Shown here: positions 1 to 64,000 of the stretch, piece by piece | Position numbering within the stretch: the stretch's first letter is position 1 | Layout of the letters: the number at the start of each line of letters is the position of its first letter | Source of the DNA: Anolis carolinensis | Lineage: Eukaryota | DNA length: 64,000 bases | NCBI RefSeq assembly: GCF_035594765.1 | Contig: NC_085843.1 | Location: forward strand, 19,173,955 to 19,237,954 | Direction of reading: 5' to 3' | Translations under genes and position numbers: made by a program | The notes under the pieces: model-generated | Told to the model about the DNA's origin: nothing | What the model saw: only the letters and a program-made list of their open reading frames with translations | Databases searched by the model: none

Positions 1-919
1 TACGTTAATTTTTTTTGGAGAAATGTGGCTAAATCACTGTTTCATGAGCTATTTAGGTAGAATACTGCCTTCTTCATAGCTGCCTCCTACTTTTCAACCC
101 TGCCTTTCAACAATCCTTTATTACTGTATTGACGATCTGGCAACACTAGATGAGGCTTATAGAAATTGTATCAAAAAGGTAGCCGACTGGAAAATAATGT
201 ATTCTACAATTCCCCATCTTTTATTTTAGGCTCATATTTTCAGAGACTGACAACATTAAAAAGAGTTGTTACTAGTTTATTATATGCAATGTTTGTTGAA
301 TTGACTTGGCAGCCAATATATAACATCTGTGTGAATAAACATATTTTTGCGATGACAGTATCTGCTCTATTTGTGGGTCTTTGGCAGGGTGGGAAATTAT
401 TAGCAGAGGAAAATCTATCAGCAGTACACATATTCCTCCTGTCAGGAATATTGAAGATAAAGCATTTGTTTTTAATTTTTTAAATGTGAACTGTGGATGC
501 ACCTTATTTCCTAGGCTTCAACATTATCTTTTCATTATAACAAAAAATGAAACAAAATTAAGTTGAAAGCTATGGACTAATTTTGTGCTTTAAATTTAAA
601 AGCTTATAGTATCCTTCATTATTTGATGCTTCAGACAGCTAAGTGCTGTTTACATCCAACCAGATGAGATTATCCAGTAAAGCAGCACTGTTTACTTCTT
701 AATGCTTCTAACAGATCTAGCCAATTCAACAGTGTTTTAGTCCCGCTGCCTCAATAAATCCGGCAACCAGATGCCTTTTCAGGGCCCAAGCCTCAAACTG
801 AATTGAACGAGTCCAGAGATTATGCTGCTTCCAAGGACACAGAGCTGAATTGTCACCAGTCTCTCCCAAGAGCTTGACAGCAGTTTATATGAAAGTGATT
901 CAGAGTCTTAGTAGACCAT

Positions 920-1170
920 AAATTGAACATGAGTCAACAATGTCAGGTAGCAGCTAAAAAAGCCAATGTGATTCTAAGCTCCTGTTGAACTATAGTGTTG
1001 AGATTGAGGGAAGTCATAGTCCCACTCAATTTGGTCAGACCTCACCTGGAATAACACTGTCTAGTTCCAGACACCACAATCCAAGAAAGATATGGACAAG
1101 ATGGAACGTGTCCAGAGAAGGGCGACCGAAAGGATCAAAGGTCTGGAAACCAAGCTCTATGCGGAGCATG
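920..1170 (+). mobile_element. Old CR1 ORF2 fragment
   Basis: Degenerate NMSQQC..AAKKAN..L, VRPHLE and ERVQRRA-like coding remnants. Confidence 0.7.
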
Positions 1171-1263
1171 AAGAGGTGCACAGCACTCCCATCCCCTTCA
1201 AAAGATTTCTGTTAGAGATAAAGGGCATCAAGAAATGTTACACAATATCATCATCATAGGTGA

Positions 1264-1610
1264 GGAGCCCTTGGTGATGCAATGGGTTAAAGCCTTGTGC
1301 TGGCAGGACTGCTGACCTGAAGGTTGGGTTGCTTACCTGAAGGTTACCAATTTGAATCCAACCTGGAGTGCAGATGAGCTCCCTCTGTCAGCTCCAGCTC
1401 TATGCGGGGACATGAGAGAAGCCTCCCACAAGGATAAAACATAACAACATTCAGGCATCCCCTGGGCAATATCCTTGGAGACAGCCAATTCTATCCTTGG
1501 AAAACAATCCTATTTGACCATGAGGGATCACCTATGATTATTTTTTTTTTGGTGTCAGTGACTTGAGAAATTGCAGTTTTTCAAGTCACTCCCTACACCA
1601 AAAAAAATAA
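1264..1610 (+). mobile_element. tRNA-headed SINE (GAAGTGACTTGCAGTTTCTCAAGTCGCTCCTGACAC-polyA tail family), rearranged 3' end
   Basis: Same family as copies at 5789, 46103, 56080, 57619 and 63557. Confidence 0.75.
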
Positions 1611-1634
1611 TCATAGGTGATCCCTCATGGCCAT

Positions 1635-1910
1635 ATATGATTGTTTTCCAAGCATAGAGTCTTGCTCGTGGGTCCTTAGGTGACTGTGGAGACCTATTCT
1701 GGATCCACATGGTCTTTTGCAGTGAGGACATACATTTCCAGATGGAAGGCAGTCCCGACAAGGGCTGGCTTGATATACCTTTCTCTTGGCACGTTTCTCT
1801 CATTCTCCTTCTATTCATGCTTCTTCAAAATCCATAGCACTGTTGGTAGCAGCTGACCTCTAGCTAGAAGGCTCAAGGGCCAGAGATTCCCAGTTCTGTG
1901 TTTATGCCAC
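1635..1910 (-). mobile_element. RTE-clade LINE 3' fragment
   Basis: Degenerate GINTE-WESLALE...SAMDFEEA...EKRAKRK-like ORF end on the minus strand. Confidence 0.6.
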
Positions 1911-2115
1911 ATTAATTTAGTTTAGCTTTAAGTCCATCTTTATATCTCTCTTGCTGTTTTTTTGGAAGCTGATTAGAATCTGATTTGGGATTCACTGTAA
2001 GAGATTTTCAAAACTAAAGTGGGCTTAGGTCCATCTTTATTTTTATTGGGATGACCAAGCAAACAAACGAATGACTTTAATTTTAAACTAGTACACTTTA
2101 TGGTTATAGCCGAAA

Positions 2116-2603
2116 GGAAAGGTTGCTTACCTGTAACTGTGTTTCTTCGAGTAGTCATCTGTGAATTCACACAACTGGGTTGATCTCACCTGCAGAGAGC
2201 CTCTTGGGAACCTTGTAGAACAATGGTTCTTAACCTGTGGGTCCCCATGTGTTTTGGCCTATAACTCCCAGACATCCCAGCCAGTTTACCAGCTGTTAGG
2301 ATTTCTGGGAGTCGAAGGCCAAAACATCTGAGGACCCACAGGCTGAGAACCACTGTTCTAGAATCACTAGGCAGAAACATTTTGGTGGTAACCCTGTCCA
2401 CTCTCCCAAGGTTATAAAGGAGCCTGTTGCTGCCAACGTCTCAGTTTCAAGGACAGGACTGCAGCCCCCAAGACCAAGATTGGCAAGACACATTGGGAAG
2501 GATGGGTGGGATTATGTGAGTTCACAGATGATCACTCAAAGAAACACAGTTACAGGTAAGCAACCTGTCCTTCTTCTTCGTGGTCTCTGTGAATCACACA
2601 ACT
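2116..2603. mobile_element. DIRS-like terminal repeat remnant
   Basis: About 55-bp inverted repeat (GGTTGCTTACCTGTAAC... / ...GTTACAGGTAAGCAACC) followed by a third partial direct copy. Confidence 0.55.
2221..2355. mobile_element. hAT MITE
   Basis: CAATGGTTCTTAACC / GGCTGAGAACCACTG termini; 8-bp TSD TTGTAGAA/TTCTAGAA. Confidence 0.8.
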
Positions 2604-4313
2604 AAGTGACTAGCAAAAATCCAAAATCAGGTAGAGGGAGTCGTGACACCAGAATACAAGAATCATCCATTTATAGAGCACCAAATTGCAAATTTGCAAC
2701 CTAGACAGAAAGCACAACAGGTGCCCAGTAATGACTATCAATGACAACCATTGGATTGTATGCATGAATGAACAAGTTGCTATATAAAAACATTGGTTAA
2801 TCTATCTTCCCCACAGGAGGCCAAAGCTTGAACAAAACATTACAGAAAGCAGGGATATCTGACAAAAGGACTGAGAAGATGAAAGACAACAAACTGGTCT
2901 CCGCAGAGCAGAACACAGCAAGCTCCACCCAGTGATTCATTCATGCTGTTCAGTACTAAAAGGTTTTTTTAACAAATAAAATAATACAAAAGTTCAATAA
3001 AGGTGGAAGTTTATTCAAAACCTGAAGTAGTATCTTTTTATTTACCAGTTTCCACAGAAACATATGAGGTATAAAAACTCAGTAGCTCTATCAGGACACA
3101 CAAGAAAGTAACCCAAAACAGTTAGCAGCGAGAGATCAGAATCTTTGTGATAGTATGAGATAGAGGTCAATGGATTCGACTATGTAGCTAGCTGCTGAAA
3201 GGTATCATTCAGGTACATCTTCCAGAAAGGCAGTAGAAGCTGTTCTGAGTTCAAATTGTTGTTTTATATACTAGTGATTGTTTTATATACAAGTGGTTTT
3301 ATTTTGTATTGTACAAAATAATGTAATGGAGATGAACACCAATCCCCAGAGTAGCACACAACTAGACAAAAACCTTTACCTTTTTTTGGACAACTATGAT
3401 GATTTCAAAACTTGAAGGAGATTTGGTTAGAAGGCCAATATGCTGCTGGGGGCGGGGGAGACTTCTGACCATCACAGAATAGTAGGTCATTAATAAATTC
3501 CATAGCACTGAGCCATGACAGATAAAGTGGTGTCAAACTGCATTAATTCTACAGTATAGATACACCCACTGATTCCACAAAAGCCTAGGGAAAATATTAA
3601 CTTGGAGTTCAGAATGGAGACTGATTCTGTTCATAGTTTTAGTCAGTTGGCCAACCCCTCTATCATAATGCTCCATTTTATCCCTCAAGATTTCTTCACT
3701 ATAGTAAGCTGCTTCTTGGTCAATCATTTAGTCACAGTCTGAGGGGCCAGGGTGAGTAGCAAAGGAGAGGCTGCTGGTCTGAAGTTGAACCTATATTGAT
3801 GTACCGGGTTCGAGACATTTGCAACGATTTTGTAATTGCCATCACTAAAGGTGCCACTTTAGCTACTTTAGCTGCCATGGATCCATGGTATGGAATCATG
3901 GAAACTGTAGTTACAAGGTCTTTAGACTTCTCTACCAATGGGTGTTGGTGCTTCACCAAACTACAAATCCCATAATTCCATAGCATTGAGCCATGACAGG
4001 TAAAGTGGTGTCAAACTGCATTAATTATAGAGTGTATTTGCACCCAAAGCCCAACCAGTTCTCCACTGAAAGCACCTGACTAGGTTAACGCCAAATGACT
4101 CAGACATGCATGAAAATCACAATAACCCTTCACTTCAACAAGCACGGAAGCACACTTGGAAATGCAAACCTTAGGATCAATTTCATGCAAATTAAAACTA
4201 GTTCCACAGCCAAGAAACGAGGTTTGGCTGGGTTTCTTTTTGAGGTAAACAAAATACAAACTCTATTAGTGTTTGCTAGATGGGATCCAGACTTCACAAC
4301 ATCATTAGAATTC

Positions 4314-4545
4314 AGGGTTGTTGTATGTCTTTCAGGCTGTGTGGCCATGTTCCAGAAGTATTCTCTCCTGACGTTTCGCCCACATCTATGGCAGGCATCC
4401 TCAGAGGCTGTGTTGCATGGGAGGCCTCTGAGGATGCCTGCCATAGATGTGGGCGAAACGTCAGGAGAGAATACTTCTGGAACATGGCCACACAGCCCGA
4501 AAGACATACAACCCTGTGATCCCGGCCATGAAAGCCTTCGACAAC
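4314..4545. mobile_element. Penelope-like element: inverted pLTR pair with 3' tail
   Basis: About 90-bp inverted arms; perfect 15-bp TSD ACATCATTAGAATTC (4299-4313 and 4546-4560). Confidence 0.88.
4425..4465 (+). ncRNA. Minimal type I hammerhead ribozyme motif of the Penelope pLTR (mirror copy on - at 4367-4407)
   Basis: CCT-CTGAGGA-T-GCCTGC(catagat)GTGGGC-GAAA-CG-TC/AGG: catalytic core, stem II, short stem I and palindromic ACGT at stem III. Confidence 0.75.
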
Positions 4546-5788
4546 ACATCATTAGAATTCTATATAGTACACACATTTTTGAAAGAAAGCCTCTTTAAAG
4601 ATAATGGGAATTTATTCTGAGCAAATATGTCTAGGCCCTGCCTGCAGAGTTTATTACTTTCATCTCTTGCATTCACACTGTTTCACAGATTTCCTTCTCA
4701 AGTAAGTCAATGGGAGGTAACCCAGGGTTAATTTTGCTGCTGTGCTAATAGATTAGACTGTTATTTGTTGTCCTCTACCAGCAAAATCTAGAAAGGCTTT
4801 GGTTCTTAATACAACAATGTCAGGGCTAATCCAAAACATTTCACTTCCTAAGACAGAACAACAAATAGGCAATATATGAGGTGCTTGATCAAGGACATTG
4901 TCACACAAGGCTCCTAAAACGGATTCCATCATTGCAAATCCGTATTGTCCGAGACTGGGGTGTGTCTTATTAGAAGCACTTTGAAACAGCTCAAACTGCA
5001 CAAACACTTACTACCTCATCACATTTACCTAGGGAAGTGTCCTACGATGCTTCTACTCCAGCTGGCGGACTGATGGGCTTGCTTTTGATTTAAATTTAAA
5101 AATAATTTGATGAAATGACTAGTGCCATTTTTATATATTTGTCTTAGATTTAAGTACCACTGAATGGGGCTTATTTGTGACTAAGTGAATACAGAATGGA
5201 CTGAAGAACAAAGTGACTCTGAAGTGAGACTTTCCAGAACATATTCTGTTCCTTTAGCCATTACAATAACATCTAAAAACAAGCAAAATACAATAATTGA
5301 CATAAGATAAGGGGTGGATCTACATTGTAGAAATAATGTAGTTTGAAACTTTAATTTCCACAGTTCAATCTGATGGAATCATGGGAGTTGTTGTTTCACA
5401 AAGCCTAAAGCCTTCTCTGAGAAAGACTGCTGGCACTTCACCAAATCACAGGATTCCATAGCATTTCAACTATGGAAGTTAAAGTGGTTTTAAACTACAT
5501 TAATTCTACAATGTGGATGCATCCCTGGTTGAAGAGGAGATGTAAGCATGTGAACCATACCCTGAGGTTTCGGACTCTTCAGAAGACCCATTATTTTTGA
5601 GCAGCTTATTCTCCAACCAGCCCATTTAAGCCCTTGAATACCCCTAATGGGGCTTGTTGGATCCTGTCCATAGTCTATCTTAAGACTATTCCTGTTTTTA
5701 CATTATGTACAAACATATAGGATGGGGCTGCCACTTTGTTAAAATTTAAGATTGACACATAAGCTCCATTATGTAAACATAATTTTAC

Positions 5789-6071
5789 TTTTTTTTTCAT
5801 GTCAGGAACGACTTGAGAAACTGAAAGTCACTTCTGGTGTGAGAGAATTGGCTGTCTGCAAGGACGTTGCCCAGGGGACACCCGGGTGTTTTGATGTGTT
5901 TACCATCCTTGTGAGAGGCTTCTCTTATGTCTCCACATGGAGCTAGAGGGAGCTCATCCTCGCACTCCCCAGGTTGGATTCAAACCAGCAACTTTCAGGT
6001 CAGCAACCCAACTTTCAAGTCATCAGTTCTGCTGGCACAAGGGTTTAACCCACTGCGCCACCAGGGACTCC
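5789..6071 (-). mobile_element. tRNA-headed SINE
   Basis: Poly(T) plus tail at left, A/B-box head at right; same family as 46103. Confidence 0.8.
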
Positions 6072-6821
6072 ATTTTACAAAATAACTAAATATGAGAATA
6101 CATTTTCAATAAGAAGTGTTTTAAATATGCGTAAGAAACTTTAGATTCGGGTTTAGTAAGTTGGACCCTTTATTTAAAGCACATACAACTTGATATGTAC
6201 CATTTACAAACATGTATCTCAACAGGTGAAATATGTGTTGAAGCCTCAGCTAATAAACCACAAAACTTGCTGGTCTTTACAGATCTGTTTTCTTGTAGAC
6301 ACAGAAAAGTTTCAACGCATCGAAGGAAAATAGGTTTTTATCATCCATCCATCCATTCCCTTGGTAATGCAACGTGATCAAGGTTTTTTTATTAGGAGGT
6401 AAAATTTCCTCCTATTGTAGAACTAGTGAATTATATGTCCATAGATATAGAATTGGCAATAATGGTTTCCTTTTTGCGAGCAACTTTTTTTGTTTGAAAA
6501 GACATGGACCACAAGTGCTTTGAGTGCTTTACATTTCCTGTCAAGACTTTGAACTGAGGTTTTTGTTAACTGCCACTTCTACCTTTTGACATTTCAGTTC
6601 AGCCTAGAAACAATACTATCTTTTGGTGCACAATATAAATGCTACATTCTTTAGTGTGCAAGATAAAAAAATCATGTTCAAAGAGATATATTTTCAGCCA
6701 ATAATGTTTTTGCATAGCAGCATGTAACTACAGTCCAACTGGTAGGTGCAATATATAAGAGGATCCAAATATGTTTGATTCCCAATTAAAGTTGAGTTAT
6801 CAATAAAACCATGACCTCTCT

Positions 6822-6822
<1 letters not shown>

Positions 6823-6854
<32 letters not shown>
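6823..6854. repeat. (CA)n microsatellite
   Basis: Directly visible. Confidence 0.95.
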
Positions 6855-6857
<3 letters not shown>

Positions 6858-7521
6858 CTGAGATACTGTAATGCGGCCTATCTATATAAGTACTGTAGTT
6901 CTCACACCTTTCTTCTTAACTATTGCCATCACTTTCTTTCCAAATAAACATGATAAATGCTTATAAAACATATGGAAGAGAAATATCAAATAGTCATCTA
7001 TATCAATCTACACTTTTTCCCATATCATACATCTAACATTATTGGGTCTTCTTTTCCTCCCAAGAGACAAAATAGGTATAAAAATACAATAATTATATTG
7101 TATATAGATTTTTTTTGGTGTGAAAATATATCATACCATTCGAAATTGACCAATCCCAATTCCAGATGGACCAAAAGCATCGTATCCATGCAGTGCCTAT
7201 TTTATATCAATATCCATAAATCTTATGCTAATTATTCATATTATTATATGACTCTCTAACCAGTATCAGGTCAGCATAACCAGCTGCTTTTTGCAAACCT
7301 ATTAACATTAAACAACCAAGCCAAATTAAGTATTGAGACAGAGCACAGTAATCTTTGGAAGAGTTTTAAAATGTATTACATTCCCTCCCAACAGAAGTTC
7401 TGGAAAGCAAGGACACTATTCATACAAACAGACATTTCTAATTTATTTTTCTGTACTGTTTTTTTTTAAAAAATGGAAGAAAATAATAATTTTAAATGCC
7501 TCTCAGTGATAAGGAAAATAC

Positions 7522-7527
7522 TTTATT
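7522..7527 (-). terminator. Candidate MRE11 poly(A) signal AATAAA
   Basis: AATAAA hexamer on the minus strand about 535 nt after the stop; other candidates exist. Confidence 0.35.
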
Positions 7528-8061
7528 ATCTCTATCTATATTTCTCTGCATGAATTTTTAAAAGGGAAACAGTAGAAGCTAGATAAGTAGAAATTGCCGT
7601 TTCTACTGGGGACTGATATAAAATTAGTTTTCTATTGTCAAAGAGACTGAAAGTCAACAAAAATTTCAATGGGGAAAAGGTGAGAAGGTTTTTGCCTATT
7701 TCCTGCTCCTGAACTCCCCCCAGAGTTGCAATCTCTCAGCCTCCCTACCATTTTTAGAGGAAAAGAAAAATATTTAGGGAACGGAGTAACTGGGAGAAAA
7801 ATCCCAGCTATGTCGTTTGTATTAGGAATCTGCCATTACGATTCTCAATCCAACACACAAAATATGCTCATGTACTTCAAATGGTATTGCTTATCCAAAG
7901 ATTATCCCTTTGGCGAGGAAGCAAAATATTACAAGGAAATGTGAAAACCAATAGAAAACTGGTGAGGAAAGAGATTGCATACTTCATAACACCACTTTAA
8001 AGAAAATTCTGGAGTTTTTTCTTCATCTGTGGCATTTTTCCATAAGTGGTTTCTGGAAATA

Positions 8062-8106
8062 TCATCGGTTTCTTCTTGAGGTAGTAGAACTCTTGAATAA
8101 ATCATC
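8062..8106 (-). CDS. MRE11: MRE11 last coding exon (DDLFKSSTTSRRNR-stop)
   Basis: Acceptor tttacag; TGA at 8064-8062; summed CDS is 2112 nt (703 aa plus stop). Confidence 0.88.
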   Translation of the reverse strand, partial: DDLFKSSTTSRRNR

Positions 8107-9614
8107 CTGTAAATTAATGATAAAAAGACTGCTTTCATACAGTAAGTAAAAGGAAATCAAACCTATTGGAACAGACTGGTAAAGACCAAACCCAAATAAA
8201 TTGTTTTATTCAATACCCAGTACCATTTCAATGTTGTTTTTCATTATCATATTTGCTCTAATGTAATGCTCACATTTTTTGGGCTAAATTCCAAAATTAG
8301 GGTGTGCATTAGATACTTGTAATATGGTAATCTTAGTGCTGAGCCAAAGCAAATGGAGAAGCTACTTCAGGAGCGCCTGGAATGCCCATTAAAGTTAAAG
8401 TGAATTCATTCTACAGCATAGATGCACCCCAAAGTTTTCTTTTCCATTGCTGAAAGCCTTGGTGTTCTAACACTTTTGTTTTGAAAGAAGGAATTATAAG
8501 CATGCAATCACTGTAATTTGCACCTTTTTTGTCCAAATTACAAAGAGTGCACTTTTTGCTGCTGCACATAACATTCGCCAACAAATCCTTTTTTTTCTTT
8601 TCTTTTTTTGGGTTCAGGATTTTGAAAATTGAGGTATACGTTAGATTTGATGGCACATTAGACCTGAGTAAATACGGGTATATTACTTCAACATCTATAA
8701 ATGGTTTCTGATCTTCTGAAAGCACTGACTTTCTGCTGCCTCAAAAATATTTCTCCAGTCTCTTCTGGTTTGTCTCTAGTATACAGTTGTGAATTTCTTA
8801 CAAATTTTGAGGTTTTGTTTATACAACCTTTGCTTTCATTTATATGCTTTCAACTGATTTCTCAGTGTTTGCCATATCCTTGTCTGCAAAAAACTTGCCT
8901 GCCTAAAGTTACTTACTAACAGGCTTAGAACACAGTATTGGAAACCTGATAAGCAACACTGAGCACACAATACTGCAGCTTAATATTTCATCTAGGTGAA
9001 ATGTTTATACTCATGTATAAAAATGAACTGTAGTCAGAAAATTAACTCCCAAAATTACAGTAGATGTTGCCCACAGGTCAACGACTACTGAATACACGAC
9101 ATGAGACATGGGCAAACTTCAACCCTCCAGGTGTTTTGAACTTTAACTCCCACAATTCCTAACAGCCTAGCAAAACACCTGGAGGGCCAAAGTTTGCCCA
9201 TGCTTGCACTACATGAAGAGTCATTTCATATAGTGGGAAGAGTGGTAGCACCATCTTAGAAGTCAGTTATCTCTGGCTGCCTATGTCTCCATTTTTCCAT
9301 CTAGGCATTAATAAAGGTCAAAAGTTGTGCTGCGGCAGAAAAAGTGCAAGGGTGTGTATGTGTGCCAATGTTCCTTTTAGTTTCTCCAAGGACAGACTGA
9401 GCTCTTGCCTTTTACCACAGTATTCAGATAAGGGCAGGGTTACTTTTTGATAACCTAAGTAATTTTTAGCTGTTGCTTTGTTATTTGGCTTCAAGTTGAC
9501 TGTGACTTCAGAAGATCTTAATGCAAGATTTTCTTTGCAAGATCTACTCATAGGTTTGCCACTGCCTTCATGAGGCTGACAGTGTGACTTGCTCAAAGTC
9601 ATCCAGTGAGTTTC

Positions 9615-10100
9615 CTACATCTTAGGTCCAAGTTATTTGAAGGACCGTATCTCTTTCTATGACCCCGTCTGAAATGTGCAATCATCTGTGCCTTTTCTCT
9701 GTTACAATACCTGATCAAGCATGCTCGGTGGGAACAAGGGAGATGGCCTTTTCAATGGTTCCCTATCTTTGGAACTCCCTCTCAAGAAGGGTCTGGATGA
9801 CCCCATCCCTATTTGCCTTTTGTAAGTAAGCTAAGACTTTTGTCTGCCAGCAAGGATATGGGGAAGGACAAGGTTGTGGGGTGAGCTGGGGATGATTTTT
9901 AGTTTTAAATGCAATTTTAATTGTACAAGTAGTTTTATTATATCTTAACTGTGTTTTAGCTTATATCCATGATGCAAAAATTTAATAGCTTTTTATATTT
10001 GCCTTGTTTTACATTTTTATTCGTGCCATATTATTGTTATCTGCGTTGCATCCCTATGGATAGAAATGCAAGATAGAAAAATAGTTAATAAAGAAATAAA
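9615..10100 (+). mobile_element. Old L2-like LINE 3' end
   Basis: Degenerate GP-YLKDR...AFS...P-LWNSLP coding remnant followed by a T-rich UTR. Confidence 0.55.
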
Positions 10101-10478
10101 ATGTCCATAGCTGAGCAGGGATTTTCCCAGAGTCCAAGCAAATTGTCAAATTGCTAGAATTTGCTGGCCATGACACTGTACTCTAGTAACTCTTTTCTGT
10201 GGAGGTTTTAAAACCATTTGGTGGAAGTCATTTGCTTGTATTTTTCTGCATGGCAAAGGTTTGGACTGGATAACTTTTGTGTTCTCTTCCAACTCTATGA
10301 TTCTATGAAATAATGGACACAGAGAAACAGGGAGGAGGTATGCCAGTGCTTACGACAAACCTGGGAAGCAAACTAAATTCAATATTCAACAGCTTCTTAC
10401 CTCATATACACAAATACTTTCATTGTTATTTTACATACAGAGGAAACCAAATACATTAAGGGAAAATAACTTTTATAC

Positions 10479-10557
10479 CTCATCCGAATCAAAGTCTATT
10501 CCTCTTGATGCCTGACTCTGTGAGCTCCTTTTGCTGGATACTGATGCACTTGGTAAT
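10479..10557 (-). CDS. MRE11: MRE11 exon 19 (...SSQSQASRGIDFDSDE; SQ cluster)
   Basis: 79 nt, AG/GT bounded; SQSQ resembles the C-terminal ATM/ATR-site region of MRE11. Confidence 0.9.
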
Positions 10558-11045
10558 CTACACATTAGAAGCAAGAAGAATTGTTATCATCAGAAGAAGC
10601 ATGACATGATCAACTATTAGTTTTATAGTCAATGCACTAGCTGCCAACTTGTTTTGGAATTGAATTTAAGATACTGTTGTTATCTATAAAGCCCTAACAG
10701 GCCACTGCCAAGACAACTTAGAAACATGCTTGTAATGTATAATCTTCTTTAGAGCCCACCCCCCTATATTTCTGGCAGCATCCTTCTTTCCAGATGATAG
10801 TTTGCTGGTGTTCCATTTGACCCCTGGCACATTTTTGAAAAATGTGTTCTCTCTCTGGTTTAAGGATTTATTCTTTGGTCTGTCTGTCACATTACAATTG
10901 CTTCATCAATATCACATATGAAAAAATAAGAACTATTCAATTCCTGTAGCACTTGATGCCTTCCTGCTTGTTCTTGTTGAAGAAATGGATTTCCTCCCCC
11001 CCCCCCAAACAACCCATACAATCATAGAAATACGACTGTACTAAC

Positions 11046-11113
11046 CTCTGACTGACAGTGGAAGATGGAGTGAAGGACACTTCTTCTAGATCAGAGTCAT
11101 CATCTTCAATAAC
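11046..11113 (-). CDS. MRE11: MRE11 exon 18 (VIEDDDSDLEE...)
   Basis: Within ORF 10937..11152; 68 nt; AG/GT bounded. Confidence 0.92.
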
Positions 11114-11852
11114 CTGGTGGGATAAGAATAATGATGTTTTTAATACAATCACAAAAAGATATAGCTTAATTTTATCTTCATTTTATCACTGTGGGTTTTA
11201 GACAGATTTCTTTTGATATTCTTTTTGTCATGCATTATGAGCACCTCTTGGGGGAAAGGCAAACAACAGCATAAAGAACCACAAACAAATCAAAATAAGA
11301 CACATCTATTTGGACTATGGACAGGAATATAATCAACAACATAAAAATATGACTGCAAAGAAATGTCAATAACCAGTAGGAATATGGAAAAACATGTTAA
11401 TAAATTACAATATAATTAAGACATGCAAAATTTTGCTTCTACAAGAATCTGTGTGATTGTTACAATTACTGTCACACTAAATTTCTTATTTTCTATGTAA
11501 ATTTACACTACACTGATACGTATTTGATTTATTTTCTGACAGTTTCCAAGCTGGCTTGCCTCATTAATTGTGCTGTTTGCTTAATCTTATTTGGCCTTCA
11601 GAGATTTTGTTATTAGTAATGATATAACTTTATCTCCAAAGTGTGTGTGTCTGTATATATCTCATCAAACTTTTTTTATTGGTTGCCTGCTTCTGCTGCA
11701 CTTAGGTTGGTAGCTTGTGCTTCCGCTCAAAATGTCCTCTTATATATTGCAAATATAAATGGATCTCATACTAAGGAAGTTTACAATACTGCTATGTACT
11801 ATATGCAAAAGAAATGGTAAGTTTAGTATCCATAAAGTAGCTAGTTATTCAC

Positions 11853-11911
11853 CTCTGAATAATTCTTGGAAGGTTTATTCCGGGAAGGCTGCTGTCTTGA
11901 TGACTTAAATG
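11853..11911 (-). CDS. MRE11: MRE11 exon 17 (FKSSRQQPSRNKPSKNYSE)
   Basis: 59 nt, AG/GT bounded. Confidence 0.92.
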
Positions 11912-12532
11912 CTGGAATTAAATAAAGAAAGATTACTGCAGGAAATATGTCTGTACAAGGGGGGGGGGGGAGCTCTTTAGAAACCTCACAAGAAAACCTC
12001 AGATGGAATCATTCACCATATCTATAAGACTATAACAGATGGCAAGAAAAAGCATACCGAATGTAGAAATTGGCTTAATGCAACAAATATTGGGATTCTG
12101 ATGTGTAATTATAGGTCAGACAAAATATATGCATCGCATTATGTGTTTAAAATCCATGATCAATTCATCCTTTTGTTTATATGCAACCTTTTTCCAGATT
12201 GGAACTCATAAAAATAAGTTAGCAGAGATAACCTATCAACCATCTATATATATATATAGAAGTCAAAGTTTGTCTGTTTGTCTGTCTGTTTGAGTGTACC
12301 ACAAAGGCTGTTGCTAGGTAAAGTGGCACTCTGAGAAAGAAAGCAACATGAGGAAAAGGGAAGAAGGAAGGAAGGAAAGAGCCACAAAGAATGGCATGTT
12401 ACCATGGAGGTAAGCCCTCTCAGAGCTGGAGAAAGAAGAGATGCGATCAGAAGGAAAGAGAAAAAAAAGGGAAAGAAAGGAATGGAGAAAGAAGGGAAAG
12501 GAAAGATGGAAAAGGGTATGAGGGGAGAGAAA

Positions 12533-12985
12533 TAGCCCAGCTTCTGCCTACCTAGCAGTTCAAAAGCAAAATGTGAGTAGATAAATAGGTACCACTTTTT
12601 AAAAGCAGGGGGATATTAAGGCACCCATAAGGAAATGTCAGAAAAATACTGGCAATTCGATCAAGGAGGAAGTTTACTAACAAAGCTCTTTGGCAGGGAG
12701 ATGGAGTGACAGCACCCTCCCCCCCAAAATGGACAGGACTGAGCACAAGCCTCCAAGATACTAAAGATGGGAAATGCCTATATATACCTCTATCTATGTA
12801 CTATTTATTTACTACATTTATATCCCGCCCTTCTCACCCCGAAGAGGACTCAGACAGACTGAATTGTCTGTCTTGTCAGTGTATAAACGGCACTGAATGT
12901 TTGTCACATATGTATGTGTTGTGATCCGCCCTGAGTGCCCTTCAGGATGAGATGGGAAGAATATATATACTGTAAATAAAGCAAT
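12533..12985 (+). mobile_element. SINE fragment with L2-type tail
   Basis: Ends in TGATCCGCCCTGAGTGCCC...ACTGTAAATAAA; related to 52227-52685. Confidence 0.65.
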
Positions 12986-15117
12986 ATTATAAATACTGTA
13001 AATACATAAAAGAGACAGCAGGGGTCAATGGCCCTCCGACACCTGGTTAACACTGGGTATATATGCTAGTTGGGATAAATAAAAAAACAGAATTACACAA
13101 TCAATATTGAAGGAATCCCTAGAGACTATCTAGTCAAAGCCCAACCAGTAGAGCAATCTATGTCTAAAGAATTTCTTTAGGAGGTCACAATGCCCCTCAC
13201 AAGGGATCTTTCAGAATTGAATTTGTTGGCTTTGTGGAAGGCAAAGATGGGTCATTTTTCCAACAGAAAGTGACCGGAAAAATTATCAAGGGCAATATTA
13301 CATTCAGCATTATTTATTTATTTATTTAACTTTATTTCTACCCCGCTCTTCTCACCCAGCGGGGGACTCAGAGCGGCTTGCAAGTTTTGGCAAAAATTCA
13401 ATGCCAGTGTTATACAATAAACCCAAAACTCAACAACATGTGAATTACAATTAAAACCAAATAAAATATGTAACCAAATCTCAGCTATCATAAGGATTCT
13501 GCTAAAAGAGGGAAGGATTTGTCCTGAATGATGGCAGAAGTGAACCAGCATATGGGTAAAAAGAAACATCTTTGGTTTTTTTCAAAGGGCATTTGAATGC
13601 TACTTTGAACAGAACTTTGCATTGTTGTGCTATTTTCTTGTTAATATTCAGAACGTTTTCTTTAAAGAGGCAATGAATAAGTAACAAGTAATTTTGTGAG
13701 GTAATATTTTTTAAAAACAGTAATATTAAGAGTAGTAAATGATGTACCACATATTCACTTGGAATGATTTGTACAATGAATTGCCTTTAAAGTGTAAGTT
13801 TTGAAACTTACACCACTGCCCATCACAGTCTAGTCATAGTTCTTGCATCTCCTTTCAGGATGAAAAAAATGCAGAGAAGAAAAGCAGTGTTCTAATATTT
13901 CAATCCTTCCTTTTCAATAACCTTGACACAAGAGCAGTATGTTCATCAACTCTCTGGATTTCTTTCAAACTCCTGCAGAAATAATGAGTGTCAAATACAT
14001 GACACTCTCTTCAGACAAAGAAGCAATCAAGAGGAGAAAGCCATCTAGCTTTCTGTTTTCAGCTAGTAAGTGTAAAAATAATTACAATGGGCCAGATAGT
14101 GCATTGCAACCCCTCTATTGTGCTGCAGTGGAGGATGAAATGAAATCGCCAATGAGCAGCAAAGCCAGCAATAGCTGCTAAATATAAATGTTTGTTGTAT
14201 GACACAAAGAAACTGCACATAAACCCTTATGACAGCACATATATTTTTACAATAGGAGCTGGATATTTTAACTCTCTTCCCATACTTTGCAATTAAGTTC
14301 TTTCTAACACACATCTCATATCTAAATAATCAAACAAGCCACTCAACTGGAAGACAAACACTGAAACGAGAACTGCAACAAATTCTGAAGCCAAGGATCT
14401 ATTGAGGTAATACTGTAACAAGGTCTCATAATATTTGCAGCTACATTAACAGTTCTTTCATCTACTCATTGTAATATATGTTGTCATCTGCTAACAACTC
14501 CCTTCTATATTCTAACATGATATGCATATCAGTCAACATAGAGAAACCGACAAAATTTTGACCTCAGACGACGCAAAATTCAGAAAACTACAGGAGAACA
14601 TGTCAAACCTTTTTACAATCACTTAAGATATTGTTGCTGATCTCAAAGTGATCAATCTTGGACAAAGAAGCTACAGGTGTGAAACTGAAAGCTAAGGCTG
14701 TTCTCCTGCTGCAAGGACTGATAACAATACTCAGATATTTGTATTACCATAGCACTTTATAAGTTGTCATATTAGAGCCTTAAAGTAATTATCACAAACA
14801 GTATTTTGATATAGGCCCAAGTCTATACATTTCTTTTCACAACACACACACACACACATGCATGCCAACTGATGATACCTGTCCTCTAAGGATAATAATG
14901 CATCCATCTAAGGATAACCATAATATTAAGGAGAAATCTTTGAGCAATTTCAAGAAAGACTGGAATGTGTTTAACATCTTTTTGCACTAAAGATGAGGAA
15001 AAAAAATTCCTATTGGTTTTCCAACTTAGAGGAGTGTTATTAAAAGTAGAAAAGTGGTTATATAGGGATTTTTCAAGGAAACAATATATTGAGAATAAAT
15101 CAGTATTCTGAACATAC

Positions 15118-15201
15118 CATCCAAGATGGACATATTTTTTAAAGGAGAAGCCAGGGGCTTGCTTGTTCTACTGCTGTTCATTTGGGCTTGGCCAGCACTT
15201 C
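15118..15201 (-). CDS. MRE11: MRE11 exon 16 (...KNMSILD)
   Basis: 84 nt, AG/GT bounded, phase 1/1. Confidence 0.9.
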
Positions 15202-16992
15202 CTGTAGGAAAAATAAAGGTTATTCAGATATTTACATGTCTTCACTTATCCATCTATTAGAAAGCTAATGTGGTAAAAGCAAGGTTTTGTATCTCTTAAT
15301 TTCTATTGCAATGTTTGTTTTCAGATATAATGACCAAGGGTTTGTCTTTAAACCCTAAAACTTTAAAACCTAAATCTTTTAATTGTCTCACTAACTTAAT
15401 AGTACTTTAAAGAATTATTAAATATAATTATTGTTACTGAAATCTGTAAGCTATTTAAAATATAAGTAAATAGAAATGAAACTCTTAATTTAGTTCCTTG
15501 CTAAACAATTACTAGAGCAACAATTTTTTTCATTTAAACCTTTAAATTTTCAAAGAGCTACTATAAGTTCCTTCAAGACTATGATAGGGTAAGACAACCT
15601 GGCACCTGCGAGATGTACTGGACAATATAACCCATAATAATCCTTGAGCAACCCTTTGGTCCTTTTGTCCATAGCTTATGGAAACTGCAGTTGAAAATAT
15701 CTAGATGGCTCTGCGTTGCCTTCTCCATAGCGTATGAGTGGTAAGTTTTTTAATGTCTGTCTTTTGAGAAACAGCATGGCATGTTATAGCATGGCTGATC
15801 TATTTTCAGCAGACTAAGCTAAGAGACTACAGAAGTCACTGGTAAGGAAGCATGAATTGTCACTTGTTGGGTTATCTAAGCAATCATGCATGCATTTTCA
15901 ATGTGGGATGGTTTATGTAGTTAGTTATGTCTGTTGCTTAGTAACCTGAGCCAAGCTGCATTCCAGAGTTGATGACACCATTTCGGGGGTTTTGCATATG
16001 AAATGGGAAATGGGAGTATCCTTTCTGGGGACACACAGGAAGTGATGTACAGATGCCTCTTCCTGTCTCTTCTTCTTCGCTCCTGACCATGCCATGCTGA
16101 TGTTCCTGTCTGTTAAGAGATATGTAGTTTCCTGAACTGTTTTTCTTTGGAACTAAGATGTTTTTGCCTGTATGACCATCATCATACAAGATTGTGAGTA
16201 AACATATTTTTGCTATTTTATTTGATGTCTCTGATGCTTATTTTATGCGCATGACTTTTTAAAGGGAAAGGGAGGCTGGATCTTATTGTTTATTTTCTTT
16301 TTACCTCTGCTCACATAAACCCCTAGTCTTCTGCATTTTTACTGCTCTGCACTAATATTTAACCATATTGGGATCATAATCTTAACCGGTTATGAAAATA
16401 TATTCCTATTATCACTGAAATAAGGTCCTCTTAAGAAAAACCAACATTTAGAAATACCTGCATTTAAATGAGGGCATAACTGTAATTTCTACCTTTGCTC
16501 AGAAGGTCATTCCACCTACAAGGAAGGAATCCCTGAGTCCTGAAGCCACAGAGCAACTGAGCATTGGTTTATTGCCCTTTGTTCTCATGAGCTGTGAACA
16601 CTGACAGTTCTCTGAGAAGCACTATAAAAACATTCCTCCGAATTCATTGGTGTTAGGGACACAGGATCCCATGAAAGTGAAAAATCACAAATAAAAAAAC
16701 TTAGTATTTTTTCCTCTAAATTTTCCAGCATGACTCTGTGGTTAATTTCCACCAGAATTTGACCATAAATAGAATCACACTGGGGAACCTAAAGGGGTGT
16801 TTTCTCTATAAGTGCAACTCTCCTGTCAATTTCCACTGGAGGGCCTAGACTATGAAAGAAAACATTTTTATTAAATACACACAAAAAAATCAATTCTGCA
16901 AAAGGCAACCCCATAAATGGGGAGGACTAACTGTACAAAAGGCAGCAGCTGTTAAGCGAATGACTAATAAAATATACCGGTAAGTCACAGAC

Positions 16993-17215
16993 CTCCTCTT
17001 CCTCGTCGGGCTCCTCCTCGAGCTGTAGGATTCTGGCCCCGTCCACCCCTCCCGCGGCTTCTCCCTCGGCCTCTGCCTCGGCTGGACACAGAAGCATCAT
17101 CTGAATCTTCATTTGATTTCATTTCATAGCTTAAAGCCTCCATCAGGTCGTCATCACTAATAAAAGAAGCATCATCATCACGTTGAGACCTGTGGGCTTT
17201 TGCCCTGTTTATAGC
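16993..17215 (-). CDS. MRE11: MRE11 exon 15, GAR (RG-rich) domain
   Basis: Translates AINRAKAHRSQ...SRGRGRGRSRGRGGRGQNPTARGGARRGRG; 223 nt; donor G|GTCTGT gives phase 1, matching exon 16. Confidence 0.92.
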
Positions 17216-17783
17216 CTAGAAGAAATGAAACAAGCAATGTTTAAGGAATATTCTTACTTTTTTTGGAGGGGGGGGCACAATGTTTAATACAGTATCTGCC
17301 TGGGAGAATCAAAGCTAATTCTGCACAGAAAAGAAAAGGTGAAACTTCCAAGAATGTAGTTAATTATTCCTTATGACATGAGATGCCAGGAGAAACAAGC
17401 ATACAAAAGGGAGAACAATAAACATGAAAGAAAGAAACATTGTAATATTAATTTTGGAAACTGCTGAATATCGATGTTCTCTCTTTTTCTTAAAGAAATG
17501 TAAGTCAATTAAGCAAATATATGTGTTGGCCTGGTCTACTAAAACCTCTCCTTTTATTCTATCTGATGCTGAAACAGACTAATCCTATGGCCCTTATCCA
17601 GGCAAACAATCCACATTTGGTATAAACACACAAGACAGACAAGTGTACCAGTTATTTTATGCCCAGGTCTAATTTCAATTGTGCTCAATGAATCGATTAC
17701 AGGCAACAGTTTCAGGTGCAGAGCCTTCACTACATGTAGAGGCTCTTCATATCTAATTAGAACTCCAGAAAATGGAGGTTTAC

Positions 17784-17846
17784 CTCACGAACTTCTTCAT
17801 CCTCTTCCACTACATTCTGCTTTCTTGATTCTCTAAAGCGCTGCAC
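17784..17846 (-). CDS. MRE11: MRE11 exon 14 (VQRFRESRKQNVVEEDEEVRE)
   Basis: 63 nt, AG/GT bounded. Confidence 0.95.
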
Positions 17847-18720
17847 CTGTATCAAAGTAGTAACAGTACAATTAATTTTTTCCCAAGTTAATACAAAAGC
17901 CTTCCCATAGAAGGCTAGATTGGTCTCCTCTCTGCTTTCCTTCTACATGCCTTTCAATATAGGACTTTTGTCAATGGTTGCAGAAGAAACTTATAAAGGA
18001 TGCTGCTGTAGTTCTACCCTCATTGTTATATTTTATATTGTTTTAACAGGGAAAGTCTGTTTAATTTTTAAAATTCTTTTGATTATCTTGCTTAGTTTTC
18101 AATTGTATTTTGCATTAATCTGATTGGGGACACCTTGGTTCCGATCCTGAAAGAAGGGTGGGATACAAAAACGATGCAACTAAGGAAGTGTTTTAAGCTA
18201 TGAGCAAAACAGCCACATTCAAGAGATCTATTGTATATGCTCACGTATAAGTTTCGAAATTTTTATTTTAAAAATTTACCCAAAAAAGTTCTAGGTCAAT
18301 TTATCCACAGTTCAATGTAATTACTGTACCTAAAAGAGCCATCCATTTCCCTGAGCAAAGTGGCAAAAGATAAGAAGAAGCACGAATCCCCTCAACTTTC
18401 ATCCGTTATATTGCTTCTGGCACTTCTGAATGCCTTGATGGGAAATGTCAGCAGCACTAACTGGCATCCTGAGACTATGCTAGCACTTCCCCATCTTCAT
18501 AGAAAGACCCTTGACTTATCCATGGGTCATAACAAAATCCATATTTCTGGCTCCTCAAATGGTCCTCTATTTATACATAAGATTGACCTATACATAAGTA
18601 CATACAGACTGGTTGTTGTTTGACATTTTTGCCTGTGGTAAGATATATATTATAGATTCTAAAGTCCACGTGAAATGCTCCAAAGCCAAGTGACTGTTGA
18701 GGCAAAACACTTTCATATTG

Positions 18721-19559
<839 letters not shown>

Positions 19560-19883
19560 TCACATGTATTTACAAAAGACAGTATGAGCAGTGGCATTAT
19601 GTGTTAGGAACTAATTAAACCAGGTAAGTTAGAATTTATCTAACAAAAGGGGCAACTTAATAAGAAATTTCTTTAGCTGGAACTATTTCAGTTGGACTTT
19701 CAGCATTACTTTAATTTTAGAAGTACTCAGTTGAATTAAGTTATTTAAACAGTCATCCCTCCACATTTGCTAAGGTTAGCGGCATGGTGAAAGTGAAAAA
19801 AAGAAATATAATGATAATAAAACTTTATTTGTAACCCGCCCTATCTCCCCTAGAGGACTTAGGGCAGGTAACAGTAAAAAGAC

Positions 19884-20989
19884 TGTCAAGAGTCAGACGC
19901 CAGTTAACATACAAAACAAAGTTTATTCCGAAGATAAGCCAAAAAATAACATAAACACAGGAAATATGCTTGAAACACTTCACTTTTCAGTGTTTTGAGA
20001 GTAGATCGGACAATAACAACTCAAAAACGAGCCACGCTAATTCCCCATGCTGGCATTCAATAAAAAACTAAATAACGCTTCAATTCAGCTTTGGAAAACA
20101 AATAGTGTTAATTGCTGGAAAATAAACAAACTAGAAAAGCAGTAAAGCTGCTTCCATGGTGCAGATAAGCCGGGAGCCTCAAAGGGATGATGAATAGCCG
20201 TCGTCAGAAGAATCCAAGGTCAGGTCAGGAGGCAGCAGAAATTCCGAAAGACAAACCAATAGTCAGAAGCCGGGAGTAGCCGTCAGTCAGAGGACGTAGA
20301 CAGAAGCCAGGTCAAATTCAATCCAAAGTCCGAAGAGGGTGCAGTCATCCAAAACAGGTCCACGATAAGACACAGCGAGAGCCAAGCTAGATGATATCAG
20401 CAGATTCAAATCATAGTCCGAGTCCAGTCTTCATGGAAACACAGAGATCCCAATGGCGCCTCAGCAACACCTTGCCACACGCAAAGTGCAGTGGCCAAAC
20501 ATTCCCATTTTATTCCCCTTCCTCCTGGGTGACCAAACACTCACACCCAAACACCAGGTGTCCCAAATCTACTCAGAGTCTGAACTCCACACAGCTAGAG
20601 CTCGTGGATCTGGAGTACCTAGCAATTCGTCGGAGTCCCAATCATCCTGCCCACACTTAGCCCTATGAACACTTAAAGAACCATCCTCCCTTCTCCAAGC
20701 ATCCCAATTGGGATCAGCTCCTGCAGAAACCCCAGGTTCAGAAGTATCCATAAGCCCCAAATCCCCAGACATCTCCGGTGGCTGTGCCCATTCAGTGCCT
20801 GCTTCCCCAGCCACCACCTGTTCCTCAGCATCCATCTCCCCATCTGAATCTTCCTCAGAAGATCCCCCATATAGCTCTCTAAGTCGCTTCCTGCGCAACT
20901 CCTCCAGTGAACCCTCATCACGAGGGTTTTTTCTTCCTCTTCGAATTCCATCACCATCAACCATAATCCCCGAAGGCGCAGTCACAACA
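19884..20989 (-). repeat. 3' LTR
   Basis: Direct repeat of 25285-26390, preceded on the minus strand by the polypurine tract GGGGAGGGATAG (21001-20990). Confidence 0.97.
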
Positions 20990-22582
20990 CTATCCCTCCC
21001 CGCAAAGGCCCCACCCACTGGAATTAATGTGGGATCCGAGACCTCTGTAATTACTGAGGGCCTGTTACATGATGTGTCCAGTTTCAGTAAAGACCGGTGA
21101 AACACCGGATGAACCTTCAGCGTGGAAGGCAATCGCAATTGAAACGCCACAGGAGAGACCTTAGTAACAATGGGGAAAGGACCTAAGTACCGAGCCCCAA
21201 ATTTCCCCGCATGCGTCCTGATATGCTTAGCAGACAACCACACCATGTCCCCTTCTATCAATTCCACTCCAGGCTGACGATGTTTGTCAGCTTGTGACTT
21301 TTGCGTTGCTTTAGCTTCCACCAGAAGCTTCCTCGCAACGTCTTGCAAGGCCTTGAGTTCACTGGAACGATACACTGGATCCGGCGACACAATATTTTGC
21401 GCAGGCGCTACTACTCCACGTGGATGGCAACCATACATGATTTCAAAAGGCGAGTATTGGCTAGCGCTATGTGTCGCCGCGTTATACGCAAACTCTGCCA
21501 CCGGTACCCATTGAACCCAATCCCCAGCTTGCTGCAAACAAAAACAGCGCAGATACTGTTCTAACAGACCGTTCACCCGTTCAGACTGCCCATCAGTCTG
21601 CGGATGGAATGCAGTAGAGACGTTCAGTTTAGTTCCAAGCTGCGCATGGAACTGTTTCCAAAATTGTGAAACAAACTGCGGCGCTCTGTCCGAAACAATA
21701 ACCTCTGGAGCCCCGTGCAGACGGAAAATATGGCGCACAAATAATTTGGCCAACGTTGTAGCCGCCGGTACTTTAGAGCATGGGATAAAATGAGCCATCT
21801 TGGAAAACAAATCAACCACCACCCAAATACAAGTGTAGCCACCCACCCTAGGCAAATCAGTAATGAAGTCCATGGAAATAATCTGCCAGGGCTTTTCAGG
21901 GACTGGCAGAGGCGACAATAGACCACAGGGCCTACCTACTGGATGTTTACACTGTAGACAAATAGCACAGCTATCGCAGTATTTTAAAATATCCTGCCTC
22001 ATCTTGGGCCACCAATAATGACGAGTAATGGCTTGCACAGTCTTAAACCTGCCAAAATGTCCCGCAGTTGGCTCATCATGATATGCTTGTATGATTTCCA
22101 AGCGTAGTTTACCAGGCGGCACGAAAATCTGCCCATTACGTGATAACACCCCGTCCACATCCTGTAAATTAGGCAGTATAGTTCTCATATCCTGAGAGAG
22201 CAATATCAACTGCTCCTGTGTCCACCTATCCTCTTTTTGAGAAGGCAACACCCGTTCATGAAGATCCTGCCTGTCCTGTACCACATTTAACACTGAAACA
22301 GGTAAAATGGTTTGTTCAAGAAGGATTTCAGCAGTTTTGAACTCAGGCTTCCTAGAAAAAGCATCAGCCCTCAAGTTCTGCTTCCCCTCTACAAATTGTA
22401 CCCTGAAGTCGAACCTGGAAAAGAACAATGCCCACCTAATTTGTCTCTGATTCAGTTTCCTTGCAGTTTGCAAATGTTCCAAGTTTTTATGGTCAGATAG
22501 GACCACTATCTGATGTTTTGCCCCCTCCAACCAATGCCTCCAAACTTCGAAGGCCACCTTGATCGCTAGCAACTCTTTCTCC

Positions 22583-22854
22583 CATAGAATCATAGAATCA
22601 TAGAATAGTAGAGTTGGAAGAGACCACATGGGCCATCCAGTCCAACCCCCTGCTAAGAAGCAGGAAATCGCATTCAAAGCACCCCCGACAGATGGCCATC
22701 CAGCCTCTGCTTAAAAGCCTCCAAAGAAGGAGCCTCCACCACGGCCCCGGGGAGAGAGTTCCACTGTCGAACAGCTCTCACAGTGAGGAAGTTCTTCCTG
22801 ATGTTCAGGTGGAATCTCCTTTCCTGTAGTTTGAAGGGTGGAATCTCCTTTCCT
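22583..22854 (-). mobile_element. 5'-truncated CR1 LINE nested in the Gypsy RNase H
   Basis: (ATTCTATG)n tail; ORF2 end RRFHLNIRKNFLTVRAVRQWNSLP...LEAFKQRLDGHL; splits pol EQNY...WEKELLAI. Confidence 0.93.
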
Positions 22855-24413
22855 GTAGTTTTGTTCAAACGCAGTGAGTTGTCTAGAATAGAAACCACAA
22901 GGTCTTAATCTACCAGACGGGTCCTTCTGCGAGAGTACTGCTCCCAGAGCATAATTAGAAGCATCTGCCTCAACAATGAATGGTTGGTTCACATTTGGAT
23001 GTACTAAAATGTTCCCATTCTGAAAACTACATTTCAGTTGTTCAAAAGCCTTCTTGGCCTCCATAGTCCATTCGAACGGACGCTTCTTTTGCAAGAGTTG
23101 GGTTAACGGCACTGTCAACTGTGCAAAGTGCGGAATAAACTCCCTATAGTAGTTGGCAAAACCCAAAAACCTTTGTACATCCTTCTTGGATGTTAATTCT
23201 TGCCAGGTATTGACAGCGTCCACTTTTCTCGGGTCCATTTTCAGTTCCCTCCCAGATATAACATGTCCCAAAAACTCCACCTCAGACACATGGAAAACAC
23301 ACTTGGAGGCCTTAGCAAATAACCCATTTGCCCTGAGCCTGGACAACACTTGACGCACATGTTCCCCATGTTCGCGAGCGTCTTTCGAAAAAATCAATAT
23401 ATCATCCAAGTAAATCACCACAAATTTGTCTAAAAGGTCCCGGAACACATCATTAATAAATCTTTGAAATACCGCTGGGGCATTACAGAGCCCAAACGGC
23501 ATTAGTAAATTTTCGTAAGCGCCGAAACAGGTGTTAAACGCTGTCTTCCATTCGTCCCCTTCCTTTATACGCACCAAATTATAAGCCCCACGCAGATCTA
23601 ACTTCGTAAAGATGGAAGCTCCCTGAACCCGAGACAACAACTCAGGGATTAGAGGCAAAGGGTACCTGTCCCGAACAGTGTACTTGTTTAGCACACGGTA
23701 GTCGCACACCAGTCTCAAGTCGCCTGTCTTTTTTGCCACAAAAAAGACTGGAGCGGCCGTAGGCGAATTAGAAGGTCTAATGAAACCCTTCTGCAAGTTC
23801 TCATCTAAGTATTCTCTTAAAGCCTGTCTTTCAGGTAGAGTAAGTGCATACAACCTGCCTGCAGGCAACTTAGCACCTTCCACCAATTTGATCGCACAAT
23901 CATAAGGCCTATGTGGTGGTAATTTATCCGCTTCCTTTTGGCAGAACACATCCCAGAAGTCCTGATAACAAGATGGAACTCCCTCCATATCCCCACCAAC
24001 TTCATTTAGGGTTAAACACACCGGAGGGTCCAAACTGATAGTTCTGCGTACCCAATCCACCCGAGGATTGACCTGTGCCAACCAGTCCATGCCTAAAATG
24101 ACATCATATCTAGGTAGTGCAGTGACATCAAAAGTTAACATCCCCTTCTGCCCTTGCACTTGCCAGGTTACACCCGCTGTTTCTTGATCCACCATCCCGG
24201 AATGTAACAACCTTCCATCAGCACCCTCCACCCAAGCTGTGACTTTCTTCTTCACAATTGGAATTTTATTCTTCTCCGCAAAGCTTTGGTCTACGTACGA
24301 AACTGTAGACCCTGAATCCAAAAATGCCTGGGTACTAACTGGTCTCTGACCCATTACACACAATTGTATGGCCACAAACACATGCTTATTCCCCCTAGGC
24401 AATTGCATCATAG

Positions 24414-24459
24414 GCCCTAATGCGCTGGATTCATGGCGCATTAGGGCTGCCCTTTTCCC
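24414..24459 (-). promoter_or_regulatory. -1 programmed ribosomal frameshift signal (gag-pol)
   Basis: G GGA AAA slippery heptamer in the gag frame, 5-nt spacer, then a perfect 12-bp stem GCCCTAATGCGC/GCGCATTAGGGC with a 10-nt loop; pol is in the -1 frame. Confidence 0.88.
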
Positions 24460-25238
24460 GGCAGCTGAGATGGTTTTAGAGTGCAACCATGAGCAAAATG
24501 CCCCCCATTTCCACAGTACAAACACAACCTTAATCGTCTGCGTCTGTCTTTCTCCTCTTGGGACAATTTGCGTTGCATCCCAAGCTGCATGGGTTCTTCC
24601 CCAGAGTTCACAGAAGCACTAGCATGATACTCCACTACTGGAGTCCCACGAGTCTTCTTTCTGAACTCCATTCGAGCCTCTATCCTACGAACTTTGGTTA
24701 CCAGCTCATCCCAATTTTGAGCTGGTTCCACATGAGACAGCTCATCCTGTAAACATTCATTCAACCCAGCAGTAAAAACCAACATAAAAGCATGTTCTCC
24801 CCAGTCCAGTTGATGCTTAAGCAAATTAAACTTATTCAAATAATAAATTAAAGACCCTTTACCCTGCTTTAACCGATATAAAGCCCAACCTGCATTTTCC
24901 TTTTGTAAAGGATCTCCAAACGTCTCATTAAGAGCTGCCTTAAAGTCCACCAAATTATTCTTAATTGGGCTATTGCCCCTAATTACATTGACTGCCCAAC
25001 GCCCCGCTGGCCCAGTTAATAAACTTAAAATAAATGCAACTTTGTTAGTGTCTGTAGGAAACGAAAGATCAGATATTTGCAAAAAATATAAGTCCACTTG
25101 AGCCAAAAAAGTTGGTAGTTTTTCTCTGGTCCCGTCAAAACGTTCAGGCACAATGACCTGTCCTTTAATCTGCTGTGCCCTCTTTAAGGCTACCAATTCC
25201 AATTCCAAAGTGGCCAGCCTGTCGTCCAGCCCAGCCAT
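24441..25238 (-). CDS. gag: Retrotransposon Gag (sushi/PEG10-like capsid plus CCHC zinc knuckle), 265 aa
   Basis: PERFDGTREKLPTFLAQV, LKQG...YLNKF, EEPMQLG and CLYCGNGGHFAHGC; intact ORF. Confidence 0.95.
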   Translation of the reverse strand: MAGLDDRLATLELELVALKRAQQIKGQVIVPERFDGTREKLPTFLAQVDLYFLQISDLSFPTDTNKVAFILSLLTGPAGRWAVNVIRGNSPIKNNLVDFKAALNETFGDPLQKENAGWALYRLKQGKGSLIYYLNKFNLLKHQLDWGEHAFMLVFTAGLNECLQDELSHVEPAQNWDELVTKVRRIEARMEFRKKTRGTPVVEYHASASVNSGEEPMQLGMQRKLSQEEKDRRRRLRLCLYCGNGGHFAHGCTLKPSQLPGKGQP

Positions 25239-25271
25239 GTTGACTTGGCTCTCTCTGTTGTTGTTGTTTAG

Positions 25272-25282
25272 GCGTGTGGCAA
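25272..25282 (-). promoter_or_regulatory. Self-priming primer-binding site (not tRNA-type)
   Basis: TTGCCACACGC lies 2 nt after the 5' LTR and is the exact reverse complement of GCGTGTGGCAA inside the LTR (25883-25873). Confidence 0.85.
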
Positions 25283-25284
25283 TC

Positions 25285-26390
25285 TGTCAAGAGTCAGATG
25301 CCAGTTAACATACAAAACAAAGTTTATTCCGAAGATAAGCCAAAAAATAACATAAACACAGGAAATATCCTTGAAACACTTCACTTTTCAGTGTTTCGAG
25401 AGTAGATCGGACAATAACAACTCAAAAACGAGCCACTCTAATTCCCCATGCTGGCATTCAATAAAAAACTAAATAACGCTTCAATTCAGCTTTGGAAAAC
25501 AAATAGTGTTAATTGCTAGAAAATAAACAAACTAGAAAAGCAGTAAAGCTGCTTCCACGGTGCAGATAAGCCGAGAGCCTCAAAGGGATGATGAATAGCC
25601 GTCGTCAGAAGAATCCAAGGTCAGGTCAGGAGGCAGCAGAAATTCCGAAAGACAAACCAATAGTCAGAAGCCGGGAGTAGCCGTCAGTCAGAGGGCGTAG
25701 ACAGAAGCCAGGTCAAATTCAATCCAAAGTCCAAAGAGGGTGCAGTCATCCAAAACAGGTCCACGATAAGACACAGCGAGAGCCAAGCTAGATGATATCA
25801 GCAAATTCAAATCATAGTCCGAGTCCAGTCTTCATGGAAACACAGAGATCCCAATGGCGCCTCAGCAACACCTTGCCACACGCAAAGTGCAGTGGCCAAA
25901 CATTCCCATTTTATTCCCCTTCCTCCTGGGTGACCAAACACTCACACCCAAACACCAGGTGTCCCAAATCTACTCAGAGTCTGAACTCCACACAGCTAGA
26001 GCTCGTGGATCTGGAGTACCTAGCAATTCGTCGGAGTCCCAATCATCCTGCCCACACTTAGCCCCATGAACACTTAAAGAACCATCCTCCCTTCTCCAAG
26101 CATCCCAATTGGGATCAGCTCCTGCAGAAACCCCAGGTTCAGAAGTATCCATAAGCCCCAAATCCCCAGACATCTCCGGTGGCTGTGCCCATTCAGTGCC
26201 TGCTTCCCCAGCCACCACCTGTTCCTCAGCATCCATCTCCCCATCTGAATCTTCCTCAGAAGATCCCCCATATAGCTCTCTAAGTCGCTTCCTGCGCAAC
26301 TCCTCCAGTGAACCCTCATCACGAGGGTTTTTTCTTCCTCTTCGAATTCCATCACCATCAACCATAATCCCCGAAGGCGCAGTCACAACA
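25285..26390 (-). repeat. 5' LTR
   Basis: Direct repeat of 19884-20989; 11 substitutions and no indels by manual comparison. Confidence 0.97.
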
Positions 26391-27608
26391 AAGACAATGG
26401 CAAATGTTCAATGCCAAAAAACCAAAAACAACATATAACAAATCAAAAACAGACTCAATAAGAATTATAATAGTATAAATAAACATAGCATAGCACATCC
26501 CACACTTTCCAACATAAGTTATTAAAAGCTCTTAGAAAGTTCAGCTAAAAATCATTTTTAAAGCTAAGGTGGTATAAGTTAATAGACAAAGGTAGGTAGT
26601 AGTCACTTCCGCAAGAATATATATCGAGATATAGTCATACTACTTAAATATACTATTTTAAAACCTGAAGGAACATTTCTCTAGCAATAACTAGATTCTC
26701 CAGTTCGAAGTTATGGTCACATCCCAGTGAAAGCTAAATACAGAATTGCACTGAAGAATCTAGAGATTCCTAGAGATAAAATGTTAATCAAATCTATAAA
26801 AGTCAAACCTGAAAAGGAGGAAAATTGACTTGTTACTTTTTTACCTATGCTAAAAAGGTAAAAAAAAAATATTTTTCTAATTCGGTTCATTAAAAATGTA
26901 TGTGGCTTTAAGGACTTTTTTTTAGCTTTATGACACACAAGGCAGACTAGTGCACTAACCACTTTATGTCTAGATTTAACTAACTCATCCCCAATGATTA
27001 AGGCTCTCCATGTCCATTGGAACTCTAGAAAATTAAGGTATCAACCAATGTGGTTCTGGATGCTTTCTGCTTCAGATTGTTACTTTGTATACATAGGGAG
27101 GGCAGTGAACTGCATGTGGGTGGACAAGCTTTTGAGAACAAAACTATACAGATAGGATCAACAACAGAAACCCATTATTTCCCCGTACTAGGTATACTGC
27201 ATGATTTATTACAGAACATGATGTGGGAATCCAACACGAAAAATGTTGTTTCTCCAGCCTTCTTGCATTGCCCTTCCCGTGGGGATGCTGCTAAAAAGGG
27301 CCAAAGTGGAGAAAGGACAAGAAAGAAAAGGGGGCTGAGAACATAAAATACACCATTTGCATAAAGGAGCTTCTTTCTTAGGAGCTTTGTTAACTGGGTT
27401 ATGCCTCTATAGTGCTCATTGCTCTTTTGGATTCCTCTCACTTCTATACAATGTGAAATGCTTTCAAAGTGGAGAAATAATGCACAGAAGTCTTTGAGCA
27501 ACAAAATTAAAACTGTTACATTTAGGAAAGTATTTCAACTTGAAATATTTAGAAAGACGTGTTACCTTAAAAGAAATAGCAATGAGTAACAGATTAAAAT
27601 AGGTTTAC

Positions 27609-27712
27609 CTTCTCAGCTGTCTGAAAATACTGCTTTACAAGATCCTCAACCCTCAAAGTTGTTCCCTCTGATGCGGGCTTGCAAACCAGTTTTCCAAAAT
27701 TCATCTCATCTT
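27609..27712 (-). CDS. MRE11: MRE11 exon 12 (DEMNFGKL...[16 protein letters not shown])
   Basis: 104 nt, AG/GT bounded, frame preserved. Confidence 0.96.
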
Positions 27713-28500
27713 CTAAGAAATTGGAAAGAAAAGCAAATTGTGATTCATTTTGAGAAAATAGTGTTCTCTGTCAGAGATGCTTTGAATGTGCCTTTCCTGC
27801 TTCTTGGCAGAGGGTTGTACTGGATGGTCCGTGAGGTCTCTTCCAACTTTTATGATTCTATGACTCTATAGATTTGTCACCAAATATAGGGACAGCCTAC
27901 AAATCCTTGTTTTACTGAACTACTGCAAGACTACTAGGCTTCTTCCACCCTGAGTATCTTCATGACTGCATGACCATTGATAATAGCTGCCCAATGTGAT
28001 CCTAGATAACTTGCCTCAAAAGACAAGGGCCAGAATCCAATGGAGAGGCTCAGCTAACCAAATTGATTCCATCAGACTTGAAAGGAAGGAAGGGAGTCCC
28101 CTCTTCACCTTGAAATCTGTCTCTGGAGAGCTGAGAGGAAAGCCAAGTATCAGCTAGTGTGACATTTAGTGCAAATCATTTTTTGAAAGTTTTAAATAGT
28201 TATTAAATCATAGTGATTATCAGATATTTCTCTAAAATGTCTTCTATCACCCAGACCTTGAGGTCCAGTTTTTGTCCCTCAGTGTGAGCAATTAATACGG
28301 GCGTGATAAAGGCAGCAGAACCTAAAGGCATTACTTGAAACTTTTTTTAGGTAAATAGGTCCATGAAGATACATAACCACAATGCTTCACTAATTTTTTA
28401 AAAAACTTCTGGTGAATGCCATTTTCCCTAACAACAATTTTTTGATTACTGCAACTCTGAAGAAGCTACACAGGGTAATTTGTGTTTACTTCCTATTTAC

Positions 28501-28627
28501 CGTTTTTCTCTTTTTGTTCCCGATGCCTGAAAAAATGTATGATGTCTTTTGGATTAGCCACCCGATCCATGTATTTTTGGCTGAAACGAACAACACTGAA
28601 TGGTTCAAAGCCTCCGCTGTAGTCTAC
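28501..28627 (-). CDS. MRE11: MRE11 exon 11 ([37 protein letters not shown]...)
   Basis: 127 nt, AG/GT bounded. Confidence 0.96.
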
Positions 28628-28805
28628 CTTGAAAAAAAATAGGGGGAAAAGAGAAAGCAGTGTAATATGTAAAATCCATCACTTAGCTGAATGCATTTGG
28701 TAAATTTTTGCCCAAAACATTGGGAAGAACCTCCTGCTGGTTAAGAGTTGTTTAACAGTCAAATAGATTGCCTTGGAGGAAAACTCTCTAACTCCTCTAA
28801 CAGGA

Positions 28806-28930
28806 TCATAGAATCATAGAATAGTAAAATTGGAAGAGACCTCATGGGCCATCCAGTCCAACCCCCTGCCAAGAAGCAGGAAATCGCATTCAAAGCACCC
28901 CCGACAGATGGCCATCCAGCCTCTGTTTAA
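28806..28930 (-). mobile_element. CR1 3' end
   Basis: ATTCTATG tail; nearly identical to the CR1 at 22583. Confidence 0.85.
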
Positions 28931-29167
28931 GAGCCAGGGGGCTGCACTCCCTGCCAAACACTCCACATTGCCTTGGAAGGGAAATTTAAACTCAAATTGC
29001 ACAATGTTTTTGATCCCTCGACTCTCAACTTCTTTTGGGGGGCTTACTTCCTCACCTCTTAAATCAACTTTTGTTGTTTGTTGTGTACCTGTAAGCTGTT
29101 TCCACTTTCAGGCAAATGTACTACAGGGTCCTCTTGATAAAATTTGTTTAGAGGATGATGATGACTA

Positions 29168-29169
29168 TG

Positions 29170-29227
<58 letters not shown>
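29168..29227. repeat. (TAA)n microsatellite at the tail of an L2-type repeat
   Basis: Directly visible. Confidence 0.95.
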
Positions 29228-29228
<1 letters not shown>

Positions 29229-29630
29229 TCTTTATTTATATCCCGCTTTTCTGCCTCACAGAACCTAAAATGGCTTACAACATATTCAAATCATATAAAC
29301 AACTATCCAAATACATCAACAATAAGTTGAAACAACTATAATATACATTCACATGGCATCATGTCAGGTTATATTGCACTTTGTTCCAGTCCATAACATT
29401 ATGGCGTTTCTTGTCACTCCAGATTAATTTCTTTCACTGAAGACCTATCTAAACAAGAAAGTTTTTAATTAGTTCTTAAAAAGACGAAAGGGAGGGAGCT
29501 GTTTTAATTTCTTTTGGGAGGGTGTTTTGGGAGGATGTTTGCCACTACCTTCCTCTGAGGTCCAAAGAATGTGGCTTACCGAAGACCACCCAGTGGGTTT
29601 TATGACTGAGCAGAAATTAAAACTCTAGAG

Positions 29631-29743
29631 TAGGAATGGGCCTTCCAAGTGTTTTGGACTTCAACTCTCACAATTCCTAACAGCCTACCAGTGTTAGGAA
29701 TTGAAGTCCAAAACACCTGGAGGGCCAAAGTTACCCATGCCTG
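29631..29743. mobile_element. hAT (Charlie-like) MITE
   Basis: Perfect 8-bp TSD CTCTAGAG; related to 40820-40953. Confidence 0.78.
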
Positions 29744-30217
29744 CTCTAGAGTAATGCACTACATAGGTCCATCTAGCCAATCACACTAACTCTTAAAACA
29801 GCCTAAGTGATATGGAAAAAGGGGCTCTATTAGGGGCTGGAGGGGGCACTCTTAGTTTATAAACAAAAACTTTATTTGTTCCAATTCAAGGAGGGGCAAA
29901 AAAATTATCTTGGGTAGCCACATACAGTATTTAGCCACCATGTATATTATATTATAGAAGATACTCTATTCTTAATATTTCATACAAACATCAGGCATAT
30001 CAGGACATATTTTCACTACCAATAATCACATATATTTTTCTTTCTAGACAGCTGCTCTGATATGAGGCAGGCGGTAGCTTTAGGAAACATCCCTATATGA
30101 TATCGGTACTGTATATCTCCCAATGCAAGATCTTGGCTCATAGCTCACTAACCAGATGTTTGATGCATAGATTAAATAAGCTATTTAATAGGAATTAATG
30201 TATTGGCGACATCTTAC

Positions 30218-30298
30218 TCGCAATCTTATCAGAGGCTTCTCTGGTTGTCGTGGATTTCCAAGACGTTCTCTTTCTGAATTGTCCAGCATAGATTCAAC
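30218..30298 (-). CDS. MRE11: MRE11 exon 10 ([27 protein letters not shown])
   Basis: 81 nt, AG/GT bounded, phase 0/0. Confidence 0.96.
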
Positions 30299-31106
30299 CT
30301 TTTAAAAAAGACAAAAAAAAAACATGGATTAATACAAAAATATTGCATACAATTATTATTTCTTATTGTGAAAAATGTTTAAGCTATTGTTTCTGAAAAT
30401 ATTTAGTACAGATCTCTGATCTAAAGCCAATATTACACATATAAAGGAAACTGAAAGACTAATATAAAATATGCTGAATGGCCTTGTTACAGCAGGAACA
30501 CTATTAGAATAGTATGTCTAAATTGTACAGATCAACACTACTGTGCCATAGCATTAAGAATAGCTACATGACTTCTCCGCTACTTACTGGGACCTCATAT
30601 TTATTAATATTAAGCAATATCTGTGTGTGTTTTTTCCTCACTAGATGTACTTTACCTTCATTCCTGCTGAAATTCATTTTGTTTCTGTTGGCCTACTTCT
30701 CCAATCTGTTACTGGCCGCAAAATAATTTTAATAACTACTAAATGAATTGTAATTGTGGTTTATATAAATTTATGTTTTATGTGTTTATAATTTGCAAAT
30801 AAATTTGTGAAAAATCAGACAATGTGATTTTCTGGATGTGTTTTCTCAAGTTGTCTTTCATAGTTGAGGTCTACCTGTGATGTCAATTACAGGCCTCTCT
30901 CATCTTTTTATGTGGGAGAACTTGTACAATTGGTATCTGACTAAATACTCTACCCCCCACTGTATTGTAGACTAAAGAATGAAGAATTTATTTGTACTTA
31001 GGCTTGAAGGAAACCAAATCAGATAAAGTTAACCTTAACATTAAATTAGGGCCATGATGTCCTCATAAATTCTGCAATAGAAATTACATTCACTTTAAAA
31101 AAATAC

Positions 31107-31278
31107 CTTCTCCATGCAGAAAGCTTGTATTGCTTGTGTTACTTTAGGATTGTCAGGGTTAAAGATGTCTGGATGGTCAGCAAGAATAATATCTTCAATG
31201 TAAAATGGGCGTACTGTCTGTAGAGGGATCTTCTGCAGATTCATTTTTTTGCCTTTAATGCGCAGCAAGCCAACATGC
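31107..31278 (-). CDS. MRE11: MRE11 exon 9 ([11 protein letters not shown]...AFCMEK)
   Basis: Within ORF 31095..31370; 172 nt; AG/GT bounded. Confidence 0.97.
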
Positions 31279-31465
31279 CTGGAACACATTAAGCAAATCA
31301 TTTTGTAAACATGTTGGTGGAATGAAAACAAGTGAGTTACTCCCAAGACAATAGTGAACAAATAACACAAAACAGTATGTAAAAGTAATGAATGTATTTG
31401 TTTACGTTATCCTGCCTTTTTCTTGATTCAAGGCATCTAACAGCAGATATAACATGATGCAATTA

Positions 31466-31708
<243 letters not shown>

Positions 31709-32712
31709 TCAATAGAAACAAACAATCCAATATGAGAAATTCTGCATATTAAGCTAAAGCACTCTAATTAAAAAGAACTTCATACCCCCACAATAGTAAA
31801 TTTCAGTATCACTTTGTCAAAAATAACTGTCACAAACAAATTTCAAACATTTAAAATGGGTCAATGGAAATATAACACTTCATTGTTTGAAAAGACAAAT
31901 TCAGCTTCAACAGATACTTTACACAGAAAATGAGATGTAATTCTGTATCTGTGAAAATATTGAAACTGTTGATTTCAGAATCCTTATAGACAGGTGACTT
32001 ACTGGGGATCAAGTTTTGAAGTGAACTAATTAAAATTCAAAAAAGGTCCACAAGCTTGACACTGTGTTTGTGTCAGGAAAGACACTGTGTTTGTATCAGA
32101 TTCCAAAGTGAGCAGACAGCAAGAGGTAGGAGATTTGGTCATGGGTACTCATTTCAAGTCAACTGGATCATGGAAATAATGTGTGCCTATATGACTCAGT
32201 GGAGCAACATTCTGCTCAGATGGAGGAATTAATCCTGGAGTAAGTCATTTACAGCAAAGCAGTCTTCCTTTGGATCTCAGGTCACTTGATCTCACTGAGC
32301 TAATCACCTGCAGTTACCTTTGCTAGCCATTATAAGAGAGCGGCTTCAGTACAGCAAAAGCAGGTGTGTCTGCAAGATATTTTAGTAACAGAGAACCAGC
32401 CACATGTACCCGGCTGCCTCAGTCCCCTGGTTCTTCATCATTTCTTATCACTCAATGTTTTCTGCATAATCTGTAAGAGTGCAGCCACATAATAAATTCA
32501 GATGACACACACTGTAATTTAGAAAAATAAAGAAAAGAGGGACCCACAAAAATATTTTATCTTAACACTCTGGGCCTTGACATGTCCCTATACATAGTAC
32601 GAGACTCTTGAATTTGTTGCATGCTTCAAAAGCAGTTTGGAAACTGTGGTATGGTATGCCTCTTTACATATTAAACAACACAGTATTTAGCCTTAACTAA
32701 TAGAAGCAGTAC

Positions 32713-32827
32713 CTGTTCTGATGAAGTACAAACAGATTAAACCAAGAATCTCCATCTTCCTTTGGCCTCAGCATGGTGACTTGCTTATTCACAAACATTC
32801 GGTACAACCTCTCATCTGGAATAGACC
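32713..32827 (-). CDS. MRE11: MRE11 exon 7 ([15 protein letters not shown]...LFVLHQN)
   Basis: 115 nt, AG/GT bounded, HQN motif IV. Confidence 0.97.
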
Positions 32828-33570
32828 CTGGAACAGAGGCAATTAAAGAACTGACAGTAGGTTTTTAATGATAAAAATGCTGAAAATGACATAGTTTTTC
32901 AGCAAGGTTACCAGCAAGTCAATACAGTTTGGTATAACTCCCCTATAATTTGTTACTTAAATATTTGTCAGTTAAGTATCATCACTGCCACAACATGGAT
33001 GCATAAGATACACAATAGTGGCACAACAGAGGCTGTATTATTTGCTAATGTTGAAACTGGTAGCTTTAAAGCAGTGTTATATGCTCTAGACATAAAAAAA
33101 ATAACAGTGCTATGACTTTCAGGGAAGGAAGGAGCACTGAGCTTGGTGAGATAGATGCAAGGCAATTTACCACTGCCAGATTACCAAAGCAAGTTAAAAA
33201 GGCAAGCATCTATAGCTCCAACATTCATTTGGTTGGCTATATGACCTCCATGTAGCAATCTTGACAATAGGAAGTTAAATATTACTATTATTAGCACTGA
33301 TAGTATTAATAGTACTGTGACATTAATGTCTAGCCTTTCTGAAACATATTATTAGCCCAAATCATTTACGTATATAGCGTCAACAAATCTACATGGTGCT
33401 TTACAATAAAAGAAAAACGATCTCCAACTACATGCCTTCTAGCTGGGGAACAACTTTCACATTTCCACAAATTGCAAATTGTAGTCCAACACATCTGGAG
33501 AATATTCCATGGGAAAGGCTGTTTACTCTTAAGACATCATGCCATGATTAAGTCTTTTCAAGAAACCTAC

Positions 33571-33712
33571 CCAATCCATATAAAGCCATTTTTGATTTGC
33601 CTTTCTGAAGCAAAACAGGACTAATGTCTATCTTCTCTACAGATGGAGATCGTCCAAAATGATTCAGAAGCCCTGCACAGCTCAAAATGTCCAAAGCACA
33701 AAGAGCATCTGC
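33571..33712 (-). CDS. MRE11: MRE11 exon 6 ([14 protein letters not shown]...ALYGL)
   Basis: Within ORF 33548..33745; 142 nt; AG/GT bounded. Confidence 0.97.
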
Positions 33713-34492
33713 CTGTAAGAGAGACAGAAGAGTAATGACAATCAATGTTCATTTCTCATAGCCTGGCCTTGGGTGGATCTACACTGCAAATTAAATGCAA
33801 TTTGACACATAGCCCAATGCTATGGAATTCTGGGAATTTTAGTTTTCCAACGTCATTCATTCTACAGTGTAGATATTCCCTAAGTCACCCACTGCCTTTA
33901 CCAGATTCCTGAACATTCAAAACAATAAATAAAAAGCCCAGCTAAATATATCTTATAAGGTCATGTTGCCTACAACAAATAAGAACAGGTTCCATTCAAC
34001 TAAACAAAGAGCTATTTTCTAACAGAAAAAATTATTTTCTTCTCCAGGTCTTTAAATGTGTAACAGAAAGATATGTAAATATATACTGCAATATATTATC
34101 TTTTGTGATAGTACATTTGTGAAACTATTAAAGAAGATGAACTAAACTCAATTTAGAATCTTATATGTTTACATTTAAGAAAATATGCTTACCCTGTCTT
34201 AACAAACAAACTGCATTATTCAGCCATACATTTATTTTCCATCTCTTAATAAGCATGAGCCTTCTTCACAATAATAAATCATTAAAAAGAACCTGAATCC
34301 AATGTTGGAAGCCACAAAATCTTTCCTGATTGTAATGTATTTAAATATTAATGCTGAGAGTGCATGCTGAATCTCATTTCGGCATTTAGGTATACACTTG
34401 CTGGGATGTAATTTTTACTGCTAACCAGGTTTACCAGTATTTCTAGTAATTCCTACAGCCTACTCATTGCTTATCTGTCTTAACATTCTTAC

Positions 34493-34580
34493 CCCTGTGG
34501 GATCATCGTGGTTTCCATGAATGCTAAAGACTGGAGTGGAGATGTTGAGATTTCCATCTTGGTAGTTTACCCATGGAAAC
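34493..34580 (-). CDS. MRE11: MRE11 exon 5 ([29 protein letters not shown])
   Basis: 88 nt, GNHD motif III, AG/GT bounded. Confidence 0.97.
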
Positions 34581-35176
34581 CTGAACAGAAGAGCAAATGT
34601 CAACATCCTTATGAACAAAAATATCACTGCTCACTACATAGGTCCTGTACAAATGAATACAATTTTGTTGTATTATTCTGAAAAAACAGTTACATTCAAT
34701 GTTTCCATTGGTGGAACCTAAACCACATAACCAGTGCTCTCTATGGAGGAAAGAGATGTTATTCCCTCCACCTTGATTTCTTCTTCCCTTTAAAATCTAC
34801 TCCAAATGATGATAGGACCCTTGCCAATGTGTGGGAGGTGTTGTCAGAAGCTGCAGAAGGAATTCACTTCTACTATCTAAAAATCACTCCCACTATCTAA
34901 CAAGAATCTTGGCTGAATCTGTCACTTTTACAAATGCAAGGAAGCTTCTTTTTTCAGATGGTAGTAACATCAAGGAAGAACTCTGGAGCAAAATGACCAT
35001 GGAGGACTCCTCCTCCTCCCTGCCTCACAAAAAATAGTGGCTCCACCTTACCAATTTTAAAACTAGTGCATAACTATCTGAGGAGTTCCAGATAGTCAGA
35101 AATAAGATGTTCAGAATCCAAAATCACTAAAAGCATTACTGATTGCAATAGGAATTTTATTTCTTTAATTAAAATA

Positions 35177-35583
35177 CAGGCAGTTCTGAGTTATACACAT
35201 CCAACTTACAAAAGACTCATAGTTAAGAATGGAACTGAGACAACAGGAAGTGAGAGAAATCTACTCCTAGAAAGAGAAATTCATTCCTGTAAGAATTATT
35301 ATGGGAAAAGGAGGTCTCAAGTGAAGCTTTATCACCAATTCTTGTTTTCGCAAGCCAGATTTTTCAAATTTTCATTTTCGCAGGGACAGAAAGTGAGGTG
35401 AAATCTTCTAAACAGGGGCACAGACAGCACATAGGAGTGTTAACCCTTCCCTATGCTATCCAAAGCTTTTAAAAAACATATATTTGGCTGGAGCTACACT
35501 TAAAAATGTACCTGTTCTGACTTGCATACAAATTCAACTAAAGAACAAACCCACAAAATGTTTGTAACTTGGGGGACTGCCTG
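35177..35583. mobile_element. Tc1/mariner-pogo-type non-autonomous DNA transposon
   Basis: TA-CAGGCAGT ... ACTGCCTG-TA termini. Confidence 0.7.
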
Positions 35584-36002
35584 TACTGACGCCCTAGTTG
35601 GTATCTTATTGTCCATCATGGTGATGGACAATAAGATCAATTTAGCCAATTTAAAGTAAGCTAAGAATGCAGACGTAACAAACATAAACATTTATTCAGC
35701 AATGTGACAAGTTAAAGCAAGACAATTTAATAAAATCATTTCAAAAACAATGCATTTGCAGATTTTGTCAGAACAAATTAGCCTTTAATAAAGAGCCATG
35801 TTTCTATAATGTGCTAGAATTAAGTGGATGTCAACACCATTCAAGCTCTGAATGTATTCCACAAGTAATGCAAAATAGGAAAAAACATCTTTTTCACAGT
35901 CTCCACAGAACACAGAGATCCCTTTTCCACACTCCATTCTCTGCATTCAACTTGAATTAGAAACTTTTCAAGTGACTGTTATTATCCAAGGAAATCTACT
36001 TA

Positions 36003-36164
<162 letters not shown>

Positions 36165-37015
36165 CTATAGCAATGAAAAAAAAACCCCTCCTTAACATGT
36201 CTGCTCATATTCAGTCCTAGACATATAAATTGCTCCGAAAGGCTTTTAAGACCTAAAATAGGTTAATAAAAACAAAATCCCAGGTCTAAAAAATTAGCTT
36301 CTCACTATTACACAAATCCTTACAAAGGTTATTTAATGAAGACCTCCAAAGTACAAAAAATACAAAAGGAAGGGAAGTTTAACTGGGAATTCACTGCCAT
36401 TCTTTTTAAAACACTATTTTACTGTGAACTAATTAGAATGTTGGTACTTTTTGTATATTGTTCATGTTTGCCTCTTCACGGATGTCAGAGTGGCTAACAC
36501 ACTGAGTACCATCTGTACATTGCTTGTTCATCATTTTGTGTGAATAGGAAACTTTCTTCTTCAACAAGTCAGTACTAAGTCATACTTCTTGTGGCTTTAT
36601 TGCTCTGGCACGTCAAGGAAAATACAGGCAATAAGCCACAAACGTGGCTTTTGTTGTCTCTGAGCAATGCTGCTAAAAAACATAACTTCTATCAAATGAG
36701 TAACTATTCAGTTTTAGAAAAAAAAACCTCTTAAAAATAAAGCCATCATCTGTAGTTATGAACCATAAACATTTTGTGCACTTCCCAAACCAGTTAAATT
36801 GTATGGCAATACAAACAATACTTTATTACAAACCCAGTTCTCAACAAAAGGAGAAGCCTTCCAGGATGGATATGACCACAGACTATCATAGAGGTCAAAT
36901 ACAATGTTGCATATAACACTATATAACACAATTTGGGGAAAAAAATCTGTTCCTAGTTTGAAAGTGTTATTTCCTGTGAAGTTTTTGGAAACAGTTGTTA
37001 TACTCCAGAAACTTA

Positions 37016-37311
37016 CCGTATTTTTCGCTTTATAAGACGCACTTTTTTCCCCTCCAAAATAGAGGGGGAAAGTCAGTGCGTCTTATAAACGCAATCTGCG
37101 TCCAGGAAGGGAGAATGGGGCGATCTGTGCCGTTCGCGCGTGCGGACGGCACAGATCGCCCCATTCTCCCTTCCTGGCGATCTGCGTCCAGGAAGGGAGA
37201 ATGGGGCGATCTGTGCCGTTCGCACGCGCGGACGGCACAGATCGCCCCATTCTCCCTTCCTGGCGATCTGCGTCTTATCATCAGGTGCGTCCTATAAAGC
37301 GAAAAATACGG
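37016..37311. mobile_element. TA-flanked MITE with two tandem internal palindromes, nested in an older element (about 36917-37538)
   Basis: TIRs CCGTATTTTTCGCTTTATAAGACGCAC / GTGCGTCCTATAAAGCGAAAAATACGG; TA TSD. Confidence 0.88.
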
Positions 37312-37907
37312 TAGTTTTTGTGACTGCCACAAACTATGCAGAATTTGTTGAGACTCTATGACACATTAATTGAAAAACTCTATGACACATTAATTGAAAA
37401 ACTATAGAAACATGTGCTGCATGATGTCTTGCAAAAACCAAGTTTTTGCAGTTTAATAAACTTTTCCCAAGTTTTTATGATAGAACCAACTAGGGAATGA
37501 CATTTATAACCCAGGAACAAAAATTGTGTTACATAGTGTATTTATTTATTTAGGAGATCTCTATGCCACCTTTTTCCAGGTGGACTCAAGGTGGCTCACA
37601 TCATTTTAAGATATACATCATAACACAAAACCAAAGATAAAATAAATGATAAAAGTTCCAAGAATGCTCTATAGCATCATCCATATTATAAACAATAAAA
37701 TTAAAATCAGTTTAAAATTCCCCATACGACCATAATGTGCTTAGTAAAGGGTATTTCAAACAGGAAAGTGTAGTCAATGAAAGGAACAAGAGATGTTTTC
37801 AACAGAGTAAACATTTCTGGAGTGTTTTCAAGAGACTAAACTTCTTATTTCTATGAAATATCCTTGCTTTCAATTGTAACTTTATTAAGTGATTAAAGCC
37901 GACTTGC

Positions 37908-38046
37908 CTCATGGTCTTGAGCAAGTTTCAAGATTTCATCGAAAGTTACAAATGTATCATTTCCACGGGCAGCATCCTTCTCCAAATACCCAAGATGAAT
38001 ATCGGTAGCAACTAAAATTTTAAATGTGTCTTTTTCGTCTTCATCC
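37908..38046 (-). CDS. MRE11: MRE11 exon 3 ([19 protein letters not shown]...LAQDHE; phosphoesterase motif I)
   Basis: Manual translation matches the MRE11 N-terminus; acceptor ttttag; donor GAG|GCAAGT (GC type). Confidence 0.95.
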
Positions 38047-38182
38047 CTAAAACAAAAAGTATGAGAAATAATACTGTGACTGCATATTATCGCTTCTTAC
38101 TGTAATAAGTTATTTTGCAAAGTCATAGACTGAATTTATAGAACTTTGCTAATGTACAGTCCTGCTCATTTGATAAAATCAC

Positions 38183-38472
38183 AGAATAATACAGTTGGAA
38201 GAGACCACATAGGTCATCCAGTCCAACCCCCTGCCATGCAGGAAAAGCACAATCAAAGCACCCCCGACAGATGGCTATTCAGTCTGGTTAAATGACTCCA
38301 AAGGAAGAGTCTCCACTACACTGCGAGGCAGAGAGTTCCACTGCTGAACAGCTCTTACAGTTAGGAAGTTCTTCCTATTGTTCAGGTGGAATCTCCTTTC
38401 CTGTAATCTGAACCCATTGCTCTAAATCCAAATTACAGGAAAGGAGATTCCACCTAAACATTAGGAAGAACT
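38183..38472 (-). mobile_element. CR1 3' fragment with inverted duplication at its 5' junction
   Basis: Homologous to 22583-22854. Confidence 0.8.
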
Positions 38473-38977
38473 AATTTGAAGTAATTTATTGAATCCAAAA
38501 TTACAGAACACTGAGATTCTGCATTGCTGCACATCACAGAAGAGCCACAAGATGGCGATATTAGCAACCCCATCCACAGTATCTTGATAACACAATCAAA
38601 GCTATCCATTCCTGATTGCGGAGGTCCAATTTTACACAGTACAGAAATAGATTATTCTGTCTTGTACAGCTCTATCCTACGCATGCTTCTTTGGAAGAAA
38701 GCCTTGCTAAGTTCAAAAAGGGATATGTGACTCATTTCCATTTCTTTGACTTTCCAGAAAGTGGCAGCTCTATGATGTAGGTTTACAACTTATGTATTAT
38801 TATTATTATTATTAACACAAAGGCATAGTATGACACAGCAAAAGAGATATATATGCTGGATTTTGAATTACAAAATCACAAATCGAACCCTTCCCAAGTG
38901 TTTAGGACTGTGTGATGTATTTTCAGATGATGCGTGCAGATCCCAGTAAGTTGGCCTTTTGCAGTTGACATATTTTG

Positions 38978-39495
38978 TCAAGGGACAGGGCCATCTCAGT
39001 GGTGGCCCCTCAGCTGTGGAACTACCTTCCCAGCTATATTAGATCAGCTTCTTCCCTCCTGCTTTTAGAAAGTAAGTTTAAACTTGGCTATGGAACCAAG
39101 CGTTTGTGGAGTAGCTACAATGCAATATGCAGCCACAGAACTATAACTGTAATGGCTTCAGACAACGATTTTTGGGACTATGAGCTGTTTTTTAACAGCT
39201 TATTTAAATGTATTTATATGTTTGAAGAATAAATTATTATGGATTTTGGCATAATCTGAATTAAGGATTATGAGCAAGGATTATGGACGAATGGAAGTTT
39301 GCAAGTTTTATGTTCTTAAGTTGTTTGCTATACATGTTTTTAATTGCATAACTGTTTTAATTGATGAAATGTGTTTTATTATTATGTTTTATATGACACT
39401 AAATTTTGCCATAGTTGTAAGCTGCCTTGAGTCCCCCATGGGGTGAGAAAGGCGGTGTATAAATGAAGTAAACAAACAAACAAATAAATAATAAA
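38978..39495 (+). mobile_element. L2-like LINE 3' end
   Basis: RDRAISVVAPQLWNYLPSYIRSASSL and a GCCTTGAGTCCCC...GAGAAAGGCGG tail. Confidence 0.7.
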
Positions 39496-39919
39496 TTCAT
39501 TTTTATGATTTTAATGTCTAATGTAATTTTATAGAGAGTGAAAGAAGACCTTAAGATCATTACAGGGAGGGGCTAGTAGGGTGCATCTAGATGCTGTTTT
39601 TATGTTTTAATGTCTTAATGTTAATGGTTTTAAATTGTATTTATATGTTGATTGTTTCTATTGATTTTATGTTATGCTTTATTTGCTTTGTATAATGAGG
39701 CATTGAATTTTTGCCTAAATGTATGTTGTACGCCGCCCTGAGTCCCCTGCGGGGGGAGAAGAGCGGGATAGAAATGAAGTTAATAATAATAATAATAATT
39801 TTAGATGTTTATGTCTACTGTGGCACTTTTTTGTGTCAGGAGCAACTTGAGAAACTGCAAGTCACTTCTGGTGTGACAGAATTGGCCTTCTGCAAGAATG
39901 TTACCCAGGGGACGCCTGT

Positions 39920-40090
39920 AACCCTATACCCTTTTCGGCCTTGCGGCTGATCAGGAGGACCTATGTCTTGTCTGGATTCAACTTCAATTTGTTCGCCCTC
40001 ATCCAGATTCTCACAATGGCTAGGCATCGGTTCACAACCTGGACAGCTTTCTTAGCATCCGGTGGAAAAGGATAATGGAGTTGAATCTCA
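39920..40090 (-). mobile_element. L2 RT fragment
   Basis: Minus strand WMRANKLKLNPDKT-VLLIS. Confidence 0.7.
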
Positions 40091-40270
40091 TAATAATAAT
40101 TTTATTTCTTACCCGCCTCTCCTTGAGGCGGGTTACAAAACAAAAAGGCTGATCTCTCTCCTTTTTTGCCATGTTGTTCACACCAGCGATGGATGCAGTA
40201 TTAAAAACAAAAGATTTGACAATGAAATTTGTACCTACCTGATTTTACCAAGTCTAAAATGGGTGAGACA

Positions 40271-40578
40271 TAGTAGAGTCTCACTTATCCAAAGTTCTGG
40301 ATTATCCAACGCATTTTTGTAGTCAATGTTTTCAATGCATTGTGATATTTTGGTGCTAAATTTGTAAATACAGTAATTACTACATAGCATTAATGTGTAA
40401 TGAACTACTTTTTCTGTCAAATTTGTTGTATAACATGATGTTTTGGTGCATAACTTGTAAAATCATAACTTATTTTGATGTTCAATAGGCTTTTTCTTAA
40501 TCTCTCCTTATTATCCAACATATTTGCTTATCCAATGTTCTGCTGGCCCGTTTATGTTGGATAAGTGAGACTCTACTG
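40271..40578. mobile_element. pogo/Tigger-like MITE
   Basis: AGTAGAGTCTCACTTATCC TIRs; same family as 61286 and 62672. Confidence 0.85.
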
Positions 40579-40606
40579 TATATGAGAAGATTGTGTGAAA
40601 ACTTAC

Positions 40607-40608
40607 AT
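40607..40608 (-). CDS. MRE11: MRE11 exon 2, coding part (AT of a start codon split by intron 2); whole exon 40688-40607
   Basis: Acceptor ttgtttgtag, donor CCAT|GTAAGT. AT joined to the first G of exon 3 gives ATG GAT GAA, in frame with [11 protein letters not shown]. An in-frame TGA lies upstream within the exon. Confidence 0.75.
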
Positions 40609-40819
40609 GGAAATGGCAGGTCTAATTTCTACAGCTACACTCGACCGAGGGAGTGTTGCTGTTTCGTTGAGTGATCAAGGCGTTAAACCTACAAACAACA
40701 GCACAAGAAAAGTAGAAGTACAGTTAACATATACAATTTGTTTATGTATTGGATCAAAAGCTGACAGAAAGTGAATGAAAAACAACAGCACATGGGCCTG
40801 CCCTGAGGTAATTCTAGAG

Positions 40820-40953
40820 CAGGCCTGGGCCAACTTGGGCCCTCTGGGGGTTTTGGACTTCAACTCCCATAATTCCTAACAGCCTACTGGCTGTTAGGAA
40901 TTATGGGAGTTGAAGTCCAAAACCCCCAGAGGGCCCAAGTTGGCCCAGGCCTG
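40820..40953. mobile_element. hAT MITE forming a perfect palindrome
   Basis: 65-bp perfect arms, 4-nt loop TACT, TSD TTCTAGAG/CTCTAGAG. Confidence 0.92.
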
Positions 40954-41029
40954 CTCTAGAGTTATCAGTGGAAAAAGATTCAGTAAACAGAGCGAGAAAT
41001 CTTACAGATTATACAGGCAATGCTGTCTC

Positions 41030-41435
41030 TCCTTACTGCGCTGTGAGAAACGAAGCCACGCTCCCTTCACGCCCGGCCACGCCCCCTTCACGGACACGCC
41101 GTTCTCGCGATACTTCAGCCCCTGTCGACCAAACCTCCCCTCAACGCGAAAGCTTCCAAACCTATCGGGGAAGGAAAAAAAAAACTGCAGGCAAATCCCA
41201 CTGCGCATGCGTGTGGACGTCCCCGAAGGGAGGGGGAGCTTGAGGAGTAAGAGACAGACCGGAAACCTGTCTCCTCTATTGAAAGAAGTAAGTCCTGCTG
41301 GGGGCGAAAGGATCTCTTGGCCCCGCCCAGTCTCTTGTAAAGGGGCGGGGCCTTGTGAGTGCTCTCAGCTCACGGGGGGGGGGGCGACATCCGGGCCTTT
41401 TGGCCAGCAGGTGGGATGCGCGCGCATCTGAGGCG
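41030..41435. promoter_or_regulatory. Bidirectional CpG-island promoter shared by MRE11 (-) and ANKRD49 (+)
   Basis: CpG-rich island between head-to-head genes. TCTCGCGATA (BANP-type, 41103-41112), TGCGCATGCG (NRF1-type, 41202-41211), CCGGAA (ETS, 41259-41264), several GC boxes, plus-strand donor GTAAGT at 41288. Confidence 0.85.
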
Positions 41436-41560
41436 TGCTTAATGGAACCAGCAATCTATCTCTTCCGTGGAGAGGAGAGTTCTGTCACACTAAACGTAAT
41501 TATCTGTTTTGATCTATTACTTGCATATATATGTGAATGCTATTTAAGCATATCTGTATG

Positions 41561-42161
41561 GGTTGCCGCGAGTTTTCCGGGCTGCATGGCCATGCCCCAG
41601 AAGCATTCTCTCTTGACGTTTCGCCTGCCGTTATGGCAGGCATCCTCAGAGGTTGTGAGGTCTGTTGGAGTTTATATATCTGTCGAAGGTCCAGGGTGGG
41701 AGAAATAACTCTTGTCTGTTTGAGGCAAGTGTGAACGTTTCAATTGTCCACCTTGAGTAGCATTGAATAGCCTTGCAGCGTCAAGGTCTGGCTGCTTCCT
41801 GTCTGGGGGAATCCTTTGTTGGGAGATGTTAGCTGGCCCTGATTGATTCATGCCTGGGATTCCCATGTTTTTTGAGGGATTCTGAAGAATAGCCTTTCAG
41901 CTTCAATGTCTGGCTGCTTACTGTTTTCAGGCAGTAAGCAGCCAGACATTGAAGCTGAAAGGCTATTCAATGTCAATCACCCTGAACATTCCACAGATCT
42001 ATCAATCCTACTTGACAGGTTTCCAACATACCTAATTACCTCTGAAAATGCCTGCCATAGATGCAGACAAAACGTCAGGAGAGATTGCTTCTGGAACATG
42101 ACCATACAGCCTGGAAAACTCACAGCAACCCAGTGATTCCGGCCATGAAAGCGTTTGACAA
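41561..42161. mobile_element. Penelope-like element, inverted pLTR pair
   Basis: TSD CATATCTGTATG/CATATCTATATG; hammerhead-type motifs at about 41613-41652 (-) and 42039-42079 (+, degenerate). Confidence 0.85.
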
Positions 42162-42528
42162 CATATCTATATGATTTTTATATATTGAATGAATATATCT
42201 CCATGGCTATATATTATATAGGCATCATATGTAAGTAGTTTCAACCTGTTACTTACAGTACATGAAATTTATATGCACAATATATTCAGTATTATTTTAT
42301 ATTTGTAGCATGTTGATATATATATATAATATGCACAATATATATAATGTTATGACATATTTGCAATGTGTATGGTTTACAGTATATATTATGCCACAAG
42401 CATCTGTGTATAATTATTTTTGGTAATCGATTGATCTTCGAACGTGACGTGATGGAATTGTTTACAAACGATGAAGCACAAATGTGATTTTCTAAACAAG
42501 GAGAGGATTAAATTGCTTTTGGTTCCAG

Positions 42529-42594
42529 AATAAGGATTGACAATATTCCCAAACCTTTGGAAGAGATCTTGAAGCTGCTATTGTTTCTATTCAG
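42529..42594 (+). other. Candidate non-coding 5' UTR exon of ANKRD49
   Basis: ttttggttccag acceptor and CAG|GTAAGG donor in unique sequence; no transcript evidence. Confidence 0.35.
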
Positions 42595-43047
42595 GTAAGG
42601 CATTTTTATTATTATCATCATCATCATCATCATCGGAGTTGCAGTTTCTCAAGTCGCTCCTGACATGAAAAAAACTCATTTAATTCTACAGTGTAGATGC
42701 ACTCTTAGAGCCGGCTGAGTTCAATCAGAGTAATTCCTGCAAATTCTATTAAGCATTGGGTGTAAGTAACATTTACTACAAGGGTCAATCCTACAGCAAT
42801 TGACTCTTCTTTCTTAGTGTTGTCTACTTTGACTTATAGTGGCTCTCCAGGTTTTACGTATATTTTTCCTAGTTTTCCTGGAGATGGCAGAGGAGAACCT
42901 GAGATCTTATGCATTTAAAGCATGCCTCCAATCTCCTCCACGCCCAAGTCTGTATGTGCAGAATAAGTAATAAGATAAAATGGTGATTCTTACCAGATTG
43001 AATTTTCTAGCTGGGCACTGTCTGCACTGATTGGGAAAAGGCAAACT

Positions 43048-43270
43048 AGGGATGCATCTACACTGTAGAATGAATGCAGTCAGACACCACTTTAACTGCC
43101 ATGGCTCAATGCTGTGAAATAGTGGGAATTGAAGTTTTACAAGGTCTTTAGCATTCTCTGCTAAAAGGTGCTGATGCTTCCTCTAACTGCAACTCCCAGA
43201 TTTGCATAGCATTAAACCATGATCGTTCAAGTGGTATCAAACAGCATTCATTCTACAGAGTAGATGCACC
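43048..43270. mobile_element. Non-autonomous DNA transposon (GGGTGCATCTACACTGTAGAAT TIR family, probably PIF/Harbinger)
   Basis: Long imperfect TIRs; related copies at about 3470-3570, 3850-4045, 5311-5527, 33770-33880, 49557-49752 and 51745-51862. Confidence 0.7.
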
Positions 43271-45025
43271 TCAGTAACATAACCTTTTGCACGATCTTTA
43301 TGTACACTGTTGCAGAGCTACAGCTTTTCCTCAAAATATGTACAGGATCAAGTGGGGCGATGCAGAAGAATAATAGCCTTGTAGAAAATTCAGTGTCTAC
43401 TTTATCATTGGATATTTTGACAGAATACAGAAAATTCTCCAAGGTTTTTGGCAGGAGCCTTTCCCAGCCTGAAGCGGAGACATTGAGAACAGAATCTGAA
43501 GCTCTTTTCATGCAGAGCATGTTCTTTTCCAATTGGTTATGTAACAATACACCTGGAGCTATTATTCTTTTAGTGGTACTACATTTATTTTCACTGATAA
43601 TGAATGCTAGCTATGGTAAGATTCCACTAGTTGGTAACAGGGAACATATAAAACCCCTTGTTGCAGTAGCTTCACTGTCTATTAATTCATTGCTGATTCA
43701 GAATGCTCTTTATGACCTGTAAAATGCAATATGGCTTGGGTACAGACTGAAACGTGTTTTTCCCTGTATGAGGGAAATACTTCCCTGCCTGAATTCTGAG
43801 ATCTTTGGGAAAGGACTTATCATATATGTGAAGCTTCTCAGTGGCTGCTTGCAGGTTCTGGATTTTTCTTCCACAAGAGTCTAGGCTATCCCCCTTTTTT
43901 CTTTCTACAAGCAAGTAAAGACATCTTTCCTTTAACAGGCCTTTTTATTATTATTTAAGTGCTTTGTTATTTGTTTGTTGTGTTGGGTTTTTAAAACTTT
44001 TTCTTCTTACTCGTTTTCGGTTACACTTTGTGATAAGTCAAGGTTCATTTTCAGGAGGGCAGCTATCCCTGGTTGCTGCCAACAATTCCCTGTTCAGGCA
44101 TTTGAAAAGGTCAGACTAGAAGGGGGTTGGTGTATATTTTAGATTTTCTGGGCATGGACTAAGCTCTTGCCTTTCGCCATTGTATTCAGAGAAGGGGATG
44201 GTTCTTTTTTCTGACAAGAGTTATGGTACCGTACTCAGTACCTGGTTCTTAACCTGTGGGTCCCCAGGTGTTTTGGCCTACAACTCACAAAAATCCCAGA
44301 CAGTTTACCAGCTGTTCGGAGCTGTGGGAGTTGAAGGCTGCACTAGAGAAACTAGAGAGGTCCTTAAACACTTCTGGAATGTAGAATAATGTTGGAGTGT
44401 GGCTAAGTGAATCCAAGAATATCCAGTTCATGAATAAGGGGTCCCACTGTACAAATAGATCTCAATCTCTGAAGATGCCAGCCACAGATGCAGGCAAAAC
44501 ATCAGGAGAAAATGCTGCTAAAACAGCCTGGGAACCACACAACACTCCAGTGAGTCCCACCATGAAAGCCTTCAACAATGCAGATCTCAATCTGTTTTCT
44601 GCCCACCTGTTACAGTATTAATTCCAAATTGTGCTGTTGCTGTTGGGTATGGTTGCTTTCTTTTTATTGGTTTTTGCCCCCCACCTCTCCTGTTGTATTC
44701 CTACTTTTCAATCTTGCCCATCTTTCCAAAGCGTTTAGGCCAGCAAAGAAATCTCCCACCCAACCCAGCATCCATTTGATTTCCATGTGGCAATTCATGA
44801 CCTTCCATATGTTGTTAGATCACACTTTCCATCAGTCTTAACCATCACTATGTTTGGAGTTGTTGGGAATTGCAATCCAGCAGCATATGCTGCTGCGAGA
44901 TACCTGCCTATATAATGCACTAATAGGTTTGAACCACAGGCTTCTTTTAAAGGGTTTTCTTTCCTCTGACACTGAGAGATGTAACTGGCCTGAAGTCATC
45001 CAGGAGCCGTTCCATGGCGAACCTA

Positions 45026-45165
45026 AGGGCCTTTCCACACAGACATATAACCCAGAATATCAAATCAGATAATCGATAATATCTGCTTTGAACTGGATTA
45101 TCTGAGTCCACACTGCCATATAATCCAGTGCAATGTGGATTTTATACAGCTGCGTGGAAGGGGCC
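45026..45165. mobile_element. Harbinger-like MITE
   Basis: GGGCCTTTCCACACAG ... CTGCGTGGAAGGGGCC termini with TAA/TTA flanks. Confidence 0.65.
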
Positions 45166-45584
45166 TTAGTCTCCAGAGTCATAATCCAATGCTCAAACCA
45201 CTAACCTATGCTGCTATCTTTAACACGTGAGAATTAAAAAGGTGAAATTTGTCTTCACTCTTCCTCCATAGAAATAAAAATGTTGTCAAAAATACTCTTA
45301 TACAATACCTGTTCATTTCCTTTGTCCTGTTGTAGGAGGTGTAAGGCTGTTGTGAGAGCCAAAGCAGCCTTTCTCTTCTTTTGACCCAGTTGGGTATTAA
45401 CCTGTTTCCACATTTTCTCTCCAAAGGTTCTCATGATGTTGCTGCTGTCTGTGCACTTCTTCATTAGCTGCTATTAGTTGTTGTGTGTGTGTTGGAAATC
45501 CACTAGAGAAAAGAGATTGAGATGAGCCTGAGAAAGTGGAAATAATATTGCTGTATTAGGCATTTGGGTACTTAAGTCTGCAAA

Positions 45585-45845
45585 ATGAATGAAGGTGGCA
45601 GATCCACTGACAAGAACACAGAGGAGGAAGCAAAAGATTTTAAAGACTTTCCTGAGAGCTTTAACCAGCTGGAATTGTTGGAAACCCACAGGCATCTAAT
45701 CCCTACAGGAACACAAAGTCTGTGGTCGGGAGATTCCGACGAGGAAGACCAGGAAGAAAAAACAGAGGAATGGTACCAAGCACAAGAGAAAAAACTGGAA
45801 AGCAATCCAGATAAGCTTCTTCTTTGGGCAGCTGAAAAAAATAGG
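45585..45845 (+). CDS. ANKRD49: ANKRD49 first coding exon
   Basis: FNQLELLETHRHLIPTGTQSLW...LLLWAAEKNR is characteristic of ANKRD49; donor AGG|GTAAGA; synteny with MRE11. Confidence 0.95.
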
Positions 45846-46102
45846 GTAAGATGTTGATAACTGGGACTGTGGGTTCTATGCTAAAACAACATATATGTGT
45901 GATATAGTGTAGAGCAGTAATGGAGAATCTTTACACCTCCAGGTATTTTTGACTACAACTCAGAGTCCCTTACCATGGTCTATATAGGTGAGGATTTCTG
46001 GGATCTGGACTCCCAAAGATCTGGAGGGCCAAAAGTTCCATACGTTGTGCCCATAAAAATGTAAATTTGAAGCAGAGTTAATGATGAGCCAGTAGATTTA
46101 TT

Positions 46103-46360
46103 AGGAGCCCCCAGTGGGGCAATGGGTTAAACTCTCATGCCGGCAGGACCACTGACCGAAGGGTCGGGTTCGAATCCAGAGACCGGGCTGAGCTCCCGTC
46201 TGTCAGCTCCAGCTTCTCATGCAGGGACATGAGAAAAATTCCTCTCACAGGATGGTAAATATCCGGGCATCCCCTGGGCAACGTCCTTGCAGATGGCCAA
46301 TTCACTCGCACCAGAAGTGACTTGCAGTTTCTCAAGTCGCTCCTGACATGAGAGAAAAAA
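46103..46360 (+). mobile_element. tRNA-headed SINE
   Basis: GTTCGAATCC B box, A-rich tail, TSD AGTAGATTT. Confidence 0.85.
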
Positions 46361-46831
46361 AGTAGATTTGCTTTGGCCAACTCCAATATAACCAGAACAC
46401 CGCTATAGGTGAGTGTTGTGCACAGAAGCCAAGATTTTAAAAAATGTCATTGGCTTTGTGTCTTATGGCCACCACAATAAACATATTTGGTGAAACAGGT
46501 TGTTTTGTCCTTGCCATAGTTATTGCACAAGGGAAACCCAGAGTGGTGTAATGTTCAATGTTAGGACTGCAGAAGATCAGCTTTTATACCTCTACTTACT
46601 GCTGAAAGTTGCTGGTGAACTTAAGCCAGTTGCTGCATCTCTCAGTTTAGTTCAGTCTACTTTGCTGTATCATTCTAAGGATAAAAAGGAGCTTGCTGTG
46701 TGTATTGCCTTGAAGGAAATGTGTGATAAAAATATAGTAACTATTCCTCCGTATTTGCTGTTATTAAGGGCACAGAGCTCCCTTGCAAGAGAAGAACCGT
46801 GAATAAAGAAATTACACATTATTACATATAA

Positions 46832-48132
46832 TTTTATTAGTTAAAAAACCACAAAGTTATATTTTTACAGTATAAAAAGTTGGGATATATTGGGTAATGA
46901 AGGGAGATCAGGTGGGGATACTACTCCGCAAAGAAGAGGGAGAAAGAAAGAAAAAAAAACCCACACACACATACACAATCACGAACTGAATGGAAAGTTG
47001 GGGAAGGAAAAGAGGATAATGAAAAAGAAAAAGAAGTTGACTTCCAATCGGCTCCACAGTGGTTTACATTATCCTTTCTTGAGTCCTCGTAGTTCTGCTA
47101 ACCTTTCTTCATCCTCTTGCATTGGCAACAAATTTACTCTTAGTCCTCATTTTGGTTCTATTATGTTCATATGTTCTTGTATGTATTAATGGAGACCAGT
47201 CCATTGCTTTTTGTTTCCACGTGGGTGATGAGATACTAATTGAGTTAGTTTAGCCATATTCATTATATCCATTATTTTTGAAATCCAGTGTTCTATTGAG
47301 GGAATTTCTTTTGCTCTCCATTTTTGTGTGTATATGATTCTAGCTGCTGTCACTAAGTAGTTAAATAGCTTGTCCTTGTTTTGGTCTATATTCATGTCTA
47401 TGATTCCCAGCAAAAAATATTCTGGTTGCATGATCTTCACATTTCCAACACTTGTCTTGAACTTTTGAATAGCATTTTGCTAATTTCTGTGGAGTTATGT
47501 ACTATTGGTGCATCATTTTGTACCAGTTTCTTTCAAATCATGAATACAGGTATGTGTAGTTTAGTTTTTTATTCCATATTTTCCCCATTCTTCCAATATT
47601 TGTGGTCCATTTGATCATGTAGTCCTTAACTTGTTCTGTTTCTGTTGACCATTCTAATAATTTTTGGTAGAGTTTTTTATTAATTTATTTTCCATCATCA
47701 TTATTCTATCCCAGAAAGTATCCTTCTCCATGAATCCTGCCTTCTTATCTTTATTGTAGCTTTCCATATTGGAACCATGAGATGTACTTATCTCTTTGAT
47801 TAATTTCCTCTGAGTTTTTAATGTACTATTTCCATTCTGTTTCTTCCTAATTTCTCTATATATGAGGCAATTTTCCTGTTCCAATTCTCTTCTATGTCCA
47901 GGTTCTAATAGAGAAATCCATAGTGGAGTCTTTGTATATAGTCTGCTTTTATACCTTTCCTATATTTTTTATCAGCACTAATCTGATGAAATGATTGCCA
48001 AATTTTTTCTCAACTTTCCTTTTTCCGTACCATAGATAGGCATGCCAACCGGCTCTTAGATCGAACTCTTCTAATGTTAGCATTCTTGTATTCTTTAAGG
48101 CTGACCAATCTTTAATCCAACTCAAACTGCAG
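46832..48132 (-). mobile_element. 5'-truncated, decayed L1-clade LINE in the ANKRD49 intron
   Basis: LFNYLVTAARIIYTQKWRAKEIPSIEHW, a typical L1 ORF2 C-terminus; many frameshifts upstream. Confidence 0.8.
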
Positions 48133-48651
48133 TTTTATGACCTGAAAGAATAGCTCTCTGGATATTTCTAGATCTCCCAGCACAAGTCTGTGGTCAGCTG
48201 GAAGCTGAACATTGAATTGTATTGGAGGACCTAGAAAGTTGAGCATAGAATGGGATTTAAAGGCTATTTTAATTGTATTTATTTATATTTTATTCCTTTT
48301 TTACCACACTGTACTATTCAATTGTTTTTTAACTTTTGTATTGTGCTTTTTAAATTTAACTAAAGTGTGAGATTGTTAACTGCCTTGAGTCCTCACAGTG
48401 AGAAAGGCAAGGTATAAATAATAATAATAATAATCACACTGGAGAACTTCGAACTTTTAAAAAATCAAATCCAAGAATTATCAAATCCACAAATGTATTG
48501 GACGGTTGTAATGAAACTCCTTAAACTAGCTGAGAGAAACAATATAAAAAGTGAGCTTTATATGCAAGGAAGGTTTAGGCTAGATCATTTATAGGAAAAC
48601 TCAGTTCTATACTTGACCTACAACAATGTGTTGCCTCTCCACTCCCAACAG

Positions 48652-49113
48652 CTTAACACTGTACAAAGAATCCTATCTCAGAATCTTGCTCCAGTCAACA
48701 TCCAAGATGAAGATCAGTACACCCCGCTCCACCGCGCTGCCTATAACGGACACTTGGAAATTGTCCGTGAGCTGATTGCCCATGGCGCTGATGTTCATGC
48801 ATTGACAGTGGACAGTTGGACCCCTCTGCATAGTGCCTGTAAGTGGAACAACACCAAGATCGCATCGTTCTTGCTTCAGCATGGTGCGGATATTAATGCC
48901 CAGACCCATGGTTTGTTGACCCCACTGCACCTTGCAGCAGGGAACAGGGAAAGCAAGGAAACTCTGGAACTCTTGCTCATGAATCGCTATTTGAAACCAC
49001 ATCTTAAAAACAACTTGGATGAAACAGCGTACGATATTGCTCGAAGGACTGATATCTATCACTACCTGTTTGAAATTGTTGAAAATTGCACAAATTCGGT
49101 ATCAGATTCTTAG
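48652..49113 (+). CDS. ANKRD49: ANKRD49 last coding exon (ankyrin repeats)
   Basis: Acceptor cccaacag; TPLHRAA, TPLHSAC and TPLHLAA ankyrin repeats; TAG stop; 240 aa in total. Confidence 0.96.
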   Translation, partial: LNTVQRILSQNLAPVNIQDEDQYTPLHRAAYNGHLEIVRELIAHGADVHALTVDSWTPLHSACKWNNTKIASFLLQHGADINAQTHGLLTPLHLAAGNRESKETLELLLMNRYLKPHLKNNLDETAYDIARRTDIYHYLFEIVENCTNSVSDS

Positions 49114-49809
49114 GGATTTTGTGAGCATTTGAATGTTGGAAACACTGCCTGCGCCTTTGTAAAAACACTTTGTAACTGTACTCAAATTTGGTGCTTTCAA
49201 CCCCCACCTCTTTGCCATAGCTTTATTCTGTGAGATGCTGAAATGGCATCTCATTTTGTTATAATGTCATTATTTTTATAATATATATATATATGCCATA
49301 CAACCCTTATACTTGTGAAACATTTCCATTTTTACTTGAAATTCTTTGGAGGAACCCACAGTACACTGGGGGTTTTTTTCTACTGACCAATTAACAGGAT
49401 GGGAATACTCCCATAAGCCATTTCTTTAAAGGGCATGGGATCACCCATCAGAAAAGAGGTGAAATTATTTCATACTGGTTACTGCTTCCTTTTTAAATTA
49501 TTGGAGAAGTAATGAGACCTAATTGATGACAGACAGGTTTGAGCAGTAGAGACTAAGGGTGCATCTACAGATTGACACTACTTTTAACTGCCATTGCTCA
49601 ATGCTACAGAATGCAGTTTGATAAAACACAAGCTCTCTTTGGCACAAAAGGCTAAAGAATTTGCAAAACTATAACTGTCAGGATTCCCTAACACAGAGCC
49701 ATGGCAGTTAAAGTGTTGTCAAACTGTGTTAATTCTACAGTGTAGATGGACCTTAACTCATAAAACAAAGTTTCGGGATAGTATCCATTCAACAAAGGAT
49801 AATGAGATG

Positions 49810-49963
49810 GGTTGCTGTGAGTTTTCTGGGCTGTGTGGCCATGTTTGAAAAGCATTCTCTCCTGACGTTTTGCCCAGGAGAGAATTCTTCTGGAACATGG
49901 CCATACAGCCTGGAAAACTTACAGCTACCCAGTGATTCCGGCCATGAAAGCCTTCGACAACAC
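49810..49963. mobile_element. Short Penelope-like inverted pLTR insertion
   Basis: TSD GATAATGAGATG/GATAATGACATG; about 55-bp inverted arms; 3' tail. Confidence 0.82.
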
Positions 49964-51615
49964 GATAATGACATGTTCTCAGTTATTAAAAACATAACCA
50001 AGCTAAATATGATTAGTGCAATGGGATTGTCAGGTTTCAAAGGCATTCCCGAATGCAAGACGGTATGCCTTGTCTTGGATTATATGCCTGCTTTCGAAAC
50101 ATACAACTTTATGCTGTCAGTTTTTGAATTTTTTAAAGTCACAGCTTGGATGCCTATACATGGAAATGTTAGCAACATCTATAGAAGTGACTTCGTGAGT
50201 AGGATTCTAGAATCCACCAGTGGCTTTAATTTTTAAAATATAGATGGATTCCTAATTTGTTGTTGCCACATGATAAGCAGTTTGTTGCCTTACACGTTGG
50301 CCTACCAGTTCTGAAAACATTTTGGACTTATTCACATGATCCATTAACATGATTGATGTCTAAGAATTCGTGTATACAAAGTCTTTCTGAGGGGATCTAT
50401 ACATATGTTTTCCTATCCACTTGGAAAGTTTGTACCAGGCAGAAATGGGATAGATTGTCATCTGCATGTATGTCATCATAGTGTAAGAGCATACATGACC
50501 AAAAATACCCATCCCTTAAATAAATGTAGAATGGTTGTTCTTATTCAGTGAAGGTGTTTCTGAAAAAAATCACTTGGTGGCTATAACAGTCCAGAATTAC
50601 TCATTATAACTCACTTAAGTCTGAAGTACACTGGAAAAAGTGAGGGGCATCCTAAAACACTAAGAACATAATCTGAGGTCCCTGTTTGAATTTGTACTTA
50701 AAAGCATGGAAATTCTTTTTAAGTCAGTGGAACTTTCTTGAATGTAAATGTGGTTATCTGTGAAGTATTACAATGTGGTTCATAAACGACTTGAATTGAC
50801 ATACTTAAGATGACTAGGATGTGGTTTTGTTTACTTATCAGCACACACTGCTTCTATGAAATATACATATTTATAAACATTCCAGAGTAGCTAAAATCAA
50901 TAAAATACTATTTTCTTAACCATATTATAATTATAGGTTAATAATAAGATAATTTAATAGCCAGTTTCAGTGAACTGTAATTTCTCAACATAACCCTGGA
51001 TATCTAAATCAAAGCTTCAGGAGTTGCCAATCTAAGTAATTGTAGTCTTATCAAATCTAGTGGCTTGCCTTAAGGCAACACTGCAAATTTAAATCTGTTT
51101 GACATCCCCAAACAAATCATGAGAATTATAGTTTTGACTGCATTCTGAGATTTCCTCAGAAAATGATGTCTTTGTTGTAACTTAGTATATACACCAAAAA
51201 TATATCTAGTTCCCTAGATTTCCTGATTGGGAACTGTGAAAAGATGGCAATTTTGTAACGATTAGGAATGCATAATACAGAGATGGCAAATTTCTTGTAT
51301 ACCCAAACAGTGAAAACTAGCCAAGATCTACTGCAGGACTTAGAACCAAATTCCCTAGATTTTGGATCGAGGAATGCTGGGAGATGAAGTCCATTTTAGA
51401 TAGGCAATCCATTTTTTAAAAGCTGTAAAGCACTTTTGCATCGTTATCAAGGCGGAGAAAGGAGTATTTATTATTGTACGAAATGGCTTGTCAAACAGAT
51501 GCGGTCATAGTTCACTTCACAGTTTGTTAAATCTTTGTGAGATTCTTGTTCACTTTGGAAAAGTGCATGAAAAGTGAAACTGAATGTAATTGAGTTTAAT
51601 ACAGGTAACACTTGA

Positions 51616-51661
51616 AATAAAGTATACTGTAATTCTGCTGTGAGTCTTATTTAAAAATAAA
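51616..51661 (+). terminator. Candidate distal ANKRD49 poly(A) signals (two AATAAA)
   Basis: AATAAA at 51616-51621 and 51656-51661, at the end of a repeat-poor AU-rich tract; an alternative hexamer lies at about 50899. Confidence 0.4.
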
Positions 51662-52226
51662 ATATTTAACACAACAACCTGGTTGGGTCTTCTGTTGCAA
51701 AAGAACTCAGGGATGAGATACGAGCAGTATTCAGGATTCTAATGGAGGCTTCAGAGAGAGCTAAAGACCTTATAAAACCGCAACTCTCATGATTCCATAG
51801 TACTGAGCCATTGATGTTAAAATGGAATCAAACTGCATTAACTTCCATAGTTAAGATGCACACTTAGCGGGGGGCTCCCAAAAAGGATTCCTTCAAAGGG
51901 CACCACAAAATTAGAAATGCAGGACTAAAAGGGCACCCTACAAAAAAAGGCCAGGTTCAGTAGTCACTTTTTGTTAAATACTCTCATTGAACTACACAAA
52001 CAATTCTGTATAAAAGGGGTGAGCTTTGTAACTTTAGTTACAGATGCCAAACTAACTAATTCCCTTCATTCTCATTCTGCTTATTGGGAAAGGGGTTATT
52101 TTTCCATCCACACACTTTCTGTAACTCACATATCAAAATGTGGATGCCACTGGCCACACTGTCACATTATTTCGACAGTATTTCCCAGTCTAGCCAATGA
52201 AGAAGCCTTCAGAGTTTTTGAAGGTT

Positions 52227-52685
52227 GATGTGGCACAGGCTGTTGAGCAACTGCAATAAATCACTCTGACCATGAGGTCATGAGTTCGAGGCCAGCCCGT
52301 GGCGGGGTGAGCACCCGTCAATTAAAAATAAAAAATAGCCCCTGCTCGTTGCTGACCTGGCAACCCGAAAGATAGTTGCATCTATCAAGTAGGAAATAAG
52401 GTACCACTTATAAAAAAAAGTGGGGAGGCAAGTTTAACTAATTTACAACCTGGAATGAGGAAGTGCCGTCAGAGTGGATGATGGAGCAGCTGCTCCCCCC
52501 TGTGGCCAGAATCAAACATCCCCTCAGGAGAAGGTTAAATTGCCTCTGCGTCTGTCTGTCTCGGTCTCTGTTTGATGTGTTTATGGGCATTGAATGTTTG
52601 CCCTATGTGTGTATAATGTGATCCGCCCTGAGTCCCCTTCAGGGTGAGAAGGGCAGAATATAAATACTGTAAATAAATGAATAAA
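52227..52685 (+). mobile_element. tRNA-headed SINE with L2-type tail
   Basis: GAGTTCGAGGCC B box; CCGCCCTGAGTCCCC...AAATAAAT tail. Confidence 0.8.
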
Positions 52686-52852
52686 TGTTTATTGTTGTGT
52701 ATCTTTGCATCATTTTTGACTTATGGTAACCCTAGAGTGTATGACTTGTCCATGATCACCCAGTGTGTTTCCATGGTTGAGTCAGGATTCGAACCCTGGT
52801 CTCCAAAATCATAATTCAACACTGAAGCCACTACACTGTCCTGGCTAGCTAG

Positions 52853-52853
<1 letters not shown>

Positions 52854-52887
<34 letters not shown>
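52854..52887. repeat. (TG)n microsatellite
   Basis: Directly visible. Confidence 0.95.
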
Positions 52888-52888
<1 letters not shown>

Positions 52889-53229
52889 CTTTTTGGGTGG
52901 CTCAGTTACTATAGAATGGATTTGGGATCTTACCTTATGGCAACAACATCTATCTGTAACATTTTCATCCAGTAGTTCATTTTCTGTCTCTCTCTGTTGC
53001 TGTCTTTCAGTTCTTTATTTTTCGTGTGTCATGCCTTAAATTTAGATTGGGAGCCTGGGGACGAGAACTGACACCTACATATGTTGTAAGTCTTGTATGT
53101 TTGTTTACACACATGCTAAGGGAACAGGCTAAACACTTTAAATAAACAGCATCAATCATATCAAAAAGGGGCCAGCATGACATAGTGGTTTGAGACTGGA
53201 CTATGACTCTCAAAAACTATTTTCGAATC

Positions 53230-53640
53230 GTATTGTCGAAGGCTTTCATGGCCGGAAACCCTGGTTGCTGTGAGTTTTTCAGGAAGTATGGCCATGTTCC
53301 AGAAGCATTCTCTCCTGATGTTTTGCTCACATCTATGGCAGGCATCCTCAGAGGTTGTGAGGTTTGTTGGAAACTAAGCAAGTGAGATTTATATATCTGT
53401 GGAAGGTCCAGGGTGAGAGAAAGAACCTTTGTCTGTTGTAGGAAAGTATGAATGCTGCAATTAATCACTTTGATTTGCATTGAAAAGCCTTGCAGCTTCA
53501 AAGCCTGGCTGATTCCTGCCTGGAGCACTCCTTTGTTGGGAGGTGTTAGCTGACCCTGATTGTTTCATGTCTGGAATTCCCCTGTTTTCAGAGTGTTGCT
53601 CTTTATGTACTGTCCTGATTTTAGAGTTTTTTAAAAAATA
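53230..53640 (-). mobile_element. Penelope-like pLTR fragment
   Basis: Reverse complement of the tail plus pLTR seen in the other copies. Confidence 0.8.
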
Positions 53641-54059
53641 ATTGCAACATTTCCATGTTTTTATGATAGAACCAATTAGGAAATGGTATTTATAACACAG
53701 GAACAAACACTGTGTTGCATAGTGTAATTTAAAACCTAAAAAATATATATGAATATTGAACTAGGATTAGACATAGCAGATAAAAAGCAATAAAACCATT
53801 AGGAGTTACTAATGCAGCAGCTCCTAAGAGGATTAGCTAATACTGCCAGAATACTATGAGATACTGCCTGGCAAAATCTTGATTCTTGCACATTGTGATG
53901 CTCAAGGTGTTACTGCAGCAGCTCCTCTAAGACTATTAACTAATACAGTCAGTGGTGAGGAATACTAAGATACATTGCCTGAATTATTTCACATTGCCCA
54001 TTCCTAACTTAAGTGATGGATGAATATCTACTATTCAGGGTGTGAGGTTTTGTGAAGTG

Positions 54060-54294
54060 GTTTTGTGTATTTTCCAGGCTGTATGGCCATGTTCCGGAAG
54101 CATTCTCTCCTGACGTTTCACCCACATCTATGGCAGGCATCCTCAGAGGTTGTGACGTACCTCACAACCTCTGAGGATGCCTGCCATAGATGTGGGTGAA
54201 ACGTCAGGAGAGAATGCTTCTGGAACATGGCCATACATTCCGGAAAACACACAACAACCCTGTGATTCTGGCCATGAAAGCCTTCAACAATAAA
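54060..54294. mobile_element. Penelope-like inverted pLTR pair with hammerhead motifs on both strands
   Basis: About 95-bp arms, 6-nt spacer CGTACC; imperfect TSD TTTTGTGAAGTG/TTTTGTGGAGTG. Confidence 0.87.
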
Positions 54295-54716
54295 TTTTGT
54301 GGAGTGCTCTTTGTTCAAGACCAAGTTATGGAAAACATCATATGCAGGAGCAAGCCACATACGTAGAAAATTAGAGACTACAGTCTTAGTCACCTAAGTG
54401 TTCTATGTTATCCTAATTTTTTTTTAAAGCAGTAACTAAAACACAGCTCTATACAGATTTCCTTGGAAACATGTCCCACACACCTTAGTCCCATACAAAT
54501 ATGCAGCTCAAAATGTGTCCAACAGCATGCTAGATTAAAGATTTTACTTCTTCTCTGCGCCCACATAATGCCTCCAAATTATTTTTTAAAACCATGATAA
54601 AATTAAATAGGTTGGAGATGCCTTGATGGAGAAGGCTTCGTCTGTAGAGCTTTCGGCCATTCTGCAGCTATGAAAGAGTGAGAACCAACATGTATGCAGG
54701 AATGACAATGAGCTAG

Positions 54717-54719
<3 letters not shown>

Positions 54720-54768
<49 letters not shown>
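54720..54768. repeat. (GT)n microsatellite
   Basis: Directly visible. Confidence 0.95.
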
Positions 54769-54772
<4 letters not shown>

Positions 54773-55121
54773 TGAATGATTCCTCCACAACCAAACCCTT
54801 TAACAGCTATGGTGATCACTTGGAGGCTAAGGGAATACATTTATATTGAAGAATCAATGTTGTAATAGTGATCTAACCAAAACTCCATTTTAGAATCATA
54901 GAATAATAGAGTTGGAAGAGACCACATGGGCCATCTAGTCCAACTCACTGTCATGCAAGAAAAGTGCAGTAAAGTATCCCTGACAGATGACCATAATAAT
55001 TTGCTCCCTCAACAGTCCGAAAGATTGTGAACCAGCCCTTTGCTTAAAAAGTTTGAGGACTCCTGCTCTACTGTATATATATGTGTGTGTATGTAGGGAT
55101 ATGTGTTAAACACAAATAGGA

Positions 55122-55443
55122 TCCCCCAATGGCGCAGCGGGTTAAACTATTGAGCTGCTGAACTTGCTGATTGAAAGGTCAGTGGTTCAAATCTGGGGAA
55201 TGGGGTGAGTTCCTGCTGTTAGCCCCAGCTTCTGCCAACTTACCAATTCAAAAGCATGCAAATGTGAGTAGACTGATAGGTACTGCTCCAGCAGGAAGGT
55301 AAGGGTGCTCCATGAGGTCACACCAGCCACATTAACATGGAGGTGTCTACGGACAATGGCTTAGAAATGGAGATGAGCATCAACCCCCAGAGTTGAACAC
55401 AACTACACTTACACTTAATGTAGGTGGAAAACCTTTACCTTTA
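55122..55443 (+). mobile_element. Sauria SINE
   Basis: TGGCGCAGCGGGTTAAA head, GGTTCAAATC B box, (ACCTTT)n tail. Confidence 0.82.
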
Positions 55444-55446
55444 TAA

Positions 55447-56773
55447 CAGTGTTTCTCAACCTGGGGGTTGGGACCCCTGGGGGGGTCGCGAGGGGGTGTC
55501 AGAGGGGTCGCTAAAGACCAGTATTTTCTGTTGGCCATGGGGGTTCTGTGTGGGAAATTTTGCCCCATCCTATCTTTGGTGGGGGTTCAAGGGGCTCTTT
55601 GATTGTAAAAAAAGGTAAAGGTTTCCCCTGACGTTAAGTCCAGTCTTGTCCGATTCTGGGGGTTGGTGCTCACCTCCATTTCTAAGCCGAAGAGCCGGCG
55701 TTGTCTGTAGACACCTCCAAGGTCATGTGGCCGGCATGACTGCATAGAATGCTGTTACCTTTCCACCGGAGCAGTACCTATTGATCTACTCACATTTGCA
55801 TGTTTTCGAACTGCTAGGTTGGCAGAAGCTGGAGCTAACATTGGGTGCTCACTGCTCCCCGGATTTGAACCTGGAACCTTTCAGTCTGCAAGTTCAGCAG
55901 CTCAGCGCTTTAACACACTACGCCACTGGAGTGAGCTATAAATCCCAGCAACTACAACTTCCAAATGTCAAGGTCTATTTTCCCTAAATTTCACCAGTGT
56001 TCACATTTGGGCATATTGAGTATTTGTGCCAAGTTTGGTCCAGATCCATCATTGTTTGAGTCCATGGTGCTCTCTGGATTTTTTTTTTTTTTCGTGTCAG
56101 GAGCAACCAGAGTTGCTTCTGGAGTGAGAGAATTGGCCGTCTGCAAGGACGTTGCCCAGGGGACGCCCGGATGTTTTGATGTTTTACCATCCTTGTGGGA
56201 GGCTTCTCTCATGTCCCCGCATGGAGCTGGAGCTGAAAGAGGGAGCTTATCCACACTCTCCCCGGGTGGGATTCGAACCTGGCAGCTTTCAGGTCAGCAA
56301 CCCAACCTTCAAGTCACGAGGCTTTTATCCCCTAGGCCATCGGAGGCTCCGCTCTCTGGATGTAGGTGAACTACAAGTCCCAAATTCAAGGTCAATGCCC
56401 ACTAAACCTTTCCAGTATTTTTCTGTTGGTCATGGGAGTTTGGTTCAGTTCCATCTTTGGTGGAGTCCAGAATGCTCTTTGATTGTAAGTAAGCTATAAA
56501 TCCCTGCAACTACAACTCCCAAATGACAAAATCGCACGCACACACACGCACCCTGCAACCGCACCAGTATTCAAATTTGGGCATATCGGGGGCAAATTTG
56601 GGCGTATTGGGGCAAATGCATCCTGCATATCAGATATTGACATTACGATTCGTAACAGTAGCAAAATGACAGTGATGAAGTAGCAAGGAAAATAATTTTA
56701 GGGTTGGGGGGTTATCACAACACGAGGAACTGTATTAAGGGGTCGTGGCAATTAGGAAGGTTGAGAACCACTG
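55447..56773. mobile_element. Non-autonomous hAT element containing two nested SINEs (Sauria SINE 55612-55930 -, tRNA SINE 56080-56350 -)
   Basis: CAGTGTTTCTCAACCT / AGGTTGAGAACCACTG TIRs; perfect 8-bp TSD CTTTATAA. Confidence 0.88.
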
Positions 56774-56889
56774 CTTTATAATAACATGAGCACGCACACA
56801 TACAAATACGCATGCATCTGTTTGGACTTATTCCCGCAAAGCCCCAGGAGAGGAGGAGGAGGAGGAGGAGGAAGCCTTCTGGGCTTCGG

Positions 56890-56903
56890 GCTCCTATGGC
56901 AAC
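56890..56903 (+). promoter_or_regulatory. RFX X-box-like motif upstream of C11orf97
   Basis: GCTCCTATGGCAAC (intact ATGGCAAC half-site) and a second GGCAAC, in a small CpG-rich patch about 85 bp before the ATG. Confidence 0.5.
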
Positions 56904-56986
56904 CTGGGCGAGGAGGCAACGCAGGGCATTATGACTCCTGCTCTGATTATGGTGTTGATGAGGATAATGGGCACCTGTCACGGAGC

Positions 56987-57080
56987 ATGAGAGCGGCGGA
57001 CGGGCAGCAGCCGGAGCCCAGGGCGGGCGCCTCGGGAAGCCGGGTCTATGCGGAGTACAATGGAGAGGGAAAGCAGCCCT
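56987..57080 (+). CDS. C11orf97: C11orf97 orthologue, coding exon 1
   Basis: MRAADGQQPEP...GKQP + T|GTGAGT; T joined to GG of the next exon rebuilds the W of WKKF; synteny after ANKRD49. The start codon choice is less certain than the donor. Confidence 0.78.
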
Positions 57081-57303
57081 GTGAGTCTGGGCGGGGGGGA
57101 GTAAGAGAGGGTCCTTCTTGGGTCCCTAGGTGGGTGAATCCCTCGTGGATCTCGCCCTGGGGAGACATGCCCGCTGCCCCCTTCCCCTATTCAACAAAGG
57201 CTGGGTGGCCCTCTGTCGGGAGTGCTTCACTTGTGCCTTCCTGAATGGCAAGGGATCTGGCTGAATCGCCCTTGCGCCCATCACTGGACCCAGATTTGTA
57301 TTA

Positions 57304-57585
57304 GGTAAAGGTAAAGGTTTTCCCCTGACATTAAGACTAGTGGTGTCGGACTCTGGGGGTTGGTGCTCATCTCCATTTCTAAGCCGAAGAGCCGGTGTTG
57401 TCCTTAGACACCTCCAAGGTCATATGGCAGGCATGACTGCATGGAGCGCTGTTACCGTCCTGCCGGAGCGGTACCTTTTGATCTACTCACATTTGCATGT
57501 TTTCAAAGTGCTAGGTTGGCAGAAGCTGGGGCTAACAGCAAATTCAGCAGCTCAGCAATTTAACCCACTGACCCATCGGGGCTCC
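57304..57585 (-). mobile_element. Sauria SINE, internally deleted
   Basis: (AAAGGT)n at left; homologous to 55612-55930. Confidence 0.8.
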
Positions 57586-57618
57586 CAGATTTGCAACATG
57601 GCCCATTATTATCCACAT

Positions 57619-57894
57619 TTTATTCCCTCCGGTGGCCTAGGGGATAAAAGCCTCGTGACTTGAAGGTTGGGTTGCTAACCTGAAGGCTGCCAGGTTCGAA
57701 TCCCACCGGGGGGGGGGGGGAGCGTGGATGAGCTCCCTCTATCAGCTCCAGCTCCATGCGGGGACATGAGAGAAGCCTCCCACAAGGATGGTAAAACATC
57801 AAAACATCCAGGTGTCCCCTGGCCAACGTCCTTGCAGACGGCCAATTTTCTCACTCCAGAAGCAACTCCGGTTGCTCCTGGCACGAAAAAAAAA
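57619..57894 (+). mobile_element. Young tRNA-headed SINE
   Basis: GGTTCGAATCCC B box, poly(A), TSD ATCCACAT. Confidence 0.85.
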
Positions 57895-58204
57895 ATCCAC
57901 ATGGAGATGGTTTATCTAGATTCCCATGATCCTCTCTCACCCTTATTAGAAATATCTGCACCCAGTCTCTGGGCACACATCCCTTTGAAAAATAAATGGC
58001 AATCATAACCTCCCCTGTGGGAGAAGAGCTGTATATAAATTAAACAAATAAATAAATTATTGAAATGGGAAAAAATGATGTCATAAACCGTTTGGCCAAT
58101 GTGAATCTCCATGACCGCCTTTTGAAAACCACTAGTCAAGAAAAAGCATGACCTTGTTAGAAGTCAGCCCTTTGAACAAGTGATATTCATAAGCATTCCT
58201 GTTT

Positions 58205-58510
58205 ATTTATTTCGTATCAAAAGCATTGCATAAATTAGTATAAAACTAATTAAAAATTGAAGGAGCACAAGTGACTAAATATCTTTTGACCAAAAATGGG
58301 CAACAGCGATCGCATTGTCTGTAGCCTCATACAATTCTTCCTCTGTACATGAGAGAAGACACTATGGACAAGCATACAGATGCGGAGTTCTCTGCTCTGC
58401 TCCACAGTTGCACAAGGTAGAGGTTTCTTTTACATAGTGCCTTTTTGCCAGGTTGTCTTTTGATCTGCCAGCTCCACTTCTGAGTCTGTTCAGGGACTTC
58501 GAAGTTCCAT
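58205..58510 (-). mobile_element. Ingi/Vingi-like LINE 3' end
   Basis: Minus strand KSLNRLRSGAGRSKDNLAK...LCNCGAEQRTPHLYACP, a C-terminal CCHC motif. Confidence 0.65.
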
Positions 58511-58569
58511 TACAAGCATTCATGTAATGGCACACAGGTAACTCAGCTGTTAAACTGAAGAACCATGTC

Positions 58570-59590
58570 CTGCTTGAGGCAAATGTGAATGTTGCAATTG
58601 GCCACCTTGATTATTTATTTTATTATTTATTTTATTTACAGTATTTATATTCCGCCCTTCTCACCCCGAACGGGACTCAGGGCGGATTACAATGAACACA
58701 TATATGGCAAACATTCAATGCCAATAGACAAACAACATTCAGTTTTTAGACAGACACAGAGGCATTTTTTTAACATCTTCCAGCTTCACGATTTCCGGCC
58801 ACAGGGGGAGCTGTTGCTTCACCGTCCATTGGTGGCTGTTCTTCCTCATTCTTTTCCTCGTGAGCAGTTTTATGGTGTTGTAGATTAGTTAAATTAGCCT
58901 CCCGCATAAAGCGTCCCTAAATTTCCCTAATTGACAGATTCAACTGTCTTTCGGGGCTGCTAGGTCAACAGCAAGCCGGGGCTATTTTTTTTTTTTTTTT
59001 TATGGTCGGAGGCTTAACCCGACCCAGACTTCGAACTCATGACCTCTCGGTCAGTAGTGATTTATAGCAGCTGGTTACTAGCTAGCTGCGCCACAGCCCG
59101 GCCCCATTAAATAGCCTTGTGGCTACAAAGCCTGTCTGCTTCCTGCCTGAGGGAATACTTTGTTGGGAGGAGATTAGCTGGCCCTGACTCTTTCTTGTCT
59201 GGAGTTCCCCTGTTTTTAAGTCTTGTTCTTTATTTTAAAAACTCTAAAATCAGGACATTAAATAAAGAACAACACTCAAAAATAGGGGAATTCCAGACAA
59301 GAAACAGTCAGAGCCAGCTAATCACCTCCCAACAAAGGATTCCCCCAGGCAGGAAGCAGCCAGGCTTTGTAGCTGCAAGGCTATGTAATGCTAATCAAGG
59401 TGACCAATTGCAACATTCACACTTGCCTCAAGCAGACAAGAGTTATTTCTCCCACCCTGGACATTACTCCACAGAGATATAAACCCCACTTGCCTAGTTT
59501 CCAACAGACCTCACGTCTGAGGATGCCTGCCATAGATGTGGGTGAAACGCCAGGAGATAATGCTTCTGGAACATGGCCATACATCCTGGA
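58570..59590. mobile_element. Penelope-like inverted element interrupted by a tRNA-headed, L2-tailed SINE (about 58613-59105, -)
   Basis: The Penelope sequence GCCACCTTGATTA|CATTAAATAGCCTTG is split by the SINE; hammerhead-type motif at about 59517-59555. Confidence 0.78.
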
Positions 59591-61285
59591 AAACTCTCAG
59601 CAACCCAGTATCTTATCATCTTGTACATGTTATCAGTCCCCCTTGTTTGTTTCATTGATATACTGTCGTTGCTCCCAGGAACCGAAAGCAATTTACATGG
59701 CTACAGTTGTAAATTTTATCATCTCAACAATCCTACAAGGTAGTTTTGGTTGGGATATGGCAAATGGGTCATGGTCACCTTATGTGATTCCTGCACAGTC
59801 TTATGAAATCTTCCTCTGCCATATGTTAACATTTCCTAGGTCTCCCCCCACCCCTCAATTCCAGTCTAGCTCTCCAACTACAAAATGACACTCATTGTCA
59901 TGATAACTGTTATGACATTCCGTCCCCATGGAAATGTTTACACACAACAAAGGGGGATTTCATTGGACTGCAGAGAAGTGTCCAACTCCATTTCCCATTG
60001 TCAACAAAAACCATAGCAACTTGGAAGGGCCTGAATGCTCTAAAGCACAAGTGTCAAAGGCCACACCTTGCTCGTGGGTACCTTCAAAGGGCTGTTGAAT
60101 CTATGGGTAGAGAATCAATAGCTGTTGGTGCTCTACCCAGTTTGGGTTCCCAGAAGTTATTGAATGACAACTCCCATCACTTTTGGTTATCTGCTATGTG
60201 GACTGGGGATAACGGGAATTGCAGCCCAACAGCACTTGTGGCTCCGAGGTTGGAGAAAGGTAAAAGGGCATTTTGAAGTCAGGCATCATATCCACAAGTC
60301 TTATATCTAAATCCAAACCCCACTCTCCTGACTAAACAGAACAAACTGCAGCCTTCCAGATGTCACTGTCACATCTCTCATCAGCTCTAGTCATGATGTA
60401 TAATGATGAGGAAAACAAGAGTATTTGGGAGACTACATAAAATGACATCGCGGGTTGGATTTGACCCACGGGCCTTGAGTCTGACGCATGTGCTCTTCAT
60501 GTAACACATCCTTTCAGATCTTTGAAGATAAGCAGTGTCAGTCCTGGTTTGTACTTGGATAAGAGGTGCTGTAGGCAATGTTTCAAAGGAAGGAGCTGGC
60601 AAAACCACCTCTGAGGATTCCTTGTCTTAAAAGACCCCATGAAATTAGGAGCAATACAAATATCTAGCAATTTTCATTTGCAAATATTGTTGTCCTATGG
60701 TACCTCCTACCACAATTACTGTTCAGTTTCCAAGCAAACTTCTCAGTTTTATTGGAGCCTCCCCTTTTCCCATGGGCTTGCTGGAACACAGCTCACTTTC
60801 CAGTCCTTTACGACATCTATTTCTTGCTTAGAGCTTTATCTGATCCAGTGGATCCATACATTGTATGGAAGCATTATCCATTCATGTATATTTCAGCACA
60901 GCTTATATAATACACTATTGTTTTTACATACAGAAATTCATATAATCCCTTGGATCATCATGCAATGTGTATACATATCTTTGGCCATTACGGTTTTTAG
61001 AATGGATACAACCATATTTTGCTAGAGTTGTTGTATTTGTTTATTGTATGTGTGATGTGGCATTATATTTTGCCAATAATTGTAAGCTGCTTTGAGTCCC
61101 CTTTGGGGTGAGAAGAGCAGGGTATAAATATAATAAATACATAAATAAATACAGTATATTTAGGAAACAATGACAAATGTTATACAGCCACATTTTTATT
61201 ATTATGCACAATCATTTGTAGCCGCTTTGGGTCCTGTGAGGGAGAAAAGCGGGATATAAATAAAGAATTTTTATTAGTAGTAGTA

Positions 61286-61593
61286 CAGTAGAGTCTCACT
61301 TATCCAACATAAACGGGCCGGCAGAATGTTGGATAAGCAAATATGTTGGATAATAAGGAGAGATTAAGAAAAAGCCTATTGAACATCAAAATAGGTTATG
61401 ATTTTACAAATTAAGCACCAAAACATCATGTTATACAACAAATTTGACAGAAAAAGTAGTTCATTACACATTAATGCTATGTAGTAATTACTGTATTTAC
61501 GAATTTAGCACCAAAATATCACAATGCATTGAAAACATTGACTACAAAAATGCGTTGGATAATCCAGAACGTTGGATAAGTGAGACTCTACTG
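61286..61593. mobile_element. pogo/Tigger-like MITE
   Basis: CAGTAGAGTCTCACTTATCCAAC TIRs, TA TSD. Confidence 0.88.
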
Positions 61594-62451
61594 TAGTATT
61601 ATTATTGTTGTTATAAAATTGATGCTGTTTTCTACACAGAAGTATCTTTTTCTTAAAGGAGGACACATTAACAAGCACAACACACACTAAGACACAATTC
61701 TTCAACCTAGTGCTTTTCAAATGTTTTGAATCCAAACTCCCACCATCTCCAGAAAAGCTCTCATTATCTCTAGTCATTATTCTCAGGCAATGAAGATTGT
61801 GAGAGATGTCTAGCATATCAGGACTCCCTATATGGCTCCATATATTGTGTCTTCTTGCAACGTATGGCACAGCTTGTAGGCAGATTTTGCACATATTTGT
61901 CTGCAGTTCTATGGATTGCCGTCACTACATTTATCAGTTTATGCAAGCATTCATTTCCCTTAAAATGTCTAAAGAGCCTTGCTGCTTCCATTAGTCCAGC
62001 TTCTTGATTTTGCACATATGATCATCACAAAACCTCCAGGAAGATGACAAAAATCTCACAGAAATGGCCTGGAAATTCGTATTTAGTGCTTCTGAATAAA
62101 GAGGTTCCTTCTATCCAATGTGGTCTGCATTTTAAAAAGAGACAAAAAGAAAAAACACCTTCTGAATTGAGAAAAGCAGATTTCTGCAAGCACAATACAT
62201 TATGCAGGATTGCCCCATTTCTTTCTTTGTGTAGGTTGTACTTTTTGTACTTGATTGTACTTTTCCAGGCAGTGAACAAGGGTACCTCTTTCTAGAACAC
62301 TCCCTTCCCTGCTAAACAATGGGAGGAAAATTCTTTATTACAATTAATGTTTAATATATTAAGGACTAAGTTGAATATTATAAATAGTTTAATTAAGGTT
62401 CCACTAAGTAACTCTTTAGCTTATCCCTTGACATTGTATTTTTGAAAACAG

Positions 62452-62556
62452 GGAAGAAATTCGTATACGTTGAACCACCCAAGAGAGTCAAGGAGGTCCT
62501 TGAAGAAGAGCTTTGTTTTCGGAAGGATGAGTGTAGAGTTAAACACCCTTCAGAAG
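62452..62556 (+). CDS. C11orf97: C11orf97 orthologue, coding exon 2 (gene continues beyond the window)
   Basis: KKFVYVEPPKRVKEVLEEELCFRKDECRVKHPSE resembles human KKFLYCEPHKRIKEVLEEERHIKRDECHIKNP as I recall it; AG/GT bounded, 105 nt. Confidence 0.88.
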
Positions 62557-62671
62557 GTAATCTTGGCAACCAGAGAAAATGTGAAGAGAAATAAAATGGA
62601 AAGTTTTTATTGTGGAAAGTTGATGTGAAAATATACATGTGATGAATAGGTTGGAACCAGGTTTAGTCATA

Positions 62672-62989
62672 CAGTAGAGTCTCAGTTATACAAGCTAAAC
62701 CGGCAGAAGCTTGGATAAACAAATATCTTGGATAATAAGGAAGGATTAAGGAAACGCCTATTAAACATCAAATTAGGTTATGATTTACAAATTAAGCACC
62801 AAAACTTCATGTTATACAACAAATTTGACATAAAAAGTAGTTCAATGCGCAGTAATGTTACATTGTAATTACTGTATTTACAAATTTAGCACCAAAATAT
62901 CACAATATATTGAAAACATTGACTACAAAAATGGCTTGAATTATCCAGAGGCTTGGATAAGCGAGGCTTGGATAAGTGAGACTCTACTG
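62672..62989. mobile_element. pogo/Tigger-like MITE
   Basis: Same TIR family, TA TSD. Confidence 0.85.
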
Positions 62990-63556
62990 TACTTAGGGCT
63001 GCCTTCCCCAACATGGCACCTTCAAGATTTGTTGGATTGCAAACCCTTTTGCCCCCAGAACAACTATCGGTATATGTTGAAAAGGATGGGATGCTGCACT
63101 GATAAGTTTAATATTAGTTTACTCCCATCTACACTGGCTAACAGTGGCTTTCTAAGGTTAAGACTTTCCCAGCCGTACCTGCAGATGCCAAAGACTGAAC
63201 CTCTGAAATGTTCATGTGCAGAGCATATGCTCTGCCACTGAGGAGTGCCCACTATTTCCAAAATATGAAGCATTTATTCTTGCAGCATCTCTTTTTCTTT
63301 GTGAAATGTCTTATGTGTTCTCTGTTCATCCCATTTTTCTCATCAACACAAAAGAGAGAAAGAAATCAAAGAGCTCCCAGTTTGCACTCAGACCTCACTT
63401 CCAGGACATGGGCTAGAAGGCATTCCAAAAGCATTCAAAAATACAGTATCTTCAGAACAGCTAGGGGAATCATGTGGCCCTGGAGAGATTATGAGACTGC
63501 AAATAACTGCATCTTATGCTAGCATATCCAGTGGTGAGGAATGCGGGATACTTTCT

Positions 63557-63810
63557 TTTTAATCGTGTCAAAAGCGACTTGAGAACATACTGCAAGTCAC
63601 TTCTGGTGTGAGAGAATTGGCTGTCTACAGAGACATTGCCCAGGGAACGGCCAGATGTGTTACCATCCTGCTGGGAGGCTTCTCTCATGTCTCCACAAGC
63701 TTGAGCTGACAGATGGGAGCTCACTCCAGCTTGTGGATTTGAACTGCCAACCTTCAGGTCAGCCGGCAATTCAACCGGCACAAGGGTTTAACCCATTGTG
63801 TCACTAGGGA
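63557..63810 (-). mobile_element. tRNA-headed SINE
   Basis: Homologous to 5789-6071. Confidence 0.78.
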
Positions 63811-64000
63811 TACTAAAGTCTAACAACTAGCAGTTACATGATTCCTACCTTTTTTTGTTTTAAAAATAAAATAACACATTTGGGCTACTGTGTTAGTGAC
63901 AGTTAGACTAACAATGAATGTTTGTTGCAACCCACTGCAAAGAATGTGAGTAGTCAATATGTGTATAAATTATATTGAATTCAGTGGGTCTAGTGTAGGA

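Follow-up and report, generated by a model that had tools for sequence, protein, structure and literature searches.

Vertebrate chromoviruses of the V clade (Amn/Sushi-like) have been described (PMC2774666), and self-priming is presented as a signature of the Tf1/sushi group (PMC4600332, PMC6317226). The element considered here lies in a window of 64,000 nucleotides of Anolis carolinensis DNA, and resembles the Tf1/sushi V-clade in four features: the LTR-gag-PR-RT-RH-IN-LTR order; the GPY/F (SH3_Tf2-1) module; a self-priming primer-binding site (PBS); and a 5-bp target-site duplication (TSD). It differs in that it has no chromodomain and in that its pol frame runs 139 codons into U3. Since the domain order and self-priming agree with this lineage and the chromodomain feature does not, the element is placed as a chromodomain-less offshoot of it. 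The V clade, which includes Amn-ichi of Anolis carolinensis, is among the closest known systems. In the title of Piskurek et al. (2008), an Anolis element is called chromodomain-containing.

In plant CRM group A, the chromodomain is described as lost, with an unrelated targeting motif, CR, in the 3' LTR, past the polypurine tract (PPT) (PMC3059260, PMC6317226, PMC3605345). In the anole element, too, the pol frame enters the 3' LTR and encodes a C-terminal tail there. However, CRM elements use a tRNA-Met primer, target centromeres, and belong to another clade and kingdom, whereas the anole element is self-priming and vertebrate. Profile searches found no match for the anole tail among plant proteins. 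The likeness would thus be an independent parallel of layout rather than membership, in a comparison of architecture and priming. Given the CRM precedent, an LTR-encoded targeting motif that replaces a chromodomain is not an unprecedented architecture.

Integrase tails that carry short host-binding targeting motifs are found in yeast Ty1 and Ty5. These elements belong to the Copia superfamily, their partners differ, and their tails are not known to be encoded across the PPT. They are described as disordered, phosphorylated C-terminal extensions (Ty1-CK2: PMC9673352), as is proposed for the anole tail.

A further comparison is with host proteins whose motifs interact with TFIIS N-terminal domains (TNDs). 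JPO2/CDCA7L, MLL1, IWS1, and JIL-1 contain such motifs (TIM/IBM) with demonstrated binding, each built within disordered sequence from a helix, an acidic linker containing Ser/Thr, and FxGF (PMC9987994, PMC6877644, PMC10854676). As set out in PMC9987994, the helix and acidic linker of a TND-interacting motif (TIM) are obligate and FxGF is optional; CK2 enhances the interaction; all known LEDGF/HRP2 partners need FxGF, whereas many TIMs do without it; and several human proteins contain TIMs in series. According to the same source, TND readers such as LEDGF/HRP2 act as tethers that direct lentiviral integration into the bodies of active genes.

The MRE11 insertion and its anatomy

The element is a self-priming Ty3/Gypsy LTR retrotransposon of 6.5 kb on the minus strand of the window. 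It sits within an intron of MRE11, in the sense orientation, and a 5-bp TSD, GTCTT, is present on both flanks. The neighboring host exons, also on the minus strand, encode MRE11 residues of about 410–442 upstream of the element (27597..27710, E=1e-11) and about 522–593 downstream (17000..17215, E=2e-10); further MRE11 exons were detected besides these two. The nearest database relatives of the element are Anolis carolinensis proteins.

All features of the element given below lie on the minus strand, except where noted. Comparison of the LTRs places the 5' copy at 25285..26390 and the 3' copy at 19884..20989, each 1106 nt long, with 11 substitutions between them. The self-priming PBS (25272..25282) is complementary to LTR positions 508–518 through an 11-nt match, and the predicted minimum-free-energy fold of R-U5-PBS forms these 11 consecutive pairs. 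The self-primer was used to infer a transcript start at 20482, and an AATAAAA in the TATA position (20508..20514) lies 32 nt upstream of it.

Pfam identifies DUF4939, Retrotrans_gag, and Ty3_capsid in gag (24441..25238), which ends in a GGGAAAA heptamer. The pol gene lies in the -1 frame, and is presumably entered by frameshifting at the heptamer. Its first part (22861..24460) contains the protease, reverse transcriptase, and start of RNase H according to Pfam; its second (21082..22584) contains the remaining RNase H, the integrase zinc finger and core, and the GPF/SH3_Tf2-1 module. Between them is an inserted repeat of about 280 nt (approximate bounds 22585..22860, no strand assigned), recognized from a tblastn gap and from relatives in the window at 38173–38412, 28802–28935, and other positions. 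As the repeat breaks pol inside RNase H, this copy is unable to produce a complete polyprotein in its present form.

A pol frame that continues into U3

The frame that encodes the integrase motif VHPVFHRSLLK continues for 170 residues: 30 to the LTR edge, across the PPT, and then 139 sense codons in U3. The linker and PPT occupy 20990..21081 (PPT, 21001–20990), as defined by the frame and by alignment with a viper relative; the U3-encoded portion, 139 codons plus TAG, occupies 20569..20989, as defined by the frame and codon analysis. The stop codon (20571–20569) is 55 nt ahead of the AATAAA at 20514. An earlier note, made from the letters of this DNA, had described a read-through of about 140 codons past the PPT into the 3' LTR, quoted part of the peptide, and put the stop about 55 nt before AATAAAA; it was right in each particular. 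It had also observed that the frame is open in the 5' LTR, where a second copy of the U3 frame does lie. That is correct, yet adds no independent support, because the two LTRs are 99% identical copies.

Only one of 5000 dinucleotide shuffles was free of stop codons over 138 codons, and none of 5000 over 169 codons. Nevertheless, read-through might be passive: a G-rich PPT and a U3 left open by chance, with the encoded peptide tolerated and its sequence shaped by promoter constraints. Precedents exist, since plant chromoviruses that keep their chromodomain are reported to read through past the PPT (PMC3605345), and a viper relative, P0005, apparently does likewise with its chromodomain in place. 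Against it stands the codon-level pattern described next.

Variants were taken from public sequencing contigs aligned to the region, and the best-supported 40 of the 57 tail substitutions were each scored singly. Within this best-supported set, 24 of 40 are synonymous, against 23–28% expected (p=2.6e-5); 21 of 40 fall at third positions; and crude pN/pS is 0.19–0.25. The excess is specific to the tail frame: the other two sense frames score 6/40 and 8/40 synonymous, and the antisense frame that shares third positions, 16/40. An integrase control gave 21 of 28 synonymous, with crude pN/pS of 0.10–0.14; these 28 come from the best 40 of 67 variants, the others being nine in the linker and three in the tail. 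The tail variants are drawn from few subfamilies and so are not independent, but the direction of the excess is clear.

One substitution, at 20624, scores as a stop when taken alone. Its codon neighbors also vary, and the single contig that resolves their linkage has a sense codon there; excluding this codon leaves 22 of 37 synonymous. The listed tail indels respect the frame as well. Two are 9-nt in-frame insertions between codons at 20835, and the others are insertions of 1–2 nt inside the stop codon only, with the stop retained. Separately, one listed contig piece over the integrase, linker, and tail region shows a single gap. The two LTRs differ at one of 420 coding and 10 of 686 other nucleotides (p=0.06), a contrast to which we give no weight as evidence.

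The tail codons of U3 are under purifying selection. Lack of such constraint was among the outcomes that the earlier note had named as fatal to its proposal, and the 24 of 40 synonymous changes (best 40 of 57) against 23–28% expected point the other way. The tail is very probably functional in some way. The U3 of the 3' LTR serves as template for the two LTRs alike, so that selection acting on the tail would fix the frame in every LTR. The synonymous excess in one frame only, the in-frame indels, the single open shuffle in 5000, and the equal tail lengths and protein-level conservation across families (below) largely refute passive read-through, which we consider highly improbable.

In what form is the tail made? 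It is probably translated as the C-terminus of integrase. The alternative is a separate accessory protein, a possibility that the earlier note had also raised; it would be either started at an ATG or cut from pol, and its TIM would recruit elongation factors to transcription of the element instead of guiding integration. Retroviral genes can overlap U3. An in-frame ATG close to the LTR start (20962..20964) has a good context (A in position -3, G in position +4) and is a candidate start of a separate U3 product; the sister tails described below have Met at the matching position. The gene models P0016, P0038, and P0039 begin at this LTR-start Met, gene models being predictions, and contig depth over the LTR is far above that over the internal region. 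On the other hand, transcription is inferred to begin downstream of U3, so that the element RNA contains U3 at its 3' end alone. No sense-strand splice joint occurs among the contigs examined, which cannot prove absence, and the 30-residue linker is constant in four anole sequences, in frame with integrase. A separate accessory protein is accordingly an unlikely reading, and rather more so than the import reading discussed below.

None of the contigs listed spans the PPT/LTR junction with 31 letters on each side. Those contig joints that have GATC between their sides resemble ligation products.

Homologous tails and a probable chromodomain loss

A search with the integrase end plus tail identified five proteins among 6718 candidates. 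Three of these (P0001-3) are clusters of a sister anole family, 77–79% identical over integrase. Among the 37 of 128 members listed across the five clusters, 30 Anolis proteins contain the HPVFH motif; 24 of the 30 have tails of 169–174 aa, and six are shorter. Most listed sister copies thus read through, contrary to the possibility, raised in the earlier note, that the family consensus stops before the PPT.

Window and sister tails are 38–42% identical, an alignment above all of 1000 shuffles in both halves. The window U3 peptide scores 153 against P0038 and 83 against P0040, values reached by none of 1000 shuffles in either case, and the back half of the window tail alone also matches P0038 (0/1000 shuffles). 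P0040 is a third, more distant anole sequence, found with E=1e-4 in a profile search of 1.84 billion representatives. Besides P0040, the other three of the four matches in that search were two near-copies from the sister family and a bacterial repeat protein, which was dismissed as a chance match. The alignments indicate that the tail is homologous across anole families. The sister tail, moreover, is probably LTR-encoded as well, because the junction peptide is shared and because gene model P0016 contains two copies of the motif, as expected from a pair of LTRs.

Other searches returned little. Run against long proteins, a further profile gave 16 matches, with the tail in P0002 and P0003 only and no C-terminal FxGF in the remaining 14. 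The window tail alone matched none of 4108 longer candidates; metagenome and viral contig scans confirmed none of 598 and 114 pattern matches, respectively; and the ESM Atlas yielded no usable match. Outside Anolis the tail was not found in the protein, metagenome, and viral searches, which sample squamate repeats sparsely.

In the window pol, Pfam recognizes SH3_Tf2-1 and gives no Chromo match, in agreement with the earlier note, which had read pol as lacking a chromodomain. The Pfam check that the note proposed for the last 175 aa found nothing. A Chromo match is present in two relatives. The tail follows the SH3 module, where a chromodomain is expected, and so might be a degenerate chromodomain. 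Every comparison argues otherwise. There is no Pfam match for the window tail up to E=1 or for the sister tails up to E=10, and no match to the viper chromodomain; the structure model predicts one helix and no sheet; and the stretch ahead of the PPT that a chromodomain would fill has 66 fewer residues than in the viper protein. This explanation, which the earlier note had listed as one that would undo its own, scarcely merits credence.

The slot itself is informative. From HRSLL to DSV, viper P0005 has 96 residues, including its chromodomain, whereas all four anole rows have 30 (the linker is of equal length and in frame with integrase in each). This difference suggests that the anole lineage deleted the chromodomain from the slot before the PPT. 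The anole tail appears to be a separate entity, located after the former chromodomain slot. In a tree of 11 rows, with no named reference elements, the four anole rows cluster (100/100) and adjoin the chromodomain-bearing viper row (94/91, not starred).

Beyond its SH3 module and chromodomain, P0005 has the same RDSVV junction string as the anoles, followed by an acidic extension. This extension shows no relationship with that of the anoles: the respective alignment scores are attained by 212 and 883 of 1000 shuffles, and the hhalign probability is 0.2%. As the viper relative carries both a chromodomain and an acidic extension, acidic read-through by itself is no substitute for a chromodomain.

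A candidate TND-interacting motif

AlphaFold2 models the tail as a disordered chain (mean pLDDT 54, pTM 0.17) in which a helix at residues 59–71 is the sole confident element (pLDDT about 82 at residues 61–70). The predicted helix corresponds to 20869..20907. It is preceded by a basic patch, RRGRK (20929..20943), kept in the P0001-3 sisters and a candidate nuclear localization signal (NLS) with the downstream RRKR; it is followed by a Gly/Ser/acidic linker with CK2-type S-x-x-D/E sites (20836..20868), which aligns with the acidic linker and FxGF of the sisters. A helix upstream of the motif, as in the anole tails, is also described for host proteins (PMC10854676).

In the sister tails, the succession of this helix, an acidic linker with Ser/Thr, and FxGF has the anatomy of a TIM. 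FxGF follows the helix motif in all 32 occurrences across P0001-P0040, which represent 31 near-copy proteins and about two independent families. The helix-linker-FxGF pattern arose in 18 of 200,000 shuffles of P0038, a pattern that was defined after the motif had been seen. P0040 contains two FxGF. The end of the helix is conserved as L..L/I-F/Y/L between window and sisters.

In a search of 177,635 sequences, the sole PDB match of P0038 at E<=10 is 6EMO, the LEDGF IBD with JPO2 motif 1 (E=1.6); 12 of 20 residues are identical, across the helix end, linker, and FxGF. The TIM likeness had been spotted before the PDB search was made. The other five of the six tail queries, including the window's own tail, missed the JPO2 motif and gave only chance matches.

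The window copy presents part of this anatomy. It retains the predicted short helix with aliphatic/aromatic anchors, the hydrophobic helix end, and the Ser-rich acidic linker of CK2 type in a disordered region; FxGF, the mark of the LEDGF/HRP2 class, is present in P0001-3 and P0038-40 but is not found in the window tail. Minority contigs (about 3–5% of depth, in three runs) have a 9-nt in-frame insertion that adds Phe, not FxGF, at the site aligned with the sister FxGF. The strongest motif evidence comes from the sister families rather than from the window copy, and the combination of a helix with acidic residues is not a stringent pattern. Trp residues are conserved in the back half of the tail, and the TIM reading gives no account of them. 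The earlier note had imagined a host-factor tether; a candidate for it now exists in the sister tails, although the window's own family is without FxGF.

These features suggest a model, for which we see the balance as about even: the selected, predicted-disordered 170-residue pol tail takes the place of the chromodomain by linking the integration complex with TND proteins of the host on transcribed chromatin. Synthesized as the C-terminal part of integrase, the tail would enter the nucleus by means of its basic patches; CK2 would phosphorylate the Ser-acidic linker; and the helix and FxGF would dock in two pockets of the LEDGF/HRP2 TND, LEDGF or HRP2 being the likely partners of FxGF families. 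Because the PWWP domain of LEDGF/HRP2 reads H3K36me2/3, the model predicts that insertions favor the bodies of active genes over H3K9-methylated chromatin. The window family, having lost FxGF and kept the helix and linker, would bind LEDGF/HRP2 weakly or use another TND protein. A fuller history is offered more tentatively, as less probable than the tether itself: a vertebrate Gypsy lineage swapped its chromodomain, a reader of heterochromatin, for an LTR-encoded linear mimic of the JPO2/MLL1 motif, directing it through LEDGF/p75 or HRP2 to H3K36me3 gene bodies, and the window family then shed FxGF and changed its TND partner.

The proposed outcome, a TND/PWWP reader that leads to active gene bodies, resembles that of lentiviral integrase and LEDGF/p75 (PMC9987994). 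The interface would differ. The site by which HIV integrase binds is described as structurally prearranged rather than as an unstructured motif (PMC10854676), whereas the anole proposal involves a putative linear motif in the LTR-encoded tail of an env-less retrotransposon.

Alternatively, the tail may be a selected part of integrase that serves nuclear import, solubility, or regulation rather than targeting, with the FxGF likeness incidental. The basic patches would then be a bipartite NLS, and the acidic stretch a phosphorylated spacer. RRGxKxPR and RKRL are indeed common to the window tail and P0001-3, and are conserved while the window copy lacks FxGF. Integrases of LTR retrotransposons are described as containing NLSs (PMC3605345), and Ty1 integrase is reported to be a CK2 substrate (PMC9673352). 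However, an NLS needs neither the D-I/L-F/L helix end, nor fixed FxGF spacing, nor the duplication of FxGF in P0040, and P0040 retains RKKL and FxGF but not RRGxK. We judge import or regulation without targeting to be unlikely.

The tethering model would matter for several reasons. Little is known of insertion-site choice by vertebrate LTR retrotransposons, and the tail offers a candidate testable at the level of residues: a 20-residue motif, a likely kinase, and a likely receptor. If the model is true, LEDGF/HRP2 tethering arose outside lentiviruses by imitation of a short linear motif of host proteins, a convergence on the cofactor of HIV through a different interface; a chromovirus lineage exchanged silent for active chromatin as its target; and animals have a counterpart to the CRM solution, a targeting motif in the LTR. 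A single genome contains sister families that have FxGF and a family that lacks it, which provides a natural comparison. A portable tethering peptide, moreover, is of interest for steering non-viral gene-delivery transposases.

Neither a retrotransposon with a TIM/FxGF motif nor a vertebrate Gypsy element with an LTR-encoded pol tail turned up in the literature searched; Repbase or GyDB may already record the long open reading frame. The idea that pogo transposases carry the motif had no match in PMC7386202. As to location, the position of this one insertion, in an intron of MRE11, agrees with the idea of active-gene targeting.

Conservation and change in the tail

The window's element carries a pol extension of roughly 170 residues (the tail). 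Two database relatives that bear a chromodomain, P0005 from the viper Vipera latastei and P0043, also have acidic extensions at their ends. In P0005 this extension comes after the string RDSVVT, identical to the peptide encoded at the junction of polypurine tract (PPT) and LTR in the window. This shared string and the acidic extension that follows it, in a relative known here from its protein alone, suggest that read-through is older than chromodomain loss.

Tail residues 98, 126, and 129 (20790-20695) are tryptophans, all three conserved across three anole families; the string D-P/R-x-W-x-x-W-R is likewise common to these families. Neither the tryptophans nor the string matched anything found in this analysis.

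The tails of sister Anolis families contain an FxGF motif that is absent from the window copy. Exactly at the FxGF column (20835), a minority of contigs assembled from public sequencing runs carry 9-nt in-frame insertions, and loose contig ends nearby suggest additional length variants. The FxGF column is a labile spot of the tail in the window's family.

Copies, subfamilies, and gene models

In each of four runs, summed contig depth over the LTR (20400-20989) exceeds that over integrase (21016-21700) more than 100-fold, a measure that is not equivalent to copy number. This disparity is a hint that solo LTRs, or copies with deletions, greatly outnumber complete elements. Across 21013-21700, the contigs resolve two internal subfamilies about 10% apart (over a 309-nt stretch in run X5, they show 2 and 31 differences), and the differences between them fall mostly at third codon positions.

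In three Anolis gene models (P0009, P0016, and P0039), fragments of pol or the U3 frame are fused with sequence from the host or from a LINE; one example is an isoform of OGFRL1. These fusions probably are annotation artefacts arising from inserted copies, or possibly reflect exonisation.

Transcription and possible frameshifting

In run X15, which may be an RNA data set, the main contig over U3 (20815-21000) extends past the LTR edge to the PPT side, by only 23 nt, below the bridging threshold; this crossing is a weak hint that element RNA is present. A second AATAAA lies at 19927, 44 nt from the LTR end, which, with the inferred transcript start at 20482, implies that R spans about 570 nt and that U5 is very short. 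Where gag ends (24441-24460), there is a GGGAAAA heptamer, with pol in the −1 frame, an arrangement resembling the PEG10 frameshift site.

The enclosing host gene

The element is enclosed, in the same sense, by the host gene MRE11 (17000-38100, minus strand), with exon matches on either side. Judged by their motifs, 36003-36164 and 37896-38096 are further likely exons. Within an MRE11 intron, positions 37091-37262 hold an 86-nt tandem duplication built of inverted GC-rich units.

Follow-up and report, generated by a model that had tools for sequence, protein, structure and literature searches.

How does an LTR retrotransposon prime its reverse transcription when no tRNA-type site follows its 5' LTR? 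This question is raised by a Ty3/gypsy element at positions 26390-19884 on the minus strand of the window, which is the whole stretch of 64,000 nucleotides of Anolis carolinensis DNA that was analysed. All of the Ty3/gypsy hallmarks are present: namely, TG...CA LTRs, a TSD, gag, a pol in the order of protease, RT, RNase H, and integrase, and a polypurine tract. The two LTRs (26390-25285 and 20989-19884) are 1106 bp each and 99% identical, with 11 differences over the 1106 sites; gag and pol are read in different frames, SH3_Tf2-1 being the last domain of pol. The best PDB relative is the RT of Ty3, and the nearest database protein (98% identity) carries the UniRef label Anolis carolinensis. 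Rfam gave no matching family in window 19000-27500. The parts of the element are as follows.

26391..26395 (other copy 19879-19883), minus strand: TSD GTCTT, 5 bp
25285..26390, minus strand: 5' LTR, TG...CA, 1106 bp (self-BLAST, TSD)
24441..25238, minus strand: gag (DUF4939, Retrotrans_gag, Ty3_capsid)
22859..24618, minus strand: 5' part of pol, with protease, RT, and the first half of RNase H
22585..22858, no strand assigned: inserted dispersed repeat of ~275 bp, inside RNase H
20569..22584, minus strand: 3' part of pol, with the remainder of RNase H and integrase (H2C2, rve, SH3_Tf2-1), without chromodomain
20990..21015, minus strand: polypurine tract region ahead of the 3' LTR
19884..20989, minus strand: 3' LTR (self-BLAST, TSD), with the second copy of the 11-mer described below at 20482-20472
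20569-20989, minus strand: LTR-encoded pol tail of this family; the same LTR segment lies at 25970-26390 in the 5' LTR

After the 5' LTR end TGACA (25285), the minus strand continues with GA (25284-25283) and then with TTGCCACACGC (25282-25272); GCGTGTGGCAA at 25883-25873 is the exact reverse complement of TTGCCACACGC and is repeated in the 3' LTR. A preliminary description of this DNA had pointed out the complementary 11-mers, the lack of a TGG-type tRNA site, and an AATAAAA 26-32 nt upstream of 25883, and we confirmed all of these at unchanged coordinates: the self-pair is exactly 11 nt and extends on neither side, no TGG occurs within 24 nt past the 5' LTR, and AATAAAA lies at 25915-25909. 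The features that bear upon priming are listed below.

25272..25282, minus strand: primer-binding site (PBS), 11 nt, not of the tRNA type
25283..25284, minus strand: spacer of 2 bases between the LTR end and the PBS
25873..25883, minus strand: predicted self-primer, 11 nt (from the PBS complement and covariation), beginning at the presumed transcription start, 25883
25908..25915, minus strand: TATA-like box AATAAAAT, at -32 relative to the presumed start, containing an AATAAA hexamer
25869..25889, minus strand: short inverted repeat over the predicted U3/R border (sequence and folding)
25323..25328, minus strand: AATAAA poly(A) signal near the LTR end

According to the accessible parts of PMC7175516, Tf1 of fission yeast primes with its first 11 bases, a cut being made between bases 11 and 12. 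Self-priming is presented as typical of the Tf1/sushi group, in fungi as well as vertebrates, in the available excerpts of PMC6317226, PMC4600332, and bioRxiv 2022.12.06.519325, all of which credit it to Butler et al. 2001 and Lin and Levin 1997; the earlier remark that the mechanism had been proposed for vertebrate sushi-group elements is thus correct. In the excerpts seen, self-priming is proven for Tf1 and only predicted for vertebrates. The criterion used in PMC6317226 is a stretch of at least 10 nt complementary to the 5' LTR and starting 0-5 nt after it, and the lizard element has 11 nt at an offset of 2. From the exact pairing, the covariation described below, the lack of a tRNA-type site, and control elements with self-complements of at most 7 nt, we consider self-priming of this family likely, the start site and the RNase H cut being placed by analogy with Tf1.

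RT and Pfam searches of the same genome supplied the relatives. Among the 81 loci screened, four had no RT match, 22 had no TSD-bounded LTR pair, and seven were controls, leaving 48 relatives, in which an exact self-pair beside the LTR end reached at least 9 nt in 41 and at least 10 nt in 40. The seven relatives without a 9-nt pair are accounted for by point changes or a one-base deletion (three), a shortened LTR (one), and mis-called repeats or borders (three). These relatives make up eight Ty3/gypsy families, lettered A to H with this copy in A, whose RT sequences are 44-100% identical to that of this copy, and each family has its own, different 9-12-mer PBS paired to its own LTR. The PBS offset is 2 in all eight families, an offset of 1 occurring in G and in some F copies through one extra pair. 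When the pairs were tabulated (eight families by 11 positions), 86 of the 88 cells were Watson-Crick, one was G-U, and one was unpaired; all 11 columns vary, with two to four pair types each. The families are related and are thus not eight independent trials, and they cover two separate RT clades. The match of a PBS to a foreign LTR is 8 nt at most among the eight families, and 9 nt is seen in one cell of a 13 x 13 matrix. Between A and B, two adjacent positions differ and both are compensated; the same holds for two positions between D and F.

The pairing is also kept within families. In a set of 88 loci that overlaps the 48 relatives, the primer was located at 85, and pairing is perfect (11/11) in 26 of the 28 A, 28 of the 32 B, and 23 of the 25 D copies with a located primer. 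One variant of the family B PBS was found 315 times in the genome, and every checked copy of this sublineage (31/31; the first copy and 30 fetched ones) has the matching variant in the primer, whereas in the other B copies the standard base stands on the PBS side as well as on the primer side (28/28); the closest standard LTRs are 92-96% identical to those of the sublineage. This matched change arose once, at the founding of a successful sublineage, and does not count as 31 events; it fits selection for pairing and also a PBS copied from the primer, much as retroviruses copy their tRNA. Compensatory changes between the two 11-mers, to which the preliminary description had looked for support, are therefore found between the eight families and again within family B. 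In this sense, the genome offers natural covariation at three depths: namely, between clades, between sister families, and within a young family.

The consensus of the TATA box is TATAWAWR, and a TATA-like octamer with 0-2 mismatches to it is located at -30 to -32 from the first base of the primer in all eight families, against a background of 2-10% of LTR positions; the match is perfect in families D and H. Such a box at a fixed distance in 8/8 families favours AATAAAA as the TATA box of this element. Also, the primer begins on a purine after a pyrimidine in 8/8 families. Judging from these sequence features, transcription would start at 25883. The -32 motif of family A is at the same time a poly(A) hexamer, and GU-rich sequence comes next. 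Another AATAAA at 25328 implies a long R and a very short U5; in the accessible text of PMC3601003, the AATAAA of Sushi LTRs is likewise close to the 3' end. Since the predicted start site is exact, self-priming becomes testable on endogenous material by sequencing of 5' ends and cDNA ends.

Families A and B have donor-like AG/GT next to the end of the primer (25872-25870) and acceptor-like CAG right ahead of the PBS (25286-25284; equivalents in L012). We considered whether the stretch between these two sites might be spliced out as an intron, which is not supported: no such joint was present in contigs from six runs guessed to be RNA, which tests the idea weakly, and no donor lies at the matching place in families other than A and B.

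In the mechanism that we propose by analogy with Tf1, transcription would start at 25883, and the first 11 nt would fold back in cis onto the PBS ~600 nt downstream; RNase H would cut after nt 11 and free the primer, which would be extended through U5 and R, followed by strand transfer. The retained primer would then be copied into the daughter PBS, which would explain the fixing of paired changes. We regard this cis reading as quite probable. The predicted probability of pairing between primer and PBS in the full predicted 5' UTR is 0.9-1.0 for A, B, D, F, G, and H, ~0.5 for E, and 0.00-0.03 for C. The inverted repeat at the U3/R border is predicted to hide the 11-mer in RNAs started upstream and in the 3' LTR copy; in this copy, 10 extra bases at the 5' end lower the pairing from 0.91 to 0.01 through a U3/R hairpin. 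With 20-40 upstream bases, A2 and B lose the predicted pairing, while D, F, G, and H keep it.

Alternatively, the same 11-mer might act in trans or come from the opposite end of the element: the source would be a second RNA packaged together with the first, RNAs transcribed from solo LTRs, or the copy in the 3' LTR. Covariation does not separate cis from trans, and LTR sequence is abundant in contigs of sequencing runs guessed to be RNA. The loop to be closed in cis is ~600-700 nt in A and B compared with ~100 nt in D, F, G, and H, and for family C the folding predicts no closure. Nonetheless, A and B have a predicted cis pairing of 0.9-1.0 even over this long loop, the upstream U3 bases are predicted to hide the 11-mer of a 3' copy in these two families, and the pair ends where a TATA-directed start is expected in 8/8 families; supply in trans is thus rather unlikely.

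A second possibility is that a host RNA is the true primer and that the pairing serves some structural or regulatory purpose such as packaging, translation, or guarding of the PBS. The tRNA screen drew on an incomplete set from this genome (47 distinct sequences with 26 anticodon types), which leaves this idea some room; within this set, the best match of the PBS was 2 nt at a tRNA 3' end and 7 nt internally, and the match to a host tRNA that would have spoken against the preliminary description was therefore not found among these 47. The same screen recovered a 14-nt match to half-tRNA-Met for a copia control and a 9-nt match to the 3' end of tRNA-Leu for a Gmr1-like control, and it missed the partner of three other controls. 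The five control families, whose sites are of the TGG or half-tRNA type, comprise two Gmr1-like, two copia, and one retrovirus-like element, labels that were assigned by the order of domains, a Pfam search, or the distance in RT. Their self-complements are 0-7 nt, which is within the range of shuffles. Under a fixed host primer, neither eight unrelated PBS sequences that each track their own LTR nor a young sublineage changed in both halves would be possible, and no TGG lies within 24 nt of the LTR; we thus find this explanation very improbable.

A chance match or a neutral inverted duplication is hardly credible and is refuted by the recurrence of the pair in eight families with different letters at a fixed offset and a fixed promoter distance, by the covariation and within-family pairing, and by the matched change in the B sublineage, even though 11 nt is short, the same search gave at least 11 nt in four out of 2000 dinucleotide-shuffled LTR sequences (0.2%; the composition expectation for this single 11-mer is 0.0003 per LTR), and one cross-family cell of the matrix has 9 nt.

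The five columns after the PBS are the block richest in haplotypes in family A (8, the others having 6 at most) and in family D (5, the others 3 at most), and in family B the peak is the next block after those five columns (14, the others 9 at most). Variability in these five columns would follow from untemplated bases added by RT where the copied primer stops; the available parts of PMC11042837 describe untemplated base addition by Tf1 RT and a Tf1 cDNA 3' end that keeps the copied PBS. The variable block adjoins simple repeats in A and B, and slippage could explain it there, but family D has no simple repeat at this place. The base after the PBS (window 25271) is C in 28 of the 30 A copies, in 32 of the 33 B copies, and in seven of the eight family representatives, and A in 24 of the 25 D copies; such a C could be a copy of the cap G of the primer, given what is generally held of RT behaviour.

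Tf1 is further described in the excerpts of bioRxiv 2022.12.06.519325 as requiring a three-duplex 'pretzel', in which two more duplexes flank the PBS. While Tf1 needs these two side helices beside the primer duplex, only candidates were seen in the lizard families. The segment after the primer, when compared with the PBS flanks, gave one of 32 tests at or below 1% of shuffles, and the leader compared with R-U5 beat all 40 shuffles in 8 of 31 copies, this copy included. The candidate side helix of this copy, in which the leader pairs with nt 95-114 (0/40 shuffles), is a family A helix that is not kept in L007-L009. The LTR end folds onto nt 17-27 in F and H and into a local hairpin in B.

In terms of known systems, the element resembles Tf1/Tf2 (Schizosaccharomyces pombe), Tj1, Tosmo1-3, and Tcry1 in having an 11-nt LTR complement of a non-tRNA PBS, and the Tf1 group in placing this 11-mer at the predicted 5' end of the RNA, downstream of a TATA box (PMC7175516, PMC4600332, and bioRxiv 2022.12.06.519325, in their accessible parts); the Ty3/gypsy domain order with an SH3_Tf2-1 integrase end is also shared. 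It differs from Tf1, where the PBS motif is directly at the LTR junction (PMC11042837, in excerpt), by its two-base spacer, and from the Tf1 group by the ~600 nt between primer and PBS, the missing chromodomain, and gag and pol in separate frames. The DUF4939 capsid and, as in Sushi LTR models seen in part, the AATAAA near the LTR end are likenesses to sushi-ichi and Amn-like chromoviruses; Amn-like and Sushi-like elements (the GyDB V-clade) are present in fish, amphibians, and amniotes according to the available text of PMC2774666. A further likeness is the RT, which clusters with Gypsy proteins of fish, frogs, and reptiles, many of them with a chromodomain: in an RT tree that took in no named sushi, Amn, or Tf1 reference, this copy falls in a reptile clade of 15 rows (95/90) inside a fish-frog-reptile group of 23 rows (91/92, not starred).

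In contrast to sushi-ichi and Amn-like elements, families A and B are devoid of a chromodomain, with a pol that runs into the 3' LTR. Chromodomain PF00385 was not found in this copy or in the scanned frames of A, B, D, F, and G, and it is kept in families C and H. Since family C lies in the same reptile clade, A and B have presumably lost the domain. Without it, the element is not filed as a chromovirus in the strict sense; the chromodomain is usual, not universal, in the Tf1/sushi group (bioRxiv 2022.12.06.519325, in excerpt). As far as its sequence tells, then, the element would work like Tf1 and has the Tf1/sushi signature, and it is a member of a known group, not a new mechanism. In the parts of the literature that were accessible, which leave out subscription papers, we found no covariation analysis of and no experiment on self-priming in reptile elements. 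Elements that do without tRNA priming would presumably also evade silencing by tRNA 3' fragments.

The copy had been called near-intact and a tractable self-priming system, which does not hold: the dispersed repeat of ~275 bp (~22585-22858) interrupts RNase H and divides pol between two frames. This repeat is missing in 4/4 sister copies compared, and RNase H is uninterrupted in L003 and L013. As RNase H frees the primer in Tf1 and is broken here, this copy would depend on other copies, from which its RNase H and integrase would come. The repeat is an abundant dispersed element, with copies in the window at 22585-22858, 28802-28935, 38173-38412, and 54891-54994 and matches within 27 fetched loci. 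The LTR-encoded tail of pol, which had been coupled with self-priming, is present and common to families A, B, and C, where the frame extends into the 3' LTR by ~420, ~415, and ~290 nt, respectively, and absent from D, F, and H; this acidic tail has no Pfam match, and no tie to priming was seen. We also noticed coding segments of MRE11 at 19242-19559 and 31098-31406 on the minus strand, i.e., on both sides and on the same strand as the element, which is thus probably a sense-oriented insertion within an MRE11 intron and brings with it two poly(A) hexamers per LTR.

BEL/Pao elements, identified by their Peptidase_A17 and DUF5641 polyproteins, had been fetched as tRNA-primed negative controls and failed as such, because they show the signature themselves:

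L091, L131-L139, L141, L145, and L146, bases directly after the 5' LTR: BEL/Pao loci with an own-LTR complement

These belong to three families with 43-54% protein identity and no TGG site. Among the 17 BEL/Pao loci, 13 have full LTR pairs, one has a partial pair (and no complement), and three have no pair; all of the 13 full pairs have a complement of 9-10 nt to their own LTR at offset 0, different in each family. Cross-family matches are 8 nt at most, and 5-35 of 2000 shuffles reach the observed level. No TATA-like box is located at -30 in the LTRs of the three families. A primer made by a splice junction in the BEL/Pao LTRs was considered and rejected, with 11 nt in place of 10 nt unspliced in one of five and no gain in the other four.

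The ICTV profile (PMC8742986) describes the PBS of Belpaoviridae as an 18-nt site for tRNA-Arg or tRNA-Gly, whereas the three lizard families have no TGG and a self-complement directly at the LTR end. In the accessible portion of the literature on BEL/Pao, LTRs, and self-priming, we found no attribution of self-priming to BEL/Pao, and self-priming, if true there, would change the stated replication mode of Belpaoviridae. With its shorter pairs, three families, and no TATA-like box at -30, the sequence evidence for BEL/Pao is thinner than that for Gypsy. Self-priming might thus be the rule here in two unrelated superfamilies, i.e., in eight Gypsy families, where the capped 5' end would prime and template its own PBS, and in three BEL/Pao families, where a 9-10-nt primer would abut the LTR; we see the chances of this broader reading as evenly balanced.

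In one BEL/Pao family, tandem repeats that start with the 10-mer at the PBS position come right after the 5' LTR (L091 969-1100; L139). Furthermore, RT matches recur at a spacing of ~5.0-5.2 kb at C2:195297659-195308557, C5:22846045-22851786, and C4:227832814-227843574, which suggests tandem arrays of LTR elements.
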